A stretch of 48,003 nt of DNA, taken from contig CAZTRC010000003.1 of the NCBI GenBank assembly GCA_964615845.1, positions 1 to 48,003 on the forward strand, read 5' to 3'. This document shows, piece after piece, positions 1 to 48,003 of the stretch. The stretch comes from an uncultured Candidatus Saccharibacteria bacterium (GTDB lineage: Bacteria > Patescibacteriota > Minisyncoccia > Phycocordibacterales > CSBR16-119). Numbering within the stretch: position 1 is the first letter of the stretch; each line of letters opens with the position of its first letter. The position numbers and the translations under genes were made by a program. Under the pieces are notes generated by a model, which made no database searches, was not told where the DNA came from, and saw only the letters and a list, made by a program, of their open reading frames with translations.

Positions 1-1
1 G

Positions 2-136
2 ACCGTCGACAATGACTATGGCGACACAACCGTAAACGCGGTCAAAAAATTCCAAACAGAACAAAAACTCTCAGCAGATGGCCAAACTGGTGAGGGAACG
101 TATAAGAAGATGATTGAGTGGCTGGAGGATAACTAA
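2..136 (+). CDS. 3' end of a CDS truncated by the window edge; C-terminal peptidoglycan-binding (PG_binding_1-like) repeat
   Basis: Frame 2 reads TVDNDYGDTTVNAVKKFQTEQKLSADGQTGEGTYKKMIEWLEDN then TAA at 134-136. This fits the G-x-x-T-x-x-AV-x-x-FQ ... L-x-x-DG-x-x-G-x-x-T pattern of PG-binding domains. Confidence 0.6.
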   Translation, partial: TVDNDYGDTTVNAVKKFQTEQKLSADGQTGEGTYKKMIEWLEDN

Positions 137-137
137 A

Positions 138-713
138 ATGAAAAAAGTTTATATAGTGCATGGCTGGGACGGCAGTCCAGATGAGCCATTGTTCAAATGG
201 CTTGATAAAGAACTGACATTAAAAGGTTATGAAGTATTTCGTGTTGCAATGCCGACACCTGAAACTCCAATAATCGAAACATGGGTTGAGAGATTACAAG
301 AATCAATAAATCTGGATTCCGAAACTATTCTTGTAGGACATAGCGTTGGTTGCCAGGCCATAATGCGTTATTTGGAAACCTTGTCTGAAGAAAGCAGAAT
401 TGATGGGGTCGTTTTGTTGGCGCCATGGATGAAACTTGATCAAACTACGATTGAAGAAGAAGGCGAAGAGGTTGTTGAAATTGCACGTCCGTGGATGGAA
501 ACAGCGATTAATTTCAATAAGGTGAAACTGATAGCTGGTAAAATTATTGCAATATTTTCAGATAACGATGATTTTGTTGAATTGAGCCAAAAAGACTTCT
601 TTGAAGAAAAATTGAATGCGCAAACTATTGTTGAACACGAAAAAGGTCATTTCAGTCCAGCCGAAAATATTTCTGAACTACCATCGGCGCTAGAAAGTAT
701 TTTAAGTTTGTAA
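138..713 (+). CDS. alpha/beta serine hydrolase, YdeN/RBBP9-like
   Basis: The ORF 114-713 has an internal ATG at 138 (MKKVYIVHGWDGSP), 1 nt after the upstream stop. It carries a GHSVG nucleophile-elbow motif and a C-terminal EKGHF histidine motif. The size, about 190 aa, is typical of this family. Confidence 0.75.
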   Translation: MKKVYIVHGWDGSPDEPLFKWLDKELTLKGYEVFRVAMPTPETPIIETWVERLQESINLDSETILVGHSVGCQAIMRYLETLSEESRIDGVVLLAPWMKLDQTTIEEEGEEVVEIARPWMETAINFNKVKLIAGKIIAIFSDNDDFVELSQKDFFEEKLNAQTIVEHEKGHFSPAENISELPSALESILSL

Positions 714-918
714 AAACAAAAAGCTTTTTCGAAAATAATTTTTTTTATAAAAACTATTTTAAAAAAGTTATCCACATTTTTGTCTAAACATTATTGTATA
801 AACATTTCATATGTAAGATAATTTAATCACAAGAGCAATAGCTTTTTTCAAAAAATATTTTGAAAAAAATTTTTGGTCGAAAGTTGTTGCGAATTTATTA
901 AGACTAATTGAAAATAAT

Positions 919-1011
919 ATGGCCGCTAAAAAAAGAAAAGCAGCGAAGAAGACTGTAAAGAAAGCAAAGAAGAAAGCTGCGAAGAAGAAAACAGCTCGAC
1001 GACGACGATAG
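919..1011 (+). CDS. 30-aa Lys/Ala/Arg-rich micro-protein (MAAKKRKAAKKTVKKAKKKAAKKKTARRRR)
   Basis: ATG at 919 and TAG at 1009-1011. It is too short for the ORF track. It sits in its own AT-rich intergenic unit and is followed 20 nt later by a strong intrinsic terminator. The 106-aa antisense track ORF 904-1224 is low-complexity shadow. Confidence 0.55.
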   Translation: MAAKKRKAAKKTVKKAKKKAAKKKTARRRR

Positions 1012-1030
1012 TAAAATATCTGCCTTGTAA

Positions 1031-1062
1031 CGAAAGTCCCGCCTCGCGGGATTTTCGTTTTT
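1031..1062 (+). terminator. rho-independent terminator
   Basis: CGAAAGTCCCGC-CTC-GCGGGATTTTCG forms a 12-bp stem (one G-T wobble) followed by TTTTT. Confidence 0.8.
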
Positions 1063-1081
1063 GTGATAATATTGCCTGACT

Positions 1082-3619
1082 ATGTCTATAGTTTCATCTA
1101 TAAAAGATATGTTCGGGGACGGCAATGCCGGCTTTTTGAAAGAGGCCGAAAAGGTGGTCAAAGCAGTGAACGCCTTGGAGGCGGGTCTAACTGAGCTCTC
1201 GGCCGAAGAATTCCCTAAGCGCACAAATGCTTTAAAAGAACGCTTTTTGGCTGGGGAAACTCTGGACCAGATATTGCCAGAAGCTTTTGCTCTGGTTCGC
1301 GAAGCCTCGAAAAGGACTCGCGGCCAGCGCCACTATGATGTCCAAATAATCGGCGGATACGCGCTTCACAAAGGCAAAATTGCCGAGATGAAAACCGGCG
1401 AAGGTAAGACTCTCGTTGCGACGCTACCTGTGTACCTGAACGCTATCGCGGGCCAAGGCGTCCATGTCGTGACCGTCAACGACTTCCTCGCGCGCCGCGA
1501 CGCCACGTGGATGGGGCAGATCTACGCCTACCTCGGGCTCACTGTCGCCGTCGTGAATTCCCAAAATGTTTCTTATATATATGATAGCGCGGCCGATCCA
1601 GCCAAAGACAAAGAACGCGACGAAGTCGGTTCATTCAAAGTCGTGTATGAATTTCTAAAACCTTGTGGTCGCAAAGAGGCATACGCCGCTGACATCACTT
1701 ACGGCACCAACAACGAATATGGTTTTGATTATTTGCGCGACAACTTGGCTCAAAATACTTCTGGGCTTGTCCAGCGCGGACATTATTTCGCCGTCGTTGA
1801 CGAAGTCGACTCTATCCTCATCGACGAGGCCCGCACTCCGCTTATCATCTCTGCTCCAGCCGAAGAATCTGGCGAGCTTTATGTGCGTTTTGCGGAAATT
1901 TCCAAACAACTGCAACCAGAAACTCACTACGGCATCGACGAAAAGCTTCGTGCCATCACCTTGAACGACGCCGGTATCGAACTCGCCGAGAAACTCCTCG
2001 GAATTGAAAACATTTATACTGAAAAAGGCATCAAATACGTCCACCACCTCGAGACAGCGGTGCGAGCCAGCGCGCTTTTCAAACGCGACAAAGAATATGT
2101 GGTCAACAACGGCGAAGTTATCATCATCGACCAATCAACTGGGCGCATGATGCCAGGCCGAAGATTCAATCAAGGCCTTCACCAAGCGCTCGAAGCCAAA
2201 GAAGGCGTCGAGATCAAGCAGGAAACCAAGACTGTCGCTTCGATCACTTACCAAAACTACTTCAGGTTTTACAAAAAGTTAAGCGGTATGACCGGTACGG
2301 CCAAGACTTCGCAAGAAGAGTTTTACACCGTCTACGGTCTCGACGTCATTAGCATCCCGACCAATGTCCCGGTAGCGCGCCTCGATCATGATGACCTCAT
2401 TTTCCAAACCGAGAAGGGCAAATTCCAAGCGATTGCGCGTAAAATAAAAGAAGTGAACCAAACCGGCCAGCCTATCCTCATCGGTACCATCTCGATCGAA
2501 CGCAACGAACTCTTGTCAGAATACCTCCGCAAAGAAGGCATTTCGCACACGATCTTGAACGCCAAGAAACACGAGTCCGAAGGCGAGATCGTAGCCTCAG
2601 CTGGAAAGCTCGGCGCGGTGACGATCGCGACCAACATGGCAGGTCGTGGTATCGACATCAAGCTCGGCGGGGAAATGGCGACGCCGGAACAGCACGCTCA
2701 AGTGAAATCTCTCGGCGGACTCTTTGTCCTCGGAACTGAGCGCCATGAATCTCGCCGTATCGACAACCAGCTCCGCGGACGCTCCGGCCGCCAAGGCGAT
2801 CCGGGCGCGACACAATTTTTCGTCTCTCTCGATGACGACCTCATGCGTATCTTCGGCGGAGATAGGATGAAAGCCATGATGGGTAGATTTGGCATCAGTG
2901 AAGACGAGCCGATCAAAAACAGCTTCATCAGCCGGGCTATCGAGAGTGCCCAGAAGAAAATCGAAGGCTTCAATTTCGATTCGCGAAAGAACACGCTCGA
3001 ATATGACAACGTCCTAAATACCCAGAGAAATGCTATCTACGCTCGCCGAAAGAAGATGCTCTCGGCTCCGGACGCTGAAATACAGGAGTTCTTGTTTGAA
3101 ATCGCGCCGGATAGGGTGAAAATGGAGGAGCTGATTGCGGCGAAAATCCAAGAAGTCGGCGAAGCGCAATTTTATAACACCGCTCGCCGGATTATTCTCT
3201 ACGTCACCGACATCTTGTGGATTGAGCACCTAGAGACGATGGATCATGTCCGCTCATCCGTGAATCTCCGCGCCTACGGCCAAAGAGAGCCGATTATCGA
3301 ATACAAGAAAGAAGGCTTGAACTTCTTCAACCAAATGGAAGCATCCCTCAAAGAGCAGGTCTTGTCTCTCATCGACACCATCCGCGTCGCCGCCGCGTCA
3401 GCCGAAGCTCCGAAAGAAGCGCCGAAGCAATACATGGAGAGCGGCGGGGGAACTGAGTCCGAAAACGCTGGCCAAACCATCCAAAAATCCGAAGAAGACA
3501 AAATCGGGCGTAACGACATTGTCATTATCCAAAAGGGAACTGAAACTCAAGAAATTAAATACAAAAAAGCGGAGCAATTGCTCGCGGAAGGATGGACGAT
3601 AAAGGAGGTTAAGAAATAA
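1082..3619 (+). CDS. secA: preprotein translocase ATPase SecA
   Basis: 845 aa. Walker A is MKTGEGKT, the DEAD-like box is VDEVDSILIDEARTPLIIS, and the motifs TGMTGTA and RGRSGRQGDPG are unmistakable SecA signatures. Confidence 0.98.
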   Translation: MSIVSSIKDMFGDGNAGFLKEAEKVVKAVNALEAGLTELSAEEFPKRTNALKERFLAGETLDQILPEAFALVREASKRTRGQRHYDVQIIGGYALHKGKIAEMKTGEGKTLVATLPVYLNAIAGQGVHVVTVNDFLARRDATWMGQIYAYLGLTVAVVNSQNVSYIYDSAADPAKDKERDEVGSFKVVYEFLKPCGRKEAYAADITYGTNNEYGFDYLRDNLAQNTSGLVQRGHYFAVVDEVDSILIDEARTPLIISAPAEESGELYVRFAEISKQLQPETHYGIDEKLRAITLNDAGIELAEKLLGIENIYTEKGIKYVHHLETAVRASALFKRDKEYVVNNGEVIIIDQSTGRMMPGRRFNQGLHQALEAKEGVEIKQETKTVASITYQNYFRFYKKLSGMTGTAKTSQEEFYTVYGLDVISIPTNVPVARLDHDDLIFQTEKGKFQAIARKIKEVNQTGQPILIGTISIERNELLSEYLRKEGISHTILNAKKHESEGEIVASAGKLGAVTIATNMAGRGIDIKLGGEMATPEQHAQVKSLGGLFVLGTERHESRRIDNQLRGRSGRQGDPGATQFFVSLDDDLMRIFGGDRMKAMMGRFGISEDEPIKNSFISRAIESAQKKIEGFNFDSRKNTLEYDNVLNTQRNAIYARRKKMLSAPDAEIQEFLFEIAPDRVKMEELIAAKIQEVGEAQFYNTARRIILYVTDILWIEHLETMDHVRSSVNLRAYGQREPIIEYKKEGLNFFNQMEASLKEQVLSLIDTIRVAAASAEAPKEAPKQYMESGGGTESENAGQTIQKSEEDKIGRNDIVIIQKGTETQEIKYKKAEQLLAEGWTIKEVKK

Positions 3620-3628
3620 AACAGGGAC

Positions 3629-3660
3629 ACCCCGGAAGGCCGGGGTATCTTGTTGTTTGT
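3629..3660. terminator. bidirectional intrinsic terminator between secA and the convergent ORF
   Basis: ACCCCGG-AAGG-CCGGGGT stem followed by a T-rich tail (ATCTTGTTGTTTGT). Confidence 0.7.
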
Positions 3661-3667
3661 GCGCATG

Positions 3668-3994
3668 TCAATCTTTCTTGGTTAGCGCTTGTTCGAACCT
3701 CAGGGTTCCATACACCGCTGCTCGATTAGCAATGGTGGAGATTATCCACTGAAGGTCTCGTATCCGCTTAGGGTCCATTTCGGAGAGGATCTCATCCAAT
3801 TCCGCGAATGTTTCCTCTTCCATGACGTCAGCTGGTTCCAACTCCATGATGTCAGTTATCTCACCGACAATACTGAGGTCTTCAGCGACGCTTTCCCTGG
3901 AAGTACCCGCGGGACGTGTAAGGAAACTCACTGTCATCGTTGGATTGGTTCCCAAGCTCTTGAGCATCAGGAGAAAGAACTGTCGTTTCATCAT
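3668..3994 (-). CDS. hypothetical acidic protein (108 aa)
   Basis: This is the most protein-like of three overlapping ORFs. The + strand alternatives are Ser/Leu/Cys-rich shadows. It ends next to the shared terminator. No recognisable motif. Confidence 0.45.
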   Translation of the reverse strand: MMKRQFFLLMLKSLGTNPTMTVSFLTRPAGTSRESVAEDLSIVGEITDIMELEPADVMEEETFAELDEILSEMDPKRIRDLQWIISTIANRAAVYGTLRFEQALTKKD

Positions 3995-4188
3995 CTTGAG
4001 TTTAGTTGGTCCACAATTTATGATATTTTATAGCTTTTGTCAACTTTTAAATCGTCTTTTTAGCCGGCTTTTGGCGGGGGAGTCGATTTTACGAATCCAA
4101 AATTCTATAATAATCAATTCCCAAAATCACCCAAAAACCCTTGTAAAACAAGGCTTCCTGGCATTTGACAGATTCGGCTTTTTATGGC

Positions 4189-4217
4189 TTGACAAGAGTC
4201 TATGGACATGCTAAGAT
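4189..4217 (+). promoter_or_regulatory. sigma-70-type promoter (TTGACA-17 nt-TAAGAT)
   Basis: TTGACA lies at 4189-4194 and TAAGAT at 4212-4217, with a 17-nt spacer. The promoter is about 120 nt upstream of the ATG at 4336. Confidence 0.55.
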
Positions 4218-4335
4218 TACTTCGTAAATCCCGAAAGGGGTTTTTTAGTTTCCTCGGCCATTGCCCACGGGCAAGATGCAAATCTAGCCGAACGAGACTT
4301 TCAGTCAAGGTGTTGTCGGAGCGAAACCGTCAAAT

Positions 4336-4962
4336 ATGAATAAAAACATAACCAATAAACTACACTCATTTATCCTTTTACCTCTCTTGCTTGGTAACAT
4401 TGCAAGCCCGGACGTCCTCTCTAAAGAGGTTGCTCCAGAGAAAGAAGTGCAGAATGAAAGCCTAGGATTGAACTTTAAAATCTTCAGTAACTCTCTCAAA
4501 GAAAAAACCGACTTCGTTGTCATCGACAATCGTGCAGCCAAGATCGACGCTTACTTCGCCCAGTGGGATCTCCCGCTTGCAGGCCATGGTAAGGGTATGA
4601 TCGAAGCCGCCGACAAATATGGTATCGACTGGAGACTTCTCCCGGCGCTTGCCATGCTCGAGACGACTGGCGGTAAAAATCTCTGTGGTAATGGTACGAA
4701 CTTGAACGCTTTCGGTTTTGGATCATGTAAGATTCACTTCTCGACGTTCGAAGCTTCGTTCGAAGCTGTCGCCAAGACTGTTTCTGGTAACGGAGAAAAG
4801 ACTTCACACCTTTATAAAGGTAAGTCTGTCCCGGAAATTCTCGAGGTTTACAATCCTCCAGAAGTTGTCGGTATCATGCCAAACTATCACAAGAAAGCTT
4901 TGAAGGTCATGGAAGAGATCAATGAAATGTCAGTTGAAACTAGCTTCCTAGTTCAAGCCTAA
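4336..4962 (+). CDS. secreted protein, putative peptidoglycan hydrolase (glucosaminidase/lysozyme-like)
   Basis: There is an N-terminal hydrophobic signal (LHSFILLPLLLGNIASP). The segment YGIDWRLLPALAMLETTGGKNLCG...NAFGFG resembles the catalytic-Glu region of muramidase/glucosaminidase folds. Confidence 0.45.
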   Translation: MNKNITNKLHSFILLPLLLGNIASPDVLSKEVAPEKEVQNESLGLNFKIFSNSLKEKTDFVVIDNRAAKIDAYFAQWDLPLAGHGKGMIEAADKYGIDWRLLPALAMLETTGGKNLCGNGTNLNAFGFGSCKIHFSTFEASFEAVAKTVSGNGEKTSHLYKGKSVPEILEVYNPPEVVGIMPNYHKKALKVMEEINEMSVETSFLVQA

Positions 4963-5002
4963 TACAAAAAGACCCCAAGCATTTGCGAGGGGTCTTTTTG
5001 TA
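4963..5002. terminator. bidirectional intrinsic terminator
   Basis: TACAAAAAGACCCC ... GGGGTCTTTTTGTA forms a 14-bp stem with A and T runs on both sides. It lies between convergent stops at 4962 and 5003. Confidence 0.85.
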
Positions 5003-8000
5003 TTAAATAATTTCTTTTATCTCATCTATCACGATCGTTTTCTCGCCGTCGCGAATGCTGACTTTGCCTTTGATGGCTAGAATTTTATCGACGAGGAGGG
5101 AATTCATTTGTTTCTTGTAAATCGTCGGGAAGGCGACGGCCTCAATCGTACCCGAGAGATCTTCGAGTTGGATGAACGCCATTTGCTGATTTTTCTTTGT
5201 GATGATGATTTTCACTGTTTGTACAACACAAGCCAGCGTCACCGGCTGGTCTTGGCGACCAACAGTTTTAATTTTCAAAATATTCGTACCAGATTTCTCA
5301 ATCTTTTCACGAATATCATCGAGCGGATGACCAGAGACGTATAGTCCAAGCAATTCTTTTTCCCAGGCCAGCTTTGTCTTTGGTGTCGCGGGCGCTGAGT
5401 CATTTAGGTGGAGTATTGATTTGGGTGCCAAGCTTCCACCAAACAGGCTGCCCTGGTCTTTGTCAGTTTTCGAAAATGATTTATTGAACTCTGTCAGGTT
5501 TTCAACATTTGCCACCAGCACTCCGCGATCGCCAAATGAATCCATCGCGCCGGACTTGATGAGAGCTTCGAGAGACTTTTTGTTCACGTTTTTGTGCGTG
5601 ACGCGTTCGAGGAAGTCGGCGAGACTTGTGAATTTGCCGCGAACCCTTCTTTCTTCGATGATGGCGTCAGCGATGTCGGTGCCGAGGTTTTTGATGGTAT
5701 AAAAACCGAAGCGGATAGCGTCTATACCGGTATCGTTTTTGATAACCGTGAATCCACCAAAACATTCGTTAACGTCAGGAGGTAAGACCTTGATTCCCAT
5801 ACGGTCGCACTCGTGAATAATTTCTGAGATTTTTTCGACATCACCGGATTCGGCGGTGAGAATTGCTGTCATGTAAGGAACAGGAAAGTTCGCTTTCATG
5901 TATCCCGTTTGGTAAGCGACGCGCCCGTAACTTGCAGCATGGGCTTTGTTGAATCCGTATGCGGCGAATGGTTCGATCAGAAGCCATAGAGCATTTGCTT
6001 TGTCTTTCGGTAGTCCATTTTTAATAAATCCCGAAATCAGTTTTTCTTTCTCAGCGGCCATAACTTCGGGGATCTTTTTACCCATGGCCTTTCGGAGCTT
6101 GTCGGCTTCGAGCCAGCTGTAACCGCCGAGATGTATAGCGATGAGGAGGACGTCGTCTTGATATGTAATGACGCCATATGACTGAGACAGAATTTCTTTC
6201 ATCCGAGGGTCTAGGTATTTTATGAGGTGTGAGTTTTGTTTACGTCTGATGTACTCGGGAATGATTTCCATTGGTCCAGGTCGATAGAGGGCGACCATGG
6301 CATTGATGTCGTCGATAACAGTTGGACGGAGCTCCTTCAAGTACCGCGTCATGCCTGAGCCGTTTAGTTGGAAGAGTCCGATAGTTTCTCCGCGGGCAAG
6401 CATCTCGTAAGTCTTTCTGTTATCCATGGGGATGTTTTCAATGTCGACAATAACGCCCTCAGTCTTTTCTACAAGTCTGACTGCGTCAGCGAGGATTGCC
6501 AAGTTTCTGATTCCAAGAAAGTCGAATTTGATAAGCCCGGCAGACTCAACGGCGTGCATGTCGTATTGAGTGATGATCTTTCCGCCCTTTGGGTCGAGCT
6601 GAATTGGCGCGTAGTCGTCGACTCTGGTCGGTGAGATCACGACACCAGCGGCGTGAACAGAGATGTGGCGAGCACAGCCTTCGATTTTCTTTGCGAGGTC
6701 TATTATTTCTTTTGTTGCTTTGTCCTTGTCGTATTGTTCGGAGAGCTCCGGAACCATCTTTAAAGCCTTGTCGATAGTCATGGCGAAGCCTTGCTTGCCA
6801 AGAGGGATTAGTTTTGAAATTTTGTCACCGACACCGTATGGATAACCGAGTGCGCGCGCGACGTCACGGACGGAACCGCGGGCCATCATTGTTCCAAAAG
6901 TTCCGATCTGAGCGACGGCATTCTCGCCATACTTTTTTCGGGCGTAATCGATAACTTCGTCACGGCGGTTATCAGCAAAGTCCATGTCAATATCCGGCGC
7001 TGAAGGTCGCTCAGGGTTTAGGAATCTTTCGAACGGGAGTTTGAAGTGGAGCGGGTCGACGTTGGTGATGCCAAGGAGGTATGTACAGATTGAACCTGCC
7101 ACCGATCCTCGGATGTTCGTCAATATTTTGTTTTCTGAAGCGAAACGGATAAGGTCTGCCACGATGAGGAGGTAAATAGAGAAGCCTTTGTTCTTGATGA
7201 TCTCAAGCTCGTACTCGATACGTTTTTCGATTTCTTCTCGGCTTTCGCCGTAGCGACGAGGAATTCCTGCATATACATATTTGCGAAGTTGGGATTCGGC
7301 ATCTTCGCCGGGTTCCAATTCGAATTTGGGAAAGACCCATTTGCCGAGCTCGATTTGGATATCCACCATGTCGGCGATTTTGCCAGTGTTCTCGACAGCT
7401 TCCGGCACGTCTTTGAAATATTCTAGAGCTTCGTTTTGGTCGATGAGGTGATAGTCGCCGGACATTTCGAGATCACGGCTATTGGTATTGATGGCAAGCA
7501 GAGTCTTGTGCGCTTCCTTGTCATCTTGGTGCAGATAATGTGAATCCCAAGTGGCGACAACAGGAATATCGAATTTCTTGCTCAAGGCCCGCACTCCTTC
7601 TTTCAATATTTCATAATTGTCGACTTCCTTGTGGCCCATGAGTTCGAGAAAGAAATTCTCTTTACCAAAAATGTCTTGATATTTTTTGATGATATTTTCG
7701 GCGCGTTCATCGTTCTTGGCGCGAATGGCATTTGCGAGTTCTCCGGCGGGACAACCCGAAAGGCAGATGATACCTTCAGCATGTTTACGGAGAATTTCTT
7801 CATCCATGCGCGGCTTGTAATAATAGCCATCGATGAAGGAGGCCGAGACAAGCTTCATGAGATTCCTGTAGCCGGTGTTGTTCTTGGCGAGGAGGGTTAG
7901 GTGATAGCGTTTGTTGTCGATATTTGGTTCTTTGTCTTTACGGCCGCGTTCGGCGATGTAAGCTTCGACGCCGATAATGGGCTTGATGCCTGCATCAAGG

Positions 8001-8179
8001 CACTCCTGGTAAAACTCAATCGCGCCGTACATCGCTCCGTGATCAGTAATGGCTAGAGCCTTCATGCCGAACTTCTTGGCTTGCGCCACCAAATCGCTCA
8101 CTTTTGACATTCCGTCCAAGAGGGAATAATGCGAATGCGTATGCAAATGGACGAAATCGGGTTTCATAAGTAGGGACAT
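5003..8179 (-). CDS. dnaE: DNA polymerase III alpha subunit
   Basis: 1058 aa. It has an N-terminal PHP domain (FVHLHTHSHYSLLDG), the palm/fingers segment PDIDMDF, and a C-terminal OB fold. The start could instead be the ATG at 8167. Confidence 0.97.
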   Translation of the reverse strand: MSLLMKPDFVHLHTHSHYSLLDGMSKVSDLVAQAKKFGMKALAITDHGAMYGAIEFYQECLDAGIKPIIGVEAYIAERGRKDKEPNIDNKRYHLTLLAKNNTGYRNLMKLVSASFIDGYYYKPRMDEEILRKHAEGIICLSGCPAGELANAIRAKNDERAENIIKKYQDIFGKENFFLELMGHKEVDNYEILKEGVRALSKKFDIPVVATWDSHYLHQDDKEAHKTLLAINTNSRDLEMSGDYHLIDQNEALEYFKDVPEAVENTGKIADMVDIQIELGKWVFPKFELEPGEDAESQLRKYVYAGIPRRYGESREEIEKRIEYELEIIKNKGFSIYLLIVADLIRFASENKILTNIRGSVAGSICTYLLGITNVDPLHFKLPFERFLNPERPSAPDIDMDFADNRRDEVIDYARKKYGENAVAQIGTFGTMMARGSVRDVARALGYPYGVGDKISKLIPLGKQGFAMTIDKALKMVPELSEQYDKDKATKEIIDLAKKIEGCARHISVHAAGVVISPTRVDDYAPIQLDPKGGKIITQYDMHAVESAGLIKFDFLGIRNLAILADAVRLVEKTEGVIVDIENIPMDNRKTYEMLARGETIGLFQLNGSGMTRYLKELRPTVIDDINAMVALYRPGPMEIIPEYIRRKQNSHLIKYLDPRMKEILSQSYGVITYQDDVLLIAIHLGGYSWLEADKLRKAMGKKIPEVMAAEKEKLISGFIKNGLPKDKANALWLLIEPFAAYGFNKAHAASYGRVAYQTGYMKANFPVPYMTAILTAESGDVEKISEIIHECDRMGIKVLPPDVNECFGGFTVIKNDTGIDAIRFGFYTIKNLGTDIADAIIEERRVRGKFTSLADFLERVTHKNVNKKSLEALIKSGAMDSFGDRGVLVANVENLTEFNKSFSKTDKDQGSLFGGSLAPKSILHLNDSAPATPKTKLAWEKELLGLYVSGHPLDDIREKIEKSGTNILKIKTVGRQDQPVTLACVVQTVKIIITKKNQQMAFIQLEDLSGTIEAVAFPTIYKKQMNSLLVDKILAIKGKVSIRDGEKTIVIDEIKEII

Positions 8180-8284
8180 TATAGCAGGTTGAATAGAGTA
8201 TTTTATGAGATATTGACATAAAACTTATACTATGATATAAATAAATCGACAACGCACCCTAACAACCACGAAACAACATACGTC

Positions 8285-8713
8285 ATGGACGCACCTAGCA
8301 AAGCTCTGAAGGCAATCGCCGATGCACCGAAGCCAGATCTCGAAGCGCTCTATATTGATTGGGGTAATTTATTAAAGAAGGTGAAAATTGGCTATTTCAT
8401 TTCGGCCTCGGCTGAAACACTTGTGAAATCACTAGGCTTTAACAAGTACAGTGGTGGTAAAAAAGGTCTGGTTTTTGAGCTATTCTTTCATGTCACCACT
8501 GAGGGATACCTTGCGAAACAAGATCGTGGTGGTCCTGTATGGGTGGCCACGTTCCAAGAAAATGGTACAGCCCAACTTTCCATTGTACAGCGCGTTGGGG
8601 AGAGTCACCAATTTCAAGGATCATGGGAAGAAGTGACTCGTAAGCTCTTCGAGATGGATCAGCTCATGCTCGCACAAGTCCCGGCAGTTCCAGAGGATCT
8701 GAAGAAGCAGTGA
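8285..8713 (+). CDS. hypothetical protein (142 aa)
   Basis: Clean ORF preceded by TTGACA-17-TATAAA (8213-8241) and followed by a terminator. No recognisable motif. Confidence 0.6.
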   Translation: MDAPSKALKAIADAPKPDLEALYIDWGNLLKKVKIGYFISASAETLVKSLGFNKYSGGKKGLVFELFFHVTTEGYLAKQDRGGPVWVATFQENGTAQLSIVQRVGESHQFQGSWEEVTRKLFEMDQLMLAQVPAVPEDLKKQ

Positions 8714-8732
8714 TCATGTTGTTCATGTGGCG

Positions 8733-8758
8733 AAACCCCGGCAATGCCGGGGTTTTCC
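8733..8758 (+). terminator. rho-independent terminator
   Basis: AAACCCCGGC-AAT-GCCGGGGTTT stem followed by TCC and a T-rich stretch. Confidence 0.8.
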
Positions 8759-8781
8759 ATTTTTAAATCACTAATCAACTA

Positions 8782-8817
8782 TCTAACGAATTCTGACGGT
8801 CGTCCAAATGTGTTAGA
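8782..8817. repeat. 36-bp nested palindrome, copy 1 (TCTAAC-7-GACG-GT-CGTC-7-GTTAGA)
   Basis: The sequence is TCTAACgaattctGACGgtCGTCcaaatgtGTTAGA. It ends 8 nt before the ATG at 8826. A second copy with the same 6-7-4-2-4-7-6 layout lies at 9314-9349. Confidence 0.85.
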
Positions 8818-8825
8818 ATATTTTT

Positions 8826-9308
8826 ATGGAATATGAGGCAACAATTTCTGAACTTATAATCAGTCATTTACTTTCTGCGCGTTCTTCCTATCGCCAAAAG
8901 AAAATATTGTGGGAACTGGTCAGAAAAAGGATGAAGTCGTCGAAGCAAAATTACTATCAGGCAGTGTATCGGCTTTCAAAGAAAGGTTTCATAAAGGAAA
9001 AAGATCAAGGTTATATTTTGAGTGACACTGGGAAATCTGAGTATGCGAATTTATATCGTCCGATAAAAAAGAAAATAAAGAAGACGAAAAAGATTCTTGT
9101 GATATTTGATATTCCGGAGTCTAAGAGAAAGATACGGGGATGGATTCGTAGTCAGTTGCGATGGTGGAATTTCAAGATGATGCAAAAAAGTGTTTGGCTG
9201 GGTGACGGACCTTTACCTGTCGAGTTCAAAGAAAGACTAAAAGATTTGGGTGTACGAAAGTCCGTACTAATTTTTACAGTAAAATCAGAAAAGCAAGGAA
9301 GTATCTAG
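8826..9308 (+). CDS. PaaX-like winged-helix regulator with a Cas2-fold (ferredoxin-like) domain
   Basis: 160 aa. The N-terminal wHTH-like segment is ...YYQAVYRLSKKGFIKEKDQGYILSDTG. The segment KILVIFDIPESKRKIRGWIRSQLRWWNFKMMQKSVWL matches the PaaX middle domain / Cas2 beta-alpha-beta-beta-alpha-beta signature (xxVxYDIPE..R..R..L...GF..LQ.SVW). Confidence 0.6.
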   Translation: MEYEATISELIISHLLSARSSYRQKKILWELVRKRMKSSKQNYYQAVYRLSKKGFIKEKDQGYILSDTGKSEYANLYRPIKKKIKKTKKILVIFDIPESKRKIRGWIRSQLRWWNFKMMQKSVWLGDGPLPVEFKERLKDLGVRKSVLIFTVKSEKQGSI

Positions 9309-9313
9309 AAAAA

Positions 9314-9349
9314 TCTAACGTAATCTGACGGTCGTCAAATATAGTTAGA
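9314..9349. repeat. 36-bp nested palindrome, copy 2
   Basis: The sequence is TCTAACgtaatctGACGgtCGTCaaatataGTTAGA. It starts 6 nt after the stop at 9308 and lies 48 nt upstream of rnhB. Confidence 0.85.
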
Positions 9350-9396
9350 TTTATTTATCGGGGTTTTTGTGGGTGATGTTGTGTTAAAATCGGATC

Positions 9397-9987
9397 ATGA
9401 AATGGATTGTCGGAATTGACGAGGTGGGCAGGGGACCGGTCGCTGGGCCGGTGTATGTTTGCGCTTTTTGGGCCGAGGCGGGAGAGATTGAGAGTATTGT
9501 CGCCGGAGCAAAATTGCCGCTTCGGGATTCGAAGAAATTGACCAAGAAAATGCGCGAGAAGTGGTTTCAGTATTTGCAGGATTTGGCGAAGCAAAAGAGA
9601 GTGCGGTACGTCATGACCAAAGCTTCCGCTCGAGAAATCGATGACAAGGGTATTGCCGTCTGCATCCGCGCGGCAGTCGATAACTGTCTCGAGAAATTAA
9701 ATCTCGATATTGCCGAAACAAAAGTCTTTCTCGATGGCGGACTAAGGACGCTAGAGAAATATAATCAAGAAACAGTGATAAAAGGTGACGAAAATATTCC
9801 CGTCATCGCGCTTGCATCAATCGTCGCCAAAGTTTCGCGCGATGCGGAAATGCAGGAGCTTGCGAAAGAGTATCCGGATTATCTGTGGGATAAAAATTCC
9901 GGCTACGGTACGAGCGCGCACATGAAAGCGATTAGGGAAAAGGGAACATGCCCATTGCACCGTATTTCGTTTTTGAAGAATATATGA
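9397..9987 (+). CDS. rnhB: ribonuclease HII
   Basis: The N-terminus IVGIDEVGRGPVAGPV contains the catalytic DE motif. DSKKL and the C-terminal GYGT..H motif are also present. Confidence 0.93.
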   Translation: MKWIVGIDEVGRGPVAGPVYVCAFWAEAGEIESIVAGAKLPLRDSKKLTKKMREKWFQYLQDLAKQKRVRYVMTKASAREIDDKGIAVCIRAAVDNCLEKLNLDIAETKVFLDGGLRTLEKYNQETVIKGDENIPVIALASIVAKVSRDAEMQELAKEYPDYLWDKNSGYGTSAHMKAIREKGTCPLHRISFLKNI

Positions 9988-10128
9988 TAATTTATCGCTA
10001 CACAAATATCATTTTTCAAAAAGACCGGAATATTTTTTCTGATTCAAGTCAATGAAAAAATTTCCTCCGACTCGTCCTACGGACTCCGTCGAGCCTTTTT
10101 GAAAAATATATTTGTTCCGCTTCGCTTT

Positions 10129-10779
10129 ATGCAAAATAAATTACCTGAAAACATAATTCTCGTCGACAAGCCCAAGGGTATCACCAGTTTTGATGTTATT
10201 CGCCGTTTGCGCAAAGAACTTGGGATAAAGAAAATGGGCCACGCCGGGACGCTTGATCCACTTGCGAGCGGTCTCATGATTATCGGCATCAATGACGGAA
10301 CAAAGAAAATGGAGCAATTCCTAAAACTTGATAAGACGTATATTGCCGAAATTTTGCTCGGGACCAAAACGACAACGGGCGATCTCGAGGGCGAAGTTTT
10401 GGAACTCCGTGAGATTTTTGATTTAGAAGAAGATTATGTGAGGGAAGTGGTAGAGAATTTCAAAGGCATTTTCGAAATCGCTGTGCCGAAACATTCGGCT
10501 ATCAAGCGCGGCGGCAAACCGCTCTACGAATACGCTCGCGAAAATATCGAGATCGAAATCCCGAAAAAACCGATGCAAGTTTACAAGAGCAAATTTCGGG
10601 GCTTGAAAAAAGAAGGCGAAGGTTACCTTTTGAAAGTCGAATTTGATGTCGCAAGCGGTGTCTACATCCGCTCGCTTGCCGAATATCTGGGAGAATTCCT
10701 CGATGTGCCAGCAACGCTAGCGGGACTCCAAAGGACCAAAATAGGGGAATTCTCGCTCAAAAAAGCCCGTAAAATATAG
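10129..10779 (+). CDS. truB: tRNA pseudouridine-55 synthase TruB
   Basis: ILVDKPKGITSFDVIRRLRKELGIKKMGHAGTLDPLASGLMIIG contains the catalytic Asp motif. The track ORF starts at a TTG at 10099, but the ATG at 10129 is preferred. Confidence 0.92.
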   Translation: MQNKLPENIILVDKPKGITSFDVIRRLRKELGIKKMGHAGTLDPLASGLMIIGINDGTKKMEQFLKLDKTYIAEILLGTKTTTGDLEGEVLELREIFDLEEDYVREVVENFKGIFEIAVPKHSAIKRGGKPLYEYARENIEIEIPKKPMQVYKSKFRGLKKEGEGYLLKVEFDVASGVYIRSLAEYLGEFLDVPATLAGLQRTKIGEFSLKKARKI

Positions 10780-10894
10780 GTTTTTGGGCTATTGCCCGCC
10801 ATTGACTTTTATATCCTTTTGTGATACTATATACCCAAACGAGTGCGCCCTTTGACACTTGTTGAACCAACAACAGAAACCAAACACCTCACGC

Positions 10895-11923
10895 ATGAAA
10901 TCGTTCCAACCCTTCCTCGCGATCTGCACGATCGCTGTGTGTGCCGCTGTCAACGCTCAGACGGTGACTACCGTTAACGTGAGCAACCTCTACGGAGGAT
11001 ATGGTCATGTCAGGGACTCCTTGTCGTTCACGATTCGTATGAACGTGACCGATCTCGGGAACCAGACTTGCCTGGTCCGCAGTGTCGACGTTGATCCGTT
11101 CGGCACCTGGACTGATCCGATCCAAGACGTTGCGTTGAGTACCGTACCCCTCGGCATCCACGAGTTCAACGTTCCGTTGACCTCCGGGGCAGTCAGTTAC
11201 GAACTCACCTTGCACTACCGCTACATCTCGGACCCAGATGGTCCAGGTGGCGCGAACGCGGGTGACGACATTCCCGGCTACCCGAAGATCATCTCTGATG
11301 TCCAGCCAAAAGCGAACCCGAACATCCACTTTGAGGAGTTCTGGATTATCGGCAATTACCTGCACATCGAGCTTGAGACCGGACGTTATGTGGATCCGCA
11401 GCCTGGTGGGACCGAGTTCTACGCGGACATCTTGTTCGATCTCCTCGACGACAATGGTTTCGTCGCCTGGAATGATCTGAGCAACGTGAATCCCGCTGGC
11501 TATCCAACGTTGACCAAGACGTATGATATCTGGTTGGGCTTGCTTCCGCCTGGTCTGTACTGTCCTCGGGCAAGGTTGCTCTACAGTCATGATGGTCCCG
11601 GTAACTCGTACGACTTCATCGACCATGTAGTGGACGAAACCGATCCGGTCTGCGATGACTGGGTTGGTATCTCCACCGACACCTCGGAGCTCACGGCAGA
11701 AGGTATGGGGGACATTTCCCTTTATCCGAATCCGACAAGCGACCAGATCAAACTCGGCAACCTCGAGATCAATAAGAACCTCGAGGTGTGCGATGCTAGG
11801 GGCCGCATGATCCGGACGTTGTTGCCAAGCGCTGCGAGCATCGCGCACGATGTCTCGGATCTGGCAGCAGGAATATACATGGTGAAGCAAGGCGGACGCA
11901 TCTGCCGGTTCAGCAAGACCTGA
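10895..11923 (+). CDS. secreted protein with a T9SS-type (Por_Secre_tail-like) C-terminal sorting domain
   Basis: The signal peptide is MKSFQPFLAICTIAVCAAVNAQ. The C-terminus, SLYPNPTSDQIKLGNL....LEVCDARGRMIRTL....HDVSDLAAGIYMVKQGGRICRFSKT, follows the YPNP...(I/V)xDxxGRxV...D(V/L)SxLxxGxY...K pattern. The gene is visibly GC-richer than truB and produces a 375-aa antisense shadow ORF. Confidence 0.7.
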   Translation: MKSFQPFLAICTIAVCAAVNAQTVTTVNVSNLYGGYGHVRDSLSFTIRMNVTDLGNQTCLVRSVDVDPFGTWTDPIQDVALSTVPLGIHEFNVPLTSGAVSYELTLHYRYISDPDGPGGANAGDDIPGYPKIISDVQPKANPNIHFEEFWIIGNYLHIELETGRYVDPQPGGTEFYADILFDLLDDNGFVAWNDLSNVNPAGYPTLTKTYDIWLGLLPPGLYCPRARLLYSHDGPGNSYDFIDHVVDETDPVCDDWVGISTDTSELTAEGMGDISLYPNPTSDQIKLGNLEINKNLEVCDARGRMIRTLLPSAASIAHDVSDLAAGIYMVKQGGRICRFSKT

Positions 11924-11950
11924 TCCAAGCCCTCCCCGGGCTTGGTGAAG

Positions 11951-11980
11951 AAAAGCCCCGCTACGGCGGGGTTTTTCATT
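11951..11980 (+). terminator. rho-independent terminator
   Basis: AAAAGCCCCGC-TACG-GCGGGGTTTTT. Confidence 0.85.
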
Positions 11981-11997
11981 TGTGATATAATTTCGCC

Positions 11998-13245
11998 ATG
12001 AATCAAAACAACCCATTTCAAAATTACTTGGACAACTTGGCGCGAGCGGGCGAGGCTCTGGGGCTCACTCCGGCCGAAATCGAAAAACTATCCGTACCGC
12101 AAAATATTATCCAGTCAGACCTCGTCATCAAAACTTCCAAAGGCGATGAGACATTTCCGGCCTATCGGGTGCAATTCAATAATGCGCGCGGACCATTCAA
12201 GGGCGGTATCAGATTCCATCCAGCGGCCGACCTTGATGAAGTGAAGGCTCTCGCGGCTCTCATGGCGGTTAAATGCGCTGTCGTTGGCATTCCTCTCGGC
12301 GGAGCCAAGGGCGGGGTGACCATAGATCCGAAGCAATATGGTGCTAAAGATTTGGAATTGGTCGCGCGCGCTTGGGCCCGCGCGATGCAGCCGCACATAG
12401 GGGTCGCCAAGGACATCCCAGCTCCGGACGTGTACACCAACAGCCAGACGATGGCGCACATTTTGGATGAGTATGAGCAGATTGTCGGACACGAAGAGTT
12501 TGGTGTCATCACCGGGAAGCCTCTCGAGCTCGGCGGATCACTTGGCAGGAATATCGCGACGGCTCAAGGCGGCATCTACGTCCTCTCTGAACTTTTACAA
12601 AATATGAATTTGCGTCCGGAGGACATGCGTGTCGCAGTCCAGGGTTTCGGTAATGCCGGTTATACTGCAGCGTCAATCCTCCACAACATGGATTACAAAA
12701 TCGTGGCGGTGTCGGACTCGTCCGGCGGCATTTATGCCGAGGGCGGGCTCGACCCCGAAGAACTCAATCGTTTCAAAGAAGAAGGCAAAAGTCTGTCAGA
12801 ATTTTCCAAAGATGGTTTCAAGAATATTACGAACGAAGAACTCCTCGTGTCTCCCTGCGATATCTTGATTCCAGCGGCGCTCGACAATCAGATTACCAAA
12901 GAAAATGCCGGAGATATCAAAGCGAAAATCGTGTTAGAGCTTGCCAACGGCCCGACGACTCCCGAAGCCGACGCAATTCTTTTCGAGAAAGGAATCACCC
13001 TCATTCCAGATGTCTTGGCCAATGCCGGCGGCGTCACGGTTTCGTATTTTGAGTGGGTTCAAAACAGGAGCGGCGACAGATGGAAAGAAACGGACGTTTT
13101 GCAAAAATTAAAAGATATCATGTCCGAGAGCTTCAAAGGCGTTTATGCTCTGGCCAAAGAGAAAAATATCGACTTGCGTCTCGGAGCTTTCTCCCTAGGT
13201 GTCAAAAGGATTGTTGACGCGATGAAATTGAGAGGACGGATATAA
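11998..13245 (+). CDS. gdhA: Glu/Leu/Phe/Val-family dehydrogenase, most likely glutamate dehydrogenase
   Basis: 415 aa. GPFKGGIRFHP is the catalytic Lys motif, GIPLGGAKGG is present, and the Rossmann motif is VQGFGNAG. Confidence 0.9.
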   Translation: MNQNNPFQNYLDNLARAGEALGLTPAEIEKLSVPQNIIQSDLVIKTSKGDETFPAYRVQFNNARGPFKGGIRFHPAADLDEVKALAALMAVKCAVVGIPLGGAKGGVTIDPKQYGAKDLELVARAWARAMQPHIGVAKDIPAPDVYTNSQTMAHILDEYEQIVGHEEFGVITGKPLELGGSLGRNIATAQGGIYVLSELLQNMNLRPEDMRVAVQGFGNAGYTAASILHNMDYKIVAVSDSSGGIYAEGGLDPEELNRFKEEGKSLSEFSKDGFKNITNEELLVSPCDILIPAALDNQITKENAGDIKAKIVLELANGPTTPEADAILFEKGITLIPDVLANAGGVTVSYFEWVQNRSGDRWKETDVLQKLKDIMSESFKGVYALAKEKNIDLRLGAFSLGVKRIVDAMKLRGRI

Positions 13246-13249
13246 TTAA

Positions 13250-13347
13250 GCCGGGGCGCTTTCGTGATTTTTTCGGTCCTCGGGTCGGCCAGAGGGTCGG
13301 GGCGATGGCCTCAACCAGACACGCAAAAATCACGAAAGCGCCCCGGC
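13250..13347. repeat. long perfect hairpin with conserved split core, copy 1
   Basis: 13250-13272 is the exact reverse complement of 13325-13347 (23 bp). The 52-nt interior shares a 15-nt 5' block and a 13-nt 3' block with the reverse complement of the interior of 44928-45024. Confidence 0.9.
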
Positions 13348-13354
13348 CCACCAG

Positions 13355-14464
13355 ATGAAAAACTACATTGTAGAAAAAAAGAAACGGCTTGAAACATTCC
13401 TCCGGGAGAATAGGAATTACGCCATGCCGGCAATACTTCTCGTCGGTTTTTTTCTCGATACTCTGACGCTACGGCAGATCGATCGCGTTTTCGACAATGT
13501 CGTCTTGCTAACGCACATGTTCATTATCGCGACGACGATTGCTCTTCTTTTTTCGGTCGACACTCGTTTCGGTCGGCGGTTTGGTTTGGAAAACAAGAAA
13601 TCGACCATTTCAGCTTTGATGCTCTTTTCTTTCGGCGGCCTCTTCTCGGGTTTTGTCGTTTTCTATTCGCGTTCAGGTTCGCTCATTTCGAGCTGGCCAT
13701 TTATACTCCTCATGCTTCTTCTTATGATCGCGACCGAGATGCGCAAGAAATACTATGAGAAATTAATTTTGCAAATCACCATTTTCTATATCGGTATTTT
13801 CTCTTATCTCATTTTCTCCTTGCCCGTCGTCGTGAAAAAAATGGGTACCACAATTTATCTTTTGAGCGGCGTCGTGAGCCTTCTTTTCATTTATGGCTAT
13901 CTCGCGCTCTTGCAACGCATTGATCGGCAGAAGATGAAAATTCACACCAAGAAACTCTTTGTCCGCATCGTTTCCATCTTCGTTGTGTTTAATCTTTTGT
14001 ATTTTACCAACATTATCCCGCCGATTCCGCTGTCCTTGAATTTCATCTCCGTGTATCATGATTTTTTTCGTATCCAAGCTGTCGAATATCGCGGGCAATA
14101 CGAAGTGCCGCCAGTGTGGCAATTTTGGCGCAAAAGGAGCCGGGTCTTTCACCGCGAAGCTGGCGAGACGATTTATGTCTTTAGCGAGGTTTACGCGCCG
14201 ATCAATCTCAATACCGACATCTATCACAAATGGGAATATTTCGATTCCAAGAAAACGCGCTGGATCGAGACCGACGAAGTCCGGATTCCGATTACCGGCG
14301 GACGCGCCGACGGTTTCCGAGGATTCTCGAAGAAGACCAATGTCTTCCCGGGCTCTTGGCGGGTGAAAATCACGACGGGAAGAGGGCAGATGATTGGCCG
14401 GATTACTTTTAAGATAAAGAATGCTGAGGAGCCAATTATCACCAAGGAAGAAGTTTTCCGTTGA
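13355..14464 (+). CDS. polytopic membrane protein with a soluble beta-rich C-terminal domain (possibly DUF2914-like)
   Basis: 369 aa with about 7 hydrophobic helices. The C-terminal domain ends GSWRVKITTGRGQMIGRITFKIK. The family assignment is from memory only. Confidence 0.6.
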   Translation: MKNYIVEKKKRLETFLRENRNYAMPAILLVGFFLDTLTLRQIDRVFDNVVLLTHMFIIATTIALLFSVDTRFGRRFGLENKKSTISALMLFSFGGLFSGFVVFYSRSGSLISSWPFILLMLLLMIATEMRKKYYEKLILQITIFYIGIFSYLIFSLPVVVKKMGTTIYLLSGVVSLLFIYGYLALLQRIDRQKMKIHTKKLFVRIVSIFVVFNLLYFTNIIPPIPLSLNFISVYHDFFRIQAVEYRGQYEVPPVWQFWRKRSRVFHREAGETIYVFSEVYAPINLNTDIYHKWEYFDSKKTRWIETDEVRIPITGGRADGFRGFSKKTNVFPGSWRVKITTGRGQMIGRITFKIKNAEEPIITKEEVFR

Positions 14465-14565
14465 CTCGCCCCGGGCTTCGTCGTATCATTGAGAGGCGAG
14501 TTTGTATGAACAGTAGTCGAATACGTTCATCTGGTTCGTAATTAAAAAATTATTTTAATATCAAA

Positions 14566-14781
14566 ATGTATAACGATAGAAATGATCAGGGTGGATCTCA
14601 AGGTCCACGACAAATGTTTACAGGCAACTGGACGTGCGGAAGTTGCGGCAATCCTATTACTGAGCTTCCATTCGAACCGGATCCATCGAGACTTGGTACT
14701 CTGAAGTGCCGAGACTGCCACAAGAAATCAATGGCTGAACGAGGCGGTGGCCAAGGCGGGGGAGGATATCGAAGATTTTAA
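14566..14781 (+). CDS. small CxxC...CxxC zinc-ribbon protein with a Gly-rich tail
   Basis: 71 aa. The core is WTCGSCGNPITELPFEPDPSRLGTLKCRDCH. It resembles the CxxC-x17-CxxC small-protein family, but the spacer here is 20 residues. The tail is GGGQGGGGYRRF. Confidence 0.65.
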   Translation: MYNDRNDQGGSQGPRQMFTGNWTCGSCGNPITELPFEPDPSRLGTLKCRDCHKKSMAERGGGQGGGGYRRF

Positions 14782-14786
14782 TCCAA

Positions 14787-14826
14787 ATAGAAAATGCTCT
14801 GATGTAAAAATCGGAGCATTTTCTAT
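14787..14826. terminator. bidirectional terminator hairpin
   Basis: ATAGAAAATGCTC ... GAGCATTTTCTAT forms a 13-bp stem. It lies between convergent stops at 14781 and 14827. Confidence 0.7.
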
Positions 14827-15603
14827 TTAAAAAATCACCAAAAAGAATACGATGGCTGCGAGGACGCGATAGATGCCGAACGGGATGAAGTTTTTGGTTT
14901 GGACGTAGCGCATCAGGAATTTGATAGCGAGCATAGCGACGAGAAATGCCACGACGAACCCGACTAGGAGAGTATCTATATGGCCTCGGAAGGACTCTGT
15001 TCCCGCTGACGAAATATCTAAAAGTGATGCGCCGAGGAGGACCGGGATAGCCAAGAAAAAAGAAAACTTGGCAATGGCTGCGCGCGAGATACCGAGCGCG
15101 AGACCGCCGATGATGGTCGCCGCCGAGCGTGACACGCCCGGGATGACGGCGAGGGATTGGAATACTCCGATGAAGAAGGACTGCTTGTAAGTAATATCGT
15201 CGGAACTTTTTTGAGACAGAAATCTTTTTTCATAAATGAATTCAAAAATGATGAGTGCTATGCCGCCGATGAGCATGGCCCACAAGACGACGCTCGAAGA
15301 TCCGAGCAGATTATTCTTTACGAATTTATAAAGGGCGAAACCGATGATCATAGTCGGTATCGAGCCGAGAATTACTTTCTTTAGATTTTCTATTTGCCAA
15401 AAAGATTTCCAAAAGAGAAAGAGCACAGCGGCGATAGCGCCGAGCTGGATGATAATCTCAAAACTTTTCAAGAATTCTGTTTCCGGAATGCCGAGTATTT
15501 TTCCGCCGAGGATGAGATGTCCGGTCGAAGATATTGGCAAGAATTCCGTTACGCCCTCAATGATGCCGAGGATAATGCTTTCAAAAATTGTCATAAGCTC
15601 CAT
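14827..15603 (-). CDS. uppP: undecaprenyl-diphosphate phosphatase
   Basis: ILGIIEGVTEFLPISSTGHLIL and PGVSRSAATI are BacA/UppP signatures. The track ORF extends to 15684, but the MELMTIF start at 15603 fits the family N-terminus. Confidence 0.92.
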   Translation of the reverse strand: MELMTIFESIILGIIEGVTEFLPISSTGHLILGGKILGIPETEFLKSFEIIIQLGAIAAVLFLFWKSFWQIENLKKVILGSIPTMIIGFALYKFVKNNLLGSSSVVLWAMLIGGIALIIFEFIYEKRFLSQKSSDDITYKQSFFIGVFQSLAVIPGVSRSAATIIGGLALGISRAAIAKFSFFLAIPVLLGASLLDISSAGTESFRGHIDTLLVGFVVAFLVAMLAIKFLMRYVQTKNFIPFGIYRVLAAIVFFLVIF

Positions 15604-15682
15604 TCTAACAGTATTTCGGAGAGCCAGGAAGTATGGTGGGCCAAAAGCGAGGAGTGGTATAATGGGGCAAAACCCCGACACC

Positions 15683-16483
15683 ATGAGAACCCTGCTTGCC
15701 TTTTGTTTTTCCGTCGCAGTGTATTTCTCTGCGGTGGGTCAGTCCTTTGAGGCTGTGAAGACATTTCTCGATAAGCCTGTTTCCGATAGCGTGCTGGTAG
15801 TCGCGAGAGTTATGCTTGTTGACAACATGAGTACGCGCTCGTCGTCGAGGACGTACAAGGCATCCAATGGTCAGACGATTACGGATGAGGGCGGGACTAA
15901 TTTGGTGCACAGCCCGGCGGCTAGTATGAATATTTCCGTCCTGCTCGGCAAACGGCTGGATAGGAGTTTTCAGGCGTATGTTTTTGGTGAACTCGCGGGC
16001 ACGTCGACATACTTCTACACTCTTGCAGGTGTCGCGCTTATCAATCGTCGCGAGAGGTATTCGCTCGGTATCTATATGGGCGAATCCACCAAGCGCGTTG
16101 TTCGGGTATCGAATATTCGAATTCGTCCTAGCCATTTCGAGGAGAGCGTCGCCCTTGGCGGATATACCGCATTTGATCCGAAAGGCTTTGCTTTTTTCGC
16201 GGCGGCTAGAGTGGAGGAGGCGAGGATTCGTCACCGTGTCTACATTGCATTTAAGCCCGGAGAAGTTATTCCTTGGAAGCCGTTGAGTGGATTTCGGTTG
16301 TTCGGGGAATCGGAATCTTTCCTCGGGATGGGCTTGGGATTGTCCTGGAATACAAAGAGCCGTAAATTCGGAGCGAGTGTTGCTTATATCTATCCAGACA
16401 ATGAAGAGCGCCGATTTCAAAAGGCAATAGGCAATCGTCTGGAGCGAGGCATCGGCATTCGCCTGTGGGTGCAACTCTTGTGA
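15683..16483 (+). CDS. secreted beta-rich hypothetical protein (GC-rich gene)
   Basis: The ATG at 15683 gives MRTLLAFCFSVAVYFSAVGQ, a signal peptide. The track ORF start at 15344 is antisense to uppP. Alternating hydrophobic/polar strands suggest a beta-barrel-like fold. There is a 346-aa antisense shadow ORF. Confidence 0.6.
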   Translation: MRTLLAFCFSVAVYFSAVGQSFEAVKTFLDKPVSDSVLVVARVMLVDNMSTRSSSRTYKASNGQTITDEGGTNLVHSPAASMNISVLLGKRLDRSFQAYVFGELAGTSTYFYTLAGVALINRRERYSLGIYMGESTKRVVRVSNIRIRPSHFEESVALGGYTAFDPKGFAFFAAARVEEARIRHRVYIAFKPGEVIPWKPLSGFRLFGESESFLGMGLGLSWNTKSRKFGASVAYIYPDNEERRFQKAIGNRLERGIGIRLWVQLL

Positions 16484-16595
16484 TCTTTTTTGGTCCGGCC
16501 CTGGAGAGTAAGTTATTCTCCAGGGCCGACTTGTAGGAATTTTTGAGTAGCATATTCGACGGTATCTGATTTCTATGTCGTTTTGATATTCACAT

Positions 16596-16625
16596 TTGAC
16601 TTGTGAACGACCGTTCACGTATACT
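16596..16625 (+). promoter_or_regulatory. promoter TTGACT-18-TATACT with an embedded LexA (Cheo-type) SOS box GAAC-N4-GTTC at 16605-16616
   Basis: The sequence is TTGACTtgtGAACgaccGTTCacgTATACT. The palindrome sits between -35 and -10, directly upstream of the small-ORF/lexA operon. Confidence 0.8.
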
Positions 16626-16664
16626 CGAGCTAGGTCGATTAGCAAAAATAAAATCTTTAAATAT

Positions 16665-16853
16665 ATGTCACGAAATCAATATGTAAAATCTTTGGAAGCC
16701 GAGATCGCGAAGCTCAATCGCCGCATCGACCAAAAGATTATGTGGGGAGAAAATTATTTCTTTGAATCCTTGAGGCACAAGTTCCTCTTGAAACAGCTCC
16801 AGAAACATCAGTCCGAAGGTGTTCTATCGTCGCTCTTCCCATCTTTCTTTTAA
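16665..16853 (+). CDS. 62-aa hypothetical coiled-coil protein, first gene of the lexA operon
   Basis: The ATG at 16665 gives MSRNQYVKSLEAEIAKLNRRIDQKI.... It ends 10 nt before the lexA ATG. Confidence 0.5.
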   Translation: MSRNQYVKSLEAEIAKLNRRIDQKIMWGENYFFESLRHKFLLKQLQKHQSEGVLSSLFPSFF

Positions 16854-16863
16854 ACAAATTTTT

Positions 16864-17430
16864 ATGCAAGAAAACTACAAAGACAAATTGAGCGATTTCT
16901 ATCATTCAAACAAAAGAATGCCGTCGTATTCGGAGATGATGAAGATGTTTAGCTTTAAGTCGAAGAACGCAGTCTTTCGTCTCGTCGAGAAAATGGTCGA
17001 GGCGGGAATTGTGGCCAAAGATAGATTGGGTCGCTTGGTGCCGGATAGGCTCCTTGGTGAAATTCCGATGCTTGGCACAGTCAAAGCCGGTTTCCCAGCG
17101 CCGGCCGAAGAAGTGCTCTCTGATACCATCAGTCTTGATGATTATATGGTCAAGAAAAAGGGACTCACATATATGCTCGAAGTTGATGGTGATTCGATGA
17201 TTGATGCACATATTGCCAAAGGTGACATGGTCGTAGCCGAGAAATCTGACAAAGCGCGAGATGGCGAGATAATCATCGCCGAAGTCGATGGGGAATTCAC
17301 GATGAAATATTTTCGAGTCAAAGGGGGCCGGGTTTGGCTCGAACCTGCCAACAAAAATTATGAAAACATCTATCCCGAAGGCGAACTCCGGATTTGCGCT
17401 ATCGTCGTCGGTGTTATCAGGAAGTATTAA
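16864..17430 (+). CDS. lexA: LexA repressor (S24 peptidase)
   Basis: It has an N-terminal wHTH, the cleavage region VKAGFPAPAEE, and the catalytic Ser and Lys in VDGDSMIDAHI...FTMKYF. The ATG at 16864 is preferred over the track start at 16819. Confidence 0.92.
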   Translation: MQENYKDKLSDFYHSNKRMPSYSEMMKMFSFKSKNAVFRLVEKMVEAGIVAKDRLGRLVPDRLLGEIPMLGTVKAGFPAPAEEVLSDTISLDDYMVKKKGLTYMLEVDGDSMIDAHIAKGDMVVAEKSDKARDGEIIIAEVDGEFTMKYFRVKGGRVWLEPANKNYENIYPEGELRICAIVVGVIRKY

Positions 17431-17461
17431 TTTTTTTAAAAAATAGGAGTATAATATTCGC

Positions 17462-17806
17462 ATGAACCCAAAACAAATTTTTAGTTGGCTAAAGTCTGAC
17501 GTCATATTTTTTATCGCAATTAACGTTGTCCTTATCGCTATTTTCAAGAACAGGCTTTCGGGGCTTATGTATATCGACCTCTTCCGTCTGGTGGTCCTCG
17601 CGCTGGCGGTCTACCGATTGGGCACGATTTTTCAGACTACACCGATCGTTCGGACAATCGCGCCAGGAATTTGGCTTGCGACAATCCTCGTTTACGCCTA
17701 CGGCTTTTGGCCAGTGCCGATGTTTATCATCGTTCTTATCTTCGCGCTAAGCGCGCTCGAAAGGATTATCTCTGCCATCATTTCAGTTTTGAAACCAAGA
17801 GCTTAA
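17462..17806 (+). CDS. small integral membrane protein (114 aa, 4 predicted helices)
   Basis: The hydrophobic profile supports it, and it is followed by a strong terminator. Confidence 0.6.
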   Translation: MNPKQIFSWLKSDVIFFIAINVVLIAIFKNRLSGLMYIDLFRLVVLALAVYRLGTIFQTTPIVRTIAPGIWLATILVYAYGFWPVPMFIIVLIFALSALERIISAIISVLKPRA

Positions 17807-17815
17807 AATCTCCAA

Positions 17816-17850
17816 TACAAAAGCCCCACGTCTGACGTGGGGCTTTTGTA
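17816..17850. terminator. bidirectional intrinsic terminator
   Basis: TACAAAAGCCCCACG-TCTGA-CGTGGGGCTTTTGTA forms a 15-bp stem. Confidence 0.85.
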
Positions 17851-17855
17851 TAGAT

Positions 17856-17963
17856 TTATGCCGCTGGGGCTGCTTCTGGTGTCGTTTCTTCGGCTGGAGC
17901 TACCGGTGTGGCAGGTTCTGCTACTACGTCAGGCGTTTTTGTTTCTTCTGTTGTATCTGCCAT
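17856..17963 (-). CDS. 35-aa acidic/Pro-rich micro-protein (MADTTEETKTPDVVAEPATPVAPAEETTPEAAPAA)
   Basis: Minus-strand ATG at 17963-17961 and TAA at 17858-17856. It is below the track cutoff and ends next to the terminator. It shares the MADT N-terminus with the next ORF. Confidence 0.45.
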   Translation of the reverse strand: MADTTEETKTPDVVAEPATPVAPAEETTPEAAPAA

Positions 17964-18020
17964 ATATTTTGAAATTACTGATAATCAGGAGTATAGCACA
18001 GATCCATATATTTTGCTCGA

Positions 18021-18170
18021 TTAGTTTTCGTCGTTTTCTCTTACTTCTTCGGCTTTTTCTTCGAGAGCGTCTGCCTTGTCATCCATGGCATCGGCCGATT
18101 CTTCTTGCGCCTCCTCAATTCGATCGTCAGCATCTTCTATTGTTGCGTCTTGTTCACTTGTGTCTGCCAT
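18021..18170 (-). CDS. 49-aa highly acidic micro-protein (MADTSEQDATIEDADDRIEEAQEESADAMDDKADALEEKAEEVRENDEN)
   Basis: Minus-strand ATG at 18170-18168 and TAA at 18023-18021. The + strand track ORFs over this region are Leu/Ser-rich shadows. Confidence 0.5.
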   Translation of the reverse strand: MADTSEQDATIEDADDRIEEAQEESADAMDDKADALEEKAEEVRENDEN

Positions 18171-18313
18171 AAATTTAAAATTAAAATTGATAATTTCTAT
18201 TTTACCATTTTTGAAACCAGTTGTGTCACGATCTAATCGTCCGACACGAATAGATTTCCACCAAACGAAAAGGCCCGCTTGGGAGCGAAACCTTTCGTTT
18301 CCTCAGCGGGCCT

Positions 18314-18616
18314 TCATGCTTCTTTGGGTGCTGTTACGATTTCCCAGGCCCACCTGTTGGTCTTCTCGTAGAAATGCAGAAGGAAGTGGTGGTCCTCGCT
18401 GGCCCCTAGCCACACCCGGAAGGTTTTACTCGGGCCTCCCTGGGTGCGCTTTTCGATAGGAGGTTCTCCGAGATAGCATCGGCAGGGTTTGCGGATCAAT
18501 CCGGCGAACTCTGTCACAGTAGACATTGGGTCGGAGATGGGACCTTTGTTGACCCGTTCACATACTTCAGTGGCCAGTTCTTTAGTGGTGGGTTCGGCGG
18601 CGGTTGCGTTTAGCAT
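18314..18616 (-). CDS. hypothetical protein (100 aa, GC-rich)
   Basis: Clean ORF followed by the hairpin GGCCCGC...GCGGGCC at about 18273-18315. No known motif. Confidence 0.5.
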   Translation of the reverse strand: MLNATAAEPTTKELATEVCERVNKGPISDPMSTVTEFAGLIRKPCRCYLGEPPIEKRTQGGPSKTFRVWLGASEDHHFLLHFYEKTNRWAWEIVTAPKEA

Positions 18617-18839
18617 GGCGGTCGGTTTTCAACCATTTTACACAAATCCCGTAAATTGGGAAGAGTGGCTCTTCTGGAAAAACAAAAGTTTTAGTCTTGG
18701 CAAAATCGATAAGAGGCCTGACATTTTTGGCAGATTTAATAGAAATATCTCGCTTGCCAGATTTATCGTTTGGATTCCAAAGACTTCCTCATGAAATAGC
18801 TCTTCTTACCGACGTTCTCCTACATGGTATGATTTAGAA

Positions 18840-20114
18840 ATGTTGCATGCCAAATCATTCACCTTCTGTGCATACAAAGTCGATACGGTTCGTTCGATTA
18901 TCACCTTTACCTACCGTGTGGAATTTCGATACGGGATAACGAAGACTTTTACTGACAAGCTCTCCTTTCCCGATGTGGCGCCAGAATTATGGGAGAAAGT
19001 ACCCAAGGCGGTGCTCGAGTCAACGCTCCAAGCACTCCTCCTCATGATCGGCATCAACTACTGGTGCGTTTTTCCGACCCGAAATATTCAGATCGAAGGA
19101 TTTACTCTCACTCGTGAACAGGCACAATTTTGGGACTTGCTGTATTTGAATGGGCTCGGAGAATTTTTCTACAACATGAAGATGGATTTTCATAATCTCA
19201 TCGCGTTTCCGTATGACGATTCTGCTGTCGCGCCTCTGCCCGCACGATTCGAACGGCCGGCGCGTGCGCTTCTTTTGAACGGCGCGGGCAAAGACTCAAT
19301 TCTCTCCGCTGAAATATTGAAAGCGGAAGGTGTACCGTTCGACTTTTTCGCATATGAACCAACGCCTGCGCATAAGCGAATTGCTAGCCTAGTAGGCGCA
19401 AAAACTATAAATGTTACCCGTCGTCGCGATTCGTATCTCGACGTTATCATGTCCCTGTTTGGAGTGTCGAGTGCGTATCCGTCGGTTTCCACCTTCACGT
19501 TCGTTGCCACACTACTCGCACAGCTTCTCGGCTACGACAAGATCGTCTTCTCCAACGAAAAGAGCGCCGATTTCGGTAATCTCACTTATCTCGGCCTCTC
19601 GGTGAACCATCAATGGTGCAAATCTTCTGAGGCGGAAAAGATGGTCAACGATTACATCCAGCGTTTTATAACACCCGATATTTCCACTTCCTCGCTCTTG
19701 CGGAAATACAGCGAACTTGAGATCGTGCGACGCTTCGTAAGCCATCCGAAGTATCTCCGTTACGTCACTAGCTGCAACACATATTTTTGGCTCTCACGCA
19801 CTGAACAGCTTCTCATGCGTAAGTCGTACTGGTGCAAGAAGTGTCCGAAATGTGTGTTTCTCTTTGCGTGCTTCGCGGCATATCTCCCAAAAAAAGAAGT
19901 AGTCGATATCTTTGGCGATGATATTTATACCAAGAAGCGCCTCCTGCCGCTCGTCCGACGGATTCTCGGTATCGAAGGATTCAAACCGCTTGATTGTGTC
20001 GGTGAACCCGAAGAGATGATCCTCGCCATGCATCTCGCATCACGTAGCGGTGAATATGCCGGTGAGCCGGCAATGCAGCTTTTTGAGGAGCGCTTCCCGT
20101 CAAGGATAGATTAA
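18840..20114 (+). CDS. hypothetical protein with a PP-loop-like motif (adenine-nucleotide alpha-hydrolase-like) and a C-terminal Cys cluster
   Basis: 424 aa. LLLNGAGKDS resembles the SGGxDS PP-loop. There is a later WCKKCPKCVFLFAC Cys cluster. The family was not identified with confidence. Confidence 0.5.
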   Translation: MLHAKSFTFCAYKVDTVRSIITFTYRVEFRYGITKTFTDKLSFPDVAPELWEKVPKAVLESTLQALLLMIGINYWCVFPTRNIQIEGFTLTREQAQFWDLLYLNGLGEFFYNMKMDFHNLIAFPYDDSAVAPLPARFERPARALLLNGAGKDSILSAEILKAEGVPFDFFAYEPTPAHKRIASLVGAKTINVTRRRDSYLDVIMSLFGVSSAYPSVSTFTFVATLLAQLLGYDKIVFSNEKSADFGNLTYLGLSVNHQWCKSSEAEKMVNDYIQRFITPDISTSSLLRKYSELEIVRRFVSHPKYLRYVTSCNTYFWLSRTEQLLMRKSYWCKKCPKCVFLFACFAAYLPKKEVVDIFGDDIYTKKRLLPLVRRILGIEGFKPLDCVGEPEEMILAMHLASRSGEYAGEPAMQLFEERFPSRID

Positions 20115-21892
20115 TAATACGAGAAAGTCCCGTCTTTAGAAATTGCACTTGCTGAGGTGGGAGAATAATTTTTAGGGTTATCACTCTTGTATGCTGAGCG
20201 ATCTATTGAAATTATAGGTAACTCCGAAGAACCCTTTAGACTACCTTCTTCATCGTTGTGGCCATGAATAACCAGATTTACCCCCAGAGCCTTTAATTTT
20301 TTCTTCATGTCTTCTTTTTCTTGATCACTTAGTTTCGGATCTTCAGAGAAGTTGATTCTTGATCCATCGCTTGTCGAAATAAAAGCATCTCTTATTTTAT
20401 TAAAACTACTGATTTGTGTCGGACTTAGCTCGCTTGCTTTGCCGTCTATATAGGATTCCAAGCAATACTTATAAAATGTATTCAGCTTGTTTGCAGAATC
20501 TGTCAGGGTCTCTCCGGTGTTTATATTCTTGAAAAGCAATTCGACCATTCCTGTGGTTAAATTTGTATGTGTGTATAAAACATCATCTTGTATTTGGATT
20601 AATTGCTGCTGTTTTATAGATTCTATAATTTCTGGATGTTCAGATCGTATCGTTTCTTTTATCGAGTCAGTATGTTCCAAGATCTTATTACCGATTAAAT
20701 TTTGAACACTTTTTTTAGGTAATAATTCATGAATAGACAGAAGTTCGCTTATCTGAACCGACCCATCTGCATTCTCAACGAAAGACTGTTTATTCTTTAA
20801 ACCTTCAATAGTATTGACCCATAAATTTATATCTGTCGGATTATAGTTCTCCGGAGAAGATCTCATGAATTTTAATGTTCTTTCTTTGCGCATAATGCTG
20901 TCTTTTATAGTTTCAAGAATCTCACCCCTTTTGCCTAAAAATTCAGCTATAATTTGATTTTTCTCACTCGCAGGCAAGAACTCTGCCAGCTCCAGATTTC
21001 CCGCGTATTGACTAAGTCTTTTTTGCATATCATCCGCAACAGATCCTCCGAATTCGGTGCTAAAGCCACACAAGGTGGCGTTAAACATATTTTCATGGTT
21101 GCCGGACAGCCACACTACATCTCCACCGGCTTTCTGCGCTTGTTCTTTCAGTTTTATCAAATCTCCGTATACTTTTAATCCTTCTGGTGTCCTGTCTCCC
21201 AGAATATCACCAATGAATACGACCCTTTTATCGCCGCCTTCCCATGTGAATTTTCCGCCTTCATATGAAGCAAGATCTCGATTTCCCAAATGGGCGATGA
21301 GACCTTCATGAGAGCCGTTGAGGTCTCCGATAGATTCTTGATCATGTTTTCTCTCCATTTCCGGCAATCGAATATTTTTTTCCAGTTGGATTTTCTTCTC
21401 CTCTGAAATCTCGGTTTCGGGTTGCGGAGGAGCGTCTTCGGTTTTGTCGGGCTCCGTTTCTACGCCAAGTCCTTTTTTAAGGCCAGCTATTTTTTCCTGC
21501 CTCTCAGCCTCCTTTGACTCTTTTTCTTCTACTACAGCCCATTCAGCTTTACTGAAATAAAGAATTGCGGTGCGCACTCTCTTGTTTTGGATATTCTTCT
21601 CCTCGTCAGTAGTTAGTGTTTCTTGCGGTAAAAAAGCCTCAAGTACAGGGTAAGGATAAGGGCGGCCTGTTTTTTCTCGAAGCTTAAAAGGAACCTGCGC
21701 ATAGAATTTTTCCTTAATGCTGTTATAGATAGAGCCATCGGGGGTAACACCACTCAATACTTGTTCGATCGTTTCTTTTCCTTTCTTGATTCGGTCTAAA
21801 TATTCATCAGTTTTTTGGGAGAAAGAAGAGTCCCCAGCTTGTTCCGGGATATTTTTCTTGTCGATACCAGTAGGTCGTTCGCGCGAATTCAT
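20111..21892 (-). CDS. large calcineurin-like metallophosphoesterase with long N-terminal and internal insertions
   Basis: Motifs VVFIGDILGDR, LSGNHENMF and NLVIHGHNDE are the GDxxDR, GNHE and GH signatures. The track start at 21982 reads through the tRNA, so the ATG at 21892 (MNSRERP) is used. The gene is AT-rich. Its stop overlaps the convergent stop at 20111-20114. Confidence 0.75.
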   Translation of the reverse strand: MNSRERPTGIDKKNIPEQAGDSSFSQKTDEYLDRIKKGKETIEQVLSGVTPDGSIYNSIKEKFYAQVPFKLREKTGRPYPYPVLEAFLPQETLTTDEEKNIQNKRVRTAILYFSKAEWAVVEEKESKEAERQEKIAGLKKGLGVETEPDKTEDAPPQPETEISEEKKIQLEKNIRLPEMERKHDQESIGDLNGSHEGLIAHLGNRDLASYEGGKFTWEGGDKRVVFIGDILGDRTPEGLKVYGDLIKLKEQAQKAGGDVVWLSGNHENMFNATLCGFSTEFGGSVADDMQKRLSQYAGNLELAEFLPASEKNQIIAEFLGKRGEILETIKDSIMRKERTLKFMRSSPENYNPTDINLWVNTIEGLKNKQSFVENADGSVQISELLSIHELLPKKSVQNLIGNKILEHTDSIKETIRSEHPEIIESIKQQQLIQIQDDVLYTHTNLTTGMVELLFKNINTGETLTDSANKLNTFYKYCLESYIDGKASELSPTQISSFNKIRDAFISTSDGSRINFSEDPKLSDQEKEDMKKKLKALGVNLVIHGHNDEEGSLKGSSELPIISIDRSAYKSDNPKNYSPTSASAISKDGTFSYY

Positions 21893-21951
21893 AACTGAAA
21901 TTATAGCTAGATTGTTGCCAAATAGCCAATCAAGGACTAGCTTTTTATTTG

Positions 21952-22023
21952 CTCCCCGGGTTGGGATCGAACCAACGACCAATCGCTTAACAGGCGATTG
22001 CTCTACCGCTGAGCTACCGGGGA
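21952..22023 (-). tRNA. tRNA-Asn (anticodon GUU), 72 nt, no encoded CCA
   Basis: The reverse complement folds as TCCCCGG-TA-GCTC-AGCGGTA-GAGC-A-ATCGC-CTGTTAA-GCGAT-TGGTC-GTTGG-TTCGATC-CCAAC-CCGGGGA-G, a full cloverleaf with the GTTCGATC T-loop. Confidence 0.93.
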
Positions 22024-22135
22024 ATATTCAATTTTCAATGCGTATCTCGAAGATACAGGCCAAATATTAGCTAAAAAGGGCCTAAAATGCAAACCTTTGA
22101 TATACTGGAAAGGTTATAAATTATTTTTGAAATCT

Positions 22136-22504
22136 ATGTCTAAAGGCTGGAAAATCACTTTTTATATTTCGACGATTATTTTGTCCCTCTCCATGCTCTG
22201 GGGAGGATATCTCGACGCAAGCCAAAATGAAATGGCCGTGCTTGGAATCACTTCACTTGGCTACCCGGCGTATTTTGCCGTCATCATTGGCGTCGCCAAA
22301 ATCCTCGGCGTCATTGGTATTTGGCAGGGCAAAGTCCGATGGCTCAGGAGTTGGGCATATGCCGGATTTACGTTCGATACTTTAGGCGCAGTGATTTCGA
22401 CGCTTGTCGCCGGATTCGATATAAAATTTGCCATCCCAGCACTCATCACTCTTGTCATCGTTCTAATTTCATTCGCTGCGGCGCGGAAATTGGGAAGGGT
22501 CTAG
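22136..22504 (+). CDS. DoxX-like small membrane protein
   Basis: 122 aa with 4 helices. The YPAYF..IIGVAKILGVIGI pattern is typical of the DoxX-like family. The ATG at 22136 is preferred. Confidence 0.55.
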   Translation: MSKGWKITFYISTIILSLSMLWGGYLDASQNEMAVLGITSLGYPAYFAVIIGVAKILGVIGIWQGKVRWLRSWAYAGFTFDTLGAVISTLVAGFDIKFAIPALITLVIVLISFAAARKLGRV

Positions 22505-22583
22505 AAAATCAATAATTTTAGAAGGGTTTTACAAGACCGTCTAGTTGTGGTAGGTTTGTGTCAAAGAACAAACCTACACACCC

Positions 22584-23339
22584 ATGACAACCAACCTTGA
22601 GATTCAGAGGAGCATCATAAAGCCCGTATACGCGGGCCGATGGATGATCGTCGGCCGCAACAACAGCGGTTTCCTAACCGTGATCTATGCGATCATGGGT
22701 GGCGGGGCCGACTCGCAGAACCGCAATCTCGTCTTGTCCCGCAACAAGCTGGACTTCATGGTGAGAGTTGACCCCATCAATCCAGATGCGGTTACGAACC
22801 CAGAGCTTGTGCTCTATGATGCCATTCGCTCCGTAAGCTTTACTGACGGGACCCGGGGTATTGTGGTGTCGAACGGTCGGCAGACCGAAAGCCTGGCTCT
22901 TATGAAAAGGCCAGAAGAATTCGTGCCGACCCTAGATCGTTGGACACACGAGCCCGACACAGCCAACACCAGCCGTATTTCGGCCATGATTCATATCGGC
23001 TTTGTCACGCCGATGGTGAGCATGTCGATCATCAAGGCCAAGTCCGATGATGTGACGCAATCAGAGCGTCTGACCTTTGTCTCTCTTTCGGACCGTGCGG
23101 GTGAGGGACATTTCATTTCAACCTATCGCGGCGAAGCTGACAAGCACGGGTGTATACCAGCCTTCGAAGAGGATCGGCCTGTAGTAATGCCGCTTTTGGG
23201 AGAGGCTCCTGAACTGGCGGAGAGCTACAGCGGGTTCCTGAGTCACAAGTACCGAGTTGGGCTTGTGGCGATGACGTTCAACAGTGATGGCACGCTTCAT
23301 TGCTCGGCTTTCGTGAACTACGGCAAGCCGAAGAGCTGA
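22584..23339 (+). CDS. PurO-like (archaeal-type) IMP cyclohydrolase family protein
   Basis: 251 aa. GRWMIVGRN, NPELVLYDAIR, IVVSNGRQTE and HEPDTANTSRISAMI are collinear with the PurO blocks GR..VGRN, NPYI.YN..R, VVSNG.HTD and YE.D.YNTPRIA. The gene is GC-rich. Confidence 0.6.
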   Translation: MTTNLEIQRSIIKPVYAGRWMIVGRNNSGFLTVIYAIMGGGADSQNRNLVLSRNKLDFMVRVDPINPDAVTNPELVLYDAIRSVSFTDGTRGIVVSNGRQTESLALMKRPEEFVPTLDRWTHEPDTANTSRISAMIHIGFVTPMVSMSIIKAKSDDVTQSERLTFVSLSDRAGEGHFISTYRGEADKHGCIPAFEEDRPVVMPLLGEAPELAESYSGFLSHKYRVGLVAMTFNSDGTLHCSAFVNYGKPKS

Positions 23340-23360
23340 TAGCTCACACCTGTTCCATAT

Positions 23361-23394
23361 CCAGCCCCCTCGCGCGAGGGGGCTGGAATTTTTT
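23361..23394 (+). terminator. rho-independent terminator
   Basis: CCAGCCCCCTCG-CG-CGAGGGGGCTGG followed by AATTTTTT. Confidence 0.85.
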
Positions 23395-23410
23395 ATGCTA
23401 AAATATATGC

Positions 23411-23623
23411 ATGAAAAAAATATGTTGGATAATTTTGGTATTGGTTATCGTGTTTTTCTTCCCAAAGCCGTATCAATCTAGCGCTGGATTTGTCACGCCG
23501 GAAATGAATGAAGCTTTCCAAGCGAACATGAAAAAGTGCGCCGGCTTTTCGGTCTTAATTAACGCTTCTGCTATGGCCGCCGACGCGCCGGGCCAGAGTC
23601 TCTGTTTCGGGTGGCTTTACTAA
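23411..23623 (+). CDS. small secreted or membrane-anchored protein (70 aa)
   Basis: The N-terminal helix is ICWIILVLVIVFFF. It ends 6 nt before the next gene. Confidence 0.5.
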   Translation: MKKICWIILVLVIVFFFPKPYQSSAGFVTPEMNEAFQANMKKCAGFSVLINASAMAADAPGQSLCFGWLY

Positions 23624-23629
23624 ACTCTC

Positions 23630-24862
23630 ATGATAGAAAAAGACAAACTTAATCTAATACAGTACATAAAAACTGAGCAGGCCAAGGGCGTACCTAGAAC
23701 CCAGATTGAGGAGACGCTTATAGCCCAAGGAGGCTGGACAAGAGACGATCTGCTCCAGGTTTTCAGCTCAACCGATATAGTCAGTCAATCCGGAAATAAT
23801 CAGACGTTGTCCGCCAAACAAAATGTAAAGTCGGGTAATGGCCGATATAAAATTTGGTATTTGCTTTTTCTGTTTCCATTATTTATGGGGGTATTCATGA
23901 ATGAGGCTTTTTCATCCTACGGGAGAATGATTTTTATCCAAGACCCAAATGCTGGAATAAAAGGTCTTGTACTTATAGGATTTATTTTTCTTTTTATAAA
24001 TTTTTTCCTTGTGAGAGCAATAGTAAAAAGTGCGAAGAATCAAAATAAAGGTGGTATTGTATTGAATATATTTATAATCATTATTTTTAATATTGGTTTA
24101 TGGGGGACACAGGCAATTTTATTTAGCTGTTTCGATTGCGGCACCACAGAAAACTTTAAGCCCAGTTCATTGCCAAATATTGTGACTACTACGAATGAGA
24201 ATTTTATCTTGCAGCAAGGGCAACTTGCAGAAATTACCGACATAAGCGCTACCTTTAGATACACGGGATTTTTTTCAGGAGGGGAGGGCGGCGATTCGGC
24301 TAGCTATGATTTCAGCTATAAAGATTCCCGCGGGCCTGCATTTAATGAATATAATGTTATACAAATTAGAGATTATTTCACCAATGACCATTCGATGATG
24401 ACTTTTAGGGTGGAAACACCAGAAACAACTTGTGAGAATTCTGATTCCTCTTACAAAGATGGTTGTTGGGGAGGTCTAGCTGAAAGAAAAAGAGATGTAA
24501 AGTATTGTCTAATAATGGCAGATACAGCAAGGCGCTCTAGCTGTATTTCGCGAGTAGTCTACTTGGTCTTCAATTGGCAAAATCCAGAACCGGCAAGAGA
24601 AATGTGTAAATCAGATACTTCTTTAGATTTCAACTACTGTAAAGTTATTGGCGTTGATCAGTTTATGAGCCTAAAAACTTGTATCGATACATATAACAAC
24701 TTAGGTCTTATAGGGTTTAATCAGCCATTAGCACTATGTATGTCGATAGCAAAAAGTACCAAAACTGGTAAACCAGAAGACTGCCAAGCGTTGCCAGAAT
24801 CAGATAATAAAGAAATATGCAAAAATATGTTTGACCCTAGTTCTCCTCATTATTATGAGTAG
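23630..24862 (+). CDS. membrane protein with a Cys-rich extracytoplasmic C-terminal domain (410 aa, AT-rich)
   Basis: It has an N-terminal soluble helical module, 3-4 TM helices, and a C-terminal half with many Cys. No known catalytic motif. Confidence 0.6.
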   Translation: MIEKDKLNLIQYIKTEQAKGVPRTQIEETLIAQGGWTRDDLLQVFSSTDIVSQSGNNQTLSAKQNVKSGNGRYKIWYLLFLFPLFMGVFMNEAFSSYGRMIFIQDPNAGIKGLVLIGFIFLFINFFLVRAIVKSAKNQNKGGIVLNIFIIIIFNIGLWGTQAILFSCFDCGTTENFKPSSLPNIVTTTNENFILQQGQLAEITDISATFRYTGFFSGGEGGDSASYDFSYKDSRGPAFNEYNVIQIRDYFTNDHSMMTFRVETPETTCENSDSSYKDGCWGGLAERKRDVKYCLIMADTARRSSCISRVVYLVFNWQNPEPAREMCKSDTSLDFNYCKVIGVDQFMSLKTCIDTYNNLGLIGFNQPLALCMSIAKSTKTGKPEDCQALPESDNKEICKNMFDPSSPHYYE

Positions 24863-24890
24863 GAGTAAATCAGGATTCTACTAGACAAAA

Positions 24891-25118
24891 ATGTATATCA
24901 AAATAAAAGTTTTCCCCGATCAAAAGAAAGAATCCTTCGCAGAGGTTGGAGAGAATCGCTTTGAGGCTAGGGTACGGGTCCCTGCCGAGCAAAATTTGGC
25001 CAATACTCGCGTCATGGAACTTGTCGCAGAACACTTCTCTGTTTCTGTCAAAAAAGTAAAAATCATTAGTGGACATCATAGTCCAAGTAAAATTTTGTCG
25101 GTGCAAAACGAAGAATAA
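24891..25118 (+). CDS. DUF167 (YggU-like) protein
   Basis: 75 aa. IKVFPDQKKE...ARVRVPAEQNLANTRVMELVAEHF...KVKIISGHHSPSK fits the DUF167 pattern V.P.AK...V.AP...G.AN..L...L......V.I..G..S..K. Confidence 0.7.
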   Translation: MYIKIKVFPDQKKESFAEVGENRFEARVRVPAEQNLANTRVMELVAEHFSVSVKKVKIISGHHSPSKILSVQNEE

Positions 25119-25159
25119 TTGTGGTAAAATAAGGTCATTAGAACTTTAACTTTTCTGTT

Positions 25160-25552
25160 ATGCGAATCAATTTCAAGGTTACAAACATGGAACTCACGGC
25201 GGATTTGCGGGACTATGCTGAATCAAAAATTGGACCGCTCTCGATACTTTTGCCAGTCGGCGAGGACACTCAAGCTTTTGTCGAACTTGGCCGGACCTCC
25301 AATCATCACAAGCAAGGCGAAGACGTCTTTCGCGCAGAAATAAAGATAAAATCCGCGGGCGGGGAGTTTTATGCTGAAGAATCAAGCTCGGATTTGCATG
25401 CTGCTGTCGACAAAGTCAAAGACGAAATCGCGCGCGAAATCAAAAAGGAAAAGGGGAGAGACAAAACTCTCTTCATCCGCGGCGCTCGTAAAATCAAAAA
25501 AAGAATTAAAGGCCTCAAACCCTGGTGGCCATTTGGCGGAAAATCGGAATAA
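25160..25552 (+). CDS. hpf: ribosome hibernation factor (HPF/RaiA, S30AE family), short form with a basic tail
   Basis: MRINFKVTNMELTADLRDYAESKI...VFRAEIKIKSAGGEFYAEESSSDLHAAVDKVKDEIAREI is the canonical beta-alpha-beta-beta-beta-alpha module. Confidence 0.85.
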   Translation: MRINFKVTNMELTADLRDYAESKIGPLSILLPVGEDTQAFVELGRTSNHHKQGEDVFRAEIKIKSAGGEFYAEESSSDLHAAVDKVKDEIAREIKKEKGRDKTLFIRGARKIKKRIKGLKPWWPFGGKSE

Positions 25553-25635
25553 AAAAACTAAATAAAACCGCGAAGTTACAATTTCAATTGCATATTTAAG
25601 CCGCGACCGCGTACTAAATGTGTCCTGAGAAATAG

Positions 25636-25663
25636 CGAAAGCCCCGGGGTTCCGGGGCTTTCG
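25636..25663 (-). terminator. terminator hairpin downstream of the minus-strand IMPCH gene
   Basis: CGAAAGCCCCGG-GGTT-CCGGGGCTTTCG forms a 12-bp stem. Confidence 0.65.
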
Positions 25664-25680
25664 AGCGGTAAGGTGCGGGT

Positions 25681-26313
25681 TTAGGCGCTGGCGGCTGCTT
25701 CCTGGCGCGCAAGTTTCCTTCGAGCGAAATAGGCTCCGATGGGTTCATCGTAACCGGAAGTAAGGTCGAAGGCATGCCCTGCCCAGTCTTCGCGTAGATC
25801 GTGCGGGATCTCGGCCCCACCTTCGATCAGTTCCGCCAGAACATCGTAGTGCCGCGGCTGGCAGATGACGCTCACGCGCTCGTAGTTCTTGGCTGCGGCC
25901 CGTATCAGCGATGGCCCACCGATGTCGATCTTTTCGATGATGTTCTGGTGGGTCGTATCGGCGCCCTTCTCGACCTCTTCATTGAAAGGGTACAGGTTCA
26001 CGACCACGATATCGATGAGCGGCATCTTGTGATCCTGCATGGACTTGATGTCGCCCAGTACACTTGTTCTTCCAAGGATGGGTCCAAAGACCATCGGGTG
26101 CAGGGTCTTCAATCTGCCGCCCATCATCTCGGGGAACTGCGTTAAACTGCTCACCTCGATGATGGGGATGCCGATCTTGGTCAGATGCTCAGCTGTACCA
26201 CCAGTTGAGTAGATAGTACGGCCACTTGCGTGGATAGCCTGCGCCAAGCGATCGATACCCTTCTTGTAGTAGACGGAGATCAAGGCCGCGGGTTGCGTGA
26301 TGTCGTAGTTCAT
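25681..26313 (-). CDS. stand-alone IMP cyclohydrolase domain (PurH N-terminal MGS-like/IMPCH domain only)
   Basis: 210 aa. ALISVYYKKGI..., STGGTAEHL, FPEMMGGRLKTLHPMVFGPILGR, VVVNLYPF and IDIGGPSLIRAAAKNYERV are collinear with the PurH N-domain. No AICAR transformylase domain follows. The gene is GC-rich. Confidence 0.82.
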   Translation of the reverse strand: MNYDITQPAALISVYYKKGIDRLAQAIHASGRTIYSTGGTAEHLTKIGIPIIEVSSLTQFPEMMGGRLKTLHPMVFGPILGRTSVLGDIKSMQDHKMPLIDIVVVNLYPFNEEVEKGADTTHQNIIEKIDIGGPSLIRAAAKNYERVSVICQPRHYDVLAELIEGGAEIPHDLREDWAGHAFDLTSGYDEPIGAYFARRKLARQEAAASA

Positions 26314-26368
26314 GGGAAGGTTGTGTTGGTTTTGCCCAATCCTACGTGGATTTTATATCTGGGTCAAG

Positions 26369-27205
26369 CTAAACCTCTATCTCATTCTTTCCTTCAGGGA
26401 CAATCTTTTTGATGATGAATTTGTTGTTTTCAAAAACGGCCTCAGTGATTTTGATTCTTTTTAGGGTCGCCTGTTCCGAGCTTGTCGAGGAAAAGTAGAA
26501 AATTCCTGGCCAACCGAAGTAAGCGCGGTATTTGAGCCATTTATCTTTCTCAGGATCAGAGAGTTTTATTTCGCCATCACTTTTGGAAATCTTTTTGCAA
26601 TGCGTCGCAACGCTCTCGTTTTGCTCAGTTGGAATAATTTCTCCGGCTAGATATTTCGGCAAAGTTTCGATGAGAAGCCTTGTACCGATTTCGGTCAATT
26701 TGTTTTTGAGTTCCGGAGTCGTGATGGTCTCATCGATCGAAAATTCTTTGACGGCAATTATAGGTCCCGCGTCTAGTTTGAAAACAAGTTTTTGGATGGC
26801 GACACCGGTCTTGTCATCGCCATTTAGGATGGCATGTTCGACAGGCGAAGCGCCACGGTATTTCGGGAGGAGCGAGTAATGGATGTTTAGCATTCCGAGA
26901 GGGAAAGCGTCTATCAAAGTCTGCGACAGGATTTTGCCGTACGCGACGACGATGCCAATATATGGTAAGTCGGAAGTCGGAAGTCGGAAGTCGCGAAGCG
27001 TCTCGGGTTGGAGGACCGGAAGACCAAGTTTGTCAGCCAAGACTTTGACTGGTGGGGAAGTCAGAATTTGTTTACGACCGACTGGCTGGTCAGGGTTGGT
27101 CACGACGAGAGAGATGTCGTAACCAGCGTCAAAAAGGCCTTGCAAGACCTGGGCGGATACTTCGGGTGTGCCGAAAAATATGATTTTAGAGTTCGGAATT
27201 TTCAT
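26369..27205 (-). CDS. fmt: methionyl-tRNA formyltransferase
   Basis: KIIFFGTPEVSAQVL, VVTNPDQPVGRKQ and LNIHYSLLPKYRGASPVEHAILNGD are fmt signatures. The track ORF extends to 27565 in a frame overlapping def, so the ATG at 27205 is used. Confidence 0.92.
   Translation of the reverse strand: MKIPNSKIIFFGTPEVSAQVLQGLFDAGYDISLVVTNPDQPVGRKQILTSPPVKVLADKLGLPVLQPETLRDFRLPTSDLPYIGIVVAYGKILSQTLIDAFPLGMLNIHYSLLPKYRGASPVEHAILNGDDKTGVAIQKLVFKLDAGPIIAVKEFSIDETITTPELKNKLTEIGTRLLIETLPKYLAGEIIPTEQNESVATHCKKISKSDGEIKLSDPEKDKWLKYRAYFGWPGIFYFSSTSSEQATLKRIKITEAVFENNKFIIKKIVPEGKNEIEV
26967..26994. repeat. heptanucleotide tandem repeat (AAGTCGG x3 plus AAGTCGC) inside fmt
   Basis: The + strand reads AAGTCGGAAGTCGGAAGTCGGAAGTCGC. 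On the minus strand it encodes ...DFRLPTSDLP.... Confidence 0.9.
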
Positions 27206-27725
27206 CGGTGTTTTTGGCTTCTTTGATATGGGTCGCTTTGTCGATGAAGAGGATGCCGTCCAAGTGATCGATTTCATGCTGGAAGATTCGAGCCACGAGC
27301 CCGCTTGCTCCCTTCGTTTTTCTCTCACCACTCTTGTCTCGGTACTCGATCGTGACATTGGCTGGGCGTTTGACCAAGCCGTAAACGCCGGGAATGGATA
27401 GACAGCCTTCCTCCGCGGTTGAGAGTTTTTTGGATTTTTTGATGACGATCGGATTGATGAAATATTCGTCTTCGTAAACTTTGCCATCGGGCTTTGCTTT
27501 GCCGGCCAGCCAGTCTTTGTCGAAAGCGCGTCCTGCGACGACGAAGACTCTCTTGTTGACGCCAAGTTGCGGCGCTGACAAGCCTATTCCGTCATCGCGT
27601 GAGCTAAGAGATAGACTCAAATCTTTCAAGAGTTTCTTTGTCGAAGCGCTAGATAAATCCGCCTCGGCAAGAGGCTTCGAAACTTTTCGGAGGGCCGCGT
27701 CGCCAATTTTGACGATCGGTAGCAT
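27186..27725 (-). CDS. def: peptide deformylase
   Basis: The motifs GIGLSAPQ, EGCLSIPG and QHEIDHLDG are present. It overlaps fmt by 20 nt. Confidence 0.95.
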   Translation of the reverse strand: MLPIVKIGDAALRKVSKPLAEADLSSASTKKLLKDLSLSLSSRDDGIGLSAPQLGVNKRVFVVAGRAFDKDWLAGKAKPDGKVYEDEYFINPIVIKKSKKLSTAEEGCLSIPGVYGLVKRPANVTIEYRDKSGERKTKGASGLVARIFQHEIDHLDGILFIDKATHIKEAKNTDENSEL

Positions 27726-27726
27726 T

Positions 27727-29046
27727 TTATTTCAATTTCTTAAGGTAGTCAGCGAGCTTGTCGATGGAAACTGTTTTCTGCGAGCGGTTTTCCATATCGC
27801 GGACAAGGACGCAATTCTCAAGTGCTTCTTTCTGGCCGAAGATAATGGTGTAGGGAAGTCCGGCTTTCTCGGCGATGGCGAGTTGTGAGCTCAGTGAGTC
27901 TTTGCCAAGAGCGTGAATGACAGGGACTTTGGCCAAGCGCAAACTTTCGATGACGTTCATGCTCTTCATCTTGGCCTCGGTGCCGAGCTGGATGAAATAG
28001 ACTTTGGCGCGTTTCTTTACTTTCGGCATCATCATCTTGCCGGATGCTTCGAGGATACGATCGACACCGAGGCCGAAGCCGACGCCCGGAATGTTTTTCT
28101 TGTAACCCATGCTCTTGGCGAGGTAATCATAGCGTCCGCCACCACCGAGAGCGATTTCTCTTTCTTGTGGGGCGTTTGGATCAGCATTGACCGGTCCTGA
28201 CTTTTCCGCGAAGAATTCAAAGACAGTGTGAGTGTAATAATCAAGTCCTCGCACCAAAGTGTGGTCGAGTTCGTAATCGATATTCATTTCGTTCAAATAT
28301 TCCAAGACTTCTTTGAAATGCTTTTTCGAGACGGCGTTTAGGGAGCTTACGGATTGCGGCGCGGCGGCGTTCAAGTCAGCGATTTTTTCATCTTTCGAAT
28401 CAAGGATGCGCATTGGGTTGGTCTTCATGCGTTCGCGATCGGTCGGACTTAGTTTGTTCAAGAACTTTTTGTAATAGCCGACGAGTTCTTTGAGATAATC
28501 CTTGCGGCTTTCGGTGTCGCCGATGGAATTTATTTTTACTCTTACATTTTTAACGCCGGCTTCTTCGAGAATAATGAGGGCAATCTTGATCGTGATAGCA
28601 TCCATGATGCTTTGCTGACTGCCGAGAGTCTCGATGCAGAACTGATTGAATTCACGGTAGCGGCCCTTTTGCGGTTTGTCATGTCGAAAAGTCGGACCGA
28701 AATAATAAAACTTTACCGGTTGAGGCCGAGATTGCATACCGTGTTCGATATAAGCGCGCATGACTGGAGCTGTGCCTTCTGGCCGCATAGCGAGTCTGTC
28801 GCCGCTCTTAGTCTTCAGGCAATATATTTCTTTCTCGACGATGTCTGTGCTTTCACCTACGCCTTTCATAAATATTTCTTCATGTTCTAGGACGGGAGTT
28901 TGGATTGGAGTAAAGCCATAGTATTCGCAGATTTCCTGTGCCTTCTCAAAAAATCCCTGCTGATTGTAGAAATCGTCACCAATGAAATCGCGCATACCAC
29001 GCGGTGCTTGCAAAAAATCCTGTCTTTCTTTTTTATCTTCTGACAT
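27727..29046 (-). CDS. hisS: histidyl-tRNA synthetase
   Basis: 439 aa. MRPEGTAPVMR, FRHDKPQKGRYREFNQ and GGGRYD are class II motifs, and there is a C-terminal anticodon-binding domain. Confidence 0.95.
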   Translation of the reverse strand: MSEDKKERQDFLQAPRGMRDFIGDDFYNQQGFFEKAQEICEYYGFTPIQTPVLEHEEIFMKGVGESTDIVEKEIYCLKTKSGDRLAMRPEGTAPVMRAYIEHGMQSRPQPVKFYYFGPTFRHDKPQKGRYREFNQFCIETLGSQQSIMDAITIKIALIILEEAGVKNVRVKINSIGDTESRKDYLKELVGYYKKFLNKLSPTDRERMKTNPMRILDSKDEKIADLNAAAPQSVSSLNAVSKKHFKEVLEYLNEMNIDYELDHTLVRGLDYYTHTVFEFFAEKSGPVNADPNAPQEREIALGGGGRYDYLAKSMGYKKNIPGVGFGLGVDRILEASGKMMMPKVKKRAKVYFIQLGTEAKMKSMNVIESLRLAKVPVIHALGKDSLSSQLAIAEKAGLPYTIIFGQKEALENCVLVRDMENRSQKTVSIDKLADYLKKLK

Positions 29047-29084
29047 TTTTCAATTATTAACTAGGGGTTAGTAAAAGCCGATTC

Positions 29085-29675
29085 TTAAAAATGATGTTCG
29101 CCTGGATGTAAACTCAAAGAATCAACCGGAAGGAGTCGCAGTAAGGCTTTACCGACGATATTTTCTCTCGGTAAAACTCCCCATGCGCGCGAATCGGAAC
29201 TGGCGGTCCTGTTGTCGCCCATGACAAAATATTCGTCAGCCTTGAGTTTGACGCGCATTGAATCGGTGCTGACGTTTTTGAGATAAGGTTCTTCAAGATC
29301 CATTTCTTCACCTTCGGCGTCAAAGACTGTGACATGTCCATTTTTTATCACAACCTCTTCGTTCGGGAGACCTATGACACGCTTAATGAAAAACTTCGAA
29401 GTGTCCAAAGGGTATCGGAAGATGATGACGTCGCCGCGCTTCGGTTCTTCAAATCTGTATGTTATCTGGTCAACGATAAGGTACTGTTTGTCTTCGAACG
29501 TAGGGAACATCGACGAGCCTGAGACAATAAATGGCTGAGCCACGAGAATGCGAATCGGGAGCACGATGATGATGGCGACCAGGATGAATCGGACGAGTTC
29601 CCATACGCCTTCTTTGGCGTTTTTGGTTTTTGGAGCGGATTCTACGGGCTCAAAATTCGGGTTTTGGTTTTCCAT
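29085..29675 (-). CDS. lepB: signal peptidase I
   Basis: It has one TM helix, the catalytic Ser in GSSMFPTF, KRVIGLPNE, and GDNRTASSDSR. The ATG at 29675 (MENQNP) is preferred over the track start at 29780, which overlaps pth. Confidence 0.92.
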   Translation of the reverse strand: MENQNPNFEPVESAPKTKNAKEGVWELVRFILVAIIIVLPIRILVAQPFIVSGSSMFPTFEDKQYLIVDQITYRFEEPKRGDVIIFRYPLDTSKFFIKRVIGLPNEEVVIKNGHVTVFDAEGEEMDLEEPYLKNVSTDSMRVKLKADEYFVMGDNRTASSDSRAWGVLPRENIVGKALLRLLPVDSLSLHPGEHHF

Positions 29676-29728
29676 AGACCGAATTGTAGTACAAATTTGG
29701 CCTTGACGCAATGTGATACAATAGGTCC

Positions 29729-30313
29729 ATGCATTTAGTAATCGGACTCGGCAATCCCGGGGAGAAATATAAAAACTCACGACACAATGTCGGATTCATT
29801 TTGCTCGATGAAATCTCGAAAGGCGCCTGGGAAAGTGATAAATATTCGAATTCTTTGTGGCAAAAAGACAGCGTTGTGATTTTTGTGAAGCCACAAACCT
29901 TCATGAATAACTCCGGGATTTCAGCCAAACACTTGAGTGATAAGTACGAAGTGGCGCCGAGCGACGTCATCACGATTCATGACGATATTGATTTGCCTTT
30001 TGGTCAGATGAAAATAGTTTTTGAGAGCGGACCAGGTGGACACAATGGGATAAAATCGATTGTTGAAAATTTAGGTACAAATAAATTCACGCGCATCAAA
30101 ATTGGTATCGCGCCGATAGGCGTTGACGGTAAAGCTATGAAGCCTCGCCCCGGACTTTTCCAGAGTCAAAAAGGCGCGGTTTCGCGATATGTCTTGAAAG
30201 ATTTTTCTAAGGCCGATATCGAAAAACTCAAAACTTTAGCGCCGCGAGTGAAAGAAATCATTGATGTTATCGTTCAGAAAGGGTATTTGGAAGCGATGAA
30301 TAAGTTTAATTAG
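29729..30313 (+). CDS. pth: peptidyl-tRNA hydrolase
   Basis: LVIGLGNPGEKYKNSRHNVGF, HDDIDLPFG and GGHNGIKS are present. Confidence 0.95.
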   Translation: MHLVIGLGNPGEKYKNSRHNVGFILLDEISKGAWESDKYSNSLWQKDSVVIFVKPQTFMNNSGISAKHLSDKYEVAPSDVITIHDDIDLPFGQMKIVFESGPGGHNGIKSIVENLGTNKFTRIKIGIAPIGVDGKAMKPRPGLFQSQKGAVSRYVLKDFSKADIEKLKTLAPRVKEIIDVIVQKGYLEAMNKFN

Positions 30314-30349
30314 TGCTTCGCGAAATGTTGGAAGGAAAGCGAAGCAATA

Positions 30350-30380
30350 CAAAAAGACCCCTTGCGGGGCTTTTTGCTTT
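30350..30380. terminator. bidirectional terminator between pth and rpsA
   Basis: AAAAAGACCCC-TTGC-GGGGCTTTTT. Confidence 0.8.
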
Positions 30381-30386
30381 TACTTC

Positions 30387-31442
30387 TTATTTCTCTACAT
30401 GCGCGAGGGTCATCTTCTGATCCTTTGGTTCGAAGACGTTGATCTGGAAGTTGTAAGACTTGCCGAGTTCTAGCGCTTCACGGAGCTTTTCTTCTGTTCC
30501 AAACGATGAGTTGTGGACTAGTCCGGCTACGCCGTCCTTGATTGAGACCAAGGCGCCGTGCTTGTTGAATTTGATAACGATGCCGTTGACGATATCGCCT
30601 TTTTTCAACTTGCCGACGAATTCATTCCAGGGATCTTCTTTGTAAACTTTCATCGACAAAGAGATCTTGCCGTCTTTGATCTCGATGACGCGAGCTTTGA
30701 CTTTATCGCCGATCTTGAAAAGCTTTCGTGGATCTTCGATAAGGCCCCAATCAATTTCCGAGATGTGTACAAGACCTTCCAAGCCATCCTCAATCTTCAA
30801 GAAGATGCCGAAATCAACAACGCCGGCCACCTCGCATTCGAGATCATCACCGACAGTGTATTTCTCGACGACTTCTTTCCTTTCTTCTTGGTTCGTCGCT
30901 TTCTCTGAGAAGACGAGCTTGTCTTCTTGCGGACTGATTGAGATGATGATGACAGAGAGTTTTTCCCCGACGAATTTTTTAAGTTCGTGCAATATTTTGT
31001 CTTTGTCTGAACCTTCAACACGAGGGTAGTGTTCAGGCTTTAGTTGTGATGCTGGCAAGAAGCCGGCAATTCCACGCCATTCGATAATGAGTCCACCCTT
31101 GTTCGCTTCTTTGATCGGGAGCTCCAAGACCTCGCCTTTTTTCATCGCTTCTTCGGCCTCTTTCCAGACAAGCGCCTGGCGAGCTTCCTTCAGAGACAAT
31201 TCGGAATAACCGTCAGCGTTTTGCACTTCGACGATTTTCGCCTTGATGCTGTCGCCAACGCGGATGTTTCGAATGATGTCGCGGGCGTTTATGTATTCGC
31301 GTCCGAAAATGATACCGCTACCGAATAGGCCTAGGTCTACATAGACCGCCGCTTTCTTGATGTCTAGGACAACACCTTCGACAATCGCACCTTCATTGAG
31401 AGCGAAGACCGACTCCTCCAATACTTTTTTAATATCTTCCAT
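30387..31442 (-). CDS. rpsA: ribosomal protein S1-like protein with four S1 RNA-binding domains
   Basis: 351 aa. The G.vveG.V......g..Vdlg..gl.G..h.se S1 motif occurs four times. Confidence 0.85.
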   Translation of the reverse strand: MEDIKKVLEESVFALNEGAIVEGVVLDIKKAAVYVDLGLFGSGIIFGREYINARDIIRNIRVGDSIKAKIVEVQNADGYSELSLKEARQALVWKEAEEAMKKGEVLELPIKEANKGGLIIEWRGIAGFLPASQLKPEHYPRVEGSDKDKILHELKKFVGEKLSVIIISISPQEDKLVFSEKATNQEERKEVVEKYTVGDDLECEVAGVVDFGIFLKIEDGLEGLVHISEIDWGLIEDPRKLFKIGDKVKARVIEIKDGKISLSMKVYKEDPWNEFVGKLKKGDIVNGIVIKFNKHGALVSIKDGVAGLVHNSSFGTEEKLREALELGKSYNFQINVFEPKDQKMTLAHVEK

Positions 31443-31685
31443 ATTTTTTGTTACAAAAATATCCGCAAAGTGTCTTTAACGACAAATGCGGATTTCTAAC
31501 CAATTTTCAGGTTTTATGAGGTGCTTGCAAACTTTGCGAGTCTCATAAGGCTAGCCTAAAAATCCGACTAATAACGGATGCATTCTATTATAGATATCCT
31601 TTTTTGGCAAGGTTTCCACAAGAGCGCAGCGCAAGCTATCGGTTTTGGGGTATAATTAGCAAGTTATTTTTAAAACTATTTTATT

Positions 31686-32051
31686 ATGAAAAATATTTCA
31701 GACTATTATTCAAAGGCGACCCAAAGCGTCTTTATCGTCGCCGGAATCTTGATGCTCGTGACTTTTCCATACTTTTTTACCAAGTTTGAGATGTCGACTT
31801 ATATCCTCTTGTCTGTTGTCGTGCTTTTAGCTATTGCTGCTGGGTTGTCGGCGAGTGGTAGCGCTTTGGCCAAAAAGATGAACGTCGCTATCGCTATCTT
31901 CGCTTGCGCCGTTTCTTCTTATCGTGCCATCACTATATTTTTCAATGGCTCCGAAGAACCATTGGCCATATTTTCATTCTGGGTGCTTCAAATTTTATCT
32001 CTCTTATTCTTTTTTGCGATATACTTCAGCATAAGAGCGGCGAATAAGTAA
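31686..32051 (+). CDS. small membrane protein (121 aa, 4 helices), first gene of the ATPase/LTD operon
   Basis: The hydrophobic profile supports it. It ends 4 nt before the next ATG. Confidence 0.6.
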   Translation: MKNISDYYSKATQSVFIVAGILMLVTFPYFFTKFEMSTYILLSVVVLLAIAAGLSASGSALAKKMNVAIAIFACAVSSYRAITIFFNGSEEPLAIFSFWVLQILSLLFFFAIYFSIRAANK

Positions 32052-32055
32052 GCAA

Positions 32056-33891
32056 ATGGATCCTGACAATGTCACATATTTTGGAGAAACCGATTTCCGG
32101 GGAGAGAAGCGGAGTTTCGGCATAAGAAACGAGGACAGGTCTCGGCATGTTTATGTTATTGGAAAGACGGGCATGGGTAAATCGACCCTCCTCGAAAACA
32201 TGGCGGCGCAGGATATCCAAAACGGCGAAGGTATGTGCTTCATCGATCCACACGGAAGCGCCATCGACACCCTTCTCGAGTACATTCCGGAAAACCGCAT
32301 CAAAGACGTCGTCTATTTTGCACCCTTCGATTCCGACTATCCGATTGCTTTCAATGTCATGGAAGATATCGGTATCGACCAGCGTCACTTGGTAGTTTCG
32401 GGGCTCATGTCAGCTTTCAAGAAAATTTGGGTGGACGCTTGGTCAGCTAGGATGGAGCACATTTTGAATAACACTATTTTGGCGCTCCTTGAATATCCGG
32501 GCTCAACTCTTCTCGCGGTCAATCGCATGTACGCCGACAAGGGCTTTCGCGAGGAAGTAGTGTCGAAAGTAACCGACCCAGCGGTGCGGAGCTTTTGGAA
32601 TGAAGAATTTGCCAAGTGGGATGAGCGATTTATGCGCGAAGCGACTGCGGCCATCCAAAACAAAATCGGCCAATTCACCTCAAACCCCCTCATTAGAAAC
32701 ATTGTTGGCCAAGAAAAATCGAGTTTCAACATCCGTGAAATGATGGATGAGAAAAAGATTTTCTTGGTGAACCTTTCCAAGGGTCGCATTGGCGAACAGA
32801 ACGCCGGACTTCTCGGCGCCATGATTGTGACGAAAATTTATTTGGCGGCGATGTCGCGAGCGGAAGTTGCCAAGACCGAAATGGCCAAACTCCCGCCATT
32901 TTTTCTCTTCGTCGACGAATTCCAAAACTTCGCAAATGACTCTTTCTCGGATATTTTAGCTGAAGCGCGAAAGTACAAACTAAATCTCACCATCGCTCAC
33001 CAATACATCGAGCAAATGGAAGAAACGGTCCGTGACGCGGTTTTCGGGAACGTCGGTACGACAATTGCTTTCCGTGTGGGACCACTCGACGCCGAAGTTT
33101 TGGAGAAAATCTTTATACCGACTTTTACCGCCGAAGATATCGTAAATCTCGGCAAGTATCAGATTTACCTTTCACTTATGATTGATGGCGTTGGGTCAAA
33201 GCCATTTTCGGCAACAAACATGGCGCCTCTGCCAAGAAAGGCTATTACTTATAGAAATGAAGTCATCGAGAATTCTCGCGCCCTGTATGCACACACGCGA
33301 GGCGATGTCCAAGGTAAAGTTGAGAATTGGCACGCGACAGTTTTCGAAACAGGCAAAGACAAGAAAGAGCGCGAGAAGAAAGAAGTGTATCTCGCCGAAA
33401 AAGCTCAGAAGGAAAAATTGCTTTACGGCGATGTTGGTGCGCCGACAGGTCCTGCTAAGATAAAGATTCCGGACGAGATTTTTAAAAAAGTCGCAAGTGT
33501 AGAATCTCCGCGAGAAAGAGATGTGCCAGTTTACGTACCTAGGCCATCGGAGCCTGCACGCCAACAACCAAAGCCTCAAAATAAATTTGTCGGTAACAAA
33601 AACCCATCGGAAAAAAACAAAGGACTCCTGAAAGACGTTTTGTCTAAAGCTCTACAAAAGCCGAGTACGCCAGAACAAAAACCAGTATCTGTCTCGGGAG
33701 GAGCTCCGACTTTGCCCCCACAACACGCCTCAAGTAATCCACCAAGCGATGTGCCAAAAGATGTACAACCAAAAACCGAGTCTGTTAAAATAGACGAAGT
33801 AGAAAAAAAGGCGCCCGAACAAACGCCTGCTCCAAAACCGCAAAAACCAAAAGAGGTTCCTGAGGATATTTTGAAACAGATTTTAGAATAA
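32056..33891 (+). CDS. VirD4/TraD-like (type IV coupling protein-like, DUF87-type) P-loop ATPase with a disordered Pro/Lys-rich tail
   Basis: Walker A is VIGKTGMGKSTLL and Walker B is FFLFVDEFQNFA. ARKYKLNLTIAHQYIEQ is also present. The last 170 or so aa are low-complexity P/K/E-rich. No TM segments are seen at the N-terminus. Confidence 0.75.
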   Translation: MDPDNVTYFGETDFRGEKRSFGIRNEDRSRHVYVIGKTGMGKSTLLENMAAQDIQNGEGMCFIDPHGSAIDTLLEYIPENRIKDVVYFAPFDSDYPIAFNVMEDIGIDQRHLVVSGLMSAFKKIWVDAWSARMEHILNNTILALLEYPGSTLLAVNRMYADKGFREEVVSKVTDPAVRSFWNEEFAKWDERFMREATAAIQNKIGQFTSNPLIRNIVGQEKSSFNIREMMDEKKIFLVNLSKGRIGEQNAGLLGAMIVTKIYLAAMSRAEVAKTEMAKLPPFFLFVDEFQNFANDSFSDILAEARKYKLNLTIAHQYIEQMEETVRDAVFGNVGTTIAFRVGPLDAEVLEKIFIPTFTAEDIVNLGKYQIYLSLMIDGVGSKPFSATNMAPLPRKAITYRNEVIENSRALYAHTRGDVQGKVENWHATVFETGKDKKEREKKEVYLAEKAQKEKLLYGDVGAPTGPAKIKIPDEIFKKVASVESPRERDVPVYVPRPSEPARQQPKPQNKFVGNKNPSEKNKGLLKDVLSKALQKPSTPEQKPVSVSGGAPTLPPQHASSNPPSDVPKDVQPKTESVKIDEVEKKAPEQTPAPKPQKPKEVPEDILKQILE

Positions 33892-33892
33892 A

Positions 33893-35341
33893 ATGAAGCG
33901 AAGACAATTGTCACAATTACTTGGGCTGACCGTAATGTTACTAGCCACGCCGATCCTGGCGTTTGCTGATATTTCTGTGACCGAAATCGCCTGGATGGGG
34001 ACGGCTGCGAGCGCGAATGATGAGTGGATCGAAATCTATAATAGCGGATCGGCCTCCGTGAATTTGTCTGGTTACACTTTGAATGCGGCTGATGGCACCC
34101 CCTCGATTAATCTCTCGGGGTCGATTGGAGCAGGGGAATATAAACTGCTTGAACGCACTGACGACACAACCTTTCCAGGCATCACGGCACTTTCCATCTT
34201 TACCGGAGCACTTGGAAATGAAGGTGAGAGTTTGGTCCTTAAAGATGGTGCCACAACAATTCAGACGATGAATTTCGCTGGTGGCTGGCCGGCGGGAAGC
34301 GCGACGACGCGCGAGACTATGCAACTTAGCGGCACCTCTTGGGTTACCGCTTCAGAAACAGCAGGTAGTGCGACAACAGCGAACGGCGACGATGACGATG
34401 GCGGAGACGATGACACAGGGGACGACGATGATACTGGCGACGATGACGACACTGGGATGGATGATGATGACGATGGCGATGATGATGACGACGATGATGA
34501 CGAGAATGCTTCTGGTACCAAGCAACAACCGCAGCGTAAAATTTACGACGATATGATTTTTGAGGTAGACTTTCCGTCGCGCGTCATTGCTGGAAGTCCC
34601 GCCAAGTTTAGCGCCGTAGCGCTTGATTTCAACCGGACGAAGATTCGCAAAGGTCAATATATTTTTAACATGGGTGACGGTACGGTCAGGACGTTTTCAA
34701 AGAGTTGGAACGGCGATATCAAAGGATTTTTCTATCATACCTATGACTATCCCGGCACATATAGTATTTCTATAAATTATTACGAGACCTATTTCGAAGG
34801 AGTTGCGCCGGAAGTCGAGGATGATTTTACTATCGATGTTCTCCCTCCGGAGATTTCGATTGTGCGTGTTCACTCTGATGGTGCTATCGAGATGAAAAAT
34901 TCATCTTCTGTTTCGATAGACATAAGCGGATGGAAACTTTCGGACGGATTTGGCCACACTTTCGCTATCCCAGAGAAATCAGTTATTCTCTCGGGCAAAA
35001 CCGCCGTCTTTCCGAAGAAACGTACTCGGCTTGAAGCTCTCGGTGGGGTGACTCTCGTGACCCCGACAGGAGCCTTGGTTCATTCGACAATTGAAACCAA
35101 GTCGATTCTCAAAGCCTCGAACACCGCCGTAAAACCGATAAGTAAAACCGCTGAGAGTGAAGTTTTGGGCGCGAGCATTGCCTCGGTAGATGATGGTATT
35201 GAGACTCCCGCCAAAGAAAAGAGTCCAAACTCTTTGGTCTGGACTCTTCTCTTTGTCATCCTGGTTTTGATTGCTGTTATCGCCGTGCTTCTTTTAAAGA
35301 AAGATGAGCCGTTACAGGAATACGAACTCATCGACGAGTAA
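33893..35341 (+). CDS. surface protein with two lamin-tail (LTD) domains, a poly-Asp tract, a PKD-like middle domain and a C-terminal TM anchor
   Basis: There is a signal peptide. ISVTEIAWMG....NDEWIEIYNSG..SVNLSGYTL is an LTD signature, and a second LTD-like segment is EMKNSSSVSIDISGWKLSDG. The C-terminal helix is LVWTLLFVILVLIAVIAVLLL. Confidence 0.75.
   Translation: MKRRQLSQLLGLTVMLLATPILAFADISVTEIAWMGTAASANDEWIEIYNSGSASVNLSGYTLNAADGTPSINLSGSIGAGEYKLLERTDDTTFPGITALSIFTGALGNEGESLVLKDGATTIQTMNFAGGWPAGSATTRETMQLSGTSWVTASETAGSATTANGDDDDGGDDDTGDDDDTGDDDDTGMDDDDDGDDDDDDDDENASGTKQQPQRKIYDDMIFEVDFPSRVIAGSPAKFSAVALDFNRTKIRKGQYIFNMGDGTVRTFSKSWNGDIKGFFYHTYDYPGTYSISINYYETYFEGVAPEVEDDFTIDVLPPEISIVRVHSDGAIEMKNSSSVSIDISGWKLSDGFGHTFAIPEKSVILSGKTAVFPKKRTRLEALGGVTLVTPTGALVHSTIETKSILKASNTAVKPISKTAESEVLGASIASVDDGIETPAKEKSPNSLVWTLLFVILVLIAVIAVLLLKKDEPLQEYELIDE
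34388..34504 (+). repeat. coding low-complexity tract: 39 residues, almost all Asp with G/T spacers (DDDDGGDDDTGDDDDTGDDDDTGMDDDDDGDDDDDDDDE)
   Basis: Read directly from GAC/GAT codon runs, with a repeating GGx-GAC-GAC-GAT-GAx-ACT unit. Confidence 0.9.
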
Positions 35342-36721
35342 TTATTTTATTGCTTGGAGTAGTTGAGCCTTTTGGTCTTCGATTGTTTCTTGGATTTTTT
35401 CGGCGATTTCCAGGGCTTTGAGTTTTTGATTAATTTCAATTTCTCCGGCAATCCTATTCACTTCCTGGGCAATCGACAAAGCCTCTCGATATTTGCCACG
35501 CTCAAATAATCTTTCAGCCTCATCGATAAGATTTTCCGCTTCTTTTATCTTGGCTTTGAAATCAAATTGTGGCTCCGAGACTTCCAACTCAGGCGTTATT
35601 GCGATTGTCGCGTTTTCTGAGACTTCAGTTTCTGGCATCGCGTCTTCTTTTGTTCCAATTAGTGGCTCCGAGACTTCCACGGAGGTTTCGGTCTTGCCGC
35701 TTATCGCTGTGTTTATTTTTTGCGCTGTTGGAATAATGCTTGGGTTCGGCACATTTGTCTCTTGAGGCGTTGATTCTTCGATTGGTAAAATTTCATCTGG
35801 AGTTTCGATTGGTGCTGGAGTTACAGTTTCTTCATATCCTTCGAGTTTCGCTAGGTCGGCTTTGATGTCTCGGATTTTATTCTTGGCTTTTTTGATGCGA
35901 GCATCAACAACCTTCTCTACTTCTTCGCTAAGGTCATCAATTTCTTTCTGGGCTTCTTTGGTCAATTTGGCGACGATTTGGTCATCGGTAGACTCAATTG
36001 CAAGACTCATCGTCGTGGCGTCCGCACTTTCTTCAGATGGAGCGTCGACAACTACGGCGATGATTTCATTTTCTTGGTCTTCAACAGCTTTGATTGTGCT
36101 TTCAACTTTGGCAATTAGAGTTTCAGCACCTTCATTTTTCTTTTCCAAGATGTCTTTATGCGCTTGCAAGACTGGTGCGAGTCTACCGGTCGTTTCTAGC
36201 ACGACTTCCACATCGCCTTCGGCTGAGAGAGTGTGCATTTCCTTGGTCAAGTTTTCGATATGTTCGTCGAGCTTGTCTTCCACAATCTTTTTTGTATCCT
36301 CGTTTAATTTATTGTTTTTGACCAGGATTTGGGTTTCTTCGAGGCGGCGTTCGACATTTTTGGACTGGACAACCATCTTGGCTTCAGCTCCGAAAGCGAG
36401 ACCCTCCTCGATCTTTTCGTTGACGTTTACTTTGACATTGTAGAGTTTTTCACCAGGTAGGGAATTGGACGCAGCATAAGAAACGCCCGAACCGCCGGCA
36501 ACAACAGCGATAATGAGAAGGAGAGCGGTCGCTTTGGCAAAGTGCCTGACTTCGAAAATTGAGAGATAGTTTTTCTCGCCCGGAGCTTGGATCTTGCCAC
36601 GGATCGGATTGAATGAAATGAACTCGGAAATCTTCGAACGTAAAAGAGACTTCTCGTTCTCGGAGAGCCGTATCTCTTGGACTCGCTTTATGAAATTTTT
36701 GAAATCTTGTTTGTTCATCAT
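35342..36721 (-). CDS. membrane-anchored coiled-coil protein, putative anti-sigma factor (DUF5667-like)
   Basis: 459 aa. Its start overlaps the stop of the upstream ECF sigma gene by 4 nt (ATGA). It has a single TM helix near residue 65 and a long helical ectodomain. The function is inferred from the operon arrangement. Confidence 0.55.
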   Translation of the reverse strand: MMNKQDFKNFIKRVQEIRLSENEKSLLRSKISEFISFNPIRGKIQAPGEKNYLSIFEVRHFAKATALLLIIAVVAGGSGVSYAASNSLPGEKLYNVKVNVNEKIEEGLAFGAEAKMVVQSKNVERRLEETQILVKNNKLNEDTKKIVEDKLDEHIENLTKEMHTLSAEGDVEVVLETTGRLAPVLQAHKDILEKKNEGAETLIAKVESTIKAVEDQENEIIAVVVDAPSEESADATTMSLAIESTDDQIVAKLTKEAQKEIDDLSEEVEKVVDARIKKAKNKIRDIKADLAKLEGYEETVTPAPIETPDEILPIEESTPQETNVPNPSIIPTAQKINTAISGKTETSVEVSEPLIGTKEDAMPETEVSENATIAITPELEVSEPQFDFKAKIKEAENLIDEAERLFERGKYREALSIAQEVNRIAGEIEINQKLKALEIAEKIQETIEDQKAQLLQAIK

Positions 36722-37248
36722 TTTTTTATCTCGTAGTATTCTCGTAACACTTCTTTCATCTTTTCGACCGCGCGGTGGATTTTGACGGAAACGTTGTTGG
36801 CTGTCATGTCGAGCGTGTCAGCGATTTCTTTGATGCTCATTTCGTTGATGTATCTCATCGAAAGTATTTCTCTGTCATCGGGGTCAAGTTCTTCGAGTTT
36901 GCCGAGGACGAAGTCTTTGTCAGAGCTCTGCATCGCTTCCTCACTTTCGTCTTTCTCACCTCTGAATTCGACGCCGGTCTCGGTAATCGCATCCAGGGAA
37001 TAGCTCTTTTTCTTGCGACGGTAGTCGATGATGAGGTTTTTCGCGACTTTGTATAAAAAGGCCCTCAAATTGTCTACTTCCTTGCCGTCCTTCAGGTATA
37101 CCCAGGTTTTGGTGAAAGTGTCTTGTAAAAGGTCGGTCGCCACCTCTCGATTCGAGACTTGAAAATAGCAGTATCTGAAAAGCGCGTCCGAGTTCTCTTC
37201 GTAGCATTTCATGAATATTCCTTCTATTTTCTTGTGATCTTTCGACAT
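36718..37248 (-). CDS. ECF-type RNA polymerase sigma-70 family factor
   Basis: Region 2 is LLQDTFTKTWVYL...DYRRKK. The region 4 HTH is REILSMRYINEMSIKEIADTLDMTANNVSVKIHRA. Confidence 0.88.
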   Translation of the reverse strand: MSKDHKKIEGIFMKCYEENSDALFRYCYFQVSNREVATDLLQDTFTKTWVYLKDGKEVDNLRAFLYKVAKNLIIDYRRKKKSYSLDAITETGVEFRGEKDESEEAMQSSDKDFVLGKLEELDPDDREILSMRYINEMSIKEIADTLDMTANNVSVKIHRAVEKMKEVLREYYEIKK

Positions 37249-37393
37249 ATATGACGTATTTTGGGGGTCTTTATTACAACTACGATATTAGCATAAATAG
37301 GTCAAAATGGCTTGTAAAATAGAGTAAAAAGCTCAAAGACCTTAGACAACATGCTTAAGGTGTGAGGCCCCGGCTTGCCGGGGTTTCGTGCTG

Positions 37394-37963
37394 TCATCTT
37401 TTTATATTCTTCAATATAAGTGGAATCTTTTTGAAATCCTCGATGAGCGTCTCGCGCATACCGCCGTTGTAGAGCGCGGCGGCTGGGTGATAGAGAGGGA
37501 AGAAGTATTCGGTATCGAAGCCTTTTATTTTTCTGTGAAGAAGTTCTCCGTGAACGAGCGAAATCTTTTCGGTGGGGAAGAATCTATTGAGCGCGTGTCT
37601 CCCCAAGAAAATAATTATTTTTGGCTTGATGAAATTGAGTTCGGCGGTAAGCCACGGCCAACAAGCGGCGATTTCGTCCGGCTCGGGATCGCGATTGTCG
37701 GGCGGACGATACTTCACGGTGTTGGTGATGTAGATATCGGGGCGTTTCATCTTGATGGTCTCGAGCATTTCAGCCAGGAATTTCCCCGAGCGACCAACAA
37801 ACGGCCGACCCTCTAAATCTTCGGCCTTGCCCGGGGCTTCGCCTATAAACACTATATCGGCCTCTGGATTACCATCACCAAAAACTGGCTGAGTCACCAA
37901 AGGCTTCAATTTGCAATTATTTTTCTTGTGCCATTTTTGGTGGATACCTAGTAGGGTTTGCAT
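37394..37963 (-). CDS. udg: uracil-DNA glycosylase, family 4
   Basis: [23 protein letters not shown] and YHPAAAL motifs are present. The size, 189 aa, fits. Confidence 0.88.
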
Positions 37964-37999
37964 TTGCTAAGTTTATTATATTTCTGTTAATATCTCCAA

Positions 38000-38233
38000 A
38001 TGGGAATCAAAGATTTTTTTATGAAGAAAATGCTCGGGAGCCAGCTCAAGAAATCTGGCTTGCCAGAAGCACAGCAGGAAAAAGTGATGAACGCTATGAT
38101 CGCCAATCCGGCGCTCTTTCAGAAAATCGCCAAAGAAATCAAAGAACTTGAAAAAGGCGGCAAGAATCAGATGTTCGCCTCGATGGAAGTGATGAAGAAA
38201 TATCAAAATGAACTAAGGAATTTGATGCAGTAA
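38000..38233 (+). CDS. small helical hypothetical protein (77 aa)
   Basis: Clean ORF ending 1 nt before ychF. No motif. Confidence 0.5.
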   Translation: MGIKDFFMKKMLGSQLKKSGLPEAQQEKVMNAMIANPALFQKIAKEIKELEKGGKNQMFASMEVMKKYQNELRNLMQ

Positions 38234-38234
38234 T

Positions 38235-39335
38235 ATGGGACTATCTATTGGCATTGTCGGGCTTCCGAACGTGGGCAAATCCACGCTTTTTAACGCTCTC
38301 ACCAAAAAGGGTGTTTTGGCTGCGAATTATCCTTTCGCCACTATCGATCCGTCGGTTGGGATTGTGCCTGTGCCTGACGAGAGATTGGATTTACTTTCCA
38401 AATTTTCTGAGAGCAAGAAAACTATTCCGGCCGTCATAGAATTCGTCGACATCGCCGGACTTGTCGAAGGTGCGTCCAAAGGCGAAGGCCTGGGGAATAA
38501 ATTCCTAACTCACATCCGAGACGTTGACGCTATCCTCCAAATGGTGCGAATTTTTCCTCTCGAAGAAAATGGCAACGGCATCATGCACGTCTATGGCAAC
38601 ATCGATCCTCTGCGCGACATGAAAGTCATAAACATGGAACTTATTCTCGCCGATCTCGAGTCTGTCGATAAAAGGATTGGCAATATTTCTCGTGATGCCA
38701 AGCGTGGCGAGAAAGCGGCTGTGGCCGAAGACGCTGTGCTCCAAAAAGTGAAAAAAGTTTTGGAAGAAGAAAAAATGGCGAACACTTTGGTTCTCCAAGA
38801 AGCCGAAGAAAAGATTTTGAAAGGCATGAATCTTCTGACTTCGAAGAAAATGATTTTTGGTTTAAATAAGAAATCTGGCGTTCAGAATCTCGACGCGACG
38901 GATCCGGCGAAATTTACCGAACTTACCAAAGACATTGAAGCGAATGGCTACGAATACGTCGTCATCGATGCCAAGACCGAAGACGAGCTTCGCGACATGT
39001 CAGCCGACGAGAAAAAAGAATTCCGCGAAGGCGACGCAGATGGCATCAACGAACTCATTTTGAAAAGTTATAAACTTCTCGGCCTAGAGACTTTCCTCAC
39101 TACCGGGCCGGATGAGTCGCGTGCATGGACGATTAAAATCGGTTCGTCTGCACCTCAAGCTGGTGCCGCTATCCACACGGACTTCTTGACCAAATTTATC
39201 CGCGCGCAGGTTATCAATTGGCAAGATTTACTCGACTCTGGATCTCTCGCAAACGCTCGCGCAAAGGGACTGCTTCGCACCGAAGGCAAAGAATATATCG
39301 TAAAGGACGGAGATGTTATAGAATTCTTGGTTTAA
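38235..39335 (+). CDS. ychF: redox-regulated ribosome-binding ATPase YchF
   Basis: GIVGLPNVGKSTLFNALT and DIAGLVEGASKGEGLGNKFL are present. The C-terminal TGS-like domain has RAWTI..GS.AP.AAG.IH.DF..GFI. Confidence 0.95.
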   Translation: MGLSIGIVGLPNVGKSTLFNALTKKGVLAANYPFATIDPSVGIVPVPDERLDLLSKFSESKKTIPAVIEFVDIAGLVEGASKGEGLGNKFLTHIRDVDAILQMVRIFPLEENGNGIMHVYGNIDPLRDMKVINMELILADLESVDKRIGNISRDAKRGEKAAVAEDAVLQKVKKVLEEEKMANTLVLQEAEEKILKGMNLLTSKKMIFGLNKKSGVQNLDATDPAKFTELTKDIEANGYEYVVIDAKTEDELRDMSADEKKEFREGDADGINELILKSYKLLGLETFLTTGPDESRAWTIKIGSSAPQAGAAIHTDFLTKFIRAQVINWQDLLDSGSLANARAKGLLRTEGKEYIVKDGDVIEFLV

Positions 39336-39344
39336 AAAAGAAGA

Positions 39345-39366
39345 ACCCCGCCGTAATCGGCGGGGT
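39345..39366. terminator. bidirectional terminator hairpin
   Basis: ACCCCGCCG-TAAT-CGGCGGGGT. An A-run lies on the upstream + side, which gives a U-tract for a minus-strand transcript. Confidence 0.7.
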
Positions 39367-39389
39367 CCGGTCTCTTTGAAGCCAAGATG

Positions 39390-39560
39390 TTACGGCTTCG
39401 TGATCTTGCTAACCATGTGTTCCAAGTCGTGTCCCGTGTTCGCCTTCAGCGAGCCGTCGGTGTATTGGGAGAGCGTTTTGGATGGCATGATGAGCAGGAG
39501 GGCGACAATGCAGAGCGCCCAAAGGCCGTGTTGTGCAGCCTGGTGTAAGAACTTTTTCAT
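39390..39560 (-). CDS. possible 56-aa membrane-anchored micro-protein (MKKFLHQAAQHGLWALCIVALLLIMPSKTLSQYTDGSLKANTGHDLEHMVSKITKP)
   Basis: This minus-strand ORF is not in the track. It has a hydrophobic helix and ends just before a hairpin that carries a proper U-tract only in the minus orientation. It competes with the Cys-rich + strand track ORF 39376-39579. Confidence 0.35.
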   Translation of the reverse strand: MKKFLHQAAQHGLWALCIVALLLIMPSKTLSQYTDGSLKANTGHDLEHMVSKITKP

Positions 39561-39616
39561 GGTCGTGGGTGGGATTTGAGCTGAATTCTAACCTCGAGTT
39601 ATATTTTTGTCAAACG

Positions 39617-39643
39617 AAAAGGCCCCGGGGTCCGGGGCCTTCA
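39617..39643 (-). terminator. rho-independent terminator of the minus-strand secreted-protein gene
   Basis: AAGGCCCCGG-GGT-CCGGGGCCTT followed, on the minus strand, by TTTTCGTTTG. Confidence 0.8.
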
Positions 39644-39662
39644 ATTCCGTTCGAGCGTTCTT

Positions 39663-40247
39663 TCAGTCGAGAGTCGCCATGATCATGTTCTGCGGTCCTT
39701 GGTCGTGTCCTCCCGGCGAATTGAATTGCCCGGAATAGAATTCGATCTGCACACTCTCTGGAGCGACAATCGAAAGTTTCGGAAACGGCGCCGAGCTATT
39801 CGGCAACAGGCGGGACAGGACTTCATGCTTGGTGCCGCATACTTCCACGCCTTGATCGGCCGCATACTTCGCTTCGTTTCGTGCACGCAGATCTTCCGTT
39901 GTTACTGATGTTGTCAGATCTTCTCGTGTCGTACCTATCGGCAGAAGCGTCAGGGTGCCGCCTTCGTAGCTGTAATCCCAGCCGCCTGGCCAGGTGACGG
40001 CGAAAGTCGGAAAACCTTCTTTCTTGGCTTCGAGATAGAAATCGAATCCGTAAGCGTGGTAGTCGGGTGCGCCATCGCGAGTGACATCGACGAAGTACAT
40101 CGTCCACAGATATCCAGCGAGATGCAGGTGTTTGCCGGATGTGTCGATAGGAGCCGCTTTGAGGCGATGTGTTGCTGGCAGGTCGGTTTGCGCATTCGTG
40201 TTGACGGCCAGGCACAAGGCGAGGCCGAAGAGCAGGGAAGTCTTCAT
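39663..40247 (-). CDS. secreted hypothetical protein (194 aa, GC-rich)
   Basis: The signal peptide MKTSLLFGLALCLAVNTNAQ is followed by T. There is a long antisense shadow ORF. No known domain. Confidence 0.65.
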   Translation of the reverse strand: MKTSLLFGLALCLAVNTNAQTDLPATHRLKAAPIDTSGKHLHLAGYLWTMYFVDVTRDGAPDYHAYGFDFYLEAKKEGFPTFAVTWPGGWDYSYEGGTLTLLPIGTTREDLTTSVTTEDLRARNEAKYAADQGVEVCGTKHEVLSRLLPNSSAPFPKLSIVAPESVQIEFYSGQFNSPGGHDQGPQNMIMATLD

Positions 40248-40312
40248 TTAGTATGGGGTTTCTTGGTTCGTTATGACCATACATCATTTAGTATCTTTTG
40301 TCAATAAAAGAA

Positions 40313-40347
40313 GAACCCCGTCGCGCCATATGGCACAAACGGGGTTC
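40313..40347 (-). terminator. rho-independent terminator
   Basis: GAACCCCGT ... ACGGGGTTC forms a 9-bp stem, with the loop containing GCCATATGGC. The minus strand continues TTCTTTTATTG. Confidence 0.7.
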
Positions 40348-40368
40348 GGGTCAGCCCAGAGCAGGCTT

Positions 40369-40701
40369 CTATTCCTCTTCTTTACGCGCGGGTGTTTCTT
40401 CTTGGACCTGGGGGCAGATCGTGAAGTAGTACACATATCCACCATAGTTGAAGGCCTGACAGTTGCCAACGGTTGTTGCTCCTGTCCCCGTGGCCTTCAC
40501 CTGTTCATATTGGCTACGTGTGACCGTAGTATCCAACTTGCCATCCTTGTCGCTGTCCACGACGTAGATGAGCGGATCAGGAACGGATGTCTGTGCGTTC
40601 GCAGCTACCGTGATGATGAGACCGGCCAAGGTGATGATCGCGGCCAGAATCCATTTTGTGCGGCTGACTTTCTTGTTGGGGAACAGCTCAAGGTCTTCCA
40701 T
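40369..40701 (-). CDS. membrane-anchored or secreted hypothetical protein (110 aa, GC-rich)
   Basis: WILAAIITLAGLIITVAANAQ followed by T, which is the same N-A-Q-T junction as the genes at 10895 and 39663. Confidence 0.55.
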   Translation of the reverse strand: MEDLELFPNKKVSRTKWILAAIITLAGLIITVAANAQTSVPDPLIYVVDSDKDGKLDTTVTRSQYEQVKATGTGATTVGNCQAFNYGGYVYYFTICPQVQEETPARKEEE

Positions 40702-40798
40702 GGTCAGGAGTGTTTCGTTGATGTTGAATGTGTCTACCTCATACTATAGCATAATATCTTACTATTTGTCAAGGCCCTAAACCCCCGAAAATTTCTTT

Positions 40799-40866
40799 GC
40801 CCCCACACCTATTTTTTGATCGCGCCAAGGGTGCATTGAAAATAATCAAAAAATAGGTGTGGGGGC
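40799..40866. repeat. long perfect hairpin (22-bp arms, 24-nt loop)
   Basis: GCCCCCACACCTATTTTTTGAT (40799-40820) is the exact reverse complement of ATCAAAAAATAGGTGTGGGGGC (40845-40866). The loop is CGCGCCAAGGGTGCATTGAAAATA. Confidence 0.9.
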
Positions 40867-40902
40867 TTTGAAAAAAGCCGCTTTTTTGCTAAAATACGGC
40901 CC

Positions 40903-41526
40903 ATGATTATCCAATATTTCGGCAAGCAGTTTTTCAAAATTTCCCAAGGCGATTTCACCGTGGCCGTGAATCCGATTTCCAAAGATTCTAAAGAATTCAA
41001 CAAAGCCAAATTTGGCTCGAACGCCGTTTTGGTGACCACCAATCATTCTGATTTTAACGGTATTGATTCCGCAACCTTTGGCGAGAGCATGCCTTTTGTT
41101 GTCGATGGTCCTGGCGAATATGAGGTTGGCGATATGTACGTCCAAGGCTTCGAATCTAAAGCCGAAATCGAAAAAAAGGATTATATCAACACCATTTACC
41201 TCATCACTTACGATGATATGAAAATCGTTTTCATCGGCGCACTTGCCAGCAAAGACTCCATTCCGAAAGCTTTTGTCGAAGCCGTCGATGAACCAGACCT
41301 CTTCTTTGTGCCGATTGGTGGCAAATCCACGATCGATGCCGCGACCGCCCAAAAGCTCGCAAACTCTTTTAATGCTAAAATGGTAGTGCCGATGGATTAC
41401 GATAAAGAGTCTCTGAAAGTCTTTTTGAAAGAAGCTGGCGCCGAAGGGGTCAAGCCTATCGACAAGCTCACAATCAAGAAAAAGGATTTTGTCGGCAAGA
41501 CGGGTGAGGTTATAATTTTTGAATAA
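40903..41526 (+). CDS. MBL-fold (beta-lactamase-fold, UPF0173-like) protein with a degenerate metal motif
   Basis: 207 aa. The N-terminus MIIQYFGKQFFKI...VAVNP resembles the family, but the HxHxDH position reads TNHSDF. The 305-aa antisense ORF is a shadow. Confidence 0.5.
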   Translation: MIIQYFGKQFFKISQGDFTVAVNPISKDSKEFNKAKFGSNAVLVTTNHSDFNGIDSATFGESMPFVVDGPGEYEVGDMYVQGFESKAEIEKKDYINTIYLITYDDMKIVFIGALASKDSIPKAFVEAVDEPDLFFVPIGGKSTIDAATAQKLANSFNAKMVVPMDYDKESLKVFLKEAGAEGVKPIDKLTIKKKDFVGKTGEVIIFE

Positions 41527-41527
41527 T

Positions 41528-41830
41528 ATGAAAGATATCTTACATAAGATGCGTTCGAAATCAGACGCGACCAAAAACAAACTGGCTATGGTTTTCGCCG
41601 CCGGGTTTACGTTTGTGATTGTCGGTATTTGGGTTTTGACGTTGCAAAATGGCAAGACTCCGGTCATCGTCCAAGAAAAGTCTGCGTCAGAAGATTTGCG
41701 ACCGCTTCGGCTTATTTTCCAAAACGCCAAAGACGGATTTAATGATATAAAATCAAACGCCAAGAATTACAAGGCAAGTAGTGCCGACGCCGACGAAGAT
41801 CCTGGCGTTCCGATTCCGCCGACAGAATAA
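41528..41830 (+). CDS. small membrane-anchored hypothetical protein (100 aa)
   Basis: The ATG at 41528 is 1 nt after the upstream stop. The TM helix is [19 protein letters not shown]. Confidence 0.55.
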
Positions 41831-41832
41831 TT

Positions 41833-44292
41833 ATGTCTAAACAAGAAAATCCAAAAGAAGAAATCATCACCGATAGAATCACGCCTTCAAACATTGTGAC
41901 CGAAATGAAGACGTCGTATTTGGCCTACGCCATGTCGGTCATTACTTCACGCGCCTTGCCAGATGTACGCGATGGCTTGAAGCCGGTGCATCGCCGTATC
42001 CTTTATGCTATGCATAAAATGGGACTCACTTCGTCGGCCAAATTCACCAAGTCCGCTAGAATTGTCGGAGAAGTCCTCGGTAAATATCACCCGCACGGCG
42101 ATTCTTCGGTCTATGATGCCATGGTTGGTAGCGCGCAGGAGTTTTCATACAGATATCCTTTGGTTTTGGGTCAGGGTAACTTCGGTTCGATTGACGGAGA
42201 CTCGGCTGCGGCGATGCGTTATACCGAAGCCAAGATGTCAAAGATTTCTGGCGATCTTTTGCGCGACATTGAGAAAAACACTGTAGACTTCCGTCCGAAC
42301 TACGACAACACCTTGAAAGAGCCGATTGTCTTGCCGGCGGCCGTGCCTGCGCTCCTCCTGAACGGCACACTCGGCATCGCTGTCGGTATGGCGACAAATA
42401 TTCCACCGCATAATTTGCGCGAAGTCGTCGACGCCACGATTCACCTCATAGACAATCCGAAAGCGACGACCGAAGATTTGACTGAGTTTGTCCAGGCACC
42501 GGATTTCCCGACGGGTGGGCTTATCTACAACAAGAAAGACGTTTTGGCGGCGTACTCGACTGGCCGCGGAGGTGTGGTGACACGCGGTGAAGCCGAAATC
42601 ACCGAGACTAAGCCGGGCGTGTCTCAAATCATCATCAAATCCATTCCTTATCGCGTCAACAAGGCGAACCTCATCATGTCAATTGCTGACCTCGTGCGCG
42701 ACAAGAAAATTATCGGTCTCAAGGACCTTCGCGATGAATCAACCGACGAAATTCGTGTTGTTATCGAACTCAAAAACACTGCTCATCCGCAAAAGATTTT
42801 GAATTACTTGTACAAGCACACTCAGCTCGAACAGAATTTCAATTTCAACATGGTGGCTCTTGTCGACGGCGTGCCACAGACACTTTCACTCAAAGACTTT
42901 TTGTCCGAATTCATTTCCCATAGACAAATCGTGGTTAAACGCCGAGCTGAATTCGATCTCGACAAAGCGCTCGCGCGCGAACACATCTTGCTCGGTCTCA
43001 AGAAGGCGCTCGATCATATCGACGAAGTCATCAAGATCATCCGTGCTTCAAAAGATGTCACTGAGGCCAAACTAAATCTCATCAAGAAATTCAAATTCTC
43101 CGATCTTCAGGCGACGGCGATTCTCGAAATGCGCCTCCAGAAACTTGCCGGACTCGAGCGAAAAGCGATCGAAGAAGAACTGAAAGAAAAACAGAAAATT
43201 ATCGCGGATTTGCGCGATCTCTTGGCTAGCCCAAAAAAGATTTTGAAAGTTATTTCCGACGAACTCAAAGAAATTCGCGAAAAGCATGGCGATGACAGAC
43301 GGACAAAATTCGTAAAGGGTGGCGTCCGGGAAATTTCTGAAGAAGATCTCATCCCAGAAGGCGATTCAGTCCTAGTCTTCACCGCCGGCGGCTATGTCAA
43401 ACGCACTGACCCAAATGAATACAAGACTCAGAAAAGAGGCGGCGTCGGCGTTGTCGATCTCGAGACCAAAGAAGAAGACGTGGTCACGCATCTCCTCAAG
43501 ACTTCGACTCACAGCGACCTTCTCTTCTTCACCAATCTCGGCAAAGCTTATCAGCTCAAGATGTACGAAATTCCTGAAGGCCGAAGGGCAACCAAAGGCA
43601 AATCCGTCATGAATTTCCTTCAGCTTTCAGCAGAAGAAAAAGTCACTTCTATTGTCGCTCTGTCCAAAGACGCCAAGGCCATGAGTCCGTACTTACTTCT
43701 TGTCACCAAAAAGGGTGTGACTAAGAAAATGGCCTCAGAGAGCTTCAAAGATGTTCGACGTTCAGGACTTATCGCGATACGACTTGATAGCGGTGACGAA
43801 TTACACTCAGCAAATTTCCTAGATAAATCTGACGAAGTCATCATCGCGACGAAGATGGGTCAATCGATCCGTTTCAAAGAAGCTGATGTTCGTGAAATGG
43901 GACGTGGTGCCGGAGGTGTGCGTGGCATCAAGCTGGTCAAAGCCTCCGACAACATCGTCGGCGTCGGCATCATCAAAAAGTCTGACAAAGATATCAGTTT
44001 TATGGTCATTTCTGAAAATGGTTTGGGCAAGAGAAGTGAAATCGAAGAATACAAAACCCAAGGCCGTGGAGGATCAGGCGTCAAAACATTCAAAATCACT
44101 CCAAAGACCGGAAATGTCGTCGCCGCTGGAATCGTGACCGAAGAGCAGTCAGAACTAATCGCGATGTCTAAAAAGGGCCAAGTCATCCGCGTTGAAATCG
44201 ATGCCGTGCCGGTCCAATCCCGCTCGACTCAAGGCGTCAAAATCATGCGACCGAGAGAAGGAGACTCTGTGGCATCTGTTACTTTCTTATAA
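41833..44292 (+). CDS. gyrA: DNA gyrase subunit A
   Basis: 819 aa. [17 protein letters not shown], the QRDR region [16 protein letters not shown], the active-site AAMRYTE, and C-terminal beta-pinwheel repeats are present. Confidence 0.97.
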
Positions 44293-44387
44293 GAGTGCTC
44301 CGCAAAACATGATTTTTTTGCTTCGCTTGGAAGTGATTGCGTTTTTCAACTTCCTGCTTACTGCTTTCTACTTTATACTTACTCAAT

Positions 44388-44921
44388 ATGATCGATGATC
44401 CAAAAAGAATTGTGCAAGATTTTGGAATAAGAGAGGGAAGCGTTGTGGCTGACCTCGGAGTTGGCTATGGACACTATGTCTATGCTTTGAGTGAGGCGGT
44501 CGGTGAGACCGGTAAGGTCTTTGCCATCGATGTGCAGAAGGTAATGATCGAACGCTTGAAGAAAGAAGTCGAAGAAAAAGGTGTCAAAAATATCGAAATC
44601 ATTTGGGGTGACATCGAGACGCTCGGCGGGACAAAATTGCGCGAAGCGTCCGTTGATGCGGTCATTGTCTCCAATGTCTTGTTTCAGATTGATTCCAAAG
44701 CCGGATTTGTGCAGGAGTGCGGACGGATCTTGAAGACGGGCGGCCGTCTTCTCCTCATTGACTGGCAAGAATCCTTTGGCGGCTTAGGACCACAAGTGAA
44801 CGCTGTTATTGATGAAGCGACAGCGGAGCGCATTTTCGAGACTGGACCGTTCGAATACAAAAAGCCGATTGACGCCGGCGAGCATCACTACGGCATGGTT
44901 TTTGAGAAAAAGAGTTTGTAG
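44388..44921 (+). CDS. class I SAM-dependent methyltransferase
   Basis: Motif I is VADLGVGYGHY, and post-I acidic and motif II/III spacing follow (VFAIDV...). The ATG at 44388 is preferred over the track start at 44337. Confidence 0.8.
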   Translation: MIDDPKRIVQDFGIREGSVVADLGVGYGHYVYALSEAVGETGKVFAIDVQKVMIERLKKEVEEKGVKNIEIIWGDIETLGGTKLREASVDAVIVSNVLFQIDSKAGFVQECGRILKTGGRLLLIDWQESFGGLGPQVNAVIDEATAERIFETGPFEYKKPIDAGEHHYGMVFEKKSL

Positions 44922-44927
44922 CATAAA

Positions 44928-45024
44928 CAAATCTGGAGTCGTATTTTCTGAGTGTCTGGTTGAGCCGCAAAAGACGCAGTCTGGCGGCGACCCGAGGACC
45001 GAAGAAAATACGACTCCAGATTTG
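44928..45024. repeat. long perfect hairpin with conserved split core, copy 2 (core inverted relative to copy 1)
   Basis: CAAATCTGGAGTCGTATTTTCT (44928-44949) is the exact reverse complement of 45003-45024. The reverse complement of the 53-nt interior is TCGGTCCTCGGGTCG-CCGC-CAGACTGCGTCTTTT-GCGG-CTCAACCAGACACTC. Confidence 0.9.
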
Positions 45025-45088
45025 CTAACAGTTTTAAGTTCACAATCCACTTAGTCTTTCGGCCTTTTTGACATACAATATATAAGGT

Positions 45089-46390
45089 ATGAAAGGATTT
45101 CAAATCGGCGTTCTTATTTTCTTTGGCGTTTTTGTCTTTTTAGGCGTTCTTATTTTTTCCGGCGCGATTAAATTACCATCGAAAGGGGGCGGTGATGCAC
45201 AAATTACAACCGGGGTGATCAAGATTTGGGGAACTGTTTCGAAGAAAAACCTATCAGCCGCGATTTCCTTCCTAAATAATCAAAACCCAAATACTGTAAT
45301 TATCTACGAAGAGAAGGACCCTCGTACATATAGCGACGACCTCCTAAATGCTTTTGCTTTTGGCGGTGTCCCCGATCTTTTTCTCTTGTCTCAAGATCTT
45401 ATAATTACTTACGAAGATAAAATAATTTCGATCCCCTTCGACTCTTTCCCAGAGAGAACATTCAATGACACGTATATTCGCGCAGCAGATGTCTTCAAGC
45501 GTCAAACAGGATTTCTAGGCTTTCCAATATTTTCTGATCCGCTTGTCATGTACTACAATCAAGATCTTTTGGAATCCGAAAACTTTACCGTACCACCAAA
45601 ATACTGGAAAGATTTACTCGAATACGTGCCTCGTTTAACTAAGAAAAATGACGCCTTGCAGATTTTGACTAGCGGTGTGGCTCTTGGTGAATTTTCAAAT
45701 ATTAAAAATGCCAAAGAAATATTTTTGGCTATGAATCTACAACTAAATAATCCTATCGTCGTTTTTGATTTAGAGAAAGGTTATATCCCCGTATTGAAAG
45801 AAGCTTCCGATGTTTCTGCTCGTCCAGCTATTCAATCTTTAAATTTTTTCAACGAATTTTCAAATCCCGTCAAAAGTGTCTATTCTTGGAACAAATCCAA
45901 ACCGAACTCACAAAATGCTTTTATCGCTGGTGATCTCGCCATTTACTTTGGCTTGTCTAGCGAATTCCGAAACATAGAGCAGAAAAATCCAAATCTTAAT
46001 TTTGACGTCGCCATGATTCCCCAAGTAGAAGAGCTTTCAAACAAAATTACTTACGCCGATGTCTATGCTTTGGCTATCCCTAAAAATACGACAAATGCTC
46101 AAATGGCCTTATCCGTTGCTGCCAACCTAGCTAATGGCGCGAACACTGCGGCGATTGTTGGTTCGAGCGGTTTTGCTCCAATGCGCCGTGACCTTGTCGG
46201 AAGTCCAGGGGGCAACACTTCAAATATTGTGTTCTACAACTCGGCTTTGAATTCCAGGTCTTGGTTTGATTTTAACGATGAAATGACAACGAATATATTT
46301 AGTCAAATGAATGAAAATGTCATTTCTGGTCTGGAAAGCCTGGACGATGCAGTTGATGCGGCTAATACTGAATTAAGAAAAACACGTTAA
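45089..46390 (+). CDS. membrane-anchored extracellular solute-binding protein (ABC SBP family 1-like)
   Basis: 433 aa with an N-terminal TM anchor. The two-lobe SBP-like sequence includes ...GFPIFSDPLVMYYNQDLLE.... There are no permease or ATPase genes in the window. Confidence 0.6.
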   Translation: MKGFQIGVLIFFGVFVFLGVLIFSGAIKLPSKGGGDAQITTGVIKIWGTVSKKNLSAAISFLNNQNPNTVIIYEEKDPRTYSDDLLNAFAFGGVPDLFLLSQDLIITYEDKIISIPFDSFPERTFNDTYIRAADVFKRQTGFLGFPIFSDPLVMYYNQDLLESENFTVPPKYWKDLLEYVPRLTKKNDALQILTSGVALGEFSNIKNAKEIFLAMNLQLNNPIVVFDLEKGYIPVLKEASDVSARPAIQSLNFFNEFSNPVKSVYSWNKSKPNSQNAFIAGDLAIYFGLSSEFRNIEQKNPNLNFDVAMIPQVEELSNKITYADVYALAIPKNTTNAQMALSVAANLANGANTAAIVGSSGFAPMRRDLVGSPGGNTSNIVFYNSALNSRSWFDFNDEMTTNIFSQMNENVISGLESLDDAVDAANTELRKTR

Positions 46391-46393
46391 TAA

Positions 46394-47902
46394 ATGATGA
46401 TAAAATACCTAAAATATTTTCTTGCACTCCTAGCGCTGTTGACGTTCTCTCCTTTTGCAAACGTCGAAGCGGCCATTCTTGACAACGGCTATCTTTTGAC
46501 CGAAGCCACGACCACTTCTGCGGCTCCGAATAGTCCAACGGGCAGCGCTACGCTAAAAGGCATACTTTATCCGCTTGTTCCAGGAGATAATCCTTCTGCC
46601 GCTCAAGTATATTTTGAGAGCCAAAAAGTTGGGACGACTGGGGTTGTATTGCATCCATATTTTTCATCTCTTGCAAATGGAAATTTTGAACAAACCATCG
46701 CTTCGCTTGATTGTGGCGCGACTTATAAATTCTGGATGTTCGAATTTCCGGGAGATACCTTGATTCAAGTTGATACCGTCGGCGGATCGCTTCAGCCAGG
46801 ATTTTCTTTGCCGGTTGTTTGCGCGAGTACTCCTCCGCCAGGATCTTCGAGCGACCAAATGGCGCCGGCGCTCGCTGGTGCTCAAGTGATTGCCGGAGTT
46901 AATTGGGGCAACGTTTCTGCAACCGATCACTCCATAAATATTAGTAACGCTCACATCATTCCGCTCGTATATGGCGGTTCTAAGACTTTCAAAGTTGAAT
47001 ACGGCACCGGCACTGCCAATGGCAACAACGAGCCTGCTGGAGGCGGCACCTTCCTTGGTTATAGCCAGAACATTACCAGGAATCCGCCATACAATTTCAG
47101 CCTCCAGATCGGTGCGCTGGCCCCAAACACCAGTTACTATTTTAATTTGTGGGAAATTAATGGCAACACCGAAGGCAATTTATTTGTCTATGGTTTCAAA
47201 CAAACAAGTCAGCTCACTGGTAGTCAGGGCCTCCTATATACTTTCCCTGATGCCACCTCTGTGCATGTCTACGGCAATCTCTTGAACGACGACGGCCAGG
47301 CACTCGCCGGACTTCCGATTGATATTGAAATTCGCGCGACCGAAGATCCGAACTCAACGCTCGTAAACAATATTTCAGTCGTCGTGGGCGGTAGCAACAT
47401 CATCAACGGTAACGGATTTTATGAATATACTTTTACCGGTCTTACGCCAAACACCATTTATTATCTTTTCTTGAGAAACTCTACGACCAACGCTCTCATT
47501 ATGGGGCCGGTCGAGTTCACCATGCCCTCGAGCTACACTCCGCCAACACCAACACCGTCGCCCAATACAACTTTTAGCGGTGGCTTGGTCGCTTGCGATG
47601 GAATTACTAACCCTTGTGATTTCAATAGCCTCATCGACTCTATCAATCGCGTTATCAATTTCTTGATCGTATTCGTGGCCTTTCCGGTCGTGGCGCTAGT
47701 CATCGCTTGGGCTGGTATCAAGCTCATCACCAGCGGCGGAAGTGAAGAAGCCAAGACTGGCGCCAAGAGTATAATCAAGAAAGTGTTGATAGGTTTTATT
47801 GTGGCGCTCCTTTGTTGGTCTATAATTAAACTTATCCTAGTGACGCTTGGCTATGTGCCGACGGGCACGCTTTGGAGTGTATTTGGAACAAGTCCTAATT
47901 AA
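46394..47902 (+). CDS. large secreted protein ending in a two-helix T4SS-pilin-like (TrbC/VirB2-like) membrane module
   Basis: It has a signal peptide and an ectodomain of about 400 aa rich in G/T/N/P. A Pro/Thr linker (YTPPTPTPSPNT) follows, then INFLIVFVAFPVVALVIAWAGIKLITSGGSEEAKTGAKSIIKKVLIGFIVALLCWSIIKLIL, which is the hairpin of two TM helices typical of VirB2-type pilins. Confidence 0.6.
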   Translation: MMIKYLKYFLALLALLTFSPFANVEAAILDNGYLLTEATTTSAAPNSPTGSATLKGILYPLVPGDNPSAAQVYFESQKVGTTGVVLHPYFSSLANGNFEQTIASLDCGATYKFWMFEFPGDTLIQVDTVGGSLQPGFSLPVVCASTPPPGSSSDQMAPALAGAQVIAGVNWGNVSATDHSINISNAHIIPLVYGGSKTFKVEYGTGTANGNNEPAGGGTFLGYSQNITRNPPYNFSLQIGALAPNTSYYFNLWEINGNTEGNLFVYGFKQTSQLTGSQGLLYTFPDATSVHVYGNLLNDDGQALAGLPIDIEIRATEDPNSTLVNNISVVVGGSNIINGNGFYEYTFTGLTPNTIYYLFLRNSTTNALIMGPVEFTMPSSYTPPTPTPSPNTTFSGGLVACDGITNPCDFNSLIDSINRVINFLIVFVAFPVVALVIAWAGIKLITSGGSEEAKTGAKSIIKKVLIGFIVALLCWSIIKLILVTLGYVPTGTLWSVFGTSPN

Positions 47903-47907
47903 ATTAT

Positions 47908-48003
47908 ATGAATGTTAAAGCTCAAAAAATTTATTTAAGCCTTCTCGCTCTCACCATCTTCGCGAGCGTTTCGATTTTTTCCGCGAGCGCTCAAACCGGC
48001 GGC
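47908..48003 (+). CDS. 5' end of a secreted protein CDS, truncated by the window edge
   Basis: The ATG at 47908 gives MNVKAQKIYLSLLALTIFASVSIFSASAQTGG..., a signal peptide. Confidence 0.5.
   Translation, partial: MNVKAQKIYLSLLALTIFASVSIFSASAQTGG

Follow-up and report, generated by a model that had tools for sequence, protein, structure and literature searches.

In the window (the whole stretch of 48,003 nt that was analyzed, from an uncultured Candidatus Saccharibacteria bacterium), a gene encoding a 160-aa PaaX-like protein, mini-PaaX, was bracketed by two matched copies of a 36-bp palindrome. This layout is common to a large uncharacterized protein family and, judged from sequence, most likely represents a self-repressing, portable one-gene unit. 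For the locus studied here, we gave somewhat better than an even chance to this reading, in which mini-PaaX represses its own gene and both palindromes are its predicted cognate sites. A mini-PaaX dimer would bind each 36-bp site as duplex DNA, with two winged helices reading the outer arms TCTAAC and GTTAGA (centers approximately 30 bp apart) and the Cas2-like dimer sitting over the conserved CG-N2-CG center. Occupation of the upstream site would block RNA polymerase, and the gene would thereby repress itself. The downstream site would be a second copy for the same protein, and its role is the weakest step of the proposed mechanism.

The genomes of Patescibacteria (CPR) are tiny and carry few recognized regulators and, to our knowledge, almost nothing is known of gene control in this group. 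A literature search covering approximately 8.4 million texts found no published description of a palindrome-bracketed mini-PaaX. Each family member is accompanied by a predicted binding site of its own, present in two copies beside the gene. Such ready-made protein-site pairs could lead to a binding-specificity code and to orthogonal repressors, and could allow leaderless-promoter control to be tested for the first time in uncultured bacteria. They also raise two questions: why a Cas2-type fold and catalytic-type residues are kept in a protein predicted to be specific for a DNA site, and why a regulator that seemingly controls only itself is so successful.

Architecture of the mini-PaaX protein

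The mini-PaaX gene (positions 8826-9308, + strand) encodes a winged helix (approximately residues 7-74) followed by a Cas2-like ferredoxin fold (approximately residues 88-152), without PaaX_C. Two Pfam models scored above their cut-offs: PaaX_M (PF20803; residues 91-157, 52.2 bits vs. a cut-off of 24) and CRISPR_Cas2 (PF09827; 27.2 bits vs. 23.8). The Pfam PaaX N-domain model gave no match at E ≤ 1. Residues 41-143 were colinear with positions 35-140 of the 279 positions of the NCBIfam PaaX model TIGR02277, at a score (23.7 bits) far below the cut-off of 264.55. The PaaX_C effector domain had no Pfam match, and the protein ends at residue 160, directly after the Cas2-like fold. The AlphaFold2 model, for which 18 family sequences were used (pLDDT 86), consisted of three helices and a beta wing in residues 7-74 and of a beta-alpha-beta-beta-alpha-beta arrangement in residues 88-152. 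When this model was compared with the PDB using Foldseek, the best matches over both domains were Rv0674 of Mycobacterium tuberculosis (3kfw) and Escherichia coli PaaX (8a39), followed by many Cas2 chains that matched the C-terminal half. A PHROGs search returned no match, and the only PADLOC models that matched mini-PaaX were Cas2 and winged-helix models.

The preliminary description, made from the letters alone, had proposed a winged-helix plus Cas2-fold protein of the PaaX type, and the profile searches, the TIGR02277 alignment, the AlphaFold2 model, and the Foldseek comparison agreed with this assignment. Because the protein is colinear with the N-terminal half of PaaX, falls far below the TIGR02277 cut-off, and stops where PaaX_C would begin, we called it mini-PaaX: a protein that, as judged by profiles and the predicted fold, has a PaaX-like architecture without being a PaaX and lacks the effector domain.

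PaaX (PDB 8a39; Pfam PaaX, PaaX_M, and PaaX_C; TIGR02277), a repressor that responds to phenylacetyl-CoA in E. coli and Pseudomonas, likewise has a winged helix at its N-terminus, and its middle domain is Cas2-like. In PaaX, the Cas2-like domain pairs two chains and the C-terminal domain binds the effector. Mini-PaaX is shorter (160 aa vs. approximately 316 aa) and lacks PaaX_C, so no ligand control is evident. Moreover, Cas2-type residues absent from E. coli PaaX (D-I-P-E, R, R, and S-V-W) are retained in mini-PaaX; the D-I-P-E and S-V-W motifs were missing from the aligned stretch of the E. coli protein. Five residues were invariant in 47 of 47 family members (D95, R104, R108, S122, and G69), among them the Cas2 hallmark Asp, Arg, Arg, and Ser. 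Because Cas2-type residues are invariant throughout this set yet missing from E. coli PaaX, the Cas2-like domain of mini-PaaX may do more than pair two chains.

Rv0674 was the best structural match over both mini-PaaX domains, but both it and protein 3l09 of Jannaschia exceed mini-PaaX in length (234-251 residues) and carry a C-terminal domain. Both are PaaX-like proteins with no known target, and we know of no bracketing palindromes for either. With Cas2 itself, mini-PaaX shares the ferredoxin-like fold, a Pfam match above cut-off, and a conserved Asp (D95) at the end of strand 1. Unlike Cas2, it is fused to a winged helix. The genome that carries it (97% complete) had no match to Cas1, and the mini-PaaX gene was its sole Cas2-type match; as far as Cas1 and Cas2 matches go, the earlier view that the Cas2-like fold is an orphan here was upheld.

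The two palindromes, the promoter, and the family

Copy 1 of the palindrome (TCTAACGAATTCTGACGGTCGTCCAAATGTGTTAGA, positions 8782-8817) lies upstream of the gene and copy 2 (TCTAACGTAATCTGACGGTCGTCAAATATAGTTAGA, positions 9314-9349) lies downstream; as symmetric features, they were assigned to no strand. Their letters and positions, as given in the preliminary description, were confirmed by direct reading. The two copies have the same orientation (center GG/TC in copy 1 and GGTC in copy 2), share 29 of 36 bases without gaps, and follow the consensus TCTAAC-N7-GACGGTCGTC-N7-GTTAGA. Copy 1 ends 8 nt before the mini-PaaX start codon (ATG at 8826), as described earlier. Copy 2 begins 5 nt past the stop codon (TAG at 9306-9308), and 47 nt separate its end from the rnhB start codon (ATG at 9397), distances that had been read as 6 nt and 48 nt. 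A symmetric 6-7-4-2-4-7-6 layout had been proposed for both copies. The conserved outer and inner bases of this layout held, but its freely diverged spacers did not: 13 of the 18 positions pair about the center in each copy, and the 7-nt "spacers" are degenerate stretches of a longer arm, which reads TTTCTGC and GCAGAAA in orthologs. These longer arms indicate that the site is a degenerate palindrome, with arms of approximately 16 bp around a 4-nt center, rather than a strict 6-7-4-2-4-7-6 arrangement.

A pattern of 22 fixed bases, with up to three mismatches allowed, matched only copies 1 and 2 in the window and had no match in 100 dinucleotide-preserving shuffles. Whether the motif recurs elsewhere in the genome had been raised in the preliminary description. 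In the whole genome (659,493 bp in 45 contigs), the pattern again matched these two copies only, and looser genome-wide scans for the arms, the half-sites, the core, and core-centered palindromes revealed no third copy. Neither solo copies nor a regulon for the mini-PaaX palindrome were found in this genome. Because no other site is present, mini-PaaX appears, as far as its site can be traced by sequence, to control only itself there. Two other candidates were discarded. A TCTAAC...GTTAGA palindrome at C4:18473 is a member of a RAYT-associated repeat family and not a third copy. A link between the mini-PaaX palindromes and a mobile hairpin of approximately 100 nt at 13250-13347 was rejected because the core of that hairpin differs.

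The upstream copy overlaps the putative promoter of the gene. An extended -10 box (TGTTAGAAT, positions 8811-8819, + strand) shares TAGA with the right arm of copy 1 and ends 6 nt before the ATG, with no Shine-Dalgarno sequence between. In most of the orthologs read, exactly 6 nt separated a TANNNT hexamer from the ATG. Family-wide, the offset of TANNNT peaked sharply at 6 nt (51 of 124 loci; 19 loci at 7 nt, 21 loci at 11 nt, and approximately 2-15 loci at most other offsets). A simple sigma-70 promoter scan did not list TGTTAGAAT because it has no good -35 box. This spacing indicates that the mini-PaaX promoter is probably leaderless. With a leaderless promoter, the upstream palindrome would lie outside its own transcript and therefore act as DNA, not as RNA.

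The published operator of E. coli PaaX reads TGATTC(N27)GAATCA; through steric hindrance, the protein represses the promoter of its own gene (PMC9493321). This operator and the predicted mini-PaaX site are both long and consist of two distant 6-bp inverted half-sites, with N27 in PaaX vs. N24 here; the outer half-sites of mini-PaaX, TCTAAC(N24)GTTAGA (6-N24-6), extend over the -10 box. A dimer that pairs through a central domain and whose winged helices lie far apart would need half-sites spaced in this way. PaaX blocks RNA polymerase at its own promoter, and the predicted mini-PaaX site has the same placement. This indirect evidence supports the view that the upstream palindrome is placed as a classical repressor operator over its own gene. 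Autoregulation, one of the two readings offered in the preliminary description, thus gained indirect support from the position of copy 1 over the gene's own -10 box, from the PaaX-like geometry, and from the matching pairs in orthologs and paralogs described next.

In the closest relative, a congener whose mini-PaaX is 63% identical, the gene order is the same as in the genome studied (dnaE, small ORF, mini-PaaX, rnhB, truB). Palindromes (CGTGACACTTTCTGGCGATCGCAGAAATGTGTTACG and CATAACACTTTTCTGCTATCGCAGAAATATGTCACG) were present at both matching places, with different arms and core. All 15 orthologs whose flanks were read were bracketed by matching palindromes (the 63% congener and 14 other loci, including L085-L092). 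The ortholog clade comprised 11 cluster representatives with 47-67% identity. More distant paralogs (20-39% identity) had pairs of their own, with private arms and a common type of center (e.g., CGATCG, CGGTCG, CTATCG, and CTATAG). The element shared by the palindromes of the family was the CG-N2-CG core, the arms being private to each locus.

In a blind evaluation of bracketing, each locus was scored by the highest identity that a 30-mer in the 140 bp preceding the start codon reached with a 30-mer in the 140 bp following the stop codon, and pairs of mismatched loci served as the null. In the first set, 26 of 47 loci scored higher than any of the 120 mismatched-locus pairs. In the second set, which consisted of 80 independent loci, 41 exceeded the 99th percentile of the null. 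Overall, more than half of 127 family loci were bracketed by matching palindromes, and at least one core-centered palindrome was present at 99 of 126. Of the 121 genomes sampled from the class, 71 contained the mini-PaaX family, one 0.5-Mb genome having as many as 13 copies, and a profile search placed its size at approximately 6,900 clusters at 50% identity. The relatives were labelled Patescibacteria, including Nomurabacteria, Paceibacterota, and Zambryskibacteria, among others. Divergence of the arms was compared with divergence of the winged helix and of the Cas2 domain in a crude Mantel test, which gave weak correlations and did not discriminate between the two (rho = 0.12 each; partial rho = 0.065 and 0.069, respectively), a point against the operator reading. 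A search for the 13-mer core in relatives, allowing two mismatches, gave matches at the control level only.

The bracketed gene as a portable unit

In four congeners and four sister-genus genomes, dnaE and rnhB were directly divergent and approximately 45 bp apart, with two extended -10 boxes and no palindrome between them. In the genome studied and in four relatives, approximately 1.2 kb separated the two genes (roughly positions 8188-9376 of the window). This insertion consisted of an accessory gene with its own terminator, followed by palindrome, mini-PaaX gene, and palindrome. The intrinsic terminator (positions 8732-8766, + strand; 11-bp stem with 7 GC pairs and a T-rich tail) separates the accessory gene from the cassette. 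The accessory gene, hyp142 (ORF 8285-8713), had no family match and was rejected as a partner of mini-PaaX. Homologs of hyp142, with the same kind of terminator, were found at other loci of relatives that lack mini-PaaX, and in one orthologous cassette a different gene took its place. For these reasons, hyp142 is not part of the unit. The small ORFs that adjoin other cassettes were mutually unrelated.

Within the ortholog clade, the cassette was found in at least five genomic contexts. Other than dnaE/rnhB, these included a position between an aminoacyl-tRNA-synthetase-like gene and recO, and positions beside an mnmA-like gene, ftsH, and further genes. At one locus of the clade, the insertion was essentially the bracketed gene alone and started 1 nt after the upstream stop codon. 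The matching junctions in the genome studied were uninterrupted and had no palindrome. Comparison of these loci showed the palindrome-gene-palindrome block to be a conserved portable unit, which, as read from gene order, has been acquired, lost, and moved in one piece. One member of the clade adjoins a large serine recombinase.

The second reading of the preliminary description was a single-gene cassette inserted by site-specific recombination. The cassette part stood: the unit was absent from congeners and occupied at least five contexts. The recombination part did not. None of the three empty sites examined contained a palindrome, and no target duplication was seen; insertion into a resident palindrome was accordingly not supported. 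The two copies were in direct orientation at 53 loci and inverted at 14, and both arrangements occurred within the ortholog clade (direct in the genome studied, inverted at locus L088). A fixed orientation is expected for the ends of a transposon (inverted) or for excision sites (direct), whereas variable orientation is what is expected of a symmetric binder, which is indifferent to it. No recombinase was linked to the unit. Because the empty sites lack a palindrome, the orientation is variable, and a recombinase is not linked, classical site-specific recombination is not supported.

A different form of mobility has to be weighed. By analogy with REP/RAYT systems, a selfish mobile unit could have the palindromes as its functional ends; the Cas2-fold protein would recognize them as a hairpin or cruciform and help to cut, copy, or move them, self-repression being a by-product of this binding. 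We regard this as unlikely, although it is the alternative that fared best. Much of the comparison is consistent with it: the absence of the unit from congeners, the several contexts within one clade, the 13 copies in a 0.5-Mb genome, and the Cas2 catalytic-type Asp, which is invariant in the family and lost in true PaaX. Moreover, the synteny of two congeners breaks directly past the downstream palindrome. Like a RAYT gene, the mini-PaaX gene lies between a pair of its own palindromes, and related palindromes without a gene are found in congeners.

These gene-less pairs are the main reason that mobility keeps the weight we gave it. They were of the same palindrome type, with 1-15 bp between the members. 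One pair lies at G004:C4 (approximately 33,940-34,020), and its left site was nearly identical over 18 bases to the upstream site of an ortholog. Two more pairs were found in G001:C1. One member there closely matched the sites of the cassette in that same genome, and another had no cognate gene in it. All three pairs were located between convergent genes, beside terminators. This location also counts against the operator reading because no promoter is expected between convergent genes. The gene-less pairs may be deletion scars, or they may reflect a spread of palindromes alone.

A further observation in favor of mobility concerns the differences between the two copies of a locus. When both sides of an arm position had changed between the copies, pairing was kept in 35 of 45 cases, vs. 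one-third expected by chance (P ~ 1e-9). This excess of symmetry-preserving differences is not predicted if the half-sites are read independently. It agrees with a hairpin or cruciform role, or with the mutational "correction" of a quasi-palindrome. Quasi-palindromes are known to undergo such correction through template switching.

Against mobility, the genome studied has exactly two copies of the palindrome and no solo copy, unlike the dispersed REP-like copies that accompany its true RAYT genes. At least three IS200-like (Y1_Tnp) genes of the RAYT type were present in this genome, each bracketed by its own perfect and dispersed palindromes. Two of these palindromes lie in frame inside a priA-like ORF. 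The mini-PaaX fold is unrelated to that of RAYT proteins, and a Pfam profile search found no HUH or Y1_Tnp motif in the protein; a Cas1 or recombinase partner was likewise lacking. Unlike in REP/RAYT systems, the upstream copy is built into a promoter. The cassette was also stable, being retained at dnaE/rnhB in five species down to approximately 60% protein identity. The palindrome-free empty sites, the absence of target duplication, and the variable orientation of the copies all argue in the same direction.

An intermediate possibility, to which we gave slightly less weight, combines both functions: mini-PaaX would also act through its Cas2-type domain on the flanking palindromes as DNA structures. 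The block would then be a self-propagating, REP/RAYT-like unit based on a Cas2 fold, and the gene-less pairs would be its footprints.

The downstream copy, RNA structure, and rnhB

The downstream copy is the chief difficulty for the preferred reading, self-repression by mini-PaaX, because a repressor needs no site after its own stop codon. This second site past the stop codon distinguishes mini-PaaX from PaaX, as does the lack of a known target operon. The lac, gal, and deo repressors act through two spaced operators and DNA looping. The mini-PaaX unit resembles these systems in having two matched sites a few hundred base pairs apart, one of them at the promoter. It differs in that the second site is beyond the end of the regulator gene; mini-PaaX itself is proposed here to act as a dimer. 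The most likely role of the downstream copy would be a cooperative one: it may form a loop with the upstream site or act as a roadblock that shields the neighboring gene.

Two other roles of the palindromes appeared improbable to about the same degree. In the first, the palindromes would act as structures independent of the protein, either as a 3' hairpin or terminator together with a promoter-proximal hairpin, or as generic palindromic intergenic insertions. Other palindromic elements were indeed present in the genome studied and in its relatives, and the RNA of copy 2 folded modestly in its context (-13.6 kcal/mol, z = -2.1, a weak value), with a T-rich tract after it. The hairpins of the palindromes in this genome were nevertheless weak in general (-8.6 to -11.9 kcal/mol). 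A terminator scan did not call copy 2. The downstream palindrome passed the terminator filter in 8 of 66 bracketed loci. Canonical terminators were found in 8 of 66 bracketed vs. 11 of 58 unbracketed loci (P = 0.33), and the idea that the downstream palindrome replaces a terminator was not supported. Where a single change had unpaired an arm position, G-T (43) and A-C (45) were equally represented; the sense strand thus showed no wobble bias, which is evidence against an RNA hairpin. An RNA role of the upstream copy is unlikely because the promoter appears leaderless, which would place this copy outside the transcript. Finally, the private pair of each paralog matched between upstream and downstream far better than mismatched loci did, which argues against structures that are independent of the protein.

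In the second, the downstream copy would be the operator through which mini-PaaX controls rnhB, as the preliminary description had also suggested. The center of copy 2 is approximately 65 bp upstream of the likely rnhB transcription start, a distance from which activators can act, and in several orthologs the promoter of the next gene is 26-38 bp past the downstream site. However, copy 2 ends 35 bp before the -10 hexamer of rnhB (positions 9385-9390) and leaves the core promoter untouched. The extended -10 box of rnhB (TGTTAAAAT, positions 9382-9390, + strand) ends 6 nt before the ATG at 9397 and is retained from the ancestral dnaE/rnhB intergenic region: congeners without the cassette have the same extended -10 promoter, with boxes of the TGTTAnTAT type at that place. 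Elsewhere, the cassettes of orthologs and paralogs precede unrelated genes (gatC, glmS, recO, a hydrolase, and a tRNA). Because the same -10 box is found in cassette-less congeners and unrelated genes follow the cassette at other loci, control of rnhB by copy 2 is not supported by the sequences compared.

Mini-PaaX cassettes and paralogue load in other genomes

The PaaX_M genes numbered 11-13 per genome in G060, G058, G120 and G141, which is a very high paralogue load for genomes of 0.5-0.8 Mb. A paralogous mini-PaaX cassette with the core GACGGTCGTCC was located in two congeners, G006 (locus L007) and G004 (locus L008), at about 900-2000 in reverse-complement coordinates. Both showed the same order of ligA, a small membrane ORF, a terminator and then the cassette; synteny was lost directly past the downstream palindrome, with gatC following in one congener and glmS in the other. 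At the counterpart of this site in the own genome (G000), gatC directly follows ligA, without a palindrome. An orthologous cassette (51% identity) was found on a 4.3-kb metagenome contig (L045:2566-4170), where the neighbouring gene encodes a large serine recombinase (Resolvase + Recombinase + Zn_ribbon_recom).

Gene-less pairs and RAYT-type palindromes

Palindrome pairs of the mini-PaaX type lacking a gene were present at L175:1940-2040 (G004:C4, about 33,940-34,040), L176:1030-1120 (G001:C1, about 3,330-3,420) and L177:1000-1100 (G001:C1, about 217,900-218,000). The partner palindromes were 1-15 bp apart, and all three pairs had convergent genes on either side and adjoining terminators. For one site of a G001 pair, the cognate mini-PaaX gene is absent from G001. 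The G004 pair also adjoins a RAYT-type palindrome.

Outside the window, G000 carries three or four IS200-like RAYT-type genes (Pfam Y1_Tnp), at C24:687-1438, C11:9298-10036, C15:6312-6994 and C13:7302-7787. Each has its own perfect palindromes on both sides (for example, CATAGGACAGACCT..., CTAACACTCAAGGTTCGACCTTGAGTGTTAG and ...GAGGTCGGACCTC...), and many contigs hold additional scattered copies. Two such palindromes (G000:C4:18471-18507 and 18810-18838) are contained in frame within a priA-like minus-strand ORF of 587 aa (17513-19273), where they encode ...SNTQGSTLSVR... and ...LLRSDLNNL...

The dnaE-rnhB interval

The sequences of relatives (MKPDFVHLH...) point to 8167, not 8179, as the probable start of dnaE (window 8165-8179). 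The 142-aa accessory gene upstream of the cassette (8285-8713) matches no family and is variable, with different loci in G004, G015 and G017; its terminator (8732-8766), with a CCCCGG stem, is strongly conserved. Leaderless messages seem to be common in this lineage, because the -10 box of rnhB lies exactly 6 nt 5′ of its ATG (window 9382-9399), as in the mini-PaaX gene.

Follow-up and report, generated by a model that had tools for sequence, protein, structure and literature searches.

A secreted protein between truB and gdh

The window, that is, the whole stretch of 48,003 nucleotides that was analysed, belongs to an uncultured Candidatus Saccharibacteria bacterium. On its + strand, it carries a gene for a secreted protein of 342 residues (10895-11923, stop codon 11921-11923). 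The ORF is listed with two possible starts, 10859 and 10895. ATG 10895 was taken as the start because it is aligned to M1 in all homologues. The gene adjoins two conserved flanking genes of the same strand. On the left, truB (10099-10779; Pfam TruB_N) is 68-76% identical to its counterparts in relatives. On the right, the glutamate dehydrogenase gene gdh (GDH, 11998-13245; Pfam ELFV_dehydrog) is 73-79% identical. The Pfam-confirmed genes around the ORF encode SecA, DnaE, RNase HII, TruB, GDH, GyrA and an LTD protein, the latter already named as a neighbour in the earlier note.

A 375-aa ORF on the - strand (10889-12016), which the same note had described as an antisense shadow, is indeed present. 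Codon-usage scoring preferred the + strand frame over it, and all homologues retrieved by protein search correspond to the + strand product. The antisense ORF is not a gene but a shadow cast by the GC-rich frame that codes for the protein.

Upstream of the ATG, the sequence TTGACT-17-TACTAT (10802-10830, + strand) matches a sigma-70-like promoter, with a TG before the -10 hexamer and the ATG 65 nt downstream. The promoter had been proposed earlier. The motif exists, but it is located 20 nt upstream of the proposed 10822-10850 and it is at chance level, with 1 promoter-like site observed versus a shuffle mean of 0.8. Because the count is no higher than in shuffles, we consider it a consensus match only. 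Downstream, a terminator-like hairpin of the intrinsic type (11950-11977, + strand) has a 12-bp stem with 7 GC pairs and is followed by a T-rich tail, in agreement with the terminator reported earlier.

The C-terminal domain

The C-terminal domain (CTD) of cargo of the type IX secretion system (T9SS) is treated as diagnostic of outer-membrane translocation in Bacteroidota and relatives. Residues 276-342 of the protein (11720-11920, + strand) form such a type-A sorting domain according to HMMs, alignment, profile and structure model, with the successive motifs YPNP ... D.RG..I ... AGIYMV ... RFSKT. Residues 276-331 match PF18962 with 38.8 bits (gathering cut-off 27) and the tail matches TIGR04183 with 30.9 bits (cut-off 23). 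The T9SS-type tail claimed from the letters alone is therefore above the cut-off in both HMM searches. The same region was recovered in a genome-level domain search.

An alignment of 27 CPR CTDs has a mean identity of only 26%. Nevertheless, conservation at P16, N17, P18, G41, G64 and Y66 is complete or reaches at least 90%. The motifs that are kept are the PNP of beta1, the Gly before beta4, the G.Y of beta6 and a basic C-terminal strand; the tail ends with ...RFSKT. Of the metagenomic members of the family, about half no longer have the PNP motif. This loss fits a relaxed constraint on a signal function and also means that the module is not uniformly conserved.

Reference type-A CTDs are those of F. 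johnsoniae cargo on the translocon (8GLJ, 8GLK), T. forsythia mirolase (8QB1) and P. gingivalis PorZ and RgpB (5M11, 5HFS). The profile of the CPR CTDs matched the solved CTDs 7pzj (7e-14), 8glj_D (1e-10) and 8glk_D (3e-10), and further those of mirolase (3e-6), PorZ (1e-4) and RgpB (2e-3). The structure model of the CTD (pLDDT 88.7) predicts 7 strands arranged in an Ig-like sandwich. A compact 7-stranded Ig-like beta-sandwich is the fold of type-A CTDs, as described in a published study (PMC11285876). Search for structural similarities using Foldseek placed the PorZ CTD first (TM 0.71), the mirolase CTD third (0.72/0.66) and the NucA CTD sixth (0.63/0.67), with generic Ig-like domains scoring almost as high. 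Outside the family, the closest sequence matches cover the CTD alone, and three of them can be assigned by name, to Flavobacterium, Bacteroidales and Bacteroidia. In a CTD tree built from few columns, the family CTDs group in blocks and the starred branches force at least two changes. A third CTD-like protein (G000:C9:3434-4375) reached a hhalign probability of 9.9% and had zero Pfam matches.

As judged from sequence and predicted structure, the tail is a genuine homologue of T9SS type-A CTDs. It passes the same curated cut-offs and has the same PNP, G.Y and basic-tail motifs and the same predicted fold; like them, it also forms the very end of a protein that begins with a Sec signal peptide.

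Signal peptide and N-terminal region

A heuristic predictor, which is not SignalP, identified a Sec/SPI signal peptide, MKSFQPFLAICTIAVCAAVNA (10895-10957, + strand), with a predicted cleavage at A21|Q22 (VNA|Q). Among 19 homologues, A21 never varies and Q22 is kept in at least 90%; in an alignment of 7 sequences, neither residue varies. A glutamine at position +1 is found in all 18 family members from a representative library and in every examined CPR CTD protein with a readable signal peptide. Secreted proteins of the genome that have no CTD, among them large low-GC ones, also frequently show Gln+1. Genome-wide, it follows 14 of 50 predicted sites and more by eye, roughly 30-45% with a crude home-made predictor. 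Because it is common on non-CTD proteins, we regard Gln+1 as a habit of the lineage rather than as a mark of CTD cargo. The idea that it marks a Bacteroidota origin of the CTD genes in particular is weakened by the same observation.

Gln at +1 was published as a Bacteroidetes-specific trait, the Q-rule, with a Bacteroidetes threshold of >48% (PMC5837995). The CPR CTD proteins resemble this Q-rule secretome by the Gln after the predicted signal peptidase I site. Unlike Q-rule hosts, the organism is not a member of Bacteroidota (uL30 undetected, genome of 0.66 Mb), and its genome has no detected glutaminyl cyclase of either known type. The search with PF05096 gave 12 bits, under the cut-off, and that with PF04389 gave zero matches in the genome, with a positive control in 14/14 genomes. 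Such a Bacteroidetes-like Gln+1 habit without detected glutaminyl cyclase is unreported as far as our literature search shows.

Between the signal peptide and the CTD, the protein has a lineage-specific N-terminal region of ca 250 residues (10958-11719, + strand), all-beta according to alignment and AF2 model. Conserved blocks are HYRY..DPDG.G....GDD, NPAG and C...R..YSHDGPG.SDF, and two cysteines, C223 and C253, are conserved. The AF2 model (pLDDT 63) resembles tandem Ig/FN3 ectodomains, and fold comparison returned generic tandem Ig/FN3 matches only (TM 0.2-0.3). Among 1.84 billion representative proteins, the domain has only 18 relatives, all with the identical architecture, and it did not turn up in ordinary Bacteroidota cargo. 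No enzyme domains were found in CPR CTD proteins. Where Pfam recognises domains in the CPR CTD proteins of relatives, these are PKD, Big_9, He_PIG or TSP_3, which are adhesion-type modules. As the N-terminal model is of low confidence, it is the architecture alone that suggests a putative adhesin.

Secretion machinery and type of organism

T9SS components were searched for with six-frame HMMs, with a positive control for SprA only. This control gave ca 290 bits per segment (ca 695 joined) in two FCB genomes, from Calditrichaeota and Zixibacteria. The genome under study (0.66 Mb, 659 kb in 45 contigs) is 97% complete. In it, SprA, GldK, GldM and GldN had zero matches at E<=1, GldL had a noise match of 11 bits and PorV had zero matches. 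For PorU, the only match, of 18 bits, lay in another protein and concerned the tail region of PorU itself; the C25 peptidase was otherwise undetected. SprA was found in 0/20 genomes of the family. The earlier note had seen no T9SS component in the window and had suggested looking for PorK/L/M/N/SprA homologues. The window indeed shows none, and HMM searches of the 97%-complete genome detected none either.

BamA/Omp85 (PF01103) also had zero matches at E<=1 in the genome, with a control above the cut-off in 7 diderm genomes. Ribosomal protein uL30 was found in 0/21 genomes, the organism's own and those of relatives, versus 13/14 controls. The absence of uL30 is reportedly a CPR trait (Brown et al. 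2015). Genomes of the order, and those of a 400-genome sample of the phylum, are mostly 0.5-1.2 Mb. The ultra-small genome and the undetected uL30 and BamA point to Patescibacteria/CPR, which bears out the earlier view of a CPR-like organism devoid of T9SS.

The family therefore differs from T9SS-bearing organisms in one essential respect. Type-A CTDs are elsewhere carried by T9SS cargo, unlike here, where the genome and the family have no SprA and the genome has no GldK/L/M/N, PorU, PorV or BamA matches beyond those mentioned above. Because the lineage is without T9SS and BamA, the CTD cannot serve here to direct proteins across an outer membrane of the same cell.

Distribution, selection and base composition

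A CTD-tailed protein occupies the truB-X-gdh slot in 6/6 other genomes of the genus. Beyond the genus, the slot is shared by at least one sister-genus genome (G010), and 6 independent metagenome contigs, from 5 JGI samples and 1 Logan run, have the same gene order. CTD proteins (PF18962) are present in 19/19 genomes of the family, with 1-4 per genome. Elsewhere in the order, 3/41 families have PF18962; in the phylum sample, it is found in 14/400 (ca 3.5%) genomes. A closed one-contig genome of 1.0 Mb from the same phylum has 5 CTD matches.

For the genomes G005 and G006, dN/dS is 0.05 in the N-terminal part and 0.06 in the CTD. For another pair, the values are 0.13 and 0.24. These codon comparisons show purifying selection on the gene. 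With GDH at 92.8% identity, the slot protein reaches 93-97%; with GDH at 73-79% and the slot neighbours at 68-82%, its identity is only 24-36%. A steadily hypervariable gene was considered and rejected, as the slot protein of the closest pair is as conserved as GDH, with a dN/dS of 0.05. CTD genes are single-gene units between housekeeping genes, and no conserved neighbour gene was found to accompany them.

Variable surface-protein loci are known between conserved housekeeping flanks, as in the allele slots of pilins, S-layer proteins and O-antigens. The truB-gdh slot resembles them by the divergence of its protein between flanks that are better conserved, together with a low dN/dS and a closest-pair identity equal to that of the neighbours. 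It differs in that it holds one small gene, and the likeness is one of sequence identities.

The gene had been singled out as GC-rich, and it is an outlier. Among 586 called genes, its GC (0.551) is in the 97th percentile and its GC3 (0.696) in the 99th. The genome's other CTD gene has a GC3 of 0.698. The orthologue in L003 has a GC3 of 0.633 versus 0.31-0.46 in its neighbours. At 4-fold sites, the window's gene and this orthologue are saturated, with 0.23-0.34 identical versus 0.24-0.27 expected. Since an orthologue with saturated synonymous sites still has a high GC3, the latter is not readable as unameliorated foreign DNA. Nor is codon adaptation to high expression supported, since EF-Tu, EF-G and RpoB have GC3 values of only 0.55-0.57. 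As an observation of its own, a GC3 excess maintained despite synonymous saturation is unreported as far as our literature search shows.

These data bear on two explanations raised earlier, namely a horizontal acquisition and a chimeric assembly. If a Bacteroidota neighbour had recently donated the entire gene, this would explain the high GC, and the nearest named CTD matches are from Bacteroidota. However, the slot is syntenic over the genus and independent metagenomes with neighbours only 68-82% identical, CTD proteins occur throughout the family, the 18 relatives of the N-terminal domain all share one architecture, and the GC3 is the same in the second CTD gene and remains high in L003 despite saturation. 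A recent acquisition is thus highly improbable. What stands of the earlier proposal is an ancient transfer of the CTD, which remains likely. Regarding a chimera or a binning contaminant, with a Bacteroidota fragment inserted in a CPR contig, there is a GC step at about 10.8 kb. Such an artefact is contradicted by the gene order assembled independently in the 6 other genomes and the 6 metagenome contigs and by the CTD matches of the closed genome. In addition, the contigs are uniform overall, with a GC of 0.42-0.49. We consider its probability to be negligible.

A possible role of the CTD in a lineage without T9SS

The explanation that we favour, and hold to be probable, is that the CTD was anciently acquired and then repurposed on a variable surface protein of a CPR lineage without T9SS. 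Of the readings in the earlier note, the evidence favours the repurposed beta-sandwich tail. The protein would be a Sec-exported extracellular or surface protein confined to a Patescibacteria (CPR) lineage of genus-to-family level. SecA/SecYEG would export it and signal peptidase I would cut after VNA, exposing Gln22. The mature protein would consist of beta-sandwich modules in series, the final one being the type-A CTD homologue. The ultimate origin of this module is likely an ancient transfer from an FCB-group donor. Its uptake would have preceded the split of the four genera of the family, with an FCB-group bacterium as the most probable donor. Since then, purifying selection would have kept the CTD as a module that works independently of T9SS. 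Candidate roles are a folding or stabilising cap, a module for retention in the cell envelope, or a binding module. The whole protein may be a variable factor of the cell surface or of adhesion, probably acting where the cell meets a host or phages. Very divergent alleles would be swapped at the truB-gdh slot, probably by recombination via the conserved flanks, and this recombination may also account for the maintained high GC3.

Two other explanations grant the CTD a role as a signal. In the one, the family would possess its own export or anchoring pathway that reads the CTD and is non-homologous to the T9SS core, for instance a sortase-like enzyme or an S-layer docking site. Purifying selection on the CTD, its invariable location at the extreme C-terminus of signal-peptide proteins and the 1-4 CTD proteins of each family genome would agree with this. 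The organisation of the CTD genes as single units amid housekeeping genes, with no conserved neighbour, argues against it, as does the PorU-like C25 peptidase search, which yielded only the weak match to the PorU tail. We regard such a pathway as unlikely. In the other, quite unlikely as well, the CTD would be a signal acting in trans. The CPR proteins would dock on, or be processed by, surface T9SS parts of an FCB/Bacteroidota host (the PorV shuttle or the PorU/PorV/PorQ/PorZ complex), the epibiont would be tethered to the host surface, and Gln+1 would belong to this mimicry or to shared ancestry. The conserved CTD motifs are those of T9SS cargo and would equally fit continued recognition by some T9SS component. 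PNP, G.Y and the basic C-terminus are kept over the 27 CPR CTDs despite their low mean identity; yet these motifs double as core structural positions of the fold. Among the profile matches are CTDs whose structures were determined on the F. johnsoniae translocon (8glj_D, 8glk_D). CTDs are described as poorly interchangeable even across two Bacteroidota genera (PMC11285876). A Gln+1 of the Bacteroidetes-specific type (PMC5837995) is present in every member with a readable signal peptide, but also on many non-CTD secreted proteins of the genome. Fixation of the CTD in one CPR family (19/19), with rarity elsewhere in the phylum, is as expected with a host-range tie. Finally, known T9SS recognition is periplasmic, out of reach for the secreted proteins of an external cell. 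More specifically, the CTD and the Gln+1 N-terminus could together constitute a host mimicry, recognised by the host PorV shuttle or the PorU/PorZ attachment complex and anchoring the CPR family to the host surface. We judge this very improbable. If it were true, tethering would perhaps be covalent, and the divergent truB-gdh alleles would track host strain variation.

Literature searches retrieved no paper on T9SS CTDs in CPR; one apparent match concerned SAR406. In this whole family of single-membrane CPR bacteria without T9SS, the domain is kept under selection, at fixed chromosomal positions. Because the CTD is kept without a T9SS, its function should be independent of the known machinery, or act on the machinery of another organism. 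It also follows that automated annotation as T9SS cargo is unsafe outside FCB genomes. CPR bacteria are mostly obligate epibionts and few of their attachment factors are known. The CTD proteins of this family are therefore concrete candidates for host-interface molecules.

Gene and coding frame

The gene located between truB and gdh extends on the plus strand from 10859 (TTG) or 10895 (ATG) to 11923. Judging from the alignment, ATG 10895 is the true start, because it is aligned with the first methionine in every homologue. With a GC content of 0.551 (97th percentile of the 586 called genes of the genome) and a GC3 of 0.696 (99th percentile), the gene is a compositional outlier; the earlier note had called it GC-richer than truB. 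The 375-aa antisense ORF that the note described opposite to it is also present. It is a shadow ORF produced by the GC-rich frame of the gene, since codon-usage scoring favoured the plus frame and all homologues found match the plus-strand product. A promoter and a terminator had also been assigned to the gene. A good terminator-like hairpin does occur at 11950-11977. The TTGACT-17-TACTAT promoter match exists, but at 10802-10830, 20 nt upstream of the position claimed for it, and shuffled sequence yields the same single match. No Shine-Dalgarno-like purine run was found before the ATG of the gene (10877-10894) or that of gdh (11980-11997).

A T9SS C-terminal domain on a predicted secreted beta protein

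The 342-aa product begins with a signal peptide, continues as an all-beta N-terminal region and ends in a C-terminal domain (CTD, residues 276-342), proposed earlier to be a type IX secretion system (T9SS) sorting domain. In HMM searches, its last ~70 residues passed the curated thresholds of both PF18962 Por_Secre_tail (38.8 bits, cut-off 27) and TIGR04183 (30.9 bits, cut-off 23). Conserved motifs, profile matches to solved CTDs, an AlphaFold model and Foldseek together establish that the tail is a real T9SS CTD. In an alignment of 27 CTDs, collected from this genome and its relatives, the mean identity is only 26%. Invariant or almost invariant among them are the P-N-P of strand 1, the glycine before strand 4, the G.Y of strand 6 and the basic character of the last strand. 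Compared with solved structures, the sequence profile of these CPR CTDs matches the Por-domain lipase 7pzj (7e-14), the two cargo CTDs whose structures were determined on the Flavobacterium translocon (8glj_D, 1e-10; 8glk_D, 3e-10), mirolase (3e-6), PorZ (1e-4) and RgpB (2e-3). For the last 80 residues, AlphaFold gave a confident model (pLDDT 88.7) with seven strands, in the Ig-like 3+4 sandwich arrangement that PMC11285876 describes as the CTD fold. In Foldseek, the best match of the CTD model is the PorZ CTD (TM 0.71). The mirolase CTD ranks third (0.72/0.66) and the CTD of NucA, solved within a T9SS complex, sixth (0.63/0.67); generic Ig-like domains from GH9 cellulases are interspersed among these hits and follow them closely.

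The N-terminal region has two conserved cysteines and carries the conserved blocks HYRY..DPDG.G....GDD, NPAG and C...R..YSHDGPG.SDF. Confidence in the full-length model is low (pLDDT 63), and its likeness to the Ig/FN3 strings of cell-surface receptors is only generic (TM 0.2-0.3). No enzyme domain was found in the protein. Among the CTD proteins of CPR relatives, those in which Pfam recognises domains contain PKD, Big_9, He_PIG or thrombospondin-type modules. The 342-aa protein is best interpreted as a binding protein, predicted to be secreted or exposed on the cell surface.

Another contig of the same genome encodes a second secreted protein with a CTD tail (333 aa; G000:C7:2668-3669, plus strand; L002:700-1701), its signal junction being IQA↓QA. 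Its PF18962 score, 21-24 bits, is below the cut-off, and it matches the profile of the truB-gdh family from position 212 on (E 5e-17). Its paralogue family extends across genera g1 and g2. A secreted protein of 302-313 aa (G000:C9:3434-4375, plus strand; junction SAFA↓QEP; GC3 0.67) ends in ...DLYDAAGRMILS...GQVYIARL...KKILVSL. This C-terminus resembles a CTD lacking the PNP, but Pfam gives no match and hhalign against the CPR CTD profile a probability of only 9.9%.

No T9SS found in the source organism

The window corresponds to contig C3 of a genome that measures 659 kb in 45 contigs (97% complete, 0.14% contaminated). All genomes of same-order relatives, from more than 40 families, span 0.5-1.1 Mb, and nearly all those listed in a 400-genome phylum sample span 0.5-1.2 Mb. 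None of 21 genomes (this one and relatives) yielded uL30, whereas 13 of 14 controls did, Bacteroides included. BamA/Omp85 was not found in this genome, and seven diderm controls exceeded the cut-off. The window encodes bacterial SecA, DnaE, TruB and GyrA and a lamin-tail-domain protein. From these genome sizes, the absence of uL30 and BamA and the bacterial genes of the window, we infer that the source is a member of the Patescibacteria/CPR.

HMM searches of this genome gave no match at E<=1 for SprA, GldK, GldM, GldN or PorV, and an 11-bit noise match for GldL. For PorU, the only match (18 bits, to the tail region of the model) lies inside an unrelated 516-aa secreted protein with a SALA↓AT junction and a C-terminal transmembrane anchor (G000:C17:204-1754, plus strand); this region is possibly an Ig-like module with no link to sorting. 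As the 14 built-in control genomes have no T9SS, a separate positive control was run for SprA alone; its model scored ~290 bits per segment (~695 joined) in Calditrichaeota and Zixibacteria genomes. SprA was found in none of the 20 family genomes. The earlier note had seen no T9SS component in the window, and these searches found none in the genome; the contig does not come from an FCB bacterium with a complete T9SS.

A conserved position rather than a recent arrival

The earlier note considered horizontal acquisition or a chimeric assembly. The nearest sequence matches outside the family cover only the CTD, and the three named by organism are from Flavobacterium, Bacteroidales and Bacteroidia. 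A search of a 5.8-billion-protein database initially returned a single full-length relative, 35% identical, on six independent contigs (five from JGI samples, one from a Logan run). On every one of them its position is that of the window gene, and on the longer ones the complete order is DnaE - RNase HII - TruB - CTD protein - GDH - DUF2914. Each of the six other genomes of the genus likewise has a protein of 320-350 aa with a CTD tail in the truB-gdh slot, and one sister-genus genome has one directly downstream of truB. This recurring order leaves next to no probability for a chimera. PF18962 is matched in each of the 19 other family genomes (1-4 times per genome). By contrast, matches turned up in just 3 of the order's 41 other families and in 14 of the 400 phylum genomes, one of them a closed one-contig genome with five matches. 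A full HMMER search against 1.84 billion representatives found just 18 relatives of the N-terminal 250 residues, of 312-384 aa and the same layout, save two short ones (154 and 222 aa) that are probably fragments. On these comparisons the protein is lineage-specific and not copied Bacteroidota cargo. With synteny in the genus and CTDs throughout the family, a recent transfer of the gene is very improbable.

The CTD tree is poorly resolved. Family CTDs fall in a few blocks corresponding to paralogue families, and sequences from outside mix with them occasionally at most. CTDs from two genomes of other families in the order (L017 of G055, L018 of G037) start with YPNPFNPTTTIEF, where the family of the truB-gdh gene has YPNPt.d..ti instead. 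Starts of the YPNPFNPTTTIEF type are common in non-Bacteroidota FCB phyla. These two CTDs group together (98/93), suggesting that the CPR families concerned acquired the domain separately.

Composition and mode of evolution

The high GC3 is shared by the second CTD gene (0.698; the two rank 4th and 6th of 586), by the metagenomic orthologue L003:10001-11029 (0.633; neighbours 0.31-0.46) and by the genus orthologues (L021-L025, 0.64-0.70). In every examined genome of the genus, GC3 of the slot gene exceeds that of its neighbours by 0.12-0.3. Between this genome and a related metagenomic one, four-fold sites of conserved residues are identical at 0.23-0.34, against 0.24-0.27 expected from composition, and are therefore saturated. 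An inherited foreign composition would have been erased, so that something must maintain the excess, which is not a scar of transfer. Codon bias of highly expressed genes is not supported either, EF-Tu, EF-G and RpoB having GC3 of 0.55-0.57. The CTD genes of two further genera in the family lack this GC richness. Our guess is that GC-biased gene conversion acts on this surface-protein locus, which would recombine often.

Between species of the genus, neighbouring genes are 68-82% identical and the slot protein only 24-36%. In the closest pair compared (G005 and G006), the slot protein is 93-97% identical and GDH 92.8%, with dN/dS of 0.05 (N-terminal part) and 0.06 (CTD); these values disfavour a steady fast clock. 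Another pair gave 0.13 and 0.24, respectively. The low ratios in both pairs indicate purifying selection on the N-terminal part and the CTD alike. The large differences between species resemble swapping of old divergent alleles within conserved flanks.

Possible role of the CTD

The signal peptide suggests export by Sec, SecA being encoded in the window. Cleavage is predicted at VNA↓Q and would release an extracellular beta-sandwich protein. Its terminal domain is homologous to T9SS CTDs and, within the limits of the HMM searches, cannot serve a T9SS of the cell, since none exists. Acting independently of T9SS, the CTD would probably be a stabilising, retention or binding module, carried by a variable host- or phage-facing surface protein. 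It could instead be recognised by a cryptic sorting pathway of the CPR cell itself, which we regard as unlikely, or engage T9SS parts on the surface of the host in trans, to which we give still less credit. The domain family was already known. What differs here is its setting, fixed, selected and syntenic in a monoderm family without T9SS; our literature search found no published description of T9SS CTDs in CPR.

Glutamine after the signal peptide

Cleavage sites were predicted heuristically. Glutamine directly follows the predicted signal-peptidase site (...A↓Q) in all members of the slot-protein family and in every CPR CTD protein examined with a readable signal peptide. In a 19-sequence alignment, the alanine is invariant and the glutamine at least 90% conserved. 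This resembles the "Q-rule", published as specific to Bacteroidetes and coupled there to glutaminyl cyclase (PMC5837995), whereas neither known type of this enzyme was found in the present genome. With a crude predictor, 14 of 50 predicted sites genome-wide have Gln+1, and more are seen by eye. Examples, all on the minus strand, are 39663-40247 in the window, G000:C7:6940-10035, G000:C7:24979-27120 and G000:C35:2026-3144. Because these sites include large low-GC proteins, Gln+1 is a habit of the secretome of the lineage and not a mark of the CTD genes alone.

Follow-up and report, generated by a model that had tools for sequence, protein, structure and literature searches.

The window analysed here, a stretch of 48,003 nucleotides from a contig assigned to an uncultured Candidatus Saccharibacteria bacterium (CAZTRC010000003.1), contains two long hairpins with unrelated outer stems and a common split centre. 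The question raised by this pair is what kind of element would keep its interior and change its arms: a structured RNA or ribozyme, as preferred in an earlier note made from the letters of the window, or a DNA hairpin recognised through its loop, which the same note also considered. The parts of the two copies are given below, with copy 2 read on the minus strand.

13250-13272, plus strand: 5' arm of the outer stem (P1) of copy 1, GCCGGGGCGCTTTCGTGATTTTT, complementary to 13325-13347 at 23 of 23 positions
13273-13274, plus strand: 5' junction of copy 1, TC, specific for the subtype
13275-13286, plus strand: 5' core block of copy 1, GGTCCTCGGGTC, exact in both window copies and forming invariant columns of alignment A1
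13287-13310, plus strand: inner hairpin (P2) of copy 1, GGCC-16 nt-GGCC; the P2 pairs of the family covary
13310-13320, plus strand: 3' core block of copy 1, CTCAACCAGAC, the first C of which closes P2
13321-13324, plus strand: 3' junction of copy 1, ACGC; this is the ACNC junction of subtype A, the same in copy 2, L122 and L132
13325-13347, plus strand: 3' arm of P1 of copy 1, paired with 13250-13272
45003-45024, minus strand: 5' arm of P1 of copy 2, complementary to 44928-44949 at 22 of 22 positions
44989-45000, minus strand: 5' core block of copy 2, an exact match to GGTCCTCGGGTC
44964-44988, minus strand: P2 of copy 2, GCCGC-15 nt-GCGGC, paired and unlike the P2 of copy 1 in sequence
44954-44964, minus strand: 3' core block of copy 2, an exact match to CTCAACCAGAC
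44928-44949, minus strand: 3' arm of P1 of copy 2, paired with 45003-45024

Both hairpins and their common split core are present where they were first noticed, and far beyond chance: the split-core pattern occurs exactly twice in the window and in none of 100 shuffles, and the folds of copies 1 and 2 have z-scores of -8 to -10 in respect to shuffled sequences. Scored with covariance model R1, the element of copy 1 (13245-13350) reaches 77.1 bits (E = 2.5e-18) and that of copy 2 (44924-45030) 82.4 bits (E = 9e-20). The identity between the two copies extends over longer blocks, TCGGTCCTCGGGTCG and CTCAACCAGACAC. No third copy was found in the window, either by fuzzy block searches allowing 2-3 mismatches or by a filter-free covariance-model search. 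A hairpin at 40793-40870 was rejected as a third copy, its resemblance being confined to the stem. This region (40792-40873) forms another long hairpin, with 29-nt arms that are 90% complementary and an unrelated interior of 24 nt. The ORFs on either side of it are convergent, A/T runs adjoin its loop as in the core element, and it could be either a terminator or some other kind of hairpin element.

Copy 1 is located 4 nt 3' of the gdh stop codon (13243-13245) and 7 nt 5' of an ATG at 13355, in sense orientation between two co-oriented genes. The core of copy 2 is on the minus strand, antisense to both neighbouring genes. A TACAATA (-10-like) box at 45073-45079 precedes the gene of a solute-binding protein (SBP) and is kept in relatives L127-L129; because of this conserved box, copy 2 is placed behind one transcription unit and ahead of the promoter of the next. 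An unusual or bidirectional terminator hairpin would fit this placement of copy 2, as well as the position of both window copies directly 3' of a stop codon. The T-run, however, lies within the stem, no U-tract follows on either strand, and a terminator scan calls neither copy, in agreement with the initial judgement that these are not intrinsic terminators. Moreover, copy 1 ends immediately before a co-oriented gene, half of the family lies in ORFs that continue on both sides, and termination leaves the conserved asymmetric core unexplained, so that the terminator reading is scarcely credible.

The family was defined by a scan for GGTCCTCGGGTC-N8-38-CTCAACCAGAC in one genome per bacterial or archaeal species. 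The exact core was found in at least 119 stretches, as at least 131 copies from at least 69 assemblies of Patescibacteria (CPR), and the further copies in relatives that the earlier note asked for are numerous. Nearly all of the matches listed are labelled Patescibacteria, mostly Paceibacteria/Parcubacteria, together with Nomura-, Campbell-, Adler- and Zambryskibacteria and Minisyncoccia. LBYO01, MFAC01, JBBTTR01 and CAZQSY01 hold 9-13 or more exact-core copies each. The length of the element is ~95-120 nt. The core statistics given below refer to copies selected by their exact core, except for those at the gdh locus. The output of a fuzzy regular expression for divergent cores was mostly noise; divergent copies were found with covariance model R1 and used for reading the fold of the core. 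No match for the core is present among 2.9 M viral contigs, and a phage origin was rejected on this ground. The core sequence occurs in no paper found in the literature, nor was a paper found that links MITEs or palindromic elements with CPR, Patescibacteria or Parcubacteria; a mobile hairpin element of Patescibacteria is apparently undescribed so far. Regarding the taxonomic labels, a 'Burkholderiales' MAG bears the element in an AT-rich context (L024 and L056 (JAMPXW01) are among the doubtful labels), and many 'uncultured Candidatus Saccharibacteria' TPA labels (CAY*/CAZ* assemblies) are attached to Paceibacteria-like genomes. Both labels are probably unreliable. By the source names of its homologues, the organism of the window is likewise related to Paceibacteria.

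In alignment A1, which comprises 82 non-redundant copies and by construction shows no variation in the core blocks of 12 and 11 nt, 72% of the cells of 24 P1 and 4 P2 pairs are paired, compared with 44% after shuffling, and none of 500 shuffles reaches 72%. Both sides vary in each of the 24 P1 pairs, and a slide control is maximal at register 0. P2 is paired in 92% of the cells and its pairs covary, while its length varies between copies from 8 to 38 nt. The 5' junction is TC, TCG, TCA or none, depending on the subfamily. Among the matches listed, the arms are 28% identical between copies, yet the P1 of ~23 bp has 0-4 defects. The perfect stems emphasised at first are thus a property of both window copies and not of the family: 7 of the 85 non-MITE copies among the matches listed have a defect-free P1, 1-4 defects in ~23 bp are typical, and the stems of the matches listed show ~10% defects overall. 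A conserved unpaired or bulged core enclosed by compensated helices, the other feature pointed out from the window, is borne out by more than 100 copies and also by orthologous loci.

The divergent copies suggest that the core is a nearly continuous bulged helix. Read in this way, the central helix would consist of GGUC/GACC, a CUC(G) bulge opposite A, GG(U)/(A)CC and a small internal loop (C versus UCA), followed by P2. A variant core class has the form GGUC-CUC-GG-WUCU-[P2]-CC-A-GACC, and in one copy a U-to-C change is accompanied by the matching A-to-G change, consistent with the GGU/ACC pairing. The 5' core block includes GGTC and GGGTC repeats. The defects of P1, counted on the core strand among the matches listed, comprise 36 G.U pairs, 76 A.C pairs and 125 other mismatches; the preponderance of A.C over G.U (76 versus 36) may be inflated by the shared ancestry of the subfamilies. 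Its direction is the same in sense and antisense copies within ORFs.

Relatives at the two window loci were retrieved by homology of the neighbouring proteins and not by the core. L121, L122/123 and L132 have the element at the gdh|DUF2914 locus; it is absent from this locus in L124, L125/126, L131 and L133, where the spacers are 2-37 nt long and contain no hairpin and nothing that resembles an arm. The copy in L121 shows two stem mismatches and comes from a contig of 1.9x coverage. At the methyltransferase|SBP locus, copy 2 is absent in three of three relatives (L127, L128 and L129, 70-73% identity). Because the empty sites lack both arms, the inserting unit is the whole hairpin, and the arms arrive with the element. 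These empty orthologous sites led to the rejection of arms copied from the target and of a hairpin that was there before the insertion, and they refute the suggestion that the element generates palindromes or lands in existing ones. Copy 1 goes back to an old insertion, common to relatives in which the neighbouring protein is 69-73% identical, and copy 2 is a lineage-specific one. A separate observation concerns L129, where the site of copy 2 (L129:1242-1290) is occupied by the perfect palindrome GCCGCTGTTTTGGCGGC-CC-GCCGCCAAAACAGCGGC, which has a 2-nt loop and lacks the core.

Direct traces of insertion are found in one subfamily, named AATTACG after its arms (...GAATTACGAAAYGCAAAAATTTA). Direct repeats of 6-8 nt flank 24 of its 43 copies among the matches listed, against a mean of 2.2 for permuted flanks; the repeats are AT-rich and lie exactly 5 nt outside AATTACG on both sides. 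They are read as the 7-8 bp target-site duplications of young copies, and as such indicate insertion as DNA at a staggered cut. With inverted-repeat ends and such duplications in at least one subfamily, the element was wrongly set apart from TIR transposons at first sight. Outside the AATTACG subfamily, target-site duplications were called for 3 of 84 copies among the matches listed (1.4 under the null), and none was detected at copy 1 or copy 2. In ~0.93 Mb of flanking loci there is no transposase or autonomous partner, no lone TIR pair enclosing an ORF and no recurrent neighbour family besides hosts and syntenic genes; the Pfam assignments of the recurrent neighbours are T2SSE, FtsK, MgsA, ThrRS, UvrB, AddA-like, MreB, ABC and TPR proteins. 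Contigs of MITE-rich genomes end within copies of the element (locus ends of L004, L059, L098 and L108), and the repeat therefore fragments MAG assemblies.

After insertion, the parts of the element change at different rates. In L122/123 and L132, at the gdh locus, both core blocks and the junction are unchanged in respect to copy 1. The proximal arms of these orthologues are 0.83-0.93 identical and the distal arms 0.25-0.31, which is the random level. The proximal part of P1 of copy 1, GTGATTTTT, is kept in L122 and L132; the P2 sequence of both differs from that of copy 1, and arms and P2 are still paired. Thus, ~10 bp of proximal P1 and the core remain identical, while distal P1 and P2 drift. 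A similar comparison in PolA (five of the seven element-bearing orthologues, 72% amino-acid identity) gives a third-codon-position identity, measured at identical residues, of 0.95 for the core versus 0.59 for the flanking gene, and the peptides encoded by the arms are just 42-58% identical. In RecG an antisense copy is common to three genomes whose RecG proteins are 72-79% identical. Because the core is kept in the gdh, PolA and antisense RecG copies, the centre of vertically inherited copies is subject to purifying selection on its nucleotides, whichever way the copy is oriented.

Long ORFs of housekeeping genes contain about half of the copies (among the matches listed, 51 in sense and 12 in antisense orientation), and all 63 of these listed copies are open and in frame. 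The length of the core in such copies equals 1 modulo 3. In sense orientation all three frames are seen, with frame 1 (...VLGS[PA]...QPD...) predominating, whereas the antisense copies are all in one frame (...GLVE...TRGP...). The host proteins belong to ~21 families among the matches listed and include, by Pfam, IleRS, LeuRS, PheT, PolA, LigA, RecG, RecJ, UvrA, UvrB, UvrC, UvrD and ParB, as well as Tgt, Dus, the CCA-adding enzyme, IF-2, an M50 protease and an FAD oxidase. The Pfam domains of the hosts resume on either side of the insert, and the inserts are placed at domain linkers or loops. Independent insertions have occurred at one and the same site, with different subtypes in Dus, different frames in IleRS and both orientations in UvrD. 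Judged from the continuity of the ORFs, the copies inside genes are probably translated as inserts of 30-45 residues in large housekeeping proteins, because such copies persist only if in frame and free of stops. A conserved peptide was rejected as the cause of the conservation, as the same nucleotides are used in three sense frames, in one antisense frame and between genes. A profile of the peptides of the in-frame copies, run against a database of 5.8 billion proteins, returned nothing at E <= 10.

These data bear on the possibility that the element is a cis-acting structured RNA (binding a protein, serving RNase processing or stabilisation, or pausing translation) which spread by hitch-hiking on a MITE. 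A conserved internal loop with covarying helices is the architecture of a classic structured RNA, conservation at orthologous loci and the sense position of copy 1 between co-oriented genes fit such a role, and sense orientation prevails among the matches listed (78 versus 25 overall, with a mild bias of 27 versus 13 among the intergenic copies). Within ORFs, however, the ratio of sense to antisense copies is about that predicted from the stop-free frames available. The antisense RecG copy is conserved in three genomes, the UvrD site is occupied in both orientations, and copy 2 is antisense to both its neighbours. On the core strand, moreover, no class of stem defect is as rare as G.U, and the asymmetry is independent of the direction of transcription. 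A duplex of 22-30 bp in an essential mRNA is expected to be a substrate of RNase III and harmful. No Rfam family matches: cmscan of the window gave only a tRNA at the gathering threshold, and just generic long-hairpin (miRNA) noise for 200-nt segments at E <= 10. Taken together, a cis-acting RNA is a doubtful reading, albeit one of some weight.

A more specific variant, a small self-cleaving ribozyme with the conserved internal loop between the two helices as its catalytic core, draws on the resemblance of the stem-internal loop-stem order to minimal twister-sister-like ribozymes (PMC11620745). No ribozyme model (hammerhead, twister, twister-sister, pistol, hatchet, hairpin or HDV-like) matches even at E <= 10, and the initial statement that no known ribozyme core could be fitted holds; inspection by eye likewise gave no hammerhead, hairpin-ribozyme or k-turn motif, and known ribozyme motifs were rejected. 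Cleavage of the sense copies in essential ORFs would destroy the mRNA, antisense copies are conserved, and the core is most plausibly a nearly continuous bulged helix, which makes self-cleavage very improbable. The earlier preference for a structured RNA or ribozyme is thus probably wrong, given that half of the copies would be translated in essential genes, that the antisense RecG copy is conserved and that G.U is rarer than A.C among the defects.

Selection on the centre could also reflect a DNA signal of benefit to the host. Such a signal might serve DNA uptake or recombination, allow priming on single-stranded DNA, or be bound by a protein that organises the chromosome. The purifying selection on the core at vertically inherited loci, in either orientation, and the GGTC/GGGTC repeats of the 5' block would agree with this. 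Nine of the ~21 host families function in DNA repair or replication (PolA, LigA, RecG, RecJ, UvrA, UvrB, UvrC, UvrD and ParB), and the uptake sequences of Neisseria and Haemophilus are similarly biased towards genome-maintenance genes; the excess of repair genes is a raw count, uncorrected for gene length, domain architecture or the tolerance of multidomain proteins for inserts. The density of copies is low for such a signal (2 in 48 kb), and many relatives have no element at the same loci, so that no single copy is indispensable. An orientation tied to replication was rejected, as the two window copies are oriented oppositely with no GC-skew switch between them (n = 2, weak). A host signal of this kind is unlikely.

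The Patescibacteria hairpin was compared with several known systems. According to the review PMC10969869, the Rickettsia palindromic elements (RPE; Ogata et al. 2000) are ~100-150 bp palindromes of reduced-genome Rickettsia that occur between genes and in frame in unrelated housekeeping ORFs, are translated, have no transposase of their own, and are moved by no mechanism known so far. A passage of PMC6649704 adds that RPE are recognisable over their full length and lose repeat identity over time. The Patescibacteria hairpin is likewise palindromic, inserted in frame in many housekeeping ORFs and without its own transposase. It differs from RPE in the host phylum, and in that just the split core and the proximal stem are conserved, with arms that are randomised yet paired. 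By this comparison of descriptions, and with all matches listed in Patescibacteria, it is regarded as an analogue of RPE and not as a member.

Bacterial MITEs (Correia/CREE, ERIC, RUP, BOX) are small, non-coding, multi-copy inverted-repeat hairpins with conserved termini, bound by the transposase, and an interior free to vary (PMC10969869). The length of 95-120 nt, the multiple copies, the inverted-repeat arms of ~23 bp, the 7-8 bp duplications of the AATTACG subfamily, the presence or absence at a locus and the assembly breaks are all shared with MITEs. In contrast, the termini of the present element differ by subfamily, the centre is invariant across the phylum, and no parent IS was found in the flanking loci. 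Mitochondrial genes of Nematomorpha contain long inverted repeats that are translated and are gained or lost between species, with arm complementarity kept as the sequence changes, for which template switching or repeat conversion has been proposed (PMC6649704). The Patescibacteria hairpin, by its reading frames, is probably translated as well, and its arms stay complementary despite sequence change. The Nematomorpha palindromes, however, are conserved coding sequence of the genes themselves, nearly all perfect and with no common core, whereas the present element is a foreign insert with a conserved centre and typically 1-4 stem defects.

Integron attC sites, the attP of CTX phage, the ends of IS200/IS605 and REP/RAYT elements are folded single-stranded DNA recognised by structure. 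Such sites have short conserved paired boxes with extrahelical bases between them and a variable terminal cap, and the Patescibacteria hairpin, with its conserved boxes, bulged bases, variable cap and little other conservation, resembles them. The R boxes of attC (RYYYAAC/GTTRRRY) are at the base of the hairpin, and the integrase acts with no target-site duplication; in the present element, the conserved boxes are above a variable stem of ~23 bp and the hairpin base is variable. By inspection, (G)CTCAAC occurs once in the 3' core block, with no complementary GTTGAG on the same strand. An integron attC site was rejected for want of complementary R boxes at the hairpin base, which upholds the initial view that attC R/L boxes are missing. 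IS200/IS605 and REP elements conserve their stem sequences. REP/REPIN was rejected, as the arms are 28% identical and the flanking loci gave no recurrent neighbouring gene family.

Our main reading, to which we assign a probability of roughly 55%, is that the hairpins belong to an old family of non-autonomous mobile DNA elements that is widespread in Patescibacteria and in which the conserved centre acts as a recognition module in folded DNA. The element is one long hairpin made of the ~23-bp P1, the conserved bulged central helix, the variable terminal P2 and subtype-specific junctions. The whole hairpin inserts as DNA in the manner of a MITE and lands in intergenic spacers as well as in genes, where the survivors are those in frame and free of stops; mobilisation would take place in trans. 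The centre would bind a protein acting in trans. This protein, which might be the enzyme that mobilises the element or a factor of the host, would read the element in its folded form, because the variable P2 (8-38 nt) brings both blocks together only when extruded. The folded form would more likely be DNA, as a single-stranded hairpin or a cruciform, than mRNA, and we favour recognition of a DNA hairpin or cruciform over that of RNA with moderate confidence. Among the readings put forward in the earlier note, the best fit is recognition of a DNA hairpin by way of its loop. The complementarity of the stem may be kept by selection on the fold, possibly aided by hairpin-templated repair; active conversion of one arm by the other is unsupported because of the ~10% stem defects, and selection for fold stability suffices.

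Several points do not sit easily with a mobile DNA element: no mobilising gene was found adjoining the copies, target-site duplications were detected in one subfamily only, and the sense bias between genes (27 versus 13) would suit a role as RNA. Furthermore, purifying selection on the centre is not predicted for a purely selfish MITE, and therefore a function or constraint is missing from this model. A bolder form of the mobile-element reading, which we advance tentatively as possible, is an 'inside-out' element. Here a structure-specific protein of Patescibacteria, be it an enzyme or a factor of the host, would recognise the invariant bulged central helix, and not the ends, in folded single-stranded or cruciform DNA. 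This module would be kept in the long term by purifying selection, even in essential genes and in either orientation; such upkeep would imply either an addictive mechanism by which the element preserves itself or a function for the host, for example in DNA uptake, recombination or the restart of replication.

Much of bacterial diversity belongs to Patescibacteria, whose genomes are minimal and on which hardly any experiments have been made. A hairpin found throughout the phylum that adds 30-45 residues to DNA-repair, replication and tRNA enzymes would matter for protein evolution. The element also affects gene calling, protein-family alignments and, because contigs break at its repeats, the assembly of MAGs. 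The reversed pattern of conservation, with an invariant centre that is held by purifying selection once inserted and arms that are free to change but paired, points to a putative structure-specific recognition protein, for which the 23-nt core can serve as a probe. If the tentative reading with a recognised centre is true, the hairpin would represent a DNA element of a new kind, and the proteins that recognise such hairpins, as a new class, could be searched for directly.

Other insertions were observed in the same host genes. PheT carries in-frame GC-rich palindromes with unrelated interiors in L103 (minus strand, ~3603-3722 of the reverse complement) and L071:5043-5159, and one of them occupies the exact site of the core element in other genomes. 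Apparently, coding palindromes of several families occur in CPR genomes. The CPR IleRS contains an inserted histidine-phosphatase domain (entry L016:2124-5711, L114:2024-5449), and the CPR LeuRS of the same L016/L114 entry contains inserted DUF559 and NUDIX domains.

Follow-up and report, generated by a model that had tools for sequence, protein, structure and literature searches.

A probable non-autonomous palindromic mobile element with an invariant core and free arms in Patescibacteria/CPR genomes

Rickettsia palindromic elements (RPEs) are palindromes of about 150 bp that fall into ten families, nearly half of the elements being in frame in metabolic genes of Rickettsia conorii (PMC10969869). 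Judged by organisation and placement, they appear to be the closest functional parallel to a hairpin element that occurs twice in the 48,003-nucleotide stretch of DNA analysed here (the window). The second copy (copy 2, positions 44928-45024) is probably an intergenic member of a family of non-autonomous palindromic mobile DNA elements, of MITE/RPE-like type, that has spread through Patescibacteria/CPR. Like the RPEs, these are palindromic repeats of ~100-150 bp in several families within reduced genomes, which lie in intergenic DNA but also, with unusual frequency, in frame within unrelated housekeeping genes, to which they add a peptide segment, copy 2 itself being intergenic. Unlike the RPEs, they are hosted by Patescibacteria and not by Alphaproteobacteria, they combine an invariant asymmetric core of ~24 nt with free complementary arms, and one subfamily has 7-bp target-site duplications. 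With bacterial MITEs (Correia/NEMIS of Neisseria, ERIC) the element shares its small size, its non-autonomous nature, inverted-repeat ends, target-site duplications (here in the one subfamily), presence/absence polymorphism, RNA hairpins when transcribed and in-place inversion; Correia elements provide the precedent for such inversion and for a functional internal site for a host factor (PMC10969869). In classical MITEs the terminal inverted repeats are conserved and match a parent IS whilst the interior drifts, whereas here the interior is conserved and the arms are free. The usual marks of a MITE are seen in a length below ~500 bp without a transposase gene, 22-bp perfect terminal arms, site polymorphism and many copies per genome, but a cognate autonomous IS with the same ends was not found in ~0.9 Mb searched. 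REP/BIME sequences with RAYT transposases are likewise multi-copy intergenic palindromes just past stop codons, REPs being recognised by structure over sequence; REPs are described as 20-40 bp long with a GTAG or CGTC tag (PMC3733652). The present element, in contrast, is ~100 bp long, has no tag and enters ORFs, whereas REPs are extragenic by definition. It resembles integron attC sites as an imperfect palindrome of variable sequence, with conserved structure and a few unpaired bases, directly past a stop codon, but it has no R''/R' core sites or cassette array, its conserved part is internal and not at the stem base, and copies lie inside genes. A conserved central domain in repeat families with differing ends is also known from the CORE-SINEs of vertebrates, which are eukaryotic retroposons without a hairpin; this likeness is an analogy only, with no relation by descent. 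The best-supported classification is that of a new variety among bacterial palindromic non-autonomous elements, the unusual feature of which is an invariant core with free arms.

The original prediction, made from the window alone, described copy 2 as a hairpin with perfect arms and conserved blocks that is inverted relative to copy 1, and direct inspection bears this out. The arms (44928-44949, CAAATCTGGAGTCGTATTTTCT; 45003-45024, AGAAAATACGACTCCAGATTTG) are complementary at 22 of 22 positions around a 53-nt interior, and the blocks, GTGTCTGGTTGAG at 44952-44964 and CGACCCGAGGACCGA at 44988-45002, are the exact reverse complements of those of copy 1 (13310-13322 and 13273-13287, plus strand); both blocks, TCGGTCCTCGGGTCG and CTCAACCAGACAC, thus stand on the minus strand in copy 2 and on the plus strand in copy 1. 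Within the window they occur in these two copies only, even when 2-3 mismatches are allowed. Read in the orientation of the core, i.e. on the minus strand, copy 2 consists of the 5' arm of outer stem P1 (45003-45024, the right arm on the plus strand, assigned by complementarity and covariance-model alignment), core block 1 as UC-GGUCCUCGGGUCG (44988-45002, identical in copy 1 (13273-13287) and at all loci of the scan described below), the variable inner hairpin P2 (44965-44987, a CCGC...GCGG stem with an AGAC/GUCU tip, identified by folding), core block 2 (CUCAACCAGAC) with the 4-nt junction ACUC (44950-44964, an exact match to copy 1 and at least 130 CPR copies), and the 3' arm of P1 (44928-44949, the left arm on the plus strand, complementary at 22 of 22 positions to 45003-45024 and corresponding to positions 80-101 of covariance model R1). 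The additional AGAC/GTCT mini-hairpin that had been reported for copy 2 is indeed present, and forms the tip of P2. Copy 1 (13250-13347, plus strand) belongs to the same family and has different arms and P2 around an identical core; when both copies are aligned in the same direction, only the blocks and a few bases of the inner stem agree, and the outer stems and the central segment differ. With a covariance model built from other genomes only, the minus strand of copy 2 reaches 71.9 bits (E-value 2e-16) and its plus strand 27.7 bits, and the plus strand of copy 1 reaches 69.3 bits; the opposite strands of both copies score ~28 bits, and the model has no further match in the window. The opposite orientation of the two copies is an objective call, because the scores differ so sharply by strand. 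The fold energy of copy 2 is -56 kcal/mol (z = -9.1 against shuffles), and each of the two strands folds as a single long hairpin of about -55 kcal/mol (z about -9). With its 97 bp, the element contains no ORF of its own. As predicted, both copies lie close behind stop codons: copy 2 is separated by 6 nt from the end of the ORF of a class I SAM methyltransferase (44337-44921), upstream of which lies gyrA, and copy 1 starts 4 nt after a dehydrogenase ORF that ends at 13245. On the other side, 65 nt separate copy 2 from a solute-binding-protein (SBP) ORF (45089-46390). The window also contains a long palindrome just upstream of an ORF at 40903 (40792-40873; 29-nt arms, 90% complementary, around a 24-nt interior without the core) and two shorter perfect hairpins with A/T tracts (4960-5005 and 17815-17851), which have the look of bidirectional terminators.

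Copy 2 is a member of a phylum-wide family. A scan of one genome per prokaryotic species with the pattern GGTCCTCGGGTCG-N12-42-CTCAACCAGAC identified at least 118 loci, essentially all of them in Patescibacteria/CPR MAGs, with labels that include Parcubacteria, Paceibacterota, Nomurabacteria, Campbellbacteria and 'Saccharibacteria'. All 130 copies examined share one anatomy, i.e. a long variable stem P1 (median 24 bp, 95% Watson-Crick), GGUCCUCGGGUCG, a variable inner hairpin P2 of 12 to 42 nt, CUCAACCAGAC and the second arm of P1. Between families the arms differ yet remain complementary, and the asymmetric core of ~24 nt is identical. Copy number ranges from one in some genomes to dozens in others; among the first 80 loci listed, LBYO01 has 13 matches, MFAC01 11 and JBBTTR01 9, compared with 2 in the 48-kb window. 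The four loci of CAZQSY01 have four unrelated arm sequences, and other genomes hold many near-identical copies. Model R1 gave 118 matches at E<1e-6 in the window and 98 loci (0.78 Mb). A search of the window against Rfam 15 returned only a tRNA above the gathering threshold, located elsewhere in the window, and viral contigs and annotated phage and plasmid collections contained no match to the element. A literature search with the block sequences as strings retrieved unrelated primers only, and a search by topic retrieved nothing on CPR repeats; the ~100-bp CPR palindromic element is apparently undescribed so far in Rfam 15 or the searchable literature. At the protein level, a 38-column peptide profile gave one weak match among 5.8 billion proteins, the profile being too short to reach significance there. 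Two of the contigs with the element (L017 and L034; JAMPXW010000002.1 and JAMPXW010000001.1, each ~270 kb) are labelled 'Burkholderiales bacterium'. Their gene order is CPR-like and their element lies in the context FtsK / 114-aa protein / RecA that is also seen at the Nomurabacteria loci L065 and L110; the bin is probably a mislabelled CPR genome.

Syntenic contigs, reached via homologues of the methyltransferase, keep the order gyrA, methyltransferase and SBP gene, and they include sites with and without the element. In four relatives (L121, L206, L207 and L208; methyltransferase identity 76-82%) the site is empty, with AATTCACA and the promoter region of the SBP gene 1-6 nt behind the stop codon and with no palindrome, no terminator and neither element arm. 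The site is filled in the window and in L119 and L120 (both at 99% identity); L119 has three interior differences from the window, including a SNP in block 2 (at 44962), and none at the 44 arm positions, against a background divergence of 2.0%. The methyltransferase-SBP spacer is a polymorphic, repeatedly hit target. A comparison of syntenic loci had been proposed with the original prediction, as a way to see whether an empty site already carries a palindrome or terminator, and none of the four does. Nor do the syntenic relatives have a core-less hairpin as an ordinary conserved terminator, and the blocks are not part of a longer repeat unrelated to the hairpin. Since the empty sites are without a palindrome, the inserted unit is the whole hairpin of ~100 bp, beyond the core alone. 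Other palindromes are found in the same spacer. A second family (L122 3034-3196; L123/L124 3034-3300; 75-76% identity) has arms of ~20 bp and the interior TCAAATCCTRCG...RGTCCTCGGATTYTC, shares only the octamer GTCCTCGG with the element studied here, and is oriented oppositely in L122 and L123/L124. A third palindromic insertion lies directly at the SBP start codon (L123/L124 ~3215-3300; L206 ~700-830), with arms ATCCCGATAGTGGCCGCGGTCGC / GCGACCGCGACC..GCCACTATCGGGAT and a short flanking direct repeat, ATGAAA or GAA; it is absent from L121, L207, L208 and the window.

Of 124 copies, 33 are flanked by direct repeats of 6 nt or more, compared with 2 of 124 in an offset control. All of these belong to the high-copy subfamily with the TGAATTACGAAA terminus (termini CTNTGAATTACGAAA), and the repeats are typically 7 bp long and AT-rich; in another subfamily a possible 3-4-bp YTTC repeat was seen by eye, and window copies 1 and 2 have no clearly readable target-site duplication. 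The termini of the high-copy subfamily also enclose unrelated interiors in the same genomes, and in this subfamily the core hairpin is carried as cargo by a conventional MITE. MITE-like elements with the terminus CTTTGAATTACGAAAC and unrelated interiors were observed at L011 1336-1460, L040 2390-2560 and 3310-3440, L041 4038-4080, L069 4830-5010 and L078 665-800, one of them reduced to two termini with 14 nt between; such termini around unrelated interiors suggest that the Parcubacteria genomes concerned have an active transposase with these ends. Among the loci examined (~0.9 Mb), no autonomous parent or adjoining transposase was found, no block pair flanks an ORF, and no transposase stands beside solo termini. 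Inversion is seen in the PolA gene, where the copy in L092 is antisense and at least eight others at the same site are sense, and likewise in the second spacer family, with its opposite orientations in L122 and L123. Paired copies were found in the TsaD region, one upstream and one internal (L097 3683-3769 and 3998-4103), in Dus, one antisense at the N-terminal edge and the other internal (L010 4832-4930 and 5661-5765), and as near-identical copies in PheS and PheT (L042 4042-4146 and 6322-6426); such pairs in single or neighbouring genes suggest local hopping. The idea that the arms are copied from flanking target DNA was rejected, as the PheS and PheT copies of L042 share arms and the empty sites contain neither arm.

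An in-frame, stop-free position within an ORF longer than 150 codons is found for about 45 of the 130 copies. The hosts confirmed by Pfam comprise proteins of replication and repair (NAD-dependent DNA ligase (LigA), UvrD, UvrB, UvrC, RecJ and Pol III delta'), of tRNA metabolism and translation (CCA-adding enzyme, Tgt at two sites, LeuS, IleS, Dus, MnmA and TsaD), and others (an IscS-like desulfurase, an FAD oxidase, a sortase, a TrwB-like ATPase and a trypsin-like protease); PolA, PheS and PheT were assigned from sequence motifs. Depending on the frame, the core is translated as VLGS...AQPD, GPRV...LNQT or RSSGR..., and because it is read in several frames, its conservation is at the level of the nucleotides and not of the peptide. 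Of the independent intragenic insertions, ~25 have the core in sense orientation, on the coding strand, and 1-2 have it antisense (the protease of L114 and the inverted PolA copy of L092), whereas stop-codon content alone predicts a sense:antisense ratio of only ~1.3:1; in tandem intergenic contexts the ratio is 37:17. The proposed orientation independence relative to transcription therefore stands for the two window copies, which are opposite, but not for copies within ORFs, where the core is almost always on the coding strand. This sense bias may be due to peptide tolerance, the sense frames being hydrophilic and rich in G/S/P/Q, or it could reflect a constraint or role at the RNA level. Intergenic copies separate complete, unrelated genes, e.g. 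FtsK / 114-aa protein / RecA in three genomes. An intron or translational bypass was rejected, as the reading frame continues without a stop through every intragenic copy and none of the genes was found to be split or frameshifted by the element.

PolA genes fetched from metagenomes by the polymerase-domain sequence only provide an unbiased sample, unlike the exact-match scan. In the closest set of seven genes (64-74% identity), the core is exact in L127 and L129, L126 has perfect 25-bp arms around a divergent interior, L130 and L132 have a decayed core with arms at ~82% complementarity, L131 is partly deleted, and L128 contains a core-less 15-bp palindrome, with L125 similar. More distant PolA genes have no insert, or independent palindromes, among them a short variant in L156, GGTCCTCGGATCT-P2-CCAGACC (short form GGTCCTCGG...CCAGAC). 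The PolA linker is a permissive hot spot in which copies do die, and intact cores and intact arms tend to go together. Cores have decayed in many lineages and vary between near-identical strains. Strong purifying selection on the core in situ was rejected; the impression of it is partly one of ascertainment bias, the PolA sample including many decayed copies.

The stems covary strongly. In an alignment of 24 sequences of one subfamily, both sides have changed in 19 of 22 P1 pairs and 5 of 6 P2 pairs, and 189 cells are compensatory, where shuffles give 66.8±6.2 and slid registers 43-80. Model R1 was built from this alignment, and in 112 distinct copies aligned to it all 22 of 22 P1 pairs covary, 94.3% of cells are paired (61.2% in shuffles) and 1131 are compensatory (330±14 in shuffles), though this larger alignment is fitted to the model and its pairing statistics lean towards structure. 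G·U accounts for ~33 of ~2460 P1 cells against 178 other mismatches, which is the share expected from random mismatches, and an independent mismatch count gave 37 G·U, 47 A·C and 54 other. As G·U is no commoner than random, the helices behave as DNA complementarity, unlike wobble-tolerant RNA helices. The core is too invariant across intact copies for a pairing test; in its usual thermodynamic fold, GGUC pairs with GACC and GG with CC, leaving the internal loops CUC/A and GUC/UCAA. The core changes of decayed copies, C>T and G>A, are uncompensated, and for this reason the pairing of the core stays predicted only. PolA copies have replaced the arm sequence whilst retaining the core and perfect pairing. 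The arms of the close relatives L037, L105, L039 and L127 contain transition intermediates and one completed double substitution. This pattern fits selection for pairing as well as template-switch correction, a mutational process known to act on quasipalindromes (PMC7202029).

A functional structured RNA is classically marked by covarying helices that frame invariant internal loops, and the element has invariant asymmetric internal loops between its strongly covarying P1 and P2. It could accordingly be a functional structured RNA spread by mobile DNA, e.g. a protein- or ligand-binding motif, a processing or stability signal or a small ribozyme, and the identical core nucleotides across different reading frames, the strong sense bias in ORFs with the 37:17 ratio in tandem intergenic contexts, and the PolA copies that swap arm sequence and keep core and perfect pairing would all agree with this. 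We nevertheless regard such a role as unlikely: G·U is at the level of random mismatches with A·C at least as common, the window has one copy in each orientation relative to transcription, a promoter scan of the element was negative, cleavage or processing would harm the essential ORFs that host copies, and the core has decayed in many lineages and varies between near-identical strains. No Rfam family, hairpin ribozyme included, was detected at E up to 10; the searches around both copies returned nothing relevant (hairpin, twister, hatchet and pistol ribozymes, Y RNA and SRP included), and a known ribozyme, riboswitch or sRNA was rejected on this basis. The motif UCAACCAGA presumably occurs in the hairpin ribozyme as well, which is a lead at most; this likeness is at chance level or without Rfam support, as are those to a tRNA T-arm (L037 5562) and the sarcin-ricin loop (GAGGACCG).

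The purely Watson-Crick pairing would equally suit a DNA site that is used by the host and only secondarily repeated, either for attC-like recombination of a folded strand or for a nucleoid, replication or repair protein. The asymmetric conserved bases within a palindromic hairpin resemble the extrahelical bases of attC, copies 1 and 2 each follow a stop codon at a distance of a few nt, and the core is common to families with unrelated arms. However, neither window copy has R''/R' boxes (RYYYAAC/GTTRRRY) on inspection, there are no cassette arrays and copies lie inside ORFs, the empty sites of close relatives indicate that the locus works without the element, and copies decay and range from one to dozens per genome, which makes a host site of this kind very unlikely. 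We give least credence to a plain intrinsic (bidirectional) terminator of the methyltransferase gene with coincidentally shared blocks. A very stable hairpin 6 nt past the stop codon, in a window with other long intergenic hairpins with A/T tracts, would suggest one, but neither arm is followed by a U-tract (CTAACAG on the plus strand, TTTATGC on the minus strand), a terminator scan found none, the four syntenic relatives have no hairpin here, and the same core occurs at no fewer than 118 loci, some of them inside ORFs.

We therefore return to copy 2 as a copy of a mobile element. A phylum-wide family with empty sites is not what a gene-specific regulator or an ordinary terminator would give. 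The prediction had left the choice between a DNA-level function or mobility and a promoter of the element's own; mobility gains support from the empty sites and from the 7-bp duplications of one subfamily, and the promoter is not borne out, as no sigma-70-like pattern was found. Copy 2 most likely has no dedicated role for the flanking genes, because it has no promoter or terminator signature and four relatives live without the element; its local effect is probably just a very stable hairpin on the 3' end of the methyltransferase transcript. We propose that transposases encoded elsewhere mobilise the element in trans, and that its long inverted arms would let the interior flip in place, which would account for the inversion of copy 2 relative to copy 1 and to its neighbours. 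The arms may stay perfect largely through selection for transposable copies together with template-switch 'correction' of quasipalindromes, and selection at the RNA level would be unnecessary. The core is probably a cis-acting module for the propagation or persistence of the element, would not regulate the methyltransferase or SBP genes, and is likely to be bound, in a folded or bent state of the DNA, by a conserved factor of the host or of transposition; a factor that reads the core would explain its retention by families with different termini. Some observations count against the mobile-element reading: the copies of CAZQSY01, with their four unrelated arm sequences, are beyond what one terminus-recognising transposase can account for, no parent element or neighbouring transposase was found at the loci examined, and the window copies have no clear target-site duplication. 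More tentatively, and with some doubt on our part, the core could be the recognition module of a structure-specific mobilisation system, or a new functional RNA motif repeatedly captured by transposons. In the case of mobilisation, an enzyme or host factor would read the folded hairpin (a bulged GGUC-C-U-C-GG/CCAGACC helix and a GUCG/CUCAA loop) and ignore the arm sequence, such that any complementary arms could travel along. Either possibility, if true, would amount to a new kind of CPR-specific bacterial mobile module, one behind peptide insertions in at least 20 essential protein families.

The genomes of CPR/Patescibacteria are among the smallest and most streamlined, yet they carry a gene-invading repeat family that writes insertions of 30-40 residues into essential enzymes, among them DNA polymerase I, DNA ligase, UvrB/C and several aminoacyl-tRNA synthetases. 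After Rickettsia, this makes a second and independent example of 'selfish DNA in protein-coding genes', and suggests that selfish DNA in genes may be a general feature of reduced genomes. It accounts for some unexplained insertions and split gene calls in CPR proteins, and provides annotators with a feature that a covariance model can detect and that can be masked. The combination of an invariant core with free arms raises the testable question of what reads the core.

Two single genes merit separate mention. The PolA gene of L125 has an in-frame TAA at 3985-3995, where relatives have GAA (KLQ*ASIALW), and is split by gene callers; an 11-bp core-less inverted repeat lies in the linker just upstream, and the TAA could be a sequencing error, a pseudogene mutation or a case of recoding. 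The element-hosting IleS of L012 (2124-5711) also contains, according to Pfam, a complete histidine-phosphatase domain (His_Phos_1) between its catalytic and anticodon-binding parts.
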